A stretch of DNA of 43,055 nucleotides from a virus: IMG/VR virus record IMGVR_UViG_3300034072_001079. One strand, written 5' to 3'. Under the pieces are notes generated by a model, which was given only the letters and a program-made list of their open reading frames with translations, did no database searches and was not told where the DNA came from. The position numbers and the translations under genes were made by a program. Of this stretch, positions 1-43,055 are shown one piece after another (position 1 is the stretch's first letter; each line of letters opens with the position of its first letter).

Positions 1-127
1 CGCTGTTAAGGGCTTTGACTGCGCCGAGTTCAGGGCGTGCTGGGCATTGGCTAACCTGCGGCCGCTATGGGCTAAAGACAATTTGAGCAAGGGCGCTACC
101 CGCGAGTTCTTGCTGTAACCGGAGGGC
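1..127. repeat. Terminal overlap identical to 42929-43055 (circular-assembly overlap or short direct terminal repeat)
   Basis: Both copies read cgctgttaagggctttgact...ttgctgtaaccggagggc. Bases 1-118 repeat the 3' end of the HNH ORF that ends at 43046. Confidence 0.95.
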
Positions 128-133
128 CTTGCC

Positions 134-2956
134 TTGGCGGAGCAAATTGGCGAAATATATTACGTCGTTCGAGCCGAAACGGAAGGGCTCGTGCGCGGCG
201 AGCAGATGGCCACGCGGAGCCTGGACCGTCTCGAATCGGAAATGCGCGAGACGGATAAAGCCGCCGAGCGCATGAATACCAGCATGACCGGCCTAGCCAA
301 GGCCATCGCCGCCGTGGTTGCCGCGTCGGCCCTGCGCGACATGGCCCGCCTGGTGCAGTCCTATCAGGAAATGGCCGAACGTGTGCAGATGGCCACGTCG
401 AGCCAAGCTGAGTATGAACTGGTGCAGCAGCGCCTGCTCGCCACGGCGAACGGGACCTACCGCAGCCTGGCAGAAGCGCAAGAGCTATTCATCCGCACAA
501 ATGCGTCGCTCCAGGCACTCGGGTACACCACGACGCAAGCGCTCGACGTGATGGACTCGCTTAGCTATAGCTTCGTGACGAACGCTACCAGTGCGGACCG
601 AGCGCAAGGGGCGATCAGCGCCGTGTCGAAGGCGTTCAACACGGGCAAAGTCGCCGCCGACCAGTGGGAAACGATCACAACGGCGATCCCGTCTGTAATC
701 GAGCAGATCGCCGCTGCCTCGGGCAAAACTAGCGCCGAGATCCGCTCGCTGGGCGCGGCCGGCAAACTGACGGCGCAGCAGCTTTCTGAGGGCCTGCGCC
801 AGTCGCTCGACGCGAACAGCGCCGCAGCCGAAAAAATGGCGGTGAACCTGACCGACGCCCAAGTGCGGATACGCACGGCGCTGCAGGTCACCCTCGTGGC
901 CGTGGAGAACCAGACCGGTGCGCTCCAGACCTTGACCGACTCGCTTGTGGCCGCCGCTGACATGATGATCGACTTTGCCGGGGACGCGGCCAATGTCGAG
1001 TCGCTGATGACGGCCTTGACGCTCGCGGTTACCAGCACCGCCGCGGTTATCGCGGGCCGTCTCGTGCAATCCCTGTCCGCCAGTGCAGCCGCGTTCTATT
1101 CGAACACCGTGGCCGCCGCCGCTAAGACCCGCGCGGCCTTGTCCGCCGCTCAAGCCTCGACCGCCGCTGCCGCGCAGGAGCTGATCCTGGCCCAAGCGGC
1201 CGAGCGGGCTGCGGTTGGCCTTTCCTCGCACGGGGCCGCGGCCCAACGGCTCGTCGCGGCCCAGGCCGCCGCCACTGCGGCAACTAACGCCCTCGCAACA
1301 GCGCAACAGCGCATGGTCGGCGTGGCCACGGTTGCAGCGTCGGCGGTCGGGGCGTTACGCACGGCGCTGGCGTTCCTGGGTGGCCCTGCCGGGGTGCTGC
1401 TGCTCGCCGCTGGCGCGGTGTTCACCTTCGCCACGCGGACTGAGCAGGCTAAGCCCCCGACGGACGCTCTGGTCGCCAGCGTGGGCGGGCTCGGCACGGC
1501 GGCGGAACGCGCGGCGAAACGCTTCGAGCGCCTGACCACGGGAATCGACAAGCTGAACCGTAAGGAGCTGACCCTGCGTCGGGGTGAGCTGGAAAGCCAG
1601 CTGGCCAGCGCCGAAAGGCAGTTGAAGGCGTTCGAGCGCCAATTCGAGCGCGGCGTGGGCTCGGTCGGCCAGGTTGAAGGCGCTCGCGCGGCGGTTGAGG
1701 AATTGCGCAAAGCACTGGAAAAACTCGGCACGGCTAAGCCGGCGGATGAAGTGAACTTGGCGCCCGTTGCGGATTCGGGGGCAGAGAAAGCCGCCAAGAA
1801 AGCGCAGACCGAGGCCGAACGCCAAGCCGAGGCTATCCGTAACCAAGTGACGGAATTGCAGTTCCAGGCCGATACGCTCGGCATGACCAACACTGAACTG
1901 GAGCTGTACAAACTGCAGCTAGCAGGCGCAACGGACGAGCAAATCCGCGCGGCCGCTACGTCGCTGCAACTGGTTGACGCGTTCGAGGCGCAAGCCAACG
2001 CGGAGAAAGCTGCCGCCGATGCTGCAGCAGAAGCCGAGCGGAAACGGCAAGCGCAGCGCCAAGCCCTCGGGCAGGCCGACCCAATTGCGGGCGAGCAAAT
2101 CCGGTTCGAGGACCAGATTGCCAGCCTTCGCGCGCTGAATGAGGCCAAGCTGCTCGAAGACCAGCGGTATCTCGACCTCAAGGCTCAAGCCGAAGCGGCG
2201 CACGACGAACAAATGCGAGTGCTGCAGGAGGAGAATTTCCGCCGGCAGTCCGCTGGCAATGCGTTGCTGCTAGACACCCTAGGCGAAGTGCAGACCGCAA
2301 CCACGAACGCCCTGGTCGGGCTCGTTACGGGCGCAGCGAATGGCGAGGAGGCGATCCGCGCCCTTGCCGGGTCGATCCTGAACAACGCAGTCGGCGCCCT
2401 CGTGGAAATGGGCGCGCAGTACGTCAAAAACTTGATCATGGGCCAAGCCGCGTCGACCGCGGCAGCAGCAACCGGCGTCGCTACGGCTACAGCACTATCC
2501 GCCGCGTACGCCACGCCTGCCGCGCTGGCGTCCCTAGCCAGCTTCGGCGCCAACGCCGCCCCGGCCGCTGCGGGGATCTCGTCCACCGTGGCCCTCGCCC
2601 AGGGCCTCTCCGCGATCCCGGGCCGGCGCTATGGCGGCCCCGTGGCAGCCGATGGCATGTACCGGGTGAATGAGAACGGGCGGCCCGAGGTTTTCCAGGG
2701 CGCCAATGGTCAGCAGTTCATGCTCCCGAACCAGCGTGGCGAGGTCGTCAGCAACGAGGACGCCACGGCGGGCGGCGGGGGCGGCGTAAACGTCGTGGTG
2801 AACATCAACCAGAGCGCCGAGAAAGCGGGTACCGTGGCCCGCACGAATGATGGCGAGACAGAAATGATCGACGTGTTCGTGGCGGATATAATGGGGGATG
2901 GCCGCACCGCGCGGGCGATCTCTACGAAATTCGGACTTAGACCGGCGGGCCGATAA
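134..2956 (+). CDS. Tail tape measure protein
   Basis: 940-aa ORF with TTG start 7 nt after GGAGGG. Long Ala/Gln/Glu coiled-coil centre, Gly/Ala hydrophobic stretches, lambda-type C-terminus (RRYGGPV..YRVNENGRPE). Lies upstream of the tail tip genes. Confidence 0.9.
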   Translation: MAEQIGEIYYVVRAETEGLVRGEQMATRSLDRLESEMRETDKAAERMNTSMTGLAKAIAAVVAASALRDMARLVQSYQEMAERVQMATSSQAEYELVQQRLLATANGTYRSLAEAQELFIRTNASLQALGYTTTQALDVMDSLSYSFVTNATSADRAQGAISAVSKAFNTGKVAADQWETITTAIPSVIEQIAAASGKTSAEIRSLGAAGKLTAQQLSEGLRQSLDANSAAAEKMAVNLTDAQVRIRTALQVTLVAVENQTGALQTLTDSLVAAADMMIDFAGDAANVESLMTALTLAVTSTAAVIAGRLVQSLSASAAAFYSNTVAAAAKTRAALSAAQASTAAAAQELILAQAAERAAVGLSSHGAAAQRLVAAQAAATAATNALATAQQRMVGVATVAASAVGALRTALAFLGGPAGVLLLAAGAVFTFATRTEQAKPPTDALVASVGGLGTAAERAAKRFERLTTGIDKLNRKELTLRRGELESQLASAERQLKAFERQFERGVGSVGQVEGARAAVEELRKALEKLGTAKPADEVNLAPVADSGAEKAAKKAQTEAERQAEAIRNQVTELQFQADTLGMTNTELELYKLQLAGATDEQIRAAATSLQLVDAFEAQANAEKAAADAAAEAERKRQAQRQALGQADPIAGEQIRFEDQIASLRALNEAKLLEDQRYLDLKAQAEAAHDEQMRVLQEENFRRQSAGNALLLDTLGEVQTATTNALVGLVTGAANGEEAIRALAGSILNNAVGALVEMGAQYVKNLIMGQAASTAAAATGVATATALSAAYATPAALASLASFGANAAPAAAGISSTVALAQGLSAIPGRRYGGPVAADGMYRVNENGRPEVFQGANGQQFMLPNQRGEVVSNEDATAGGGGGVNVVVNINQSAEKAGTVARTNDGETEMIDVFVADIMGDGRTARAISTKFGLRPAGR

Positions 2957-3441
2957 TGACGATCAACTATCCGGCCGGGCTACCGGCCCCGCTGCAGGAG
3001 ACTTCCGGCTTCGAGTCGGTCAACAACATCACGCGCACCGAGCTGCAGAGCGGCCGCGCGCGCCAACGAGTCAACTTTACCAACGTCCCGGCATACGCCA
3101 CGCTGTCCTGGCTGTTCCACAAGCCGAACCACGCCGCGTTGTTCGACTCGTGGGCGGCCCAGGTAGCGAAGGCCGGGTGGTTCCGGCTCAAGCTGTACTG
3201 TGCGACCGGCCTGGTCGAGCATGACGTGCGGTTCACCGAAGCGGTGCAAGGGCCGCAGCGTAGCGGGCCGACGATTTGGCGGTATACGGCCCGCGTGGAG
3301 TTGCGCGAGCGCCCGCTGCTGGCGCCAGGCTGGGCCGAAATTGCCCCCGACTACGTGCTGATGGCCGACATTTTCGACCGAGCAATGAATTTCGAGTGGC
3401 CCGAGTGGGGCATGTACACCAAAAGAAGCGTTTTTTTTTGA
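2956..3441 (+). CDS. Tail-associated protein, function unknown (position of a distal/minor tail protein)
   Basis: 161-aa ORF. ATG overlaps the tape measure stop (TAATG), suggesting translational coupling inside the tail module. Confidence 0.6.
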   Translation: MTINYPAGLPAPLQETSGFESVNNITRTELQSGRARQRVNFTNVPAYATLSWLFHKPNHAALFDSWAAQVAKAGWFRLKLYCATGLVEHDVRFTEAVQGPQRSGPTIWRYTARVELRERPLLAPGWAEIAPDYVLMADIFDRAMNFEWPEWGMYTKRSVFF

Positions 3442-3471
3442 CGTTGCAATCAATCAGGAGTGGCCGCAGCC

Positions 3472-5658
3472 ATGACGAACACCTACAACACGGGCAATCC
3501 GATCGGCTCGACCGACCCGCGCGATCTCTACGACAACGCGAGCAACTTTGACGAGGGCATGAACACGAATAGCCCGACGTTCACTGACCGCCTGGGCGTG
3601 CTGCGCAAATCGTGGAGCGGCATGGAGGCCGAGTTCGACGCGGCGCAGGCGGGTCGACAGACCGAGTTCGACGCCTTCCTCGCGGCGTCGGGGTACGTCT
3701 CGCTCGGTAACTACGCGGCGGGGATTAACTTCACGGCATACAACCAGTACGTGGCGTTCGGCGGTTTCTTCTACCGTCCGGCGTCGAGCACGGTGCCCTT
3801 CACCACGACGGGCACATGGGTGGGCGGTGACGAGGGGCTGTTTGTCCTCATGTCCGAGGACGCTGCGCTGCGGCAGGATTTAGCAACCTCGACCGGGGCG
3901 GAGCTTGTCGGGTTCGGGGTGGGGGCAACGGTGGCCGAAGCGCTGACGGACCTCAACGGGGCGGCGGGGCGGTGGGTTCATGTACAAAACGCGCCATTTA
4001 ACGCCGTCGGCGACGGGGTGTCGGACGATGCTGTCGCTATCCAGGCGGCAATTAATTTTGCCGCGGCCGCGGGTATTCGGGAAGTCCGCCTGGGGAAAAT
4101 CCACAAAATTGGCGCCACTTTGTTCGTCCCCGCGGGCGTCTACGTCGTAGGCCAAGGGCGCGGGGAGAACAGGGCATGTAGAGTTATCCCAGACGCGGCG
4201 GGGGTATACACGGGGGGGTTCATCTTCTCAGTAAACTCCCTAGACACGGTGAACGCCACGGAGCCATTCCCTAATTCTGACGCAGGGGGCGTGCACCATG
4301 TGCAGATATGGAATGGCGATACTGCGGCAGTTCCAATTATTTCTCCGCTACGTGGCTGTATCGGCTTCGGCTCTTGTTCTTTTAAAAGCATCCGCGGCCG
4401 TAATATGACGCAGATGGTACGCCGCCCCGGGGGCGGGGCGTACAGCGACAACTTTGAGGTGTCTGACGTTTACTGCGAGCCCGTCATTGGCGCGGAATGG
4501 CAGGTGGATATCAGGGGCTTGGGTGACGGGCTGCACATTAGCCGGCTGCATTTCCCCTACAACGCGGTAAACCCCGGAACGGGCACGCCTCTGGGGCTCT
4601 CGATTGCGGGCACCTACGGTGGAGACGTGACAAACTGTGTTGGTGGTGACGTTAAAATCGCACAATCGAAGGTTCTCGTTAAAAACTGCCACTACGAGCG
4701 CGCACGTGTTGAGGTTGATGGGGCGAATGTCGATTTTCTGAGCTGTTACCTATCGGCAAAGGACCGCGTCCCTATGGTTCTATTGAACACGACCGGGCAT
4801 GCGTGCACCGTAAGCCTACGAGATAGCGAATTCGTGCATTTGTCTGGCTTGTTAGACTGGACGGGGCGCGACGTTATCGTGGCGAGCACCGTAAATCTGG
4901 AAGTTTCGAACAGCTACCGGCGCTTTACCCGCAACGGCGCGCTAGACCGCAGCCAGCTCTCGGGGCTGCTGCTACAGAATGATCTCGGCACAGCGCTCGC
5001 CACATGGAACCGGTACAGCTTTGAACTTTCGCGCTCTGGTCGCGTATTCCGCACCAGCATTGTCCGTACGGAACTGTCCCTCGCGCCGACTTCCGCCTCG
5101 TTTGTCGGCTTATCTTCTATCGCAGCGGAGAGCAACGAAACGTGGGGGGGCGTTACCGGAACATACTATTATGTCGCGCAGTACATCATCGACACTGGGC
5201 GTCTAGTTGGGCGGAACCAGACCGCCGGGGAACAGAGCCTGGCGCTGACTAATGGGGGCAACGGTGCCCGCCTGGGCGTAGCCTTTACCGGGAAGCCTGG
5301 AAACTGTACCCTTCGCGTCTATCGGGGAACGAGTGCCGGGAGTTACGACGCGTTCGTGGATATCCCGACGTATGCCATGACCCTGCTGTATGACAATGGG
5401 GCGACCCTGAACGGGTATCCCTGGGTAGCAAGGGGCGCGGGTGCTGTTGATACGCTGAACGCGCTAGGTGAGTCCCATTACCGACTTTTGGGGAGTCGCG
5501 CCGTACTAGACGCAGCGGCCGCGCCCACCGTAGGGACGTGGGCCGTGGGTGACGAGATTTACCGGACGGCCCCCGCCGCAGCGGGTAAACGGGCATGGGT
5601 TTGCACGACAGCTGGAACTCCGGGAACATGGAAACCGTGGGGCGCGATTGACGCATGA
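3472..5658 (+). CDS. Tail fibre/tailspike with pectate-lyase-like beta-helix (putative depolymerase)
   Basis: Fibre-type N-terminus YNTGNPIGSTDPRDLYDNA and beta-helix cap motif FNAVGDGVSDDAVAIQAAINFA. C-terminal GTWAVGD..WVCTTAGTPGTWKPWG motif. ATG 3472 follows AGGAG; the track start 3460 is GTG. Confidence 0.8.
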   Translation: MTNTYNTGNPIGSTDPRDLYDNASNFDEGMNTNSPTFTDRLGVLRKSWSGMEAEFDAAQAGRQTEFDAFLAASGYVSLGNYAAGINFTAYNQYVAFGGFFYRPASSTVPFTTTGTWVGGDEGLFVLMSEDAALRQDLATSTGAELVGFGVGATVAEALTDLNGAAGRWVHVQNAPFNAVGDGVSDDAVAIQAAINFAAAAGIREVRLGKIHKIGATLFVPAGVYVVGQGRGENRACRVIPDAAGVYTGGFIFSVNSLDTVNATEPFPNSDAGGVHHVQIWNGDTAAVPIISPLRGCIGFGSCSFKSIRGRNMTQMVRRPGGGAYSDNFEVSDVYCEPVIGAEWQVDIRGLGDGLHISRLHFPYNAVNPGTGTPLGLSIAGTYGGDVTNCVGGDVKIAQSKVLVKNCHYERARVEVDGANVDFLSCYLSAKDRVPMVLLNTTGHACTVSLRDSEFVHLSGLLDWTGRDVIVASTVNLEVSNSYRRFTRNGALDRSQLSGLLLQNDLGTALATWNRYSFELSRSGRVFRTSIVRTELSLAPTSASFVGLSSIAAESNETWGGVTGTYYYVAQYIIDTGRLVGRNQTAGEQSLALTNGGNGARLGVAFTGKPGNCTLRVYRGTSAGSYDAFVDIPTYAMTLLYDNGATLNGYPWVARGAGAVDTLNALGESHYRLLGSRAVLDAAAAPTVGTWAVGDEIYRTAPAAAGKRAWVCTTAGTPGTWKPWGAIDA

Positions 5659-6137
5659 CCATCCTCGAACAGGTCTACGCCAGCGGCGGGGACGTGATAA
5701 TCCCCACGCTGGAAATCGCTTGCGACGTGTGGCCCGCGCCGATTCTGATCTGCAACGGCTTCACCGATCAGGTATGCACGACCGAGGACGCCCGCACGCT
5801 GACCTTCGTGGCGGCGGGCATCAGCGTGGCGCTGCCGAAGCGGAGCAACAATGGCGCGGAAAACCTGACGTTTGGCATCGACAACGTGACCGGCGAGGCA
5901 CAGCGGCTGATCGACCAAGCGCTCGACGCTGAGGCGCAGGTATTGATTACGTTCCGGATATTTCTAGAAAGCGACCGCAGCGGCCCGGCTGAGGCGCCCT
6001 ATCGGTTCGTCGTCAAGAGCGGACAGACCAAGGGCACCCAGGTGGAGATCACGGCCGGATTCTATGACCTGATCAATACTGCCTGGCCGCGCGACCTATA
6101 CACGCTGGAATTTGCACCGGGGCTGAAATACCTATGA
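5655..6137 (+). CDS. Minor tail protein (DUF1833-like, lambda gpL position)
   Basis: 160-aa ORF with a 4-nt overlap to the upstream gene. Ends ..LYTLEFAPGLKYL as in DUF1833-type tail proteins. Precedes the gpK-like peptidase. Confidence 0.65.
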   Translation: MTILEQVYASGGDVIIPTLEIACDVWPAPILICNGFTDQVCTTEDARTLTFVAAGISVALPKRSNNGAENLTFGIDNVTGEAQRLIDQALDAEAQVLITFRIFLESDRSGPAEAPYRFVVKSGQTKGTQVEITAGFYDLINTAWPRDLYTLEFAPGLKYL

Positions 6138-6550
6138 CTCACTGGACCGCTGAATATCTCGGCGCCGAGTATGAGGACGGGGCGCGCGGCCCTGATCGCT
6201 TCGACTGCTGGGGCCTGGTGCGGGATGCCCGCGCCCGGCACTGCGGGTGCCGCCTGCTGCCCTCCTGGGGTCACGTGCGCAACACGCAGCCGGCCGAGTT
6301 CACGCGGGCCTATGCCACCGAATCGGCCGCTATGGAGGAATGCCCGCCCGAGCATGGCGCGATTGCGGTCTGCTTCCGTGGTAGGATTGCGCATCATGTC
6401 GCCCTCGTGGTCGACGCCGACGGCCAACAATGGGCGCTTGAAATCAACCCCAAGTCATCGGCTCGGCTGCGCCCCCTGGCGGCGTTCCTGCGTGACCATA
6501 CCCGCGTGAGGTTCTACCGTGACCGTCCGAGTCTACCCGAGCAAACTTGA
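6134..6550 (+). CDS. Tail-associated NlpC/P60 cysteine peptidase (lambda gpK-like)
   Basis: Catalytic Cys context FDCWGLV and His context HHVALVV. Position between the L-like and J-like genes. Confidence 0.8.
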   Translation: MTHWTAEYLGAEYEDGARGPDRFDCWGLVRDARARHCGCRLLPSWGHVRNTQPAEFTRAYATESAAMEECPPEHGAIAVCFRGRIAHHVALVVDADGQQWALEINPKSSARLRPLAAFLRDHTRVRFYRDRPSLPEQT

Positions 6551-9215
6551 CGGCGAGCCCCTGGAGCAACACGCCACGGCGGCGCGCCAGACCGTCGACG
6601 CCTGGCTGCAGGCCAACGTCAAAGGGTACCGCCCACTCGCCGCCCCGCCTATTTCCGCCCACCTGAACGGCCGCCTACTCGACCCGAGCGAGTGGGGGCT
6701 AGCCGAGTTCGGCCCGGACGATACGCTCGACCTGTACCCGGAGCCAAAGGCCGCAGGCGCGGCGTTCATTGCCGCATACGGCGCCTATATCGCGGCAGCC
6801 ATCGCGGTAATTGCCGTTCTGCTGATGCCCAAGCCGGCCACGGGGGCGCAAAAGGGCCAGACCCGCGGTAACCCGCTCGAAGAAGCGTCCGCCAAGGGCA
6901 ACAAGGTCAAGATAAATTCGCCGATCCGAGAGGTATCTGGCGAGGTGAAAATTTATCCCGACTACCTGCTGCCGCCGCGTCGGTTCTACGAATCGCCGCG
7001 CCAGCAAGTCGTGGAAATGTTGCTTTGCCTCGGGAAAGGCGAGTTTGACCTGCCCGCCAGTCGCATTCTCGTCGGCGACACCCCGCTCGTCTCGCTCGGG
7101 GATGACGCTTCATTCGAGATTTTCCAGCCCGGCCAGGACGTTACCGGCAACAGCGCCGGCACGTGGTGGCACCCGGCGGCCGAAGTCGGCCCGACTTCTA
7201 CAGGTTCCGCCGGCCTAGAACTGCGCACCACCTCGACCGTCGATGCCGTGGCCGACGCGGCCAGCTACATTTTCGACGGTGACGAGGTAACCATTCCGGC
7301 CGGCGCGGGAGAGTTCCCGAGCGGTTGGACGCCCGGCATGCTCGTGCGCATCGAGCTGTATAAGACCTACACCGTCATCGAGGGCGGCGTCGGCCTGCGC
7401 GATATCATCCAGGGCGATCTGTCCGAGATTGCGCCCTTTGTCGGCATGCAACTGGAAATCATGGGCGTTAACGAGGGCTTCTACACCGTAGAGAGTTTCA
7501 CCCCCGGCACCCCGGATCAAATGACCCTCAACTTCCAAGCAGGCGGCGCGGCCACGGGGCTTGTTACTGGTGACCAGACTATGGCGATCGGGTACGCCGG
7601 GATGCGGTATCGCATGACCGCGACCGGAGCCGTCGTTATCGCGGTCGAGCGGTTGACCGATACCGGCGCGACCGACCTGACGTGGCCAGGCTTCGACCTA
7701 TACCAGACCGGCCTCGCGTCGTTGACCCTGGACGAGTCAAACCTAGAGGGCAATTGGCTCGGCCCGTTTGCGGCGTGCCCGGAAAACGAGACGACCGACA
7801 CAATCGAGTATGACGTGCTATTCCCCGGCGGCTTGATCAGAATCGGCAGCAAGGGGCAGAACGTACCGAGGTCGGTCCGGTTTGAGCTGCAGTGGCGCGA
7901 TATGGCAACCGCCGGGGCGTGGACTTCGGTGGCGCGGACAATCGAGGCAGCCACGCAGGACCAGATCGGCTACACCCGCCAAGTCCCGCTTGGCTCGAAA
8001 ATCCGGCCCGAGGTGCGCATGCGCCGCATCGGCGCCAAGTCCACGAGTGCCCAGATTCAGGACGCGGTGCAGTGGTACGGCCTGCGTGCCAAACTGGACG
8101 CTCCGAGCAGCTATGCGGGCGTCACGGTGATGGCCGTCCGCATCCGTGGCGGTAACAAGCTGGCCACAAAGACCGAGGCGCAGATCAGTTGTCGGGCGAC
8201 CCGCAAGCTGCCTGTGCCTGATGGCATGGGCGGCTGGACCGCGCCGCAGGTAACACGCGATATCGTGCCGTGGATTCGCCACGTGGCATTGTCGATCGGC
8301 TACACCGAGGACTCGCTCGACCTGGCCGAGCTGCTGCGCCTGCACGGTATTTGGTCCGCGCGGGGCGACTATTTCGACTTTGCTATTGACTCGCCGTCGA
8401 CGGTCAAAGCCGTGCTCAATAACGCGCTGCGGGCCGGCTTTGCCGAGCTGACCATCGACCGCGGCAAGCTGCGCCCGGCCCGAGACGAGCCGCGTACGGT
8501 GTTCGAGCACATGTACACCCCGCAGAACATGACCGAGCCGCTCGTGCGGCAGTTCCAGGCGCCAGGGCCGGACGACTTCGACGGCGTGGACGTGGAATAC
8601 CTCGACGCGGACCAGTGGGCCGTGCGGACCGTCGAGTGCCGTTTGCCGGGCGACATTGGCCGCAAAGTGGAAAAACTGTCCCTTGATGGCGTGACTGATC
8701 GCACCCGCGCCTGGCGGATCGGCATGCGCCAGCGCCGAGCGCTCCGGTACCGCCGGTGGGCCTACACCTTTGCTACGGAGCTGGACGCCCTGAACAGCCG
8801 GTACCTGGGCTATGAGGCCCTGGCCGACGACGTGCCGGGGTATGGCCAGTCTGCACTGCTGCTCGAAGCCGTAGCCATCACGGGCGGTATGCTGCTGCGC
8901 TCGTCCGAGCCGTTCATCTGGGGCGAGGGGGCGCATGTCGTCGCCATTCGGCGCCCCGACGGCACGCTGTCCGGACCGTACACCGCCACGCGGGTAGACG
9001 ACTACCGACTCACTATCCCGACGCCGGACTTCGTGCCCGACACCTCGTGGACGATCGAGCCGCCGCACCTGCTGTTCGGCCCGCTCAACCGCTGGAACTA
9101 CCCGGCGCTGATCACCGACGTGTCGCCCTCCGGGTCGAGCGGCGCGAGCGTATCGGCGATGAACTACGACGCTCGGGTCTACGCGGACGACGATGCCGCC
9201 CCTCCCGCCGAGTGA
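6519..9215 (+). CDS. Central tail fibre/host-specificity protein (gpJ-like) with an N-terminal gpI-like extension
   Basis: 898-aa ORF, GTG start, overlapping the upstream gene by 32 nt. First ~100 aa end in a hydrophobic stretch AAFIAAYGAYIAAAIAVIAVLLMP. The rest has the size and position of a J-type tail tip protein. Confidence 0.8.
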   Translation: MTVRVYPSKLDGEPLEQHATAARQTVDAWLQANVKGYRPLAAPPISAHLNGRLLDPSEWGLAEFGPDDTLDLYPEPKAAGAAFIAAYGAYIAAAIAVIAVLLMPKPATGAQKGQTRGNPLEEASAKGNKVKINSPIREVSGEVKIYPDYLLPPRRFYESPRQQVVEMLLCLGKGEFDLPASRILVGDTPLVSLGDDASFEIFQPGQDVTGNSAGTWWHPAAEVGPTSTGSAGLELRTTSTVDAVADAASYIFDGDEVTIPAGAGEFPSGWTPGMLVRIELYKTYTVIEGGVGLRDIIQGDLSEIAPFVGMQLEIMGVNEGFYTVESFTPGTPDQMTLNFQAGGAATGLVTGDQTMAIGYAGMRYRMTATGAVVIAVERLTDTGATDLTWPGFDLYQTGLASLTLDESNLEGNWLGPFAACPENETTDTIEYDVLFPGGLIRIGSKGQNVPRSVRFELQWRDMATAGAWTSVARTIEAATQDQIGYTRQVPLGSKIRPEVRMRRIGAKSTSAQIQDAVQWYGLRAKLDAPSSYAGVTVMAVRIRGGNKLATKTEAQISCRATRKLPVPDGMGGWTAPQVTRDIVPWIRHVALSIGYTEDSLDLAELLRLHGIWSARGDYFDFAIDSPSTVKAVLNNALRAGFAELTIDRGKLRPARDEPRTVFEHMYTPQNMTEPLVRQFQAPGPDDFDGVDVEYLDADQWAVRTVECRLPGDIGRKVEKLSLDGVTDRTRAWRIGMRQRRALRYRRWAYTFATELDALNSRYLGYEALADDVPGYGQSALLLEAVAITGGMLLRSSEPFIWGEGAHVVAIRRPDGTLSGPYTATRVDDYRLTIPTPDFVPDTSWTIEPPHLLFGPLNRWNYPALITDVSPSGSSGASVSAMNYDARVYADDDAAPPAE

Positions 9216-9252
9216 TGCGGTACACTGTGCCGAAACCTGGGGAGGTTAGGGC

Positions 9253-9636
9253 ATGAGCAAAGGCATGGAAACCGTCGGCGCGTCACTCGTGCTGGGTGGA
9301 GCGTTCGTAGTCAATCCGGGCGCCGCAATCGGGGCGGCCATTGGCTGCTGTTTCTTTCTGGCGGTACCGTGGGGCGCGGGCCGCCTCGCGTGGTGGCGGC
9401 GTATCCTGCTCGCCGTGTTCAGCTACGGGATCGGCTACGCCTCGGGCGCGTACCTGTTCGGCACGGCCGAGCCAGACGGCGCTATGATGGGGGCGGGCTG
9501 CGTGTCGGCCCTGGCGGCCACGGTGTTCGCCGGCCTGAATCGTGCGGCAAACAATGATGGCCCCTTGCCCTCGTGGCTTTCGCAGATCCTCGACCGCCTA
9601 CCGGTTCTGAAACGTGGGGAAAAGGACGATGGATGA
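9253..9636 (+). CDS. Holin candidate (multi-pass membrane protein)
   Basis: 127 aa, several hydrophobic helices, charged C-terminus (KRGEKDDG), RBS GGGGAGG. Lies just upstream of the endolysin. Confidence 0.55.
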   Translation: MSKGMETVGASLVLGGAFVVNPGAAIGAAIGCCFFLAVPWGAGRLAWWRRILLAVFSYGIGYASGAYLFGTAEPDGAMMGAGCVSALAATVFAGLNRAANNDGPLPSWLSQILDRLPVLKRGEKDDG

Positions 9637-9916
9637 CGTGCTGATCTGGCTGCGCATAGCGGCCCACCTGCTCACCTTCGCCGCCGTGGCGTTCTGGTAC
9701 TCCGACCCAGACGCCCGGTTCCGGCCCCTCGCGTCAGGCTTGGCCACGGTGATCGCCGGAGGCAGCCTGGCCGCCGCGATCCAGCTCCTGCTGCGCCCCG
9801 TTCCGGTCGGCGTGTTTGATACGCTTCTTTTCGTTACATTCTGCGGGCTGGTGTTACGGGCGCACGGTAACGTCGCCAAGTTCCTACCCCGCCGCGTCTG
9901 GAGCCATAGGCCGTGA
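9629..9916 (+). CDS. Second lysis-cassette membrane protein (holin/antiholin candidate)
   Basis: About 95 aa with three hydrophobic segments. ATG 9629 is internal to track ORF 9614-9916 and overlaps the upstream stop. Its own stop overlaps the endolysin start. Confidence 0.5.
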   Translation: MDDVLIWLRIAAHLLTFAAVAFWYSDPDARFRPLASGLATVIAGGSLAAAIQLLLRPVPVGVFDTLLFVTFCGLVLRAHGNVAKFLPRRVWSHRP

Positions 9917-10524
9917 CACTCACCCCCGACAAACTCTTAGCCCTGTTCCCGCGCTGCGCGCTGCCGCTTGCCGAGGCGCTATGCGCCGCTATGCCCGCGG
10001 CCCGAATCGAGACGCCGGCCCGCATCGCCGCATTCCTAGCTCAGGTCGGCCACGAGTCGGGCGGCTTGGTGCGCCTGGTGGAAAATCTCAACTACAGCGC
10101 GCAGGGCCTGGCCGCTACCTGGCCGAACCGTTACGGCGGCCCGAACGCACTGGCGCACCGCTTGGCCCGCAATCCGCAGGCGATCGCCAATAACTGCTAC
10201 GCCGACCGGATGGGCAACGGCCCGGAGTCGAGCGGCGACGGCTGGCGGTTCCGCGGGCGCGGCCTGATTCAGGTCACCGGGCGCGACAACTACACGTCGG
10301 CCGGGCGGCGCCTGGGGCTGCCCCTGGTCGGTCAGCCCGAGCTGCTGGAGCAGCCCGAGCCGGCGGCGCGCTCGGCCTGCTGGTTCTGGCAAGAAAAGGG
10401 CTGTAACGAGCTGGCCGACGCCGACCAGTTCCTACAGATCACGCGGCGGATCAACGGCGGCTCGCACGGCCAGGCCGAGCGCGTGGCGCAGCGCGAGCGC
10501 ATTATCCGAGCGCTGCGGGCATGA
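9913..10524 (+). CDS. Endolysin, glycoside hydrolase family 19 (chitinase-class lysozyme)
   Basis: Motifs AAFLAQVGHESGG and FRGRGLIQVTGRDNY. Ends with INGG..G...R. Confidence 0.85.
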   Translation: MTLTPDKLLALFPRCALPLAEALCAAMPAARIETPARIAAFLAQVGHESGGLVRLVENLNYSAQGLAATWPNRYGGPNALAHRLARNPQAIANNCYADRMGNGPESSGDGWRFRGRGLIQVTGRDNYTSAGRRLGLPLVGQPELLEQPEPAARSACWFWQEKGCNELADADQFLQITRRINGGSHGQAERVAQRERIIRALRA

Positions 10525-10970
10525 TCGGGCCGCGCGCATACCTGGCCGCCGGCGCCCTGGCCCTGTCGTTCGGGGCCGGCTGGATCGTCAACGGCTGGCG
10601 GCACGGCGCCCAAGCCGAGCACGAGCGCGCCGAGGCGTTCCGGTGGATCCAGTCCGAACAGAAACGCAGCGCCGCGGCGATGGCCGTGGCCGATACGCAA
10701 GCACTCGCCGAGGTGAGACGTGAACAAGAAGAAGCGGACCGCCTGCGCGGTTGCATTGACCGGGGCGCTGGTTGCGGGCTGCGGGTCAAAGTTACCCGTG
10801 CAGCCTGCGTGCCCGACCCCGCCTCCCCTGCCGGCGTGGGTGATCGAAGCGGCGAATGGGCCGAGCTTGACCCCGGATCTCGACAAGATTATTTCGCCCT
10901 ACGGGAACGACTCGCCACCGCTCAAAACGCCTTGAGGCTGTGCGTCAACACGTACCCAGCACCCGAGTGA
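10521..10970 (+). CDS. i-spanin (Rz-like)
   Basis: N-terminal TM segment AYLAAGALALSFGAGWIV followed by a charged periplasmic domain. Contains the nested o-spanin ORF. Confidence 0.7.
   Translation: MIGPRAYLAAGALALSFGAGWIVNGWRHGAQAEHERAEAFRWIQSEQKRSAAAMAVADTQALAEVRREQEEADRLRGCIDRGAGCGLRVKVTRAACVPDPASPAGVGDRSGEWAELDPGSRQDYFALRERLATAQNALRLCVNTYPAPE
10720..10935 (+). CDS. o-spanin (Rz1-like lipoprotein) nested in the +1 frame of the i-spanin gene
   Basis: Lipobox LVAGC after a basic N-terminus (MNKKKRT). Pro-rich mature part. GTG start after GAGGTGAG. Confidence 0.75.
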   Translation: MNKKKRTACAVALTGALVAGCGSKLPVQPACPTPPPLPAWVIEAANGPSLTPDLDKIISPYGNDSPPLKTP

Positions 10971-11180
10971 TCCGCGCCGGTGCGGGGCGTTGCGCGCCTC
11001 GGTCCACCAGTAGCCGCCGCAGCGGCAGTTCGTGCGCTTGTGCTCGCGCCGCTTCCGGTACCAGTCCACTCGATACGGCCCGCCGCAGGTGCAGCGCCTG
11101 GTGCGCAGGTACTCGTCGGGGTGACGGGCCAGGGTGCGCCGAACGCCGCATTTGCGGCACCGGCAGGGGAACCGCGTCAC
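10899..11180 (-). CDS. Cys-rich zinc-ribbon protein, function unknown
   Basis: 93-aa ORF, GTG start. CRCRKCG...CTCGG...CRCGGYWW..HRRGSLGC. Its 3' end overlaps the convergent i-spanin gene by about 70 nt. Confidence 0.5.
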   Translation of the reverse strand: MTRFPCRCRKCGVRRTLARHPDEYLRTRRCTCGGPYRVDWYRKRREHKRTNCRCGGYWWTEARNAPHRRGSLGCWVRVDAQPQGVLSGGESFP

Positions 11181-11193
11181 TCAGAACACCCAC

Positions 11194-11248
11194 CGCCCCG
11201 ACTGCGCCGGAGCGGGTCGGCACGGTTGCGGCCGGCGCAGTCGGGGCG
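11194..11248. repeat. Perfect 17-bp inverted repeat (hairpin with 21-nt loop) in an intercistronic gap
   Basis: 11194-11210 ccgccccgactgcgccgg-type arm is the exact reverse complement of 11232-11248. Lies 13 nt upstream of the GTG at 11180 on the minus-strand transcript. Confidence 0.8.
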
Positions 11249-11309
11249 AAACGGCCGCCAGCTGCAGCGCCAGGGACAGCGCGCAGAGGACGGCGATCAG
11301 GGCGCATTG

Positions 11310-11969
11310 TCAGACCGCCCCGCCGGCTTTCTCGACGCCCTGTTTACGGAACGGCATCACGACCGCCAGCTCGCCCGCCGGCCCCTCGAAGTAGACCGAG
11401 TCGACGTGGACGGTGTCGCCCCAGTGAACACGATTGCAGCGCAGACGGGCCGCTTCCCACTGGGTTTGTTTGATCGTCGTGCGGTTCGGGCCTTGCACAG
11501 CTGGGTCTTTACCCATAGCCAAGTGGCCGAGCTGCGCCACGTCGGCGTCTTGCATGTCGCGGGCGCCGGGGCGCGGCACGATACGGCGCCAGTCCAGCCA
11601 GCGGCCTGGGTGGTCCGAGGGCGTTTCGCCTTGAGCGTAGTTCGATTCGAGCAGCCAGACCCGTTCGCCGGTTTTCGGGCAGTACAAGCCGGGCGCTTTA
11701 TCCGTGCAGGGCGCGGCGTGCAGGACTGTGCCGTCTGTGGCGACCGCCATTGTGCCGTCGCACATGACGTACTGCAGATACTTGCGGATATCCTTCGCGG
11801 CTACCGCCTTGGCCACCCAGGCAAACACCGTGTCTGCTTTCTGCGCCAGCAGCAGGCCCAGCTTCGGGATGGCGTCGGGGAATTGCTCGGCCAGTTCGGA
11901 GATCAGGCGGGCCGCTTCGGCCTTTTTGACCTTGCCGCGGTTGGTGAAGGCAATCTGATGGATGTTCAC
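11310..11969 (-). CDS. DnaN-like (beta sliding clamp-like) short protein
   Basis: 219 aa, GTG start after GGAG. Clamp-like strings KDIRKYLQYV..MAVATDGTVLH, GRWLDWRRIVP and C-terminal AVVMPFR. Lies next to the DNA polymerase gene. Confidence 0.5.
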   Translation of the reverse strand: MNIHQIAFTNRGKVKKAEAARLISELAEQFPDAIPKLGLLLAQKADTVFAWVAKAVAAKDIRKYLQYVMCDGTMAVATDGTVLHAAPCTDKAPGLYCPKTGERVWLLESNYAQGETPSDHPGRWLDWRRIVPRPGARDMQDADVAQLGHLAMGKDPAVQGPNRTTIKQTQWEAARLRCNRVHWGDTVHVDSVYFEGPAGELAVVMPFRKQGVEKAGGAV

Positions 11970-12002
11970 GGTGTAGATGCTCCATTCGGTGAGTACAGGC
12001 GC

Positions 12003-12031
12003 ACTATCTCAAAAGATGGCGCACCCGTCAA
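12003..12031 (-). promoter_or_regulatory. Early sigma70-like promoter (class I), leftward
   Basis: Minus strand reads agtagTTGACG-ggtgcgccatcttttga-GATAGT with a 17-nt spacer. The -35 abuts the polymerase stop. GTG of the next gene is 33 nt downstream. Confidence 0.6.
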
Positions 12032-14392
12032 CTACTTTTTGTACCGACGGCTTCTATATCCGCCAGCCGCACGAATCGGCCAGCCCGCGGCCCAGGCCGG
12101 CAGCGTGGCCATGATCTGCTCGAACTCCTCGACCGAGCCGAAGCCGTGCGGAACCTCGGCGGCAATCTCGTCATGCACGCGCAGCACCACGGGATAACCT
12201 GCCCGCTCCAGATTCACGACCGCGTGGGCCATCACGTCGCGGGCGGTGGCCTGGATCAGGTTTTCCGCCAGCCGGCCGCCGTAGGTTTTCATGCGCGTCC
12301 AACCCAACGGCCCCATTTGCTGGTTAGAATTCCACGTCATAAACGTCAGTTCCCACGTCGGCACGCCTTCCCACCGTTCCGAGCGTTCCAGGCGCGGCGA
12401 GTGGTACGTCAGGCGCCGGCCACTCAGCAGCTTCATGAACAGCGCGTCGCCGATCATCTGGAACTCGATTCCCCGATAGCTGTACACCGTGCCGGGCGAC
12501 TGGACCGCTGCGATCGCCATGCCTTCTAGGCCGTACAGTTCGAACCGATCCGGGCGCCACGGCTTGCCGCGTACCTGGCCGCCCCACAGCTCGACGATGG
12601 CCGGGGACGACTCGCGCCAGCGCACAATGGCCGCCTTCACCTCGTCGTCGGTCATGTTGTCCGTCTTGTCGAACTGGCGCCACGCGGTGATCCAGCCGCC
12701 GAAGCCCAGGCCCAGCTCGGCCGGCTTGCCGATCTTTTGCCGGTCCGGGTGTTTCTTGCCGCCGTTCTCCATGTACCACTCGAACGACTTGCCCGTCACC
12801 GACGCGGCGCCGTGCAGGTAGATATCGTCCCGGCGCTGGAAAGCATCGATCCGCCATTGCTCGCCGGCCAGTACCGCCGTTACCACGGCTTCAATGCTCG
12901 AATAGTCTGAACAGATCAGGTCGTGCCCAGGCGCCGCCACGAGCAGGCCGCGCACGCAGCCGGCAATTGTCAGCACCGCATCGCCAAAGAAATACTCGAC
13001 CAGGGCCAGGTCGCGGCAGGCCATGATCTCCAGGGCGTGGTCGACCGCCTCGGCGCTCCAGTCGTCCGGGCGGGAGAATGCCGCGCTCGCGCCGCACCAG
13101 GGGCAGGCGTCGAGGTGCTGGGCGTAGGGACGCTCGCACCCGACCGACTCGCACCAGCGCAGCTTCGGCCCGGCCTTGGGTAGGTTGCCCGGCTGCACGT
13201 CTGCGTGGGTATCCCGGCCGGTGCGCGCCCCGTGGTAGTTGAACAGATCGCACAGGCGAGAGTCGCGTGTGGCCATGCGGGCCATTGCGTACACCTTTTT
13301 AACCGAGGCCGAGCCGATCAGCGCACGGATCTCTAGAGCTCGAATGACAGGGCCGAGCTCGTAAATATCCGCCCCATCGTGGCCGCCGTCGTCAATCCGC
13401 TTGTACAGCTCTGCGATTGCCGCGTCTACGGCGTCACTGTCGCAGCTGGGCATCCTGACACCGGCCATGTCGTACACCCACGCCTGCAGCTTGCTCGCCT
13501 CGCTCGCACGGGCCACGGCGCCGTCGGTGATCTGGTACAGCTCGGCGTTGTACTGCGCGTGGGCCTGCTCCAGCACGGCGATGCATGCGTGCACGCTGGC
13601 CAGGTCGACGCCCACGCCGCGCCAGTTCACCGCCTGGTCCGCGAGCCAGTAGTCCAGCTCGGCGGGGATCAGGTCGGGCAGGCGGCGCGAGGCGTCCGAT
13701 TCGGTGCGTATGTCCTGCTCGTTATAGGCGTACAGCTTCGCCGCGTCGGCGGGGTCGTCCTCGGGGCGGATGCGTAACGCGGTGTTCGCCTTCGTGGGGT
13801 TGCGGGGCATGGAAAACTTGTCGAGGAGGCGCTTGCCCTCTTTGTCCTTTTGCTCGGCCAGGCCCAGCACTTCACCCAGGTTGCCCAAGGCGCCGGGCAG
13901 CGAAAACGCGCGGGCCTTGGACATGCTGCACCGGAATTGCCGAATGTCGATCCGCGCCCAGCCGTATTTCACGGCCAGCACGTGCAGGGCGATACGGACC
14001 TCAAACATCGAGTTGTGGGCTTCGATTAGCCCCGCCTGGGTGTAGCTCGGCGGCTCGGCCGGGTCGAATCGGGCCAGGTGCTGGCACAGGTCGAGCGGAG
14101 GCGGCATACCGGGCAGCCACGTGCGGGCGCCGAGGCCGTCTTTCAGGTCGTACTTGACCGACAGCACTTCGGTGCTCGGGTGCTCCGCGTAGACCGCAGC
14201 GCCGACGGCAAATATGCCTTTCTTCGTGGCCCCGGCTGGCGGGCGCCACTTCTGTGCCGTGTCATCCCACTCGAAGCCGGCCTCGGAGTAGCATTCGAAG
14301 TCGATGTCGGGCAGCACGGTAGCGTGGCCCCAGGCGACAGGGACACGCTGGCCGGCGCGCAGGATGCTGAGTGGGGGTAGTGGGGCGGTCAT
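12032..14392 (-). CDS. Family A DNA polymerase with 3'-5' exonuclease domain
   Basis: Exo motifs DIDFECYSE, AHNSMFE, YNEQD. Pol motif A DYSSIEAVV, motif B RQKIGKPAELGLGFGG, motif C RVHDEI. Cys4 insertion CESVGCE..CPWCG. Confidence 0.9.
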   Translation of the reverse strand: MTAPLPPLSILRAGQRVPVAWGHATVLPDIDFECYSEAGFEWDDTAQKWRPPAGATKKGIFAVGAAVYAEHPSTEVLSVKYDLKDGLGARTWLPGMPPPLDLCQHLARFDPAEPPSYTQAGLIEAHNSMFEVRIALHVLAVKYGWARIDIRQFRCSMSKARAFSLPGALGNLGEVLGLAEQKDKEGKRLLDKFSMPRNPTKANTALRIRPEDDPADAAKLYAYNEQDIRTESDASRRLPDLIPAELDYWLADQAVNWRGVGVDLASVHACIAVLEQAHAQYNAELYQITDGAVARASEASKLQAWVYDMAGVRMPSCDSDAVDAAIAELYKRIDDGGHDGADIYELGPVIRALEIRALIGSASVKKVYAMARMATRDSRLCDLFNYHGARTGRDTHADVQPGNLPKAGPKLRWCESVGCERPYAQHLDACPWCGASAAFSRPDDWSAEAVDHALEIMACRDLALVEYFFGDAVLTIAGCVRGLLVAAPGHDLICSDYSSIEAVVTAVLAGEQWRIDAFQRRDDIYLHGAASVTGKSFEWYMENGGKKHPDRQKIGKPAELGLGFGGWITAWRQFDKTDNMTDDEVKAAIVRWRESSPAIVELWGGQVRGKPWRPDRFELYGLEGMAIAAVQSPGTVYSYRGIEFQMIGDALFMKLLSGRRLTYHSPRLERSERWEGVPTWELTFMTWNSNQQMGPLGWTRMKTYGGRLAENLIQATARDVMAHAVVNLERAGYPVVLRVHDEIAAEVPHGFGSVEEFEQIMATLPAWAAGWPIRAAGGYRSRRYKK

Positions 14393-14854
14393 TCAATACT
14401 CCCCATGCGGCACGACCGAACCGTCGGCCCGTTTGAAGCCCCAGCCGCGCCGGGCGCCCCAGGTGATAAACATTGTCCAGGCGCCGCCGTCGGCAACCTG
14501 TACGATCCGGTGAAACTCGCCGCGCTTCATACGGTACGTGTCGCCCGCTTCGCGCCGGAAATGCCGGCCGCCTTCGCGTTGCTCCAGATACCAGCCGCGC
14601 AGGATAACCGAGCGGAACGGCCACGGGTGGTCGTGATGATCGCGGCCGGGGTCCTCGGCCAGAATGTGGTGCAGGCGGATCTGCAGCGGGCCGAGACGGA
14701 GCAGCCAGAAGCGGCGCATGTACCAGTAAACGCCTGGCCACAGCGGGGTGCTGTCAGAAATGCGCAGGATTTTGCCGGTTCTCGTCTGGATTACCAGATG
14801 GTCGTAGGGCGCCCGCATAGCGCGACGAATGAGCCAATCAACAAGCCAGTTCAT
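14393..14854 (-). CDS. Conserved phage protein with HDHPW motif (cupin-like?), function unknown
   Basis: Start taken at internal ATG (MNWLVDWL), which forms an ATGA overlap with the upstream stop. Motif RLHHILAEDPGRDHHDHPWPFRSVILRGWY. Confidence 0.65.
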   Translation of the reverse strand: MNWLVDWLIRRAMRAPYDHLVIQTRTGKILRISDSTPLWPGVYWYMRRFWLLRLGPLQIRLHHILAEDPGRDHHDHPWPFRSVILRGWYLEQREGGRHFRREAGDTYRMKRGEFHRIVQVADGGAWTMFITWGARRGWGFKRADGSVVPHGEY

Positions 14855-15129
14855 GGCCGCACCTCGAACACGTGGAAAACGAACGAGCCGCCGCCAGCCT
14901 GGAGCGTATCGACGAACCGCCAACGCTCGGCGCCCTCGGGTAGCGGATGCCCGGTGCCCGCGACGTAAATCTCGCGTGGTTCAATCGGCGCGGCCGGGTC
15001 GACCACGGCCCACAGTTGGGCGGCGCCCTGCTGAAGCTGAACGGACAGGATCTGTGCGCCGGACGGGAGTTGGAGCGTTTCCGTGCCGGTGCCAGCTTGG
15101 AAAATCGGGTATTTGTAAATGGTGCGCAT
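14851..15129 (-). CDS. Small conserved phage protein, function unknown
   Basis: 92-aa ORF MRTIYKYPI..., high third-position GC, translationally coupled to the downstream gene. Confidence 0.65.
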   Translation of the reverse strand: MRTIYKYPIFQAGTGTETLQLPSGAQILSVQLQQGAAQLWAVVDPAAPIEPREIYVAGTGHPLPEGAERWRFVDTLQAGGGSFVFHVFEVRP

Positions 15130-15132
15130 TGC

Positions 15133-15351
15133 TCAGCCCTCCCACGTGATGCGGACAATGCCGAAAAGCAGGTCGAGGCTCAGCGTGCGGCCGCCGAAGC
15201 TAAACCCAAATTTGCAGGTCCAGCCGCCGCCGAAACGGGCGCCGCTTGGGTTTAGCGGGGCCTTTGGGCCTCGGCCGGATTTATGAGGGAACCAGCCGTA
15301 GCCCTGCCAAGGGAATCGAGACGCCTTGATTTTCAGTTTGCCGATTTGCAT
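15133..15351 (-). CDS. Hypothetical Gly/aromatic-rich protein
   Basis: 72-aa ORF with ATG start. Stop lies 3-4 nt before the next start. No recognisable motif. Confidence 0.45.
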   Translation of the reverse strand: MQIGKLKIKASRFPWQGYGWFPHKSGRGPKAPLNPSGARFGGGWTCKFGFSFGGRTLSLDLLFGIVRITWEG

Positions 15352-15402
15352 GCGTGCTGCTCCATAGAAGGGGCCCGCCTATACCAGCTCGGGCCGAGTG
15401 GG

Positions 15403-16302
15403 TCACATGATGTAGCCGTGCTCGCGCAGGGCCGCGTCGGTCCAGCCCTGGGCCAGAAACGCTTCATAGGTCACGCCGGCGGCCTTGGCGGTCATCTGCG
15501 GGCCGGTCGGGGTCGGCACGAGGTCGCGCGCTGGGACCACGGGTGCCGGAGCGGGTGCCGGAGCGGGTGCCGGAGCGGGTGCCGGAGCGGGTGCCGGAGC
15601 GGGTGCCGGAGCGGGTGCCGGAGCGGGTGCCGGAGCGGGGGCGGCGGTAGGCACAGCAGCCGGCGGGGTCAGGGTCGCACCGGCGGGCAGCGGCGCCTGG
15701 CCGAAACCGGCCTTGGACACGTCGACCGCGCTGCCTTGGATAACCGGGCCGTAGGCGACCAGTGCGACGGCGCGCGGGTTAGCGTACAGGCCGGGGCTCT
15801 GGGTCTGCTCGTTGCTGGTGTACTCGGCCATCACCTGCACGTAGTAGCCGCGCTTGATCACTTCCTCGGCGTCGGGCAGGCGCTTGCCGCCCTTGTCGTT
15901 CAGGTAGTCCCACAGCTGCGGCTGAATGCTCGTCGAGAAGAACAGCACCCAATGACCGGGGAAACCCTCGTTGTCGCACGGGCGCTTGTTGTTTTTGTTC
16001 AGGTCGGTGCTGTCGCCGTCGGTGATCTTAAACGAGAAGTCGCGGCGCTGGACGGCCTGAGGGAACTCGGCCGAGGCGAACGCCCAGAGGCCGACGCCCC
16101 ACGGTTCCTGCGACCAGTGCGTGACGCCCGGGGTTTTCGGCACGGCGACGCCGAAATTGTATTCCTGGCGCGGCAGGCCGGCATTCGGGCCGGTTTTGAT
16201 CACCAGTGGCTTGCCCTCCTGGTCAGTGGTGCGCGGCGTGTACAGCGAGCCGGTTACCAGACGGCCCGGGGGCGTGGTCATTTCGTGGACGTTCTTAGCC
16301 AT
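15403..16302 (-). CDS. Single-stranded DNA-binding protein candidate (DUF2815-like) with (Ala-Pro)n linker
   Basis: Sits between the Cas4-like nuclease and the polymerase, as in DUF2800/DUF2815 clusters. ATG 16302 follows GGAG (track TTG start is 16317). Carries 16 AP dipeptides and a short C-terminal tail. Confidence 0.6.
   Translation of the reverse strand: MAKNVHEMTTPPGRLVTGSLYTPRTTDQEGKPLVIKTGPNAGLPRQEYNFGVAVPKTPGVTHWSQEPWGVGLWAFASAEFPQAVQRRDFSFKITDGDSTDLNKNNKRPCDNEGFPGHWVLFFSTSIQPQLWDYLNDKGGKRLPDAEEVIKRGYYVQVMAEYTSNEQTQSPGLYANPRAVALVAYGPVIQGSAVDVSKAGFGQAPLPAGATLTPPAAVPTAAPAPAPAPAPAPAPAPAPAPAPAPAPAPAPAPAPVVPARDLVPTPTGPQMTAKAAGVTYEAFLAQGWTDAALREHGYIM
15541..15636. repeat. Perfect tandem repeat, 12-bp unit gggtgccggagc x8, in-frame (encodes the AP linker)
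   Basis: Eight identical consecutive 12-mers read directly from the sequence. Confidence 0.95.
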
Positions 16303-17437
16303 TGCGATTTGCTCCAAAGGCCGCGCGGGCCTTGTTTGTCAGGTTGGTATCCCGCACCAGCTTCATGCCGGCGCTTGGGTATTCACTGTACGACTTGATG
16401 ACGGCGGCGTCAACTCCCTTTTTACTCGCCTGGTTCGGGGTGATCACGTCCAACGGCTTGCGCAGATCAACGCCGAACAGATCGCCCAGGGCGGCAACCT
16501 CGTCCGCCGGCTTGGTCCACTTTTGCCGACCGTACGCCGGTTCGAGCGTCCAGTCGCCGACGGGCTGGCCCGCGCGCAGCGTGGCCTCTACCTGCGTCTC
16601 GATAGCCGTGTGCCGCGCCTTGACCAGCTTTTCGAGCAGTTCGAGCAGCACCAGTTCTGCGCCCAGGGCGTCCGGCGGCAGCTGTTCCGGTTGCGCCCCC
16701 TCGGCCCAATCGGCAATGGCGAGGATGTTGCGGCGCAGGGTCGGGCAGCCTCGGGCCGCGGGGCAATACATGCAGTGAGGGCCGGCGGCAAGCCGGGCGC
16801 CTGGTTGCATCGCGTCGTGGGCCGCCGCGTGCAGCTGGTTGAAGTGCCCGCGCAGATCAGACGCCTTGACCCGCCACGATCGAACCCGGCCGGCACGATG
16901 GTAGGCCCGAGGCTGGACGATACGCATGTCGACCGTAACGTGCTGATCGGTGCGGCCGTCCACGCCGAGCAAGTCGAGAATGCCGCAGACGTAGGCAATC
17001 ATCTGCCAGTTTTCGGCGACCTCGACGATGCCGTGCCCGTATTTGAAGTCCCACACGTAGAGAACGCCGTGGGCCTGGTCATACAGCCACGTGTCGGGCG
17101 TGCCGAACGCTTCGGGGTGAATCCGAGGCATGGCGACGCGCTGTTCGACCTGCAGTTCGGCGCGGCGGTCGCCCGCCACGGCTAGCACGTCCTCGACCCA
17201 TATGGTCGCCCCGTCGAGCATATCCTCGTCGACGATATAGCCGTTCGGGGCGACCGTGCCGGGTTGCGGCTGTGACGTGCCGAGCAGGATCTCGGCGCCG
17301 ACCCAGTGCGCGGCGGTCCCTTCGTCGGCCCGGCTCGTGTCGCCCAGCTCGGGGAACTTACCCCCGAGCCAAACCGAGCCGGGGCACGCGACCCAGCGCG
17401 AGGCGCTGGACGGTGCGAGTGGAGAGTGGGCGCCCAT
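16295..17437 (-). CDS. PD-(D/E)XK exonuclease, Cas4/DUF2800-like, with Fe-S cysteine cluster
   Basis: N-terminal SSASRWVACPGS, core VWDFKYG, C-terminal CMYCPAARGCP. This is the Cas4/AddB-type four-Cys arrangement. Confidence 0.75.
   Translation of the reverse strand: MGAHSPLAPSSASRWVACPGSVWLGGKFPELGDTSRADEGTAAHWVGAEILLGTSQPQPGTVAPNGYIVDEDMLDGATIWVEDVLAVAGDRRAELQVEQRVAMPRIHPEAFGTPDTWLYDQAHGVLYVWDFKYGHGIVEVAENWQMIAYVCGILDLLGVDGRTDQHVTVDMRIVQPRAYHRAGRVRSWRVKASDLRGHFNQLHAAAHDAMQPGARLAAGPHCMYCPAARGCPTLRRNILAIADWAEGAQPEQLPPDALGAELVLLELLEKLVKARHTAIETQVEATLRAGQPVGDWTLEPAYGRQKWTKPADEVAALGDLFGVDLRKPLDVITPNQASKKGVDAAVIKSYSEYPSAGMKLVRDTNLTNKARAAFGANRNG
16385..16413 (-). promoter_or_regulatory. Early sigma70-like promoter (class I), leftward, inside the 3' end of the nuclease gene
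   Basis: Minus strand reads gggagTTGACG-ccgccgtcatcaagtcg-TACAGT with a 17-nt spacer. Upstream of the SSB-like gene. Confidence 0.55.
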
Positions 17438-18402
17438 TAGCCGGTCACCTTTTCGGCCAGCTTGGCGGCAACGCCCGGGATCAGATCGAGGCGGTTGGCC
17501 AGGTGCGGCAGCATCGACACGCCTTCGACGCCTAGGGCCTGGATCACGAGCGTTACGTCGGTCGGGCTGATCTTGCCCGCCTTGGTCAGGCCGAGCAGCC
17601 AGTCAGTCAACTCCTTGAATGTGGTCGGCCCGCTCGCTGCAGGCGCCGGAGCAGCCGGGGTAACCAGTGGCGGCACAGGGGCAATAGGCGCGGATTCGAC
17701 CGTCGGATCGCCAGCGCCAGCAGCCGGAGCGTTTCCCACCAAGGCGCGCAGCTCGGCCTCTACGGACGCCACGAGGGCCTCGTCAACGCCGCGCTTGCGG
17801 CGCCAGGTGCCGTCGGCAACGGTGTTTTTGCTGCTGCTGTGGATACGCTCGTCCCACGGCAGGCCGGCGCTATCGAGCGAGGTGGCGGGCACGGGCGGGG
17901 CAGGCGCAACCGGCGGGGGAGTCGGTACGGAACCAGCCGAGGCAGAAGGCGCAACGGGCTTTGGGACTTCGACCCACTCCGCGTAGCCGGCGGCCACGAG
18001 TTGATCGTCAGACCATCCCGCATCGCGCATGGCCTGCTCCGGGAAACCGGCGGCGGCTTCGTTGTAGACCAGTTTCAGCTCGGGATCCGGCAGCGGTGCC
18101 GGCGGGGCGGGCTGCTCCACCTGCTCCACCTGCTCCACCTGCTCCACCTGCTCCACCTGCTCCACCTGCGGGGCAGGCGTGGCCACTTCGAGCACGCGGG
18201 CCGGCTCAGGTTGCTGCGGCAGGAGCTGGGCGAGTTGTTCCGGGGCTTCGCTTGTGTCGAGCGTTACGGCGTACGCCAATTCGCTGACGATCTTGTCGCG
18301 CAGCTCGGAGCGCACCTGTTCGGACTGCTCGGCGAGCTTGGTCAGGTACTCAGCGCCCAGGCGCAGGGCGGTCGGGCTATTGGGGAGGGTGAGGCTATAC
18401 AT
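17437..18402 (-). CDS. Repeat-containing early protein, function unknown
   Basis: 321 aa, Pro/Ala-rich, with (VEQ)6, a GWSDDQLVAAGY motif and LPWDERIHSSSKN..DGTWRRKRG. Confidence 0.65.
   Translation of the reverse strand: MYSLTLPNSPTALRLGAEYLTKLAEQSEQVRSELRDKIVSELAYAVTLDTSEAPEQLAQLLPQQPEPARVLEVATPAPQVEQVEQVEQVEQVEQVEQPAPPAPLPDPELKLVYNEAAAGFPEQAMRDAGWSDDQLVAAGYAEWVEVPKPVAPSASAGSVPTPPPVAPAPPVPATSLDSAGLPWDERIHSSSKNTVADGTWRRKRGVDEALVASVEAELRALVGNAPAAGAGDPTVESAPIAPVPPLVTPAAPAPAASGPTTFKELTDWLLGLTKAGKISPTDVTLVIQALGVEGVSMLPHLANRLDLIPGVAAKLAEKVTG
18112..18165. repeat. Perfect tandem repeat, 9-bp unit ctgctccac x6, in-frame (encodes VEQ x6)
   Basis: Six identical consecutive 9-mers read directly from the sequence. 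Confidence 0.95.
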
Positions 18403-18409
18403 GGTCGGT

Positions 18410-18760
18410 TTACTCCGAACGGTTGACGAAAGTAGGGTTGTGTCGATCGCTGCCGGACAGGCACGGGTTAGCGCACCAGCTGCGGTATGCGTTGCGGTCG
18501 GCGGTCAGCGCGCGGCGGGCGCGTTTCAGCTCGGCCGCTTCGATGCGGGCGCGGCCCTCCGGCGAGGTGGGGCTGGGGCGGTTCGCGCTGACCGTGACGG
18601 TACGGCGCCATTTAGCCGGAGCGTGGCGGCCCTTACCTTTGCCGCGGTGCACCGTAGCGGTAACGGTCGGGCTGGGCAGCTTGAGGATCGGGGCGAGCGC
18701 GTTGCCGAAGGACAAAGCGCTGCCGAGGACCAGGGCGCGCAGTGCGTTATAGCCTTTCAT
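18410..18760 (-). CDS. Basic protein with signal-peptide-like N-terminus, function unknown
   Basis: 116-aa ORF, first gene after the leftward promoter, RBS AAGGAAAA. N-terminus MKGYNALRALVLGSALSFGNALA. Confidence 0.5.
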   Translation of the reverse strand: MKGYNALRALVLGSALSFGNALAPILKLPSPTVTATVHRGKGKGRHAPAKWRRTVTVSANRPSPTSPEGRARIEAAELKRARRALTADRNAYRSWCANPCLSGSDRHNPTFVNRSE

Positions 18761-18796
18761 GGGGTTTTCCTTGCTTCGTGGTTGACGGTAGGGCGC

Positions 18797-18825
18797 AGAC
18801 TAGGGCAAGCTGGCGGCCTCGTCAA
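18797..18825 (-). promoter_or_regulatory. Early sigma70-like promoter (class I), leftward, start of the replication operon
   Basis: Minus strand reads agtagTTGACG-aggccgccagcttgccc-TAGTCT with a 17-nt spacer. Lies in the divergent gap 18761-18843. Confidence 0.6.
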
Positions 18826-18843
18826 CTACTAAATTCCGAGCCG

Positions 18844-20637
18844 ATGAATCTACCGTCTACAGCCTCCGCCGTCGCGGCCGGGGTACGCCGGGCCAATGCG
18901 CCCCGCCCGCGCTGGTATCAAACCGAGATGCAGCAGCTCATAACTGACAGCTGGGCGCTCGGGCTGCAGAACGTCCTCGCGGTGCTGCCGTGCGGGGCGG
19001 GCAAGACGGTTACTTTCGCCTGCGTGGTGTCTGACCACGTGGGCGCATCGTGCTGTATAGCTCACCGCCAGGAGTTGGTCGGGCAGATCAGCATGGCGCT
19101 TGCCCGTAACGGCGTCAGGCATCGGATCATCGCCCCGGCCGGCGTGGTGCGCGCGATTTGCCAGGAACACCTCGCCGAGCTGGGCGTCTGCTACTACGAC
19201 CCGAACGCCTCGGCCGCGGTGGCCGGCGTCGATACGCTGCTACGCCGAGACGACCCGTGGTTTAAGCAGGTGACGCTGTGGGTGCAGGACGAGGCGCACC
19301 ACGTGCTCCGGGACAACAAATGGGGCAAAGCCGCCGCGCTGTTCCCGAACGCCAAGGGCCTGGGCGTGACGGCCACGCCGTGCCGGGCGGACGGCAAAGG
19401 GCTCGGGCGGCACGCCGATGGCCTGTTCGACGTTATGCACGTCGGGCCGACCATGCGCGATCTGATCAACTGGGGGTATTTGACCGACTACCGGATCGTC
19501 TGCGCGCCGACCCATATCGAGTACGCCCGCGCCCGGATCGGGGCAAACGGGGACTACGTGCTCGACCGAGGCGAGGGCAAAAAGGCGGTTCAAGAGTCCA
19601 CCCTCGTGGGCGACGTGGTGCGGGAGTACCAACGCTGGGTACCCGGCAAACTGTCCGTCGTGTTTGCCACGGATCTCGAAACCGCCGCCGATATCGCGCA
19701 GCGCTACCGCGACGCCGGGATTCCGGCCGAAACGCTCGATGGCACAATGTCGGATAGCGAGCGCCGGGCTGTGTTGGGGCGGTACAAGCGCCGCGAAACG
19801 CTCGTGCTCGTTACGGTCGATATCGTTTCCGAAGGCTTCGACCTGCCTGCTATCGAAGTCGTGCAGTTCGCGCGCCTCACTTTGTCGTTTGGCTTGTTCG
19901 TGCAGATGTTTAGTCGCGCCCTGCGTCTGATGCTTGAGCGCCAGCTTATGGCGGTATGGGACGACTACACTCCCGAGCGGCGTCTGGCGATCATCGCCGC
20001 CAGTGAAAAGCCGGTTGCCTGGATTCTCGACCACGTGGGCAACTGCGTATTCCACGGCCTGCCCGACTCGCGCAACGACTGGACGCTCGATGCGGTGGAC
20101 CGCAAGAGCAAGGGCGCGGACGACGCCGAGCCGCTGGCGTACTGCCTGAATCCGATCTGCGCCCAGGTGTACCCGCGGGCTAAACCGGTCTGCCCCTACT
20201 GCGGGGTAAAGCCGGAGCGGGCGGGCGGCGCGGCGCGGTCGATCAAGACCGTCGACGGTGACCTGCTGGAACTGGACCCGGCCACGCTGGCGGCGATGCG
20301 GGGCGAGCTGGCCCAGGCGCTGCCGACGCTGGAGACGTACCGGGCCAAGCTGAGCGCCCAGGGCCTGCCGCATACCCACGTGCTCGGGAACGCCAAGCAC
20401 CATTACGCCAAGCTGCAGGCCGCCGAGAACCTACGCGACGCGATGGCCTGGTGGGCGGGGGAGAAACGCGCCGCCGGCCAATGCGATCAGGAGATATACC
20501 GTCGCTTCTACCTGACGTTCGGCCTCGACTGGCTCGCCGCGCAGATGCTGGGCCGAGCGGATATGGACGCGCTGGCGGCCCGTATCGATGAAAAGTTGAC
20601 GGCGCCGTCATTAGCGGCTAGAGTTCGCCCTACCTGA
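18844..20637 (+). CDS. Superfamily 2 DNA helicase (DEAH-type) with C-terminal zinc ribbon
   Basis: Motif I LPCGAGKT, II VQDEAHH, III GVTATP, VI QMFSRALR. Also CLNPIC..CPYCG. Start at ATG 18844 inside track ORF 18742-20637. Confidence 0.85.
   Translation: MNLPSTASAVAAGVRRANAPRPRWYQTEMQQLITDSWALGLQNVLAVLPCGAGKTVTFACVVSDHVGASCCIAHRQELVGQISMALARNGVRHRIIAPAGVVRAICQEHLAELGVCYYDPNASAAVAGVDTLLRRDDPWFKQVTLWVQDEAHHVLRDNKWGKAAALFPNAKGLGVTATPCRADGKGLGRHADGLFDVMHVGPTMRDLINWGYLTDYRIVCAPTHIEYARARIGANGDYVLDRGEGKKAVQESTLVGDVVREYQRWVPGKLSVVFATDLETAADIAQRYRDAGIPAETLDGTMSDSERRAVLGRYKRRETLVLVTVDIVSEGFDLPAIEVVQFARLTLSFGLFVQMFSRALRLMLERQLMAVWDDYTPERRLAIIAASEKPVAWILDHVGNCVFHGLPDSRNDWTLDAVDRKSKGADDAEPLAYCLNPICAQVYPRAKPVCPYCGVKPERAGGAARSIKTVDGDLLELDPATLAAMRGELAQALPTLETYRAKLSAQGLPHTHVLGNAKHHYAKLQAAENLRDAMAWWAGEKRAAGQCDQEIYRRFYLTFGLDWLAAQMLGRADMDALAARIDEKLTAPSLAARVRPT
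20596..20624 (+). promoter_or_regulatory. Early sigma70-like promoter (class I), rightward, inside the 3' end of the helicase gene
   Basis: aaaagTTGACG-gcgccgtcattagcggc-TAGAGT with a 17-nt spacer. Confidence 0.55.
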
Positions 20638-20656
20638 CACAACCGGAGCAAACGGG

Positions 20657-20761
20657 ATGCGAGTAAGCATTGAACGAATCGAGGGCCGGCGCCACGCTAT
20701 CGACGCCCTGGGCCTTAACTACGTCAGCCGGCGCGAGTGGCCCCAACGTGGCGCGCGGTGA
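20657..20761 (+). CDS. Possible 34-aa ORF (MRVSIERIEGRRHAIDALGL...)
   Basis: ATG 8 nt after GGAG, just downstream of the promoter. Too short for the ORF track. An overlapping ORF in another frame (20670-20855) also has high third-position GC. Confidence 0.3.
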   Translation: MRVSIERIEGRRHAIDALGLNYVSRREWPQRGAR

Positions 20762-20835
20762 GATCGCGGGCAACCTGCGCCGATCGCACGGCCAGGCGAG
20801 CCGGGAATACTCGCGCGGGGTAATGGAGGTGCTCG

Positions 20836-21267
20836 ATGCAGTGGCAACGCGCTAAACCCTGGACCTCCGGCACGGAACAGCCGCGCGGGTTGGTGCGGGT
20901 AGCGTCGCACTGTTTCCCCGCGGTCTGGGTCGAGTACGACGCGGGTACGGTGAACTGGCCCGAGGTGGCTTTTTACCGACTCCCGGCCACCCCGGAAGGC
21001 CGGCGCGAGGCGGACCGCATCCGCAAAGCGAACGCGCGGGCCGTGAAGCCCGACGAGTCGGTGCTGGTGCTGCCGTTGCCCGTGGGCACCCGCGACGCCC
21101 TGAACCGCGTATGCGCGCGGGCCGGGTTCACCGACCGGCGCGAGCTGCTGGCAACCCTGATCCACAACCTTGACGGCTTGGACTGTCCGACACTCGGCGC
21201 GCTTTTAACGCAGACTGTCCGGGTAGGTGACCTGAGTAAATACTTTGGGAGGCTGACCGATGTTTGA
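20836..21267 (+). CDS. Hypothetical protein
   Basis: 143-aa ORF, ATG 7 nt after GGAGG. No recognisable motif. Confidence 0.6.
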   Translation: MQWQRAKPWTSGTEQPRGLVRVASHCFPAVWVEYDAGTVNWPEVAFYRLPATPEGRREADRIRKANARAVKPDESVLVLPLPVGTRDALNRVCARAGFTDRRELLATLIHNLDGLDCPTLGALLTQTVRVGDLSKYFGRLTDV

Positions 21268-21613
21268 TTCTATCGCTTCGCTATTCTGCGCCCTGGGCGT
21301 CGCCTGGGTCGGCTACACCCTGGCGTTTATCGTGGCCCATTGGTGGGCGGACCAGTGGTTCGACCGCCACGGCGCGGCCCACCATTGCGAGGAATGCGGC
21401 TCTGGTTACCTCGTGCCGACCGAGCGGGCCGAAGTGGCGCACGTCGTTTCGGAGGTGGACTGGCACTGTGGCCGCTGCGGCGCCCATGTGGGGTATTGGG
21501 CCTATGGGCAAAACCATCCGGGGTGGCGCGACGAGTGTGTGGCTGATGCCATGCTGCTCGGGCGCTGGCTTGGCCCGCTGCTGGCCGTGGGGGTAGCGCT
21601 GTGCTTAATCTGA
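21260..21613 (+). CDS. Membrane protein with zinc ribbon, function unknown
   Basis: N- and C-terminal hydrophobic helices flank CEECG...CGRCG. Confidence 0.6.
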   Translation: MFDSIASLFCALGVAWVGYTLAFIVAHWWADQWFDRHGAAHHCEECGSGYLVPTERAEVAHVVSEVDWHCGRCGAHVGYWAYGQNHPGWRDECVADAMLLGRWLGPLLAVGVALCLI

Positions 21614-21795
21614 CCACGTGGGCCGCCCGCTGGGGCGTCCCGCTCGAAGCGCTGCAGGATCTGCGCGCACAGCTCGGCCTGATCAACGACCTGCCCGCGC
21701 CGATCAGCGGCACGAGCGAGGCGGACGTGATGACCCTGGGGCGCTGGCTCGGCCCGCTGCTGGCGGTGGGGGTGGTGCTTGTCGGCCTACTATAA
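21601..21795 (+). pseudogene. Chimeric duplication remnant: 5' 124 nt of the VRR-NUC gene fused to a second copy of the 3' end of the upstream membrane-protein gene
   Basis: 21601-21724 matches 22768-22891 at about 91% identity (11 mismatches, nearly all synonymous). 21739-21779 matches 21560-21600. The 64-aa ORF is still open. Confidence 0.6.
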
Positions 21796-22774
21796 CGAAA
21801 TTGACCCGTACGCGGCCCAATGGCTGCGCAACCTGATCGCCGCCGGCCATATCGCGCCGGGCGACGTAGACGAACGCTCAATTGAGGACGTGCACCCCGA
21901 TGACCTCCGAAAATATACCCAATGCCACTTCTTCGCCGGAATCGGGGCCTGGAGCCTTGCGCTACGTCGGGCTGAGTGGGATGACACCCGCCGAGTATGG
22001 ACAGGCTCTTGCCCCTGCCAACCTTTCTCCGCGGCAGGCCAAGGCGCTGGGTTTGCTGACGAGCGGCATTTGTGGCCCGCTTTCCACTGGCTTATCGCCC
22101 AGTGCGCCCCTTCAGTCGTCTTTGGAGAGCAGGTTGCAAGCCGTGACGCAGATGCTTGGATCGACCTTGTACAAGCTGACCTGGAAACCCTGGGCTACGC
22201 CGTCGGGGCCGTCCCGTTCCCGTCTGCGGGCGTCGGTGCGCCGCACATCCGCGACCGACTGTACTGGGTGGCCAACCACAACGGCAACGGACGCAATACG
22301 CCGCCCCGGGGTCGAGTTCACCACCAGAAACATCACGTTGAATCACGCGGCAGTGCTGACCGGCTGGAATACGCCAATGGCGCGGGATCACAAGGGCGAT
22401 CCAGAGGCGCCGCGCCAGAAGGGACGTGCATTGCCCTTCCAGGCCGCAATGGCAGGCTGGCCGACGCCGAACACAATGGACGTGGTCGACCGGAGGCAGT
22501 TCCGACCCAGTCGAGTGGCGACGAATCGCGCTTCCGGCTATCTGACCGAGGATATTCTGCACCTCAAGGACAACCCACAACCGGCCCGGTTAACGGCCAC
22601 TGGCGAGATGCTGACTGGCTCTTCTGCAGGGATGGAAAGTGGCGGCCAGTTGAACCCGGCGCATTCCCGCTGGCTTATGGGGCTCCCGCCCGAGTGGGAC
22701 GCCTGCGCGCCTACGGAAACGCCATCAATGTTGAAGCGGCGACGCAGTTTGTCAGGAGCTACCTAGAATGCTGA
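21779..22774 (+). CDS. DNA (cytosine-5)-methyltransferase, frame A
   Basis: Motif [52 protein letters not shown] start. The region between VIII and X is low-complexity Gly/Arg/His. Confidence 0.85.
21981..22766 (+). CDS. Nested +1-frame ORF carrying TRD-like GWPTP repeats and a motif IX-like string (possible second methyltransferase subunit or ancestral frame)
   Basis: Track ORF 21882-22766, first ATG at 21981. [30 protein letters not shown] and [16 protein letters not shown]. Third-position GC is higher than in frame A across 22265-22600 (hand count). Confidence 0.35.
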
Positions 22775-23238
22775 ACCTAACAACCTGGGCCGCCCGCTGG
22801 GGCGTGCCGCTCGAAGCGTTGCAGGATCTGCGCGCACAGCTCGGCCTGATCGATGACCTACCCGCGCCGATCAGCGGCACGAGCGAGGCGGCGGTGCAGA
22901 ATCGCGTCAGGCTGGCCGCTGCTGAGCGAGGTGCGCGCTACTGGCGCAACAACTCCGGGGCGTATAAGGACGACTCGGGCCGGCTCGTGCGGTACGGCCT
23001 GGCCAATGACTCCGCAGCGCTGAATGCCGTGCTCAAGTCGTCTGACCTGATCGGCGTCGAGCCGTTGCAGATCACTCAGGAGCACGTGGGCCAAACGGTC
23101 GGCCTGTTCTCGGCGATTGAGTGCAAGCCGGTCGGCTGGCAGTACACCGGAACGGACCGGGAGCGGGCACAGCTCGCGTTCGGACAACTGATTATCAGCC
23201 TGGGCGGCCGGTTCCGGTTCGCTTCGGGCGGGGAGTAA
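22768..23238 (+). CDS. VRR-NUC domain nuclease
   Basis: WRNNSGAY.., SDLIGV and AIECK (D...ExK core). ATG overlaps the methyltransferase stop (ATGCTGA). Confidence 0.8.
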   Translation: MLNLTTWAARWGVPLEALQDLRAQLGLIDDLPAPISGTSEAAVQNRVRLAAAERGARYWRNNSGAYKDDSGRLVRYGLANDSAALNAVLKSSDLIGVEPLQITQEHVGQTVGLFSAIECKPVGWQYTGTDRERAQLAFGQLIISLGGRFRFASGGE

Positions 23239-23243
23239 CGGAA

Positions 23244-23690
23244 ATGCAATACCTAAAACACCAAACCCAGCCATGCCCTGTAAGTTGCGTTTGCACTAGC
23301 ATCGCCATTTTGGCGGGGCGCCCAGCTGCCGAGATCGTGGAAAAGTATCACCGGGGCTACCGCGACGGGTCCGTTTCTGTCCGAACTATGCTTACCGAGC
23401 TAGGTATTCCGTTCGCTACTTTTGACTCTTTGGATGGGGGTGTCATGGACCAAGTGGGCGCGTACTTGGTAACGGTCCCGAGCCTTAACATAACCGGCGG
23501 CACGCATCAGATCGTCATAGAGATTACAGAGGACGACTATCACGTGATCGACCCGGTTCAAGGCCGAGCGGGCCGCAGGTATTACACGGCTCGAGGGAGG
23601 GCTCTGGGCGATTTGGAGCACGAGCTAGCCAGCTTTACCCTCGACGCGTTCGTGCCCGTCGAATACTTCGCGCAAAGGGCTCAGGCATGA
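23244..23690 (+). CDS. Papain-fold cysteine peptidase candidate (peptidase C39-like)
   Basis: Q..CPVSCVCTSIAILAG (Cys), GGTHQIVIEI (His) and YHVIDPVQG (Asp), in C39 order and spacing. ATG after GGGAG. GC is visibly lower than in the flanks. Confidence 0.5.
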   Translation: MQYLKHQTQPCPVSCVCTSIAILAGRPAAEIVEKYHRGYRDGSVSVRTMLTELGIPFATFDSLDGGVMDQVGAYLVTVPSLNITGGTHQIVIEITEDDYHVIDPVQGRAGRRYYTARGRALGDLEHELASFTLDAFVPVEYFAQRAQA

Positions 23691-23920
23691 CCGTCTATCA
23701 AACCCCATTCGACCCCGCCACAAGGCAATGCACCGGCCCGAGCGAGCCGACCGCGTTCGATACCCTGGCCGACGTGATCGCGCTCATGGGCGCGCCGGAG
23801 CACCCCGGCCGGCGCGTGCATACCTACACCGGCGCGGGCGTGGCGTTTTCGGACTTCCCGCTATACATTGACAAGGCCGCCAACTCGGGCCACCATAGCC
23901 CGCATCTATCGGAGGTCTGA
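23687..23920 (+). CDS. Hypothetical protein
   Basis: 77-aa ORF with ATGA overlap to the upstream gene. Confidence 0.5.
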   Translation: MTVYQTPFDPATRQCTGPSEPTAFDTLADVIALMGAPEHPGRRVHTYTGAGVAFSDFPLYIDKAANSGHHSPHLSEV

Positions 23921-23922
23921 CC

Positions 23923-24234
23923 ATGTACAAAACCGACTCGAAAACTCTGGCGGCCCACCGCGCCAAGCTGCTCGCCCTGGCCCTGGATATGGCCGAGGCG
24001 GACCATTACACCCGCGTGACCCGTGACGGCCTGGCCAAGGCCGGAGGCGTGGCAAACGGCATCGTGACGGCCACTTTTGGCACCATGACGCAGTTTCGCC
24101 GCGACCTGATGCGCCACGCTGTGGCCGAGGGCCGCCTGCGCGTGATCGGTCAGGGCCTGGCCCAGGGCTGCCCGCACGCGGCCAAGGCGCCGGCCGAGGT
24201 GCGCCAGGCGGCTATGCAGGCGCTCGCGTCCTAG
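23923..24234 (+). CDS. Small HTH protein, TetR-N-terminal-like
   Basis: YTRVTRDGLAKAGGVANGIVTATFGTMTQFRRDL resembles a TetR-type HTH. 103 aa. Confidence 0.45.
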   Translation: MYKTDSKTLAAHRAKLLALALDMAEADHYTRVTRDGLAKAGGVANGIVTATFGTMTQFRRDLMRHAVAEGRLRVIGQGLAQGCPHAAKAPAEVRQAAMQALAS

Positions 24235-24263
24235 TTGACGCCGCCGCCATCTTTAGCTAACCT
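24235..24263 (+). promoter_or_regulatory. Early sigma70-like promoter (class I), rightward
   Basis: cctagTTGACG-ccgccgccatctttagc-TAACCT with a 17-nt spacer, 34 nt before ATG 24298. Confidence 0.6.
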
Positions 24264-24297
24264 CCGGGGCGTACCTCAACAAACCGGAGCACCCGCC

Positions 24298-24564
24298 ATG
24301 CGAATGACCGTCACGAACGGCAACGCCCGTAACAAAATCCCCGGCCAGCGCGTCACGTTTCGCGCCGATACTGGCCACTCGGCCAGCGTCGTTCTCCCCT
24401 GCGCCCGTGCGCGCAAATACCGCGACACTCTGCTCGACTTGGCCAAGCAAATCGCATGGGCCGAGGGCGTGGCGATTCATTCACCGCGCACCGCTGCCGC
24501 GGAGCAGATGCTGCGCATGTTCACCGAGGGCAAGGCCCGGAGGATCGTCAAATGGAATGCGTAA
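24298..24564 (+). CDS. Hypothetical protein
   Basis: 88 aa from the internal ATG preceded by GGAG. First gene after the promoter. Confidence 0.55.
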   Translation: MRMTVTNGNARNKIPGQRVTFRADTGHSASVVLPCARARKYRDTLLDLAKQIAWAEGVAIHSPRTAAAEQMLRMFTEGKARRIVKWNA

Positions 24565-25085
24565 CTGATCACAGCACGGCGGAATGCCCGATGAAGCCGC
24601 AAGCCAGCGCCGCGCAATCTGCGCCGGCAGGGGGGCGCGAGGCGTGCAGCGAGTGCAATGGGCTTGGGTTTGGGCCGTTTGGCGGATGCGGAGAGTGCTG
24701 CGGTAGTGGCCAAGCCTCCTGGCAGCGCACGCAGGCTGCGGGGGTGCCGGTCGGATGGCAGTTCTATCAAGACGGAAAGTGGTGGAACGGCGACGACAGG
24801 ATCAGGGATCACAGGGCGAATACCGAGGCTGCTGGGTACCCTGTTCGTGATGTGTACGCCGCCGCCCCAGCTCAGCCAGCAGCGCACGACCAGGGCGAGG
24901 TGCATAGCCGCGAGCGCTGGACGGTTATGTGCGGGCACTGGCAGGACACAACGCTTGCAATCCACGGCGAGCGCACCGGGCATATCGCCAGCGGGATTGA
25001 CGAGGACGCAGCGCACGCAATCGTCAACGCGCATAACCAAGGGCTGCCGCCGATAGCTGCCGCCAGCACCGGGCAGGAGGTGTGA
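24552..25085 (+). CDS. Protein with DnaJ-type zinc finger (two CxxCxGxG)
   Basis: CSECNGLG and CGECCGSG. ATG 7 nt after GGAGGA, overlapping the upstream gene. Confidence 0.6.
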   Translation: MECVTDHSTAECPMKPQASAAQSAPAGGREACSECNGLGFGPFGGCGECCGSGQASWQRTQAAGVPVGWQFYQDGKWWNGDDRIRDHRANTEAAGYPVRDVYAAAPAQPAAHDQGEVHSRERWTVMCGHWQDTTLAIHGERTGHIASGIDEDAAHAIVNAHNQGLPPIAAASTGQEV

Positions 25086-25086
25086 C

Positions 25087-25512
25087 GTGAGCCTATTCGA
25101 CGCACTGCCCGAGTACAAGGTCGATCACCAAAGCAAGCTGCCGCCAGAGGCCAAGCACTTCGGCCAGGACTTCGGGGAGCACAGCAACCTGAATTGCCCT
25201 TGGGACAACGCGGTGGGCTTCATGGTGAATCTCGCCGCCGCGCCAGCGCAAGGGCAGCAGGTGGAGCGGTGGATTCCAGTCAGCGAGCGGCTGCCGGAGC
25301 CGTTCACTGTCGTCGCGCTGCTGGATGAAAACCGGTGGATGAACACTGGCTGCGATGATTTTGAAGCCAACTGGACTGGCGCCGGCTGGTTGAATAACGC
25401 GATTGCCACACCTTACTGGAACGCCATTGGCGAGCGGCGCGGCCTGACATTAGATTCCATAACCCGCTGGATGTCCCTCCCAGCGGCCCCGACCAAAGGC
25501 GGTGACGTATGA
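25087..25512 (+). CDS. DUF551-like phage protein
   Basis: WIPVSERLPEP...ITRWMSLPAAP pattern typical of DUF551. GTG start. Confidence 0.55.
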   Translation: MSLFDALPEYKVDHQSKLPPEAKHFGQDFGEHSNLNCPWDNAVGFMVNLAAAPAQGQQVERWIPVSERLPEPFTVVALLDENRWMNTGCDDFEANWTGAGWLNNAIATPYWNAIGERRGLTLDSITRWMSLPAAPTKGGDV

Positions 25513-26657
25513 GGGAGCATATTCAAAGCACCTTGCGCGCTATGGTGCTCAACTACGGAAAGCGCGGACATTCCTGGGATCATCTGGACGGCGAGGTATG
25601 CACGAAGGCGGCAGACAAGCTCGACCAGCTTGAAGCCGAACTCGCCGCGCTCAAGGCGCAGCAGGTGGGGCAGGAGCCGGCCGGCGAAGTGCATTTGCGG
25701 ACAGGCGGAGGGATAAGTCTGCTGCACGTTGAGCTGGCACAGCCTCTGCCACCGGGCACCAAGCTCTACACCGCACCCCAGCCCGCGCCATCTCAGGACG
25801 TGGCGGGGTTGGTGGGGGCGTTGCGTGCGCTTCATCACCGTAACGATCACCCTGGGCGCTTCGACGCGGAAGTCGACCGCATCACAAGCGAAGCCCTCGT
25901 AGGCTGGGAGAAAACCAAATTGATTGACTACGTGGCCCATGAGCCGGTCAAGCCCGTCCCAATCCGGCACGCGCCGCGCCGCCGGCCCTCGGGCGATTAT
26001 GAATGCCCGTGCGGGGCGGTGTGGGACGCTGACGAGGGGGCGGATTGTCCAAATGAATCCGACGGGGGGCGGTTGATAAATAAATGCCATGGATGGCGGC
26101 ACCGGCCTTGCGCTAGTATCTGCGAAGCTACTACACGAGGCAACACAAATGGACACGCTGCTAACCGTCACCGAGCTGGCCGCCCTGCTCAAAGTCAACC
26201 CCGAAACCATCCGCCGGCTCACTCGCGCCGGCAAAATCCCCGCCGTCCGCCTGGGTCACGCCTACCGTTACCGGGCCGCCGACGTGATCGCAGCGGGGGC
26301 TCTGAAATGAAGCCTACCCCCGCAGACCTGCGCCACGCTATTGACGTTTACCGCGCCTACCTCTACAGCGGGAAAACTACACAGTGCCGCAACTTTCACG
26401 AGGCGGTAATTCTGGACGCCGAGCACACCTACGCCCGCATTACTGGCCGTCCGGCACCGGAGGTTCCTGCGTCTCACCATTGCAAGCCGACTCTGGCCAG
26501 GGCAGTCCGTGAAGTCTATTCGGAGCTGGCCATCTGCTGCTGGTCGAGCCCGCCCAAACCGAAAAGCCGTTTAGCCTGCCGCCGAGCTGCCGCCGAGCTG
26601 CTTGGTGTATCGCTTTCGGTTTACAGCGCACGTATCCGCGCCAGGGGTGCCCAATGA
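25509..26657 (+). CDS. Hypothetical protein; the ORF has no stop until 26657 and runs in frame into the next gene (N-terminal ~190 aa look coding)
   Basis: ATGA overlap with the upstream gene and a coiled-coil-like N-terminus. After the G6 run at 26064-26069 the frame becomes Arg/Pro junk while overlapping an HTH gene, then re-enters the 26307 ORF. Confidence 0.4.
   Translation: MREHIQSTLRAMVLNYGKRGHSWDHLDGEVCTKAADKLDQLEAELAALKAQQVGQEPAGEVHLRTGGGISLLHVELAQPLPPGTKLYTAPQPAPSQDVAGLVGALRALHHRNDHPGRFDAEVDRITSEALVGWEKTKLIDYVAHEPVKPVPIRHAPRRRPSGDYECPCGAVWDADEGADCPNESDGGRLINKCHGWRHRPCASICEATTRGNTNGHAANRHRAGRPAQSQPRNHPPAHSRRQNPRRPPGSRLPLPGRRRDRSGGSEMKPTPADLRHAIDVYRAYLYSGKTTQCRNFHEAVILDAEHTYARITGRPAPEVPASHHCKPTLARAVREVYSELAICCWSSPPKPKSRLACRRAAAELLGVSLSVYSARIRARGAQ
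26149..26310 (+). CDS. Excisionase/MerR-type HTH DNA-binding protein
   Basis: LLTVTELAALLKVNPETIRRLTRAGKIPAVRLGHAYRYRAADV. ATG after GAGG. Stop overlaps the next start (ATGA). Confidence 0.65.
   Translation: MDTLLTVTELAALLKVNPETIRRLTRAGKIPAVRLGHAYRYRAADVIAAGALK
26307..26657 (+). CDS. Hypothetical protein with possible C-terminal HTH
   Basis: 116 aa. Translationally coupled on both sides (ATGA overlaps at 26307 and 26654). Confidence 0.55.
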   Translation: MKPTPADLRHAIDVYRAYLYSGKTTQCRNFHEAVILDAEHTYARITGRPAPEVPASHHCKPTLARAVREVYSELAICCWSSPPKPKSRLACRRAAAELLGVSLSVYSARIRARGAQ

Positions 26658-29401
26658 CTCAAGCCATTACCGCCGCACTGCAGCCGGGCCGCGCGCTGCA
26701 CGCGCTGACCGCCTACCGTCAGTTCATGCTCTATCAGCTCGTGCCGGATGCGGAACGGCCGGGCAAGACCCACAAGTACCCGGTCAGCCCGCACACGCTG
26801 CAGATCGCCAGTGCGCACGACCTGCTGTCCTGGGCCGACTGCGGCACCGCCCTCGCCGTGCTGGCCATGTTGCCCCCGGAGCAGTACGGACTCGCGTTCG
26901 TGTTTACCGTCAACGATCCGTTCTGGTTCATCGACGTGGACAACTGCCTCGACGGCGCCGACTGGATCCCTATTGCCCGTGAGTTGTGCGCGCGGTTCAA
27001 CGGCGCCGCTGTGGAGGTGAGCCAGTCGGGCCGCGGCTTGCACTTGTTTGGCCAAGGCCAAGCGCCGCGGCCCCGCCGCTGCAAGTCGCCCGCCGGGTTC
27101 GACCTGTACACCGAGCGCCGCTTCGTGGCCCTGACGGGTGACCGCGTGATAGGCAACGCCGGCACGGAGCACGGGGCCGCCCTGGCTGAGCTGGTGCCAC
27201 TGTACCTGCCGCCGGACGCGGCCGGATCGCTCGAAGGCTGGACAACCGAACCGGTGGCCGAGTGGCACGGCCCGACCGATGACGACGAGCTGATCGAAAA
27301 GTTTCTCTCCAGCCGCACCACCCCGGGCGAGGCGTTCGGCAACAAAGCCGGTATCGCTGCGCTGTGGAATGCTGACGCTGACGTGCTGGCCCGCGCGTTC
27401 CCGTCCGATCAAGGCCACGGCTACGACGCCAGCCGGGCAGATAGCGCCCTGGCAACACACCTGGCGTTCTGGACAGGCAAGGACTGCGCCCGCATCGAAC
27501 GGCTCATGCGCCGCAGTGCGCTTGCCCGGGATAAATGGGACGCCCGGCCCCAGTGGCTGGAGGACACTATTCAGAAAGCCGCTGCCCTGCCCAACTCTGC
27601 GGTCTATGGCGCGCCGCAACTGCCCGCCGAGCCGGTGCGCGCCGTCGAGTGGACCACCGAGCCGGTGGCGGGCTACTTGGATCAGTCCGAACCGGTCGAA
27701 GTGCTGGCCAAGGCCTTTGCCAACGGGTCCAGCCGGCTGTCGAAGCTGTGGAACAGTGACGCTCCGGTCGAACAGCTCCTGCCGGATCTGGCGTTCCACC
27801 TGGGCAGCAACTGTGACGCGGTGCTGCGCGCCGTACTGACCCGGCCTGGCACCGTCGAGTCCGACCCGCTGCGTAAGGCCATCGCCGACGTGTGCGCCCG
27901 CCAGACTCGCCACCGGGGTGTTTTCCCTGCCGATCTCGGAACACTGCGCGTCGATCCAGGCCAGGTGGAAGTGACGGCCATGCAGATCCACGAGGACTTG
28001 CACAAAATCCCCAACCTGTTCGTGCGTGACGGGCGGCTCACATGGGTTAGTAAGTCCGGCAGTCTGGTGCCGTTTACTTCCCACGAGCTTACCGCCCGCT
28101 TGGAGCGGCATTATCGGTTCGTGGCGGGCAAGGACGCCAAGCCGGCGAAGACCCCCGAGACTATCGTTCATCGATTGCTGGGCAAAGTTGATTACCCGGG
28201 CGTACAACGCGTGGCGGCAGCTATCCCGTTGCCTGCGTGCCGAGCGGACGGCTCGGTAATTCTCGAGGCGGGCCTTGACGAAAGTACGGGGCTATTCCTG
28301 CTAAAAGACGCGGCGCGGCCGCCCGTGCTGCTGTCAGACGAGGGCCTGCGCGATGCGTTGACCCGGCTATGGGCGCCTATTCGAGAGTTCCCGTATGCCA
28401 ACGCGGAAAGCCGAGGCGTAGCGCTCGCATTGATCCTAACCACGGTTTGCCGGCCCAGTCTCCCCAACGCCCCCGCGTTTCTTGTGAACGCCCAGGCGGC
28501 GGGGACAGGTAAAACGCTGCTCTGCCAAGCTTTCGCCACGATGGGGTTGGCGCCCGCCGAAGACAACACACGGATGCCCGCCTGCAGCGCGCTCCCGGAC
28601 GACCCAGCAGAGCAGGGCAAAACCATCATGGCGCACTTAGCGCGCGGCCCGAGAGTGGTGTTTTTCGACAACGTGGTCGGGGTTATCCGAGACCGGGCCG
28701 TTATTTGCAGCGCCATGACGTCGCCCTCGTTCGAGGGGCGAGTTCTAGGGGCGACAGCGATGATGCGAGCGGACAACAGGGCCGTCTGGCTCCTGAACGG
28801 CAACAACGTCGGCTTGGTGGGCGACGTAGTGCGCCGAGTTATGGTCATCTCCCTTGATAGCGACGAACGCCCGGAAACGAAGCGGCACGGATTCTGCCCC
28901 GTCGAAATGATCCGGAACGACTTGGAGGGCTACCGCCAGGATGCTATCGACGTGCTGGCCACATATGCCGCCCGTGGCGCCGAGCCAGAAGGCCTGTCCG
29001 GGTACGCGTCGTTCGACGAATGGAACAAGCTGGTGCGGGGCTGCGTCATGTGGCTAAAGAGCCTCGGCGTGGCGCCTATGGAAGTCGCCGACCCAATGCT
29101 GACAGTCGAGGCTCAGCGGGCGCAAGACCCTGCAGTCGAGCTGCGCGAGCGGTTCACCCAAGCGTGGCTTGGTCGATTCGGCACAGACGCACGGGTGCTC
29201 AACGACGTAATGGGGCCGTCCGACTCCGTGGAGTGGGCCGAGGCGCTAGAAGAAGTCTGCACCCGGCACGGGCGGTACGATAAAGCCAACTTAAAAATCT
29301 GGATGAAAGAGAATAAAGGGCGGATAACGAACGGGTATAAGTTTATGATCCACCCGCAACGAACAAACCGAGGGTTCGCCTGGTATTTACATAAAAATTA
29401 A
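26654..29401 (+). CDS. Bifunctional primase-polymerase (AEP) / SF3 helicase
   Basis: AEP motifs FIDVDN and SGRGLHLF in the N-terminal part. Walker A AAGTGKT and a downstream D5/SF3-like region. 915 aa. Confidence 0.85.
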   Translation: MTQAITAALQPGRALHALTAYRQFMLYQLVPDAERPGKTHKYPVSPHTLQIASAHDLLSWADCGTALAVLAMLPPEQYGLAFVFTVNDPFWFIDVDNCLDGADWIPIARELCARFNGAAVEVSQSGRGLHLFGQGQAPRPRRCKSPAGFDLYTERRFVALTGDRVIGNAGTEHGAALAELVPLYLPPDAAGSLEGWTTEPVAEWHGPTDDDELIEKFLSSRTTPGEAFGNKAGIAALWNADADVLARAFPSDQGHGYDASRADSALATHLAFWTGKDCARIERLMRRSALARDKWDARPQWLEDTIQKAAALPNSAVYGAPQLPAEPVRAVEWTTEPVAGYLDQSEPVEVLAKAFANGSSRLSKLWNSDAPVEQLLPDLAFHLGSNCDAVLRAVLTRPGTVESDPLRKAIADVCARQTRHRGVFPADLGTLRVDPGQVEVTAMQIHEDLHKIPNLFVRDGRLTWVSKSGSLVPFTSHELTARLERHYRFVAGKDAKPAKTPETIVHRLLGKVDYPGVQRVAAAIPLPACRADGSVILEAGLDESTGLFLLKDAARPPVLLSDEGLRDALTRLWAPIREFPYANAESRGVALALILTTVCRPSLPNAPAFLVNAQAAGTGKTLLCQAFATMGLAPAEDNTRMPACSALPDDPAEQGKTIMAHLARGPRVVFFDNVVGVIRDRAVICSAMTSPSFEGRVLGATAMMRADNRAVWLLNGNNVGLVGDVVRRVMVISLDSDERPETKRHGFCPVEMIRNDLEGYRQDAIDVLATYAARGAEPEGLSGYASFDEWNKLVRGCVMWLKSLGVAPMEVADPMLTVEAQRAQDPAVELRERFTQAWLGRFGTDARVLNDVMGPSDSVEWAEALEEVCTRHGRYDKANLKIWMKENKGRITNGYKFMIHPQRTNRGFAWYLHKN

Positions 29402-29413
29402 CCAATTTACTCA

Positions 29414-29437
29414 CCCCGCTTCGGCGGGGTTTTTCTT
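29414..29437 (+). terminator. Rho-independent terminator ending the rightward early operon
   Basis: ccccgc-ttcg-gcgggg stem with UUCG loop, followed by ttttt. Confidence 0.8.
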
Positions 29438-29444
29438 GCCAAAA

Positions 29445-29639
29445 CTACACTCCTACACGCCTTCTACACGCCTTCTACACCGGCACCAAAGCCACGGGGC
29501 ACTAAGCGTGCGCCGGTTTTCAGTGTAGAAGTGTAGACACTTCTCTATCTTAAGAAGGAAAACGACTGTATAAAAATATAAAAATATAAACGCTAGCCCA
29601 GCCACGCTGGAAAGCTCTGCACAGACTGCACTTCTACAC
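29445..29639. promoter_or_regulatory. Iteron cluster: CTACAC x5 direct and x2 inverted, a 7-bp-stem palindrome and a 22-nt pure A/T tract
   Basis: Direct copies at 29445, 29453, 29464, 29475 and 29634; the middle three are spaced exactly 11 bp. GTGTAG at 29523 and 29531. Palindrome 29527-29544. tataaaaatataaaaatataaa at 29569-29590. Confidence 0.7.
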
Positions 29640-29643
29640 TCGC
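29634..29643 (+). promoter_or_regulatory. Late-type (class II) promoter-like motif CTACACTCGC upstream of TerS
   Basis: Matches CTAyyCTCGC seen at 35583, 38562 and 41477. No -35 element. Confidence 0.3.
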
Positions 29644-29712
29644 TTGCCCAAAATTGCACCCGTGGTAACCTTGACGCCAACGACAACCCGTAACGGACCC
29701 GCGCGCAAAAAT

Positions 29713-30129
29713 ATGAGCCGGCACATGTTCGACCTATACGGCGAGGCTTGGGTCATCGAGCAGATCCTGGCCGAGCAGACCATCACCGCCATCTGCGCCA
29801 GCGTGGGCGTCTCGACGGCGGCGTATTTCCAATGGCAGGAGTCCGAGCCGGGCCGCATTGACCGGATCAACTCGGCGCGCACGAAGGTCGCCCAGTTGTG
29901 GGAGGAGCGGGCCGAGACGGTCATACGCGAGGCGAAAAACTCGTTTGAGCTGCAGAAGGCCCGCGACCTGGCCCACCACTACCGATGGCGCGCCAGCAAG
30001 ATCGCTCCACGCAACTACGGCGACAAGGTGCAGCAGGAGATAACCGGCGCGGGCGGCGCGCCCCTGGTCGACGTTGGCGCGGGCGTGCTCGAAGCCCTGG
30101 CGAGGAAACACCGTGACACTGACGGTTGA
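29713..30129 (+). CDS. Terminase small subunit
   Basis: HTH-like N-terminus and HHYRWRASKIAPRNYGDK motif. Lies immediately upstream of and overlapping TerL. ATG 29713 chosen over the track TTG at 29644. Confidence 0.65.
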   Translation: MSRHMFDLYGEAWVIEQILAEQTITAICASVGVSTAAYFQWQESEPGRIDRINSARTKVAQLWEERAETVIREAKNSFELQKARDLAHHYRWRASKIAPRNYGDKVQQEITGAGGAPLVDVGAGVLEALARKHRDTDG

Positions 30130-31513
30130 CCAGATCGCGCACCTGCGCTCCGACCTGCTCGCGTTCTCGCAGCACATGTTCCGCGCCCGCAAAGGCGCCG
30201 AGCTGCGATACAACGCGCACCAGGCCCGGATATGCGACGCACTGGAGCGGGTCGTGCTGGGCAAGTGCAAGCGCCTGGTGATCAACGTCCCGCCCCGCTC
30301 AGGCAAGACCGAACTCGCGGTTATCAACCTCATCGCCTGGTGCATGGGCAACTGGCCCGACTGCGAGTTCATTCACGCCAGCTACGCCAAGCGCCTGGCC
30401 ACCACGAACACCTGGGCCGCGCGGGCCATCGTCGAGCATGAGGCCTTCGCCGAGATATTCGGGCCGCCCCAGCTGCGGCACGACAGCAACGCCAAGGACG
30501 AGTGGCGGACCGAACAGGGCGGCATCGTCTACGCGACCGGCGCGGACGGCACCATTACCGGCTACGGCGCGGGCAAGATGCGGCGCACGTTTGGCGGCGC
30601 GATCATCGTGGACGACCCGCACAAGGCCGGCGAGGCAACGAGCCCGACCATGCGGCAGAACGTGCTCGACTGGTTCAGCACGACCATGGAGAGCCGGAAA
30701 AACTCGAACGACACACCAATCATCGTGATCATGCAGCGCCTGCATGAGGAAGACTTGGCCGGGTGGCTGCTGGCCGGCGGCAACGGCGAGCACTGGGACC
30801 ACGTGTGCATCCCGGCGATTACCGAGGCGGGCGAATCGTTCTGGCCGGGCCAGTTCGAGCTGGACAACCTGCGCCGCATGGAGCGGGCAAACGCCTACGT
30901 GTTCGCTGGCCAGTACATGCAGCGCCCCGCCCCGATCGGCGGCGGCCTGTTCCGGGACGACTGGTGGCGCTATTGGCGCGAGCTGCCCGAGCTGGATTAC
31001 GTGACGATCTACGCGGACACAGCGCAAAAGACTGGCGAGAAAAACGACTACAGCGTGTTCCAGGCGTGGGGGCAGGCCAAGGGCGGCGCGGGCGTGTATC
31101 TGCTCGATCAGATCCGCGGCAAGTGGGAAGCCCCCGAGCTGCTGGTGCAGGCCCGAGCGTTCTGGCACAAGCACCGCGCGGGCGGCCCGCTGCTCCGAGC
31201 GGTCAAGATCGAAGACAAGGTGAGCGGGACCGGCTTGATCCAGACGCTACGGCGAGAGGGCTGCCCAGTGCAGGCCATCCAGCGCGATCGCGACAAGGTG
31301 ACCCGCGCGATGGACGTGGCGCCCAGCATCGAGGCGGGGCACGTGTACCTGCCCGAGGCGGCGCCCTGGCTGTCCGGGTTCCTGGCTGAGGCCACGGTGT
31401 TCCCCGAGGGTGCGCACGACGACCAGCTCGACCCGATGATGGACGCCGTTTCCGACATGCTGCTCGGCCCGGCCCCGGCCGCTGGCATCCTGCTACCCCC
31501 GCGCCGGCGATAG
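30113..31513 (+). CDS. Terminase large subunit
   Basis: Walker A NVPPRSGKTE, Walker B IIVDDPHK, C-terminal nuclease Asp residues (YADTAQK.., HDDQLD). GTG 30113 after GAGGAA. Confidence 0.9.
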   Translation: MTLTVDQIAHLRSDLLAFSQHMFRARKGAELRYNAHQARICDALERVVLGKCKRLVINVPPRSGKTELAVINLIAWCMGNWPDCEFIHASYAKRLATTNTWAARAIVEHEAFAEIFGPPQLRHDSNAKDEWRTEQGGIVYATGADGTITGYGAGKMRRTFGGAIIVDDPHKAGEATSPTMRQNVLDWFSTTMESRKNSNDTPIIVIMQRLHEEDLAGWLLAGGNGEHWDHVCIPAITEAGESFWPGQFELDNLRRMERANAYVFAGQYMQRPAPIGGGLFRDDWWRYWRELPELDYVTIYADTAQKTGEKNDYSVFQAWGQAKGGAGVYLLDQIRGKWEAPELLVQARAFWHKHRAGGPLLRAVKIEDKVSGTGLIQTLRREGCPVQAIQRDRDKVTRAMDVAPSIEAGHVYLPEAAPWLSGFLAEATVFPEGAHDDQLDPMMDAVSDMLLGPAPAAGILLPPRRR

Positions 31514-31517
31514 GTAG

Positions 31518-31546
31518 TTGACGACCGCGCCACCTTGGGCCATAGT
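31518..31546 (+). promoter_or_regulatory. Early sigma70-like promoter (class I) directly after TerL
   Basis: ggtagTTGACG-accgcgccaccttgggc-CATAGT with a 17-nt spacer, 33 nt before ATG 31580. Confidence 0.5.
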
Positions 31547-31579
31547 GACGCCTGGATCAACTGGAACGAGGCTAGAACG

Positions 31580-32056
31580 ATGCCTGCGAAACTGCTCTAT
31601 ACGTACCAATTCGGCCAACCGTGGCGCCCGGCGCCCTTTGACGTCCCGCACGGGGGCAGCGTTGTTATCGAGTCGGGGTGCTTGAAAATCTATGGACCCG
31701 TCGAGCGTCCCGCGGAGCCCTGGACCGGCGACGGCCTGCCGCCCGTCGGCACCGAGTGCGAGATAAAACACCTCGGGCACGCCGGCGGGTTCCACCCGGC
31801 GAAAATCACCTATCACGGCCGGAACCTCGTCGCGTTCCAGTACCAGACCGGGAACCCGGATCAGCACGAGTTCGCCGACGAGCCCCGCAACCTGATTTTC
31901 CGCCCGGCCCGTACGCCCGAGCAGAAAGCCCGCGACGAAGCGGTCGACGCGATGCTGGCCATTGTGGGCGGGTCTGAGCGCCGGGTCGTTGAACAGCTGT
32001 TCGACGCGGGCTACCGGAAAGTAACGTCGGAACGCCAGGACGGGCGCACACCATGA
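31580..32056 (+). CDS. Hypothetical protein (C-terminal ..EQLFDAGYRKV motif)
   Basis: 158 aa from the internal ATG of track ORF 31535-32056. Confidence 0.55.
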   Translation: MPAKLLYTYQFGQPWRPAPFDVPHGGSVVIESGCLKIYGPVERPAEPWTGDGLPPVGTECEIKHLGHAGGFHPAKITYHGRNLVAFQYQTGNPDQHEFADEPRNLIFRPARTPEQKARDEAVDAMLAIVGGSERRVVEQLFDAGYRKVTSERQDGRTP

Positions 32057-32253
32057 GCCAGAAAGCCCTGTGGCTGCTCTCAACCCGCACCGGCCCGGCG
32101 CTCGTCGTCCGTGCCGCCTGCCCCACCTGCGCCCGGAACGTAGCGGTCGACGCGGCCGGGCCGGAGGGGACGCGGTATTGGCGCGAGTGTGACGTCCAGC
32201 GCGTGCACGAATCCGGTTCGGCTGGCGTGGTATTGCGTCGTGATCCCCCGTAA
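32053..32253 (+). CDS. Hypothetical small protein
   Basis: 66-aa ORF with ATGA overlap to the upstream gene. Confidence 0.45.
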   Translation: MSQKALWLLSTRTGPALVVRAACPTCARNVAVDAAGPEGTRYWRECDVQRVHESGSAGVVLRRDPP

Positions 32254-32536
32254 CGAGATCGCCCTGGCCTTGGAGCTACGGGCCGAGGGGTGCTGTTGGA
32301 AGCGCATAGCCCAAGGGCTCGGGCACGACCCGGACGCCTTGCGGCTCACTGTGAAAAACGCGGTTCGGGACGGCTTTGCCGGTGACGCCCGGATCGCCAC
32401 GCCAGAGTGGGCACTGCGGGCCGCGCGCACCATGCGGGCCAACGGGCTCGGCTGGCGGTCAATCGCGGCCCACCTCGGCCAGCCCGAGGCGAAGCTGCGC
32501 GAACGCTACTATCGACTGAGGAAAACCAAGCGATGA
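32240..32536 (+). CDS. Tandem-HTH DNA-binding protein
   Basis: Two similar units: LELRAEGCCWKRIAQGLG and TMRANGLGWRSIAAHLG. GTG 32240 overlaps the upstream stop (alternative ATG at 32189). Confidence 0.5.
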   Translation: MIPRNEIALALELRAEGCCWKRIAQGLGHDPDALRLTVKNAVRDGFAGDARIATPEWALRAARTMRANGLGWRSIAAHLGQPEAKLRERYYRLRKTKR

Positions 32537-32994
32537 ACCACCCCGGATACGAAACACTCGCCGCCGTGCTGCAGGAGGCGTTCGACCAGGCCGCGACAGG
32601 CAAGGGCGCTGAGCGGCACGCCAACGCCCTGCCATTTCACGAGCAGCCTATGCAGCAGATCGCGCGCCGCCGCGGCCTGGGGTTCCTGCTCGGCCAGGTC
32701 GACAAGAAAACCGAGGAAGCCCAGGGCATGCTCGAACGAGGCGAGCGGGCCGCCTGGCGCCGCGAGATCCTGGGCGCTATCAACTACCTGGCCGGCGCGT
32801 TGATCTACACAGACGGACTGTCCGAGTCGGGCGGGGCTAAGGAAACGGACGGTCCGGTTTGGTTTGAGGAATACTCAACGCCGATGCCCGGTCGGGAGGT
32901 AGTCGTCTGGAGCCGTAACGGTCGGAAAGTCTGCGTGGAGTGGGGCGCAAACTGCGTTTTGGAAACTGGCGACCGCTGGCGCTATGTCGACTAG
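32533..32994 (+). CDS. Phage protein with helical N-terminal domain (DUF5664/nucleotide-pyrophosphohydrolase-N-like) and DUF551-like C-terminus
   Basis: GKGAERHA..PFHEQPMQQI..GFLLGQVDKKTEEA..EILGAINYLAGA. ATGA overlap with the upstream gene. Confidence 0.5.
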   Translation: MNHPGYETLAAVLQEAFDQAATGKGAERHANALPFHEQPMQQIARRRGLGFLLGQVDKKTEEAQGMLERGERAAWRREILGAINYLAGALIYTDGLSESGGAKETDGPVWFEEYSTPMPGREVVVWSRNGRKVCVEWGANCVLETGDRWRYVD

Positions 32995-33068
32995 CCGCCG
33001 GCTCGCCCGCGCCGCCCTCGCGGCGGCGTTGCTCGGCCATGCCACGTTGGTAATCGTGCCGATAGTAG

Positions 33069-33097
33069 TTGACGGGGCCGCCATCTTTTGACAGAAG
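33069..33097 (+). promoter_or_regulatory. Early class I promoter-like site (weak -10)
   Basis: agtagTTGACG-gggccgccatcttttga-CAGAAG. The -35 and spacer are nearly identical to the site at 12003-12031. Confidence 0.4.
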
Positions 33098-33126
33098 GGC
33101 CCCCTCAACCACGGAGACGCCCCGAA

Positions 33127-33294
33127 ATGACAAACGCCCAGATCATCGCCAACCTGTTCGCCAGCCGAGCCCGCAAAATCGAGTGGCGCATGGCCGAGTT
33201 CGGCGAAAGCTACGCCGAAGCAAAATCCAAAGTTGCTGAGCAGTCCGTCGCAGGCCCGGTGGTATGGGAAAAGCTCGACGCGGCGTTCGCCTAA
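33127..33294 (+). CDS. Hypothetical small protein
   Basis: 55 aa, ATG after GGAGA. Its stop overlaps the 3' end of the convergent MuF-like gene. Confidence 0.45.
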   Translation: MTNAQIIANLFASRARKIEWRMAEFGESYAEAKSKVAEQSVAGPVVWEKLDAAFA

Positions 33295-34175
33295 CTGCGC
33301 ATCGCTTTGACCCGATCTACCAGGGCCGGGTCGAGCGGTTCGCCGCGGTCGTTGACAAGGGTCTCGATGACACTGCACTTGCAGTTGACGGCATTGCCAT
33401 CTTGCGTATAGAACACCCGCACGTCTTGCGCCCCGTATAGGTTCCCGTGCCGCACGCGATGCGACTCCCGCGTGGTCGGGCTCAGCGCGCTAAACCACAT
33501 CATCCGCGATTGCACGCCGAAGTCGGCGGCGGCCTGTTGCGCCTCGTCGAGCCGGGCCTGGCGTTGCGCGTTGCCGATCTCGGTCCGGGCGATCCGGTGG
33601 CCCCGGCGCGCCTCGATGCCGGCCTGCTCGGTCAGTTGCTTGGCCACGGCGCGTGGGTTCAGGCCCTGGGCGAAGCCATCGGTCAGGATGCGGGCCATGC
33701 TGGCTTTCGTCTCGGCGGTCAGCCCGGCCATGTTCTCGAACTGGCGTGCGGCCAGGTACTGGATCCGCTGCCGGTACGGGCCGGACTGGAGCACGCTGGC
33801 CAGCTCGGGCCGCCCCAGCTTGTACCGCTCGGCCTGGGCGCCGAGGTTGCGCCATGCTGCAGCCGTGCCGGCCTGGTAGCTCGGGACGACGTAGCCGACG
33901 GTAAACCACAGCTGATCGGCGCCGCCTTCGAGCAGGATACGATCGACGGCCCGATCGATCTCGGCGGTCATCACGGCCAGTATCTCGGGGTTTAGCTCGA
34001 ATTGATACTGTTGCGCGTTGACCGTGACGACCGAATAGGGCACGGACGCCAGGGCGTCCCGGTACAGGCGCGCCACCTGGCGCATCCGGCGGTCGAAGTC
34101 GGCCATCGCGCGTCGTTCTGCGGCGTCCGTGCCGAGCGGATCGGCGTCGTTGCGGGGGAGGATCGGTTTGCCCAC
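33291..34175 (-). CDS. Head morphogenesis protein (Mu gpF / SPP1 gp7 family)
   Basis: 294 aa, directly downstream of the portal. ..IARTEIGNAQRQA.. and ..SPTTRESHRVRHG.. are strings typical of MuF-like proteins. Confidence 0.8.
   Translation of the reverse strand: MGKPILPRNDADPLGTDAAERRAMADFDRRMRQVARLYRDALASVPYSVVTVNAQQYQFELNPEILAVMTAEIDRAVDRILLEGGADQLWFTVGYVVPSYQAGTAAAWRNLGAQAERYKLGRPELASVLQSGPYRQRIQYLAARQFENMAGLTAETKASMARILTDGFAQGLNPRAVAKQLTEQAGIEARRGHRIARTEIGNAQRQARLDEAQQAAADFGVQSRMMWFSALSPTTRESHRVRHGNLYGAQDVRVFYTQDGNAVNCKCSVIETLVNDRGEPLDPALVDRVKAMRS
33385..33412 (+). promoter_or_regulatory. Class I promoter-like site pointing antisense into the MuF-like/portal genes
   Basis: gcagTTGACG-gcattgccatcttgcg-TATAGA with a 16-nt spacer. 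Carries the family spacer motif GCCATCTT. Confidence 0.4.
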
Positions 34176-34178
34176 GGG

Positions 34179-35558
34179 TTACACCTCCGCGTCCGGCTCG
34201 ACGTCCGGCAACGGCGGCAGCGCCTCGCCTTCGTTATCGAACCCCGCGGTATTTCTAATCTCAGCAGATGAAAACGGCACCGGCTCGCCCGAGCCGACAA
34301 ACTCCCGGTTGATCAGCGCCATTTCTTTCGCGGCGGCCAGTTTCTCGGCCTGCGTGGATTCGGTCAGGTCGTCCCAGACCACGGCGAACTCGGACACCTT
34401 GGACAGCAGGCGCTTGTCGATCAGGTGTTGCACAAGCGTTTCAATATCGCCGCTCAGCTCGTCGGTGCGCCGGCCCTGGGCGCGCTTGTTGAAGCTGCGC
34501 AGGTCCTCCGTGCTGGCGCGCTCGCCGGTCTGGTTCCCTACTACCACCTTGCTCGGCATCTGCACGCTGGCACAGGCGGACTGCAGGGCGATATCGAAGT
34601 GCTGCTGCGGGTCGGGCACCGTGGCCACGAGCGGCTTGGCCGTACCGCCCTGGACCGCCAGCAGCACGTCGAGGCCCTGGTTAAGATCGCGGGCCGCATC
34701 GTTGAAGGCGACCTGCAGCTCAGCGGGCGACACGCCGTAATTCTTGGCAATGTCGGCGAGATTCACGTCCTTGTCGTATTCGACGGCCAGCTGGCGGGCC
34801 GCATTCTTGAGGAACGATTCGCCCGAGCCGCCGAGGATCTTTTCGAGGTTCACGAAATCGTTATAGCCCGCCTTAAGGAACGGCACGCCGTCGCGCAGGT
34901 CACCCACGATCACCACGCGATCCGGGTGGATCGATACGGACCGCTCGGGCGTACCGTCCTCGGTATTCGGGTCGACCTGGGCCTCGTTATAGGCCCACAT
35001 GGTCGGCATACCGTAGTTCGGGCTCAGCGGGTCGGTGTTCCACTCGCTGGGGCGCATCTGGCCCTCCCACGCCGGGATCACTCGGACCAGCTTGCCGACA
35101 GCGCCGGTGATGGGGCGGTTCCACGCTTTGCCGTCGGCGATCTGCAGGATCAGGCACGAATAACGGCCCACCAGGCGGCGCCGGTCCGCATCGGCAAAGG
35201 CGCGCCACAGCTTGGTGCGCTTGGCCAGGGCGTTAAACTCGCGCTCCCACGCGGTCAGCGGGCGCTTGCTGTCCTTTTCGGCACCCTCGATCACCTCGGG
35301 GCGCGTTTCCCAGCACTTGCCGACGAGCAGCTGCACGACCCCGTGGGCAATGCCGTGCCGCTCATACAGGCGGAAAAAGTCGTCGAACTGCAGATAGTCG
35401 GGATAGCCGTATTCGCGCCAGGCGTTCGGGCGTTTCGCGTCTGCGGCGGTGCCGAGCGCGCGGGAGATATACGCCTGCCGATCGCGGATCGCGTGGTTTA
35501 CGGCAAGTTCGAGTTGGGACTGCGGCATGGTCGGCGCGCTCCGATTGGGGGTTGACAT
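34179..35558 (-). CDS. Portal protein (DUF1073-type)
   Basis: 459-aa ORF of portal size with DUF1073-like N-terminal strings (YGYPDYL..FFRLYERHGIAHGVV). The second ATG (35528) has a GGAG RBS and may be the true start. Confidence 0.85.
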   Translation of the reverse strand: MSTPNRSAPTMPQSQLELAVNHAIRDRQAYISRALGTAADAKRPNAWREYGYPDYLQFDDFFRLYERHGIAHGVVQLLVGKCWETRPEVIEGAEKDSKRPLTAWEREFNALAKRTKLWRAFADADRRRLVGRYSCLILQIADGKAWNRPITGAVGKLVRVIPAWEGQMRPSEWNTDPLSPNYGMPTMWAYNEAQVDPNTEDGTPERSVSIHPDRVVIVGDLRDGVPFLKAGYNDFVNLEKILGGSGESFLKNAARQLAVEYDKDVNLADIAKNYGVSPAELQVAFNDAARDLNQGLDVLLAVQGGTAKPLVATVPDPQQHFDIALQSACASVQMPSKVVVGNQTGERASTEDLRSFNKRAQGRRTDELSGDIETLVQHLIDKRLLSKVSEFAVVWDDLTESTQAEKLAAAKEMALINREFVGSGEPVPFSSAEIRNTAGFDNEGEALPPLPDVEPDAEV

Positions 35559-35579
35559 AGCGCGGAGAATACTACACCT

Positions 35580-35595
35580 GTGCTACCCTCGCCCC
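35580..35595 (+). promoter_or_regulatory. Late-type (class II) promoter-like motif GTGCTACCCTCGCCCC
   Basis: Near-identical 16-mer at 41474-41489. The TACCCT hexamer ends 28 nt before ATG 35618. CTACAC sits 6 nt upstream. Confidence 0.4.
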
Positions 35596-35617
35596 ATATC
35601 AAACCGAGGGCCTCGAT

Positions 35618-36838
35618 ATGAGCATCCGCGTCAACCTGCGCGCCACGGTCAACTCGGCGGACATTCGCCGCGAGTCGATCAACGGGCGCGAGCATCTGGT
35701 CATTCCGTCCTATACACTGCCTGCAAACGTTACTATGAACGGCGGCCTGTACCCGGGCGACGAGATCGACCGCAGCTATGCGAGCCTGGAAAACACGCTC
35801 GCCCCGCTCGGGCATCCAATGATCGGCGATCAGTACGTGTCGGCCCGGATGCCCGAAGCGATCAACGCCTACCACGTGGGCGCGTTCAATCGGAACGTAG
35901 AAAAGCGCGGGAACCGGGTCTACCTCGAAAAGTTCGTCGACGTGCAGACTGCCAGCCAGAGCGAAGGGGGCCGCGCCCTGCTGGCCGCCGTGGCGGCAGG
36001 CGAGCCGATCCACACGAGCACCGGCGTCTTCCTGCGCCAGGAGCAGACCAAGGGCGACGGCTACGACTGGATCGCGCGCGACATGGAGTTCGACCACGAT
36101 GCCATTCTGCTCGGCGAGATCGGCGCGGCCACCCCGGAGCAGGGCGTGGGGATGATGGTCAACGTGGCCCAGGCCGTCCCGGTCGGCGAGCGCGTGCTGG
36201 GCGCCGATACCTGGGGCGCTCGGTTCGAGGCGCTGGACCAGGCGCTGCGCGAGCGCTTCAAAGAGCCCGATTCGTGGGTGTGCCTGGAGAACTTCGACAG
36301 CGAGCGGGCCGTCTTTTCCACGGCGGCCGGCAAGTTCTACGTCGCGTACACGTGGACCGAAGGCGCCGGGGTTACCATCGATGGCGAGGCGTCCCCGGTC
36401 AAATCAGAGACGGCCTACTTTGCGCAGAACGGCCTTGTCAATAAATTTTGGCAATGGATGCGCAACGCGCTATCATCCGAGGCGTCTGCACCCCCTGAAC
36501 CGTCTGGAGATCAAGACATGAACCCCGAAGAAGTCAAAGCGATGCTCGATGAGCACGCCGAGAAACTGACCCAGGCGGTAAACGCTGCGGTCGCCCCGGT
36601 CGCTGAGCGCGTCCAAGCGCTGGAAACCACCCTGGCCGCCAACGCCGAGGCCGGTCTGGCCGAAAAGCGCAAGGCCGCCGCCGAGCACCTGGGCGTCGAA
36701 GTCGACACCCTGGCCGGTATGACCGCCAACCAACTCGACGCTGTGCTGGCCAAGTCGCTGCCTGCTGCCCCGCTGCTGGGTGGTCTGCCGCGCGTGAACA
36801 GCGCCGAGCTGTCCGACTACGACAAGCCGACTGCTTAA
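35618..36838 (+). CDS. Prohead protease/scaffold protein (DUF2213-like)
   Basis: N-terminal ..INGREHLVIPSYTLP..NGGLYPGDEI..LGHP.., then DHDAILL, then a C-terminal Ala/Glu coiled coil. Precedes the decoration and capsid genes. Confidence 0.75.
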   Translation: MSIRVNLRATVNSADIRRESINGREHLVIPSYTLPANVTMNGGLYPGDEIDRSYASLENTLAPLGHPMIGDQYVSARMPEAINAYHVGAFNRNVEKRGNRVYLEKFVDVQTASQSEGGRALLAAVAAGEPIHTSTGVFLRQEQTKGDGYDWIARDMEFDHDAILLGEIGAATPEQGVGMMVNVAQAVPVGERVLGADTWGARFEALDQALRERFKEPDSWVCLENFDSERAVFSTAAGKFYVAYTWTEGAGVTIDGEASPVKSETAYFAQNGLVNKFWQWMRNALSSEASAPPEPSGDQDMNPEEVKAMLDEHAEKLTQAVNAAVAPVAERVQALETTLAANAEAGLAEKRKAAAEHLGVEVDTLAGMTANQLDAVLAKSLPAAPLLGGLPRVNSAELSDYDKPTA

Positions 36839-36850
36839 GGAGCCGCCGCC

Positions 36851-37267
36851 ATGAACAAGACTTTCCTCGGCTCGGTCGAGAACAACCAACCGGAACAGGT
36901 CGAACTGCCGGGCGCCGCTGCGGGTATCCTGCCCGGCAACATCCTGCTGCGCGCTGCCGACGAGTTCAAGAAGCACGACGGCGCCGACGCGGGCGGCTTC
37001 GTGTACATCGCCAAAGAGGCGCCGAACAACGATGTCGACACCGCCTACGCGGCCGACGAGACCGTATTCGCCTACCGTCCGAAGTCGGGCGACTACTACC
37101 GCGCCCTGGTCGCCACCGGTCAGGCCCTGGTAGTCGATTCGCCGCTGACCAGCAACGGCGCGGGCCTGCTCGTGCTGGCCACCCCGGCCACCGACGTGGT
37201 GATCTGCTACGCGGACGAAGCCATCACCACCACCGCGACCACTGCGGTCGCCGTGAAATTCAAATAA
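36851..37267 (+). CDS. Head decoration/cement protein candidate (DUF2190-like)
   Basis: 138 aa between the scaffold and the major capsid gene. RBS AAGGAG. Confidence 0.6.
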   Translation: MNKTFLGSVENNQPEQVELPGAAAGILPGNILLRAADEFKKHDGADAGGFVYIAKEAPNNDVDTAYAADETVFAYRPKSGDYYRALVATGQALVVDSPLTSNGAGLLVLATPATDVVICYADEAITTTATTAVAVKFK

Positions 37268-37279
37268 GGAGCGCCGATC

Positions 37280-38341
37280 ATGGCTTTCTATCTTGACGAG
37301 AAAATCATCGCCAATTCGGCCGGCGCCAAGTCGCAGTTCGGCGAAGTGGTTCGTCGCCGTAAAGGCTTCGAGCTGGCCGAGCGTGCGATGGCCACTAACC
37401 ACGGCATCGAGCTGGCCGCCAACGAGGCGCGCATTCCGGCCGACGTGTACCGCAGCATGGATGCCCAAACCAAGCAGCTGATGACCGGCGACGAGGGCGG
37501 CGTGCTGCTCGACGACCTGCTGCCGCTGGCGAAGTCGGTCAACGTGGGCAAGATCGTTGCCGAATACCGCCAGGTATCCGACGCTGGTTCGGCCAAGTCC
37601 AGCATCAGCGGCCAGCATGCCAAGCTGATGGATCAGGTTGACTACGACTACGACGGCACCCTGGTGCTGATCCACGACAGCGCGGTCGGCCGTGAATGGC
37701 GCGAGCTGGAGGGCATGCGCTCCGAAGGCTTCGACGCGCTGATCGACGATCAGGCCGCTGCCGTGCGTGCCGTGCGTCGCCAGATGGTCGACAACTTCCT
37801 GAACGGCGCGCCGGGCGTGCTGTACAAGGGCCAACAGAGCTACGGCATCAAGAACAGCCCGAACACCCAGCCGTTGGACCTGGGCGCGGCCGGCCTCAAC
37901 ATTGACCTGACCAGCTCCTCGGCCACCTTCGCTCAGATCGAATCGGTGTTCCGCGCTGCGCTGAAAACCCTGCAGGGCTCGGCCAACAACGTGGAAATGG
38001 ACATTTCGTTCCGCGTGTCGGCTGATATCTGGTTCAACCTGCTGCGCCGCGAGGACAACAAGTCGGACTCCCTGACCTTCCTCGAACAGCTGCTGCGTAT
38101 GCCGGGCGTCCGCGACATCAAGCGCACCAATGGCACCAACGCGCTGACCGGGAACGAGTTTATCGCCCTGGCGCTGTCGAGCCAGTACATTCAGCCGGTT
38201 GTGGGGATGGGTCTGACCACCACTCCGATCACCCGTCTGACCCCGTACGCCGACTACAACCTGCTGGTATGGACCGCCGCGGGCCTGCAGATCAAAGCCG
38301 ACAGCAAAGGCCGCTCCGGCGTCCTGTACGCTTCGGCCTAA
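37280..38341 (+). CDS. Major capsid protein (DUF2184-type)
   Basis: 353 aa with very high third-position GC. Typical position in a DUF1073/DUF2213/DUF2190/DUF2184 head cluster. Confidence 0.8.
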   Translation: MAFYLDEKIIANSAGAKSQFGEVVRRRKGFELAERAMATNHGIELAANEARIPADVYRSMDAQTKQLMTGDEGGVLLDDLLPLAKSVNVGKIVAEYRQVSDAGSAKSSISGQHAKLMDQVDYDYDGTLVLIHDSAVGREWRELEGMRSEGFDALIDDQAAAVRAVRRQMVDNFLNGAPGVLYKGQQSYGIKNSPNTQPLDLGAAGLNIDLTSSSATFAQIESVFRAALKTLQGSANNVEMDISFRVSADIWFNLLRREDNKSDSLTFLEQLLRMPGVRDIKRTNGTNALTGNEFIALALSSQYIQPVVGMGLTTTPITRLTPYADYNLLVWTAAGLQIKADSKGRSGVLYASA

Positions 38342-38356
38342 CTGGAGAGCTGAACC

Positions 38357-38527
38357 ATGGCTAAGTTCCGACTGACTCGCCCGATCTGGCTCGGCGACCG
38401 CCGCCTGGAGAAGGGCGCCGAAGTGGAGTTCGACGGCGAGCCGACCGGTGTGTATCGCGGTCGCTGCGAGCCGATCGTCAGCGCGAAGGCCGACAAGCCC
38501 AAGCCGCCGCCCGCTCCGGCTAAGTAA
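38357..38527 (+). CDS. Small ORF, 56 aa, with Lys/Pro-rich tail (not in ORF track)
   Basis: ATG 7 nt after GGAGAG and high third-position GC. MAKFRLTRPIWLGDRRLEKG...KADKPKPPPAPAK. A terminator follows. Confidence 0.5.
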   Translation: MAKFRLTRPIWLGDRRLEKGAEVEFDGEPTGVYRGRCEPIVSAKADKPKPPPAPAK

Positions 38528-38536
38528 CAAGACGAA

Positions 38537-38558
38537 CCCCGCCCCGTGCGGGGTTTTT
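38537..38558 (+). terminator. Rho-independent terminator after the capsid operon
   Basis: ccccgc / gcgggg stem followed by ttttt. Confidence 0.7.
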
Positions 38559-38561
38559 CTT

Positions 38562-38574
38562 ATATACTCGCACC
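38562..38574 (+). promoter_or_regulatory. Late-type (class II) promoter-like motif ATATACTCGCACC
   Basis: The TATACT hexamer ends 29 nt before ATG 38598. Lies directly after the terminator. Confidence 0.35.
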
Positions 38575-38597
38575 ATCCCGCCCCGGAGCGCGCCGTC

Positions 38598-39029
38598 ATG
38601 GCCATGGTCTACCAATTCACGTCGCCCGCCCTCGAATCGCCGGAGGACATGTCGCTCGAATACGACGGCGCGGCGGTGCAGATCGTTTTCTATGACGGGA
38701 TCGGCGCCCAGGTAAACCCGGTCGGCCAGGGTCGGCTGTTCTCGCGGCGGATGCCGGGCCAAGCGTGGCTTGAGGAGTACCCGTTCGCTGCGGACGAGTG
38801 GCGATTCAACGGCCCGTGCCTGCGCGTGCGGCTCGACCTGTCCGGCGTGACCGGGTACGTGTCGTATCGGGTATACGTGTGGCGCGTGGCCTACGCGCTC
38901 GACGTATCGCCGTCCGGGGCGTATACAGGCGAGGCGGCCCAGGTGATGCTGCGCGACCAGGCCGTGGCGGCGTACCTGACGTGGTATTCTGGCCGCATCG
39001 ATGCACCCTTCACGAGGCCACCCCTGTGA
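38598..39029 (+). CDS. Hypothetical virion-module protein
   Basis: 143 aa from the internal ATG of track ORF 38448-39029. Confidence 0.55.
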   Translation: MAMVYQFTSPALESPEDMSLEYDGAAVQIVFYDGIGAQVNPVGQGRLFSRRMPGQAWLEEYPFAADEWRFNGPCLRVRLDLSGVTGYVSYRVYVWRVAYALDVSPSGAYTGEAAQVMLRDQAVAAYLTWYSGRIDAPFTRPPL

Positions 39030-39406
39030 TCACTTCCGCCTACCTTACCGCCTACCTTACCGAGCTAGGCTACACGCTGCCGCCGAATATGCTGGACTGC
39101 CTGCTCGCCCAGGCCGAGACGGCCCGCCCGTGCATGGTCGGCGCAGGGTACAACGAGTGCGCGCAGGACCTGGCCGTCACGTATCTGGCGGCGATGCTGT
39201 CGATCAGCTCCGGCGCGCGGCGAATCAAGAGCCAGGCCGCACCGTCTGGCGCATCACGGTCGTTTGACTATGCCGGCGACCAGCTCAAGCAACTGCGCCA
39301 GGCCCTGGCCATCGTCGACCCGAGCGGATGCACGACGGCCCTGCAGCCGGCCGACCCGAACGGGGCCGCGGCGCTTATCGTGGGGCGAGCCACATGTCGT
39401 CGCTAG
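39026..39406 (+). CDS. Head-tail connector/adaptor candidate
   Basis: GTG overlaps the upstream stop (GTGA). 126 aa, ..AVTYLAAMLS.. Position after the capsid genes. Confidence 0.5.
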   Translation: MITSAYLTAYLTELGYTLPPNMLDCLLAQAETARPCMVGAGYNECAQDLAVTYLAAMLSISSGARRIKSQAAPSGASRSFDYAGDQLKQLRQALAIVDPSGCTTALQPADPNGAAALIVGRATCRR

Positions 39407-39738
39407 CGCGCTGGACCTACACGAACGAGGCCACGGTCTATCCGTTCGTCGACGAGGATCTGTTTAACGGCGGCGTGCTGTTCGGCGAGCCGTACACGAT
39501 CGCCTGCACCTGGGAAACCGGGGGTAAGCTGATCCGCACCATTGGCGGCCAGAGCGGGGCGGCGGGCGACGAGTTCGTGGCCGATATGCTGATTTATACC
39601 GAGGACGCACGGCCAAAGTACCGCGACGAGATCGTGCTGGCCGGGCATGACCGCCGGATGCAGATCCGCGACGTGACTGAATGGGACATGAGCCCGTTTG
39701 GCGAGGCGGATAGCCCTGATTACAGGATTGCCACGTAA
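39394..39738 (+). CDS. Head-tail joining protein candidate
   Basis: 114 aa from the internal ATG, overlapping the neighbours at both ends. Confidence 0.5.
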   Translation: MSSLARWTYTNEATVYPFVDEDLFNGGVLFGEPYTIACTWETGGKLIRTIGGQSGAAGDEFVADMLIYTEDARPKYRDEIVLAGHDRRMQIRDVTEWDMSPFGEADSPDYRIAT

Positions 39739-40130
39739 TGCCCGCCCGAGGATTCCGCCAGGCTAAGGCCAAGCTGCGCCGCACGATGGGCAACATCGAA
39801 GGCGCGGTGACCGAGCGCACGCTGCTCGAAATCCTCATTATCGGTGCGGGCCGGGCGAGCATCATGACCCCCGTGGACACGTCCAACCTGATCAACTCGC
39901 AATACCGGCGCGTCGAGCGCGGCCCGTTCGGCGCGTGGGGTCGGGTCGGCTATACTGCCGCGTACGCTTCGGCAGTACACGCGGCGAGCGGCGAGTCTGC
40001 AGGCCAGCCGCGCCCCAATGGCCGGGGGAACTTCTGGGACCCGAGCGGCGAGCCAGAATTCCTACGTAAGGGCTTCGAGGACTCGATCCCGCAAATTCAG
40101 GCCGCCATCAAACGAGGATACAAGGTGTGA
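39738..40130 (+). CDS. HK97 gp10-like neck/tail-completion protein
   Basis: ..MTPVDTSNLINSQYRRVE..GYTAAYASAVH.. pattern. Confidence 0.65.
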   Translation: MPARGFRQAKAKLRRTMGNIEGAVTERTLLEILIIGAGRASIMTPVDTSNLINSQYRRVERGPFGAWGRVGYTAAYASAVHAASGESAGQPRPNGRGNFWDPSGEPEFLRKGFEDSIPQIQAAIKRGYKV

Positions 40131-40516
40131 GCAACCCTCTTTCCGATCTGCTCGCCTGGATTCAGGCCGTGCCCGAGCTGTCCAGCTACGTTCCGAGCCG
40201 GGGTGCCTGGGTAGAATCCGACGCCTTGGCTGACCGCCGTATTCTGGCCTTGATCAGCGAGGGCGGCCCGAAGCCTGACGTATCAAGCCGAACCATGCGC
40301 GTGCGCGTGCTGCTGCTAGGCAAGCGCATGGAGCGAAACGTGGCCGGCGCGGTCGTCAACATCGAAGGCCACGCCAACGCTCTGGTAGACCGTACCCTTG
40401 CGGAGTTCAAGTCGGGCTGTTTGACGCAGATCCGCGCCATTTCTGATATAGTCGGGCCGGGGTATACAGCAGAGGGCCGCCCGTGGTATGAGGCGAACTT
40501 CGAGTGCCTTATCTAA
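40127..40516 (+). CDS. Tail terminator/completion protein candidate
   Basis: 129 aa with ATGA-type overlap. Lies immediately upstream of the tail tube gene. Confidence 0.5.
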   Translation: MSNPLSDLLAWIQAVPELSSYVPSRGAWVESDALADRRILALISEGGPKPDVSSRTMRVRVLLLGKRMERNVAGAVVNIEGHANALVDRTLAEFKSGCLTQIRAISDIVGPGYTAEGRPWYEANFECLI

Positions 40517-40557
40517 CGCCCTCCAAGGGCAAAAACCGAAACTAGGAGGGCCAAGTC

Positions 40558-41043
40558 ATGGCCAATTGTTCCCTGGATAAGTATGTCGGCAGGGAGGTAG
40601 CTGCCGAGTTTTTCATCGGGTGCGGCGACGTGCGCCCCGGCCCCGCCGACTGGCTGCCGATTGGCTCGCTGCGGGACAAGGGCCTGTCGACCGAATGGGA
40701 CACCGTGGACGCCACCGCTGATGATTCGCTCGGCTCGTTCCGTGCGAACCTGGCGACCTATCAGACCCTGAGCCTGTCCGTCTCGGGCGTGTGCAAGCGT
40801 GCCGACGGTACCGCCAGCAATCAGACCGCGCTGACCAAGCACGTGCTGGTTCCGTCCGCCACGGGCGGCCAGCCGGTTGCCTGGTTCCGCCTGACCTACC
40901 CGGATATTACCGTCGAGGCATTCATGCTGATCAGTTCCCTGGAGCGGACCGGCACTTATGACGATCTGGTGACTTTCTCGCTCGAAGCGAGTGTTACCGA
41001 ATCGCCGCTCGGCGTGTTCGTCGAAGATACCCCCATCGTTTAA
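40558..41043 (+). CDS. Major tail (tube) protein
   Basis: 161 aa, strong RBS AGGAGGG, Ser/Thr-rich beta-type sequence. Position before the chaperone and tape measure genes. Confidence 0.7.
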   Translation: MANCSLDKYVGREVAAEFFIGCGDVRPGPADWLPIGSLRDKGLSTEWDTVDATADDSLGSFRANLATYQTLSLSVSGVCKRADGTASNQTALTKHVLVPSATGGQPVAWFRLTYPDITVEAFMLISSLERTGTYDDLVTFSLEASVTESPLGVFVEDTPIV

Positions 41044-41055
41044 GGAGCCGCAGAC

Positions 41056-41418
41056 ATGGCAGCTATCAAAACCATTTCCCCGAAGGGCCAGCGCGGTTCG
41101 CTCAACGTCGACCCGACCGAGCTGACCGGCGCCGATACCCTGGTCTATGACCGCACCAAGTGGCAAACCCTGTACATCCGCAACGAGTCGGCCGGCGCGG
41201 TCACCATCGTGCTCGACGGCGACACCGTGGACGACGTGTTCTATCCGGGCCAGGGCGGCCCGGTCGACAACTCGGCCGGCTATTCGATCAGCGTCCCGGC
41301 CGGTGCGGTCTACGCCGTCGCCCTGCCGAATATCAAGTCGTTCCTGAATCAGGACGGCACCGCGTCGGCTGTTACCGGCGGCGCGGCTGACGTGTTCGCC
41401 TGGATTCAAGCGGACTGA
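41056..41418 (+). CDS. Hypothetical tail-module protein
   Basis: 120 aa, RBS AAGGAG. A terminator follows. Confidence 0.55.
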   Translation: MAAIKTISPKGQRGSLNVDPTELTGADTLVYDRTKWQTLYIRNESAGAVTIVLDGDTVDDVFYPGQGGPVDNSAGYSISVPAGAVYAVALPNIKSFLNQDGTASAVTGGAADVFAWIQAD

Positions 41419-41442
41419 CCGGCAGGCAGCAACGGCAGAGAT

Positions 41443-41467
41443 AGCCCGCTTCGGCGGGCTTTTTCTT
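41443..41467 (+). terminator. Rho-independent terminator
   Basis: agcccgc-ttcg-gcgggct stem with UUCG loop, followed by ttttctt. Confidence 0.8.
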
Positions 41468-41473
41468 GCCCGC

Positions 41474-41489
41474 GTGCTATCCTCGCCCC
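41474..41489 (+). promoter_or_regulatory. Late-type (class II) promoter-like motif GTGCTATCCTCGCCCC
   Basis: 15 of 16 identical to 35580-35595. The TATCCT hexamer ends 29 nt before ATG 41513. Confidence 0.4.
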
Positions 41490-41512
41490 GTCACCTTTCG
41501 AGCGACCCACAC

Positions 41513-42148
41513 ATGCCCGCACTGACCGAAATCGGCGAGATCGGCCTGGAGTACCAGGGCCAGGAATACCGTCTGCGCCCCAGCCTCGCCGCTATGGCCC
41601 GGATCGGCACGCCCGCCGAGATCGTCGAAGTGTTCGGCCTGGTGCTGGGCGCCCCGCCGGAGCCCACGGGCAACCCAGTGCTTGACCGGCCGCGCTGGCG
41701 CGTGTGGGGGCGGGAACAGTTCCGCGCCGCGCTGTCCGTGCTGCACGCCTGCTGCGATGACGACCTGTCGCCGCTGATCGGCTGGACGACGGAGCGCATG
41801 ACATACAGGCCCGGGGCGATGCCGGCGGCAAATATCACGGTACTGGCGCGCGAGCTGCTGCGTCACGGTGTAATCGGCGACGTGCCGACCGATCCGCGCC
41901 AGCCCAAGCGGGGCAAGTTTTCCCCGGAATTCCACGCCCGCGACTTCGCCGCCCTGGCAATGGCCCACCTCGGGCTGAGCGAGGCGGAGGCGTGGCAAAT
42001 GACAATGACCAGCTTCATACTGGCCATGCGGGCCAAGTTCCCGCCGCCCGAGACGCCGGCGAAAGATGAGACGCCGAGCGAAGAAGCGCACGACGCGACC
42101 ATGGCCTGGCTGGCCGCCGTGAATGAGAAGAGGGCGGCAGCGGCATGA
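41513..42148 (+). CDS. Tail assembly chaperone candidate
   Basis: 211 aa. EIGLEYQGQEYRLRPSLAAMARIG.. N-terminus. Position between the tail tube and tape measure genes. Confidence 0.55.
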   Translation: MPALTEIGEIGLEYQGQEYRLRPSLAAMARIGTPAEIVEVFGLVLGAPPEPTGNPVLDRPRWRVWGREQFRAALSVLHACCDDDLSPLIGWTTERMTYRPGAMPAANITVLARELLRHGVIGDVPTDPRQPKRGKFSPEFHARDFAALAMAHLGLSEAEAWQMTMTSFILAMRAKFPPPETPAKDETPSEEAHDATMAWLAAVNEKRAAAA

Positions 42149-42209
42149 CTTGAAAAGTCGGACGGTGCGGGTTACGCTTGACGCCTGTTAAGTGTTTAGT
42201 AGGCAGACC

Positions 42210-43046
42210 ATGAAGTCGTGTACCCGTTGCGGGCTGCAAAGTGAAACCCCAGAAATCCATTTTTCTAAAGACCGCGCCAAGCCAGACGGGTTAGCCTCAC
42301 ATTGCCGGGCTTGCCGAAAGGCCGCGCAGCCGCTGGCGAAAAACCCTAGGCTGACCGACCCAACACTAAAGCGCTGCGGCGCTTGTCGAGAGATATTCCC
42401 GGCTAGCCCCGAGCATTTCTACCGCTGCGCAAAACGGGGCCTCTACCCGTACTGCCGGAAGTGCGAAGCCGCGCGGTCAAAGGCGCGGCGAAAAACTCCA
42501 GAAATGTTTAAAAGCGATACGCACCGTCAATGCCCTAAGTGCCTGCAAATAAAGCCAGCGGCCTCTGGTTTTCCGAAAAATAAAACGCACGCGGACGGGG
42601 TGTCCTGCTACTGCCGAGAATGCCAAGCCGCAGCCAATAGCCGGGCGGCAAAAAGGCATAGGGTGCGTCGGGCTGCGGCGTATGCGGCGAAGCTGAAAGC
42701 TAACCCTAAGCTGCGCGTTAAAACTCGGGTTCTAGGCCTGGTGCGGGAGTCTTTAAAACGGTACGCCACCGGGGCTAAGGTCGGATCGGTTAGCGCGGGT
42801 TTTTGGTCGGCTGTAGGGTATAATCGAGACGAGCTGGCGAAACACTTGGGGCGGCAGTTTTTGCAGGGAATGAACTGGAGCAATATGTCGGACTGGCACA
42901 TTGACCACATCGTCCCGGTAAAGTGTTTCGCTGTTAAGGGCTTTGACTGCGCCGAGTTCAGGGCGTGCTGGGCATTGGCTAACCTGCGGCCGCTATGGGC
43001 TAAAGACAATTTGAGCAAGGGCGCTACCCGCGAGTTCTTGCTGTAA
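42210..43046 (+). CDS. HNH homing endonuclease with three Cys4 zinc modules
   Basis: DWHIDHIVPV...NLRPLWAKDNLSKG HNH core. Three repeats of CxxC..F....(DG)..CxxC. Lower GC than the flanks. Its 3' end is duplicated at 1-118. Confidence 0.85.
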   Translation: MKSCTRCGLQSETPEIHFSKDRAKPDGLASHCRACRKAAQPLAKNPRLTDPTLKRCGACREIFPASPEHFYRCAKRGLYPYCRKCEAARSKARRKTPEMFKSDTHRQCPKCLQIKPAASGFPKNKTHADGVSCYCRECQAAANSRAAKRHRVRRAAAYAAKLKANPKLRVKTRVLGLVRESLKRYATGAKVGSVSAGFWSAVGYNRDELAKHLGRQFLQGMNWSNMSDWHIDHIVPVKCFAVKGFDCAEFRACWALANLRPLWAKDNLSKGATREFLL

Positions 43047-43055
43047 CCGGAGGGC
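42929..43055. repeat. Terminal overlap identical to 1-127
   Basis: Exact 127-nt match to the start of the window. Confidence 0.95.

Follow-up and report, generated by a model that had tools for sequence, protein, structure and literature searches.

Results

Gene neighbourhood and the two reading frames

The window (the whole stretch of viral DNA that was analysed, 43,055 nucleotides, IMG/VR record IMGVR_UViG_3300034072_001079) carries a C5-cytosine methyltransferase gene within a replication module, whose other members, next to the gene, are a helicase, an endonuclease-like protein of PHROG 93, a primase and small unknown ORFs. No restriction endonuclease partner is present near the gene among the neighbouring genes examined. 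Considering its position in a replication module with no restriction enzyme nearby, the gene is an orphan phage methyltransferase.

The gene is read in frame A, and we refer to its product as alpha. All of its recognisable motifs (I, IV, VI, VIII and X, read as FFAGIG, PCQPFS, GEQV, IRDR and YGNAI) lie in this one frame. A second ORF, in the +1 frame (frame B, product beta), is nested in it (Table 1). Frame B is open from 21882 to the TAG stop at 22764-22766, and beta spans 87% of alpha, starting about 40 codons into it and ending 8 nt before its stop codon. The coordinates and motif strings of frame A and the four strings of frame B listed in the original prediction were all recovered in the sequence, the latter at 22266, 22362, 22455 and 22650-22697. 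The prediction placed the first ATG of frame B at 21981, and this has to be corrected, as the actual first in-frame ATG is 21900. The third-position GC that it had counted by hand over 22265-22600 (about 73% in frame B and 57% in frame A) was recomputed as 0.72 and 0.57.

Table 1. Features of the alpha and beta reading frames (positions in the window)
Feature	Position	Strand	Description
Alpha ORF (frame A)	21779..22774	+	331 aa; TTG start, TGA stop; C5-cytosine methyltransferase core
Alpha N-terminal catalytic domain	21779..22273	+	through motif VIII and RLYWVA; many invariant columns
Frame A FFAGIGAW	21929-21952	+	read from sequence
Frame A SCPCQPFS	22007-22030	+	read from sequence
Frame A FGEQV	22121-22135	+	read from sequence
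Frame A GAPHIRDR	22235-22258	+	read from sequence
Alpha tether	22274..22585	+	frame A residues ~166-269 (~105 residues); Gly/Arg/His-rich; unconserved, stop-free
Alpha C-terminal block	22586..22774	+	hairpin and motif X helix; near-invariant in frame A
Frame A motif X string	22712-22741	+	YGNAI at 22712
Candidate beta Shine-Dalgarno GAGGA	21884..21888	+	11 nt upstream of ATG 21900; read from sequence
Beta ORF (frame B, +1 to alpha)	21900..22766	+	288 aa from first ATG; wholly nested in alpha
Beta conserved N-terminal domain	22017..22250	+	overprinted on alpha motifs IV-VIII; helix and hairpin, pLDDT ~80
Beta G-W-(P/N)-T-(P/T) modules, three	22266..22481	+	starts 22266, 22362, 22455
Beta GWPTTTATD	22266-22292	+	read from sequence
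Beta W-P-T-P-type module 2	22362-22397	+	12 residues, read from sequence
Beta GWPTPNTMD	22455-22481	+	read from sequence
Beta motif-IX-like string	22650-22697	+	16 residues, read from sequence
Dual-coding zone	22578..22721	+	beta C-terminal block (including motif-IX-like string) over alpha hairpin and start of motif X

Frame A: a methyltransferase core with an unconserved middle

The assignment of frame A is straightforward. Over its full length alpha matches PHROG 363 (E = 2e-88), at least 8,000 homologues are named DNA cytosine methyltransferase, and its motifs are invariant or nearly so among 53 homologues. The Pfam profile PF00145 gives 51.2 bits (cutoff 22), with a match that covers residues 75-179 only and, on the profile side, positions 66-169 only (motifs IV-VIII); the score of TIGR00675 is under its cutoff.

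The AlphaFold2 model of alpha falls into distinct parts. Residues 1-170 form a confident catalytic domain (pLDDT mostly 80-95), residues 171-278 are disordered (pLDDT about 30), a weak hairpin is next, and a helix at 302-330 with motif X is again confident (pLDDT 80-95). The top Foldseek matches of the model are M.HhaI, M.HaeIII, DNMT2 and DNMT1 (E from 2e-6 to 1e-4, about 170 columns). The length of the tether varies widely among homologues. Frame A does not fit the single-chain arrangement, in which the target-recognition domain (TRD) and motif IX are found between motifs VIII and X: its sequence there (22274-22585) has a dN/dS of 1.84, a variable length and a pLDDT of about 30. Some alpha homologues have very short middles.

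Frame B: a large protein family

A protein search, as proposed in the original prediction, finds 7,368 homologues of frame B, which are predicted proteins with no Pfam domain (E values down to 1e-110 for non-identical ones); an exhaustive search gives 10,588 clusters at 50% identity. One of the proteins (P0001) is identical over 288 aa and was called from ATG 21900 on another public contig. The PHROG database keeps the two frames apart: family 363 corresponds to frame A, and families 1008 and 31772, labelled DNA methyltransferase, to frame B.

In the alignment of beta proteins, the first 39 residues or so (the leader) are unconserved. The number of W-P-T-P modules differs among homologues, and the W and T in them are invariant. 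The motif-IX-like string is nearly invariant and fits the outline L.P......[LV]MG.P..[WY]; the Pfam, PDB and PHROG searches do not link it to motif IX. The original prediction described this string as a textbook motif IX: the string is present and has the expected outline, and the wording was too strong, as PF00145 matches in frame A only. When the profile was run against the frames, as the prediction proposed, there was a match in A and none in B.

With frame B as the query, no match was returned by Pfam, by NCBIfam, or by sequence and profile searches of the PDB. When an artificial A-B-A chimera and two alternative C-termini were submitted to Pfam, the PF00145 match was not extended, so motif IX of beta is unconfirmed by a profile. 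A PHROG scan of beta sub-regions (E up to 10) returned beta-type families only and no single-chain methyltransferase family. AlphaFold2 models beta poorly (mean pLDDT 55), with confidence confined to the helix-hairpin of the N-terminal domain, and because of this poor quality no fold comparison is made.

The ATG of frame B is located 9-39 codons 5' of motif I in 77 of 79 loci, most commonly within the GAT-G of the alpha sequence "IEDV". In relatives an AGGAG, made from the Arg codon AGG and the Ser codon AGT or AGC of the alpha "DERSIED", often stands at proper spacing ahead of this ATG. The gap between the candidate GAGGA and the ATG in the window (11 nt) exceeds the ideal spacing.

Conservation of the layout

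The original prediction called for a check of whether frame B is open in homologous loci. Both frames are open in all 86 loci found via frame A patterns (GC content 52-67%). In these loci A is open from end to end. The open part of the +1 frame amounts to 91% of the gene, well above chance, versus 48% after synonymous shuffling of A, and that of the +2 frame to just 19%. Conversely, frame A is open and contains motifs I, IV and X in 78 of the 80 bacterial genome loci found independently via frame B patterns; one of the 80 has a single stop in the middle of frame A. The layout holds down to 51-56% GC (51.5% in a Vibrio locus), and it is seen in Vibrio, E. coli, Klebsiella, Rhodobacter and cyanophage genomes. 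We also sought a single-frame (unsplit) relative among the weakest tblastn matches in phages (Rhodobacter, Klebsiella, Vibrio, Cylindrospermopsis, Xanthomonas FoX4, Erwinia and Komagataeibacter), and found none; all of these matches are nested.

The closest phage relative found is gp33 of Burkholderia phage BcepC6B, with about 80% nucleotide identity and an identical two-frame layout. The annotated frame of gp33 reads like junk in the middle (..RLADA..); in the +1 frame, which is open, GWPTPTA, GWPTPTTTDFKG and a 16-residue motif-IX-like string are found. Frame A alone is annotated there, and the flanking genes are unlike those of our locus. Positions 22581-22749 have 90-95% nucleotide identity to otherwise unrelated phages of Pseudomonas and Burkholderia. 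In phage eiAU-183, frame B continues into a Dam-type methyltransferase gene, which ties beta to DNA methylation.

Selection in each frame

Nucleotide mismatches were counted by codon phase in 3,081 pairs (A1 = B3, A2 = B1, A3 = B2), and dN/dS was estimated by the Nei-Gojobori method in 39 independent pairs (Table 2).

Table 2. Mismatch by codon phase, dN/dS (omega) and dS along the gene
Region	Mismatch A1/A2/A3	Pattern	Omega A	Omega B	dS A	dS B
Before B starts	0.107/0.086/0.510	A coding	0.08		0.98	
Motifs I-VIII	0.181/0.129/0.369	mainly A	0.19		0.51 (halved)	
Middle (motifs VIII to X)	0.386/0.217/0.177	B's third position varies	1.84	0.18		0.61
C-terminal overlap	0.167/0.104/0.199	no free position			0.27	0.18
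After B ends	0.298/0.246/0.504	A coding				

The two analyses agree. Both frames are maintained by purifying selection, which acts on one frame or the other in some regions and on both where the constraint is shared. The suppression of synonymous change in frame A, which had been put forward as a test, is seen as the fall of dS on passing from the sequence before B to motifs I-VIII.

The per-codon table locates this effect. Third positions of A are free up to motif IV and then become invariable in blocks that spell the motifs of B: ANLSxRQAKxLGLMTSG over alpha motif IV, LQSSLESRL over motif VI, a block ending in TPSG listed between those of motifs VI and VIII, and LRAS..RTS over motif VIII. 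Alpha I125 has a variability of 0.68 versus 0.05 for the overlapping Ser of beta, and alpha L132 has 0.48 versus 0.00 for the overlapping Trp. A residue of B that is near-invariant where the residue of A varies means that beta is selected well upstream, over the catalytic core. For the N-terminal half we rely on this table instead of the stop test, which is partly circular there (the region is set by the last stop of B).

Farther downstream, the middle of frame A contains no stops in 79 distinct loci versus 2.1 expected per locus upon shuffling of B-synonymous codons; the probability of no stop is 0.16 per locus, and the third frame has 4.1 stops. The absence of stops in 79 loci indicates that openness itself is selected and, consequently, that full-length alpha must be made. 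Over the final stretch of B, some 45 codons long, the table gives A as the more conserved frame at some positions and B at others; conservation of each frame at different positions explains the high nucleotide identity of 22581-22749 noted above.

Discussion

Proposed organisation of the enzyme

The reported observation holds and did not arise from a sequencing artefact. The data call for two translated products, and we believe, with a probability of roughly two in three, that these are alpha, composed of the catalytic core, the tether and the motif X helix, and beta, a nested recognition subunit. Of the readings offered in the original prediction, the one invoking a nested second polypeptide with the variable region and the motif-IX-like string is supported by the homologues of B, by purifying selection on B exactly where A lacks it, by its own ATG and by the separate annotation of the two frames in some E. 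coli phages.

[quoted passage not shown] The split between alpha and beta follows this boundary, and it is natural to propose that beta is the small domain supplied in trans. Alpha would provide the large catalytic domain with motifs I, IV (including the PCQ cysteine), VI and VIII. The tether of about 105 residues would be a stretch where only the absence of stop codons matters, and the short hairpin and motif X helix at the end of alpha would pack back onto the catalytic domain, as in the C5-methyltransferase fold. Beta would be translated from its own ATG and would include the leader, the overprinted helix-hairpin domain, the variable W-P-T-P modules and the C-terminal motif-IX-like block. 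We presume that beta is the missing small target-recognition domain and that it binds alpha to form the active enzyme. The putative assignment of the TRD and motif IX to beta is made by motif resemblance. The enzyme probably protects phage DNA from host restriction.

Comparison with known two-subunit methyltransferases

Nesting of beta is an architecture on record since M.EcoHK31I, and a few phage genomes have annotations for both ORFs. M.EcoHK31I (recognition site YGGCCR; Lee, Kam & Shaw 1995) is a C5-methyltransferase of two polypeptides; its alpha contains motifs I-VIII and X, its beta contains motif IX, and both chains are needed (PMC2836561, PMC3404938). Its beta is encoded within the alpha gene in another frame (PMC2836561). 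For this reason M.EcoHK31I is a better precedent than M.AquI, which was named in the original prediction. The likeness to our locus, judged by the published description of the layout, includes a second same-strand ORF that is contained in full within the methyltransferase gene and read in another frame, and an alpha with motifs I-VIII and X. The N-terminal part of the M.EcoHK31I beta is dispensable, which can be compared with the unconserved start of beta at our locus.

The differences are also considerable. M.EcoHK31I belongs to a restriction-modification system, whereas here the gene is an orphan in a phage replication module. Its beta has 176 aa as compared to 288 aa here, where a selected domain lies over alpha motifs IV-VIII. 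Finally, the literature assigns the TRD of M.EcoHK31I to alpha; at our locus the "variable region" of alpha shows no selection on its amino acids, and it is the beta frame that is selected.

M.AquI resembles our locus in being a natural two-subunit C5-methyltransferase. [quoted passage not shown] The split of M.AquI thus lies within the variable region, whereas here the catalytic chain keeps motif X and the second chain is encoded inside its gene. A split of the M.AquI type, with consecutive subunits and motifs IX-X on the second, was considered for our locus and rejected, since motif X shares a chain with motifs I-VIII.

The E. coli phages K1G and K1ind2, as well as the PHROG pair 363 and 1008/31772, have the same homologous frames in the same nested +1 geometry, and these pairs are known as database annotation only. 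In K1G, both nested CDSs are annotated, ORF31 as "C-specific methylase" and ORF30 as "Mte8-like protein"; the corresponding genes in K1ind2 are gp32 and gp33. The K1G locus, as fetched, has about 53% GC. A restriction-linked copy was sought in the complete genomes of E. coli; all 68 matches are chromosomal, and no endonuclease gene is present beside the two examined, which lie among phage-type genes. RefSeq annotates alpha only in the two E. coli prophage copies examined.

Alternative explanations

The serious rival is that beta has a function other than recognition. Beta would then be real and selected, and would act not as a methyltransferase subunit but as a regulator, an anti-defence factor or a DNA-binding protein with a different role, and alpha alone would be a minimal enzyme of low specificity. 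Neither profile nor structure searches tie beta to the small domains of C5-methyltransferases; moreover, the alpha hairpin before motif X is conserved and could contact DNA, and the very short middles of some alpha homologues are consistent with another job for beta. We nevertheless consider this explanation unlikely. In alpha, the residues that separate motif VIII from motif X are not under selection for their sequence; to our knowledge, this is the place of the TRD and motif IX in all solved C5-methyltransferases. Across about 160 loci, beta is encoded strictly together with alpha, and M.EcoHK31I provides a precedent of a nested beta chain that is required for methylation. The run of frame B into the Dam-type gene in eiAU-183 also argues against a role of beta outside methylation.

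Another rival is a single A-B-A polypeptide produced by two programmed frameshifts, one of +1 following motif VIII and one of -1 ahead of motif X. As the original prediction pointed out, the order of motifs (I-VIII, TRD and IX, X) is canonical only if the frames are joined. We find this highly improbable, since such a mechanism has no need of a frame A that is stop-free through the middle. Frame B, in turn, is open and selected over motifs IV-VIII and has its own ATG and a Shine-Dalgarno sequence, and the residues of frame A before motif X are near-invariant although the conserved end of B is written over them. At neither A/B junction does the window sequence show a slippery heptamer or a run of one nucleotide. 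Programmed frameshifting was rejected on these grounds: an open frame A, a frame B with its own start and junctions with no slippery run.

Artefact or decay, i.e., two indel errors or a dead gene with compensated frameshifts in which B is open owing to GC-richness, is refuted by the comparative data: shadow ORFs are indeed long and common at 64% GC, and even a shuffled +1 frame is 48% open on average, but the layout occurs in about 160 independent loci (the published phage BcepC6B included) in many genera and down to 51-56% GC, in the middle of frame B dN/dS is 0.18 and dS, at 0.61, is normal, the +2 frame is open over no more than 19%, and the identical sequence on an independent public contig (P0001) speaks against an assembly error. 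Two indel errors had been one of the readings in the original prediction and can be dropped. A compensated pair of frameshifts, another of its readings, may account for how the arrangement evolved; as an account of the present state it fails, since selection keeps both frames.

Significance

The chances are about even, in our opinion, that the locus represents a very large phage and prophage family of C5-methyltransferases (more than 10,000 clusters at 50% identity) with obligatory dual coding, where the recognition domain is a separate +1-frame subunit, the variable region of alpha is a stop-free spacer, and a new beta domain overprints motifs IV-VIII. In the literature searched, we found no paper describing the scale of the family, the frame-switching pattern of selection, the "variable region" of alpha as a mere spacer, or the overprinted N-terminal domain of beta.

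If this is true, the pair, with an overlap of about 290 codons that covers 87% of the host gene, would be among the longest and most widespread same-strand overlapping pairs in prokaryotic viruses. The textbook assignment of the TRD to alpha in enzymes of the M.EcoHK31I type would need re-examination, and annotation of alpha only would leave out a required subunit. Frame B is without a Pfam or NCBIfam model, which is an annotation gap.

Should activity depend on beta, cloning the methyltransferase ORF in a silently recoded or codon-optimised form would destroy the enzyme, and predictions of specificity from alpha only would be meaningless. Naturally heterodimeric C5-methyltransferases serve as split-enzyme scaffolds; for methyltransferase engineering, the family offers thousands of variants with modular putative recognition subunits. 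For the evolution of overlapping genes, the locus is a clean natural case in which selection switches frames along one stretch; one part of this stretch is a spacer where only the absence of stops is maintained, and another part, about 45 codons long, is truly constrained in both frames.

Shared sequence and inserts

Many Pseudomonas (PMG1, Haboob) and Burkholderia phages match the window at 88-95% identity over a single piece of 169 nt within the methyltransferase cassette, while the rest of their sequence has no match; we attribute the identity to the double coding constraint. The piece could also be a recombination point between methyltransferase cassettes.

Beta (frame B) is the putative recognition subunit nested in frame A. 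In the beta-type protein P0106, the EWDDCAP site is occupied by an HNH-like, Cys/His-rich insert (HHVDED...N), and the flank of this insert is duplicated. A similar "PCEICG" string lies past the end of frame B in Komagataeibacter phage phiKX1 (about 1990-2050 of the locus), where the translated stretch of frame A did not show the YGNAI motif. There may be an insertion hot spot for homing endonucleases here in the dual-coding zone, in which the C-terminal block of beta overlies the hairpin and the start of motif X of alpha (frame A, the methyltransferase core).

Exceptional loci and annotation

Only one locus of about 160, that of Consotaella salsifontis, has its alpha tether (the non-conserved part of frame A between motifs VIII and X) interrupted by a stop codon; its frame B is intact. 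Possible explanations are a pseudogene, a sequencing error and a three-piece variant. The locus of E. coli ECCTRSRTH03 (2363-3532) is presented in RefSeq as two partial pseudogenes, yet its frame A is unbroken; its frame B has no RefSeq annotation. Probably, the variable tether together with a small C-terminal insertion defeats annotation based on protein alignment.

In the window, the Pfam alignment to alpha begins only at motif IV, and that of TIGR00675 begins at residue 42, with a score below its cutoff. A motif II/III-like string occurs upstream of motif I (FFAGIG). The 45 N-terminal residues of alpha may have an unusual or permuted arrangement.

Borders of the cassette

A duplicated gene junction flanks the cassette on both sides, and its repeats give rise to a chimeric ORF (see the table). 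The cassette looks like a precise insertion between GTGCTT and AA(T/C)CT.

Features of the cassette and its flanks (window coordinates)
Feature	Coordinates	Description
Duplicated junction	21528-21795 and 22768-22924	
Repeat	21602-21729 and 22769-22896	91% identity; 5' end of downstream endonuclease-like gene
Repeat	21557-21600 and 21736-21779	89% identity; 3' end of upstream gene 21260-21613
Chimeric ORF	21601-21795	64 aa; N-terminus of downstream gene fused to C-terminus of upstream gene
Motif II/III-like string (alpha)	21788-21835	
Motif I (alpha)	21929-21946	
Shared piece	22581-22749	169 nt

In Edwardsiella phage eiAU-183 (locus 1610-3034), frame B lacks a stop at its usual end and stays open into the following gene, gp15, without a change of frame; the whole open frame comprises 474 codons. 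The NPPY motif in gp15 suggests a Dam-type adenine methyltransferase, and a beta-Dam fusion is possible.
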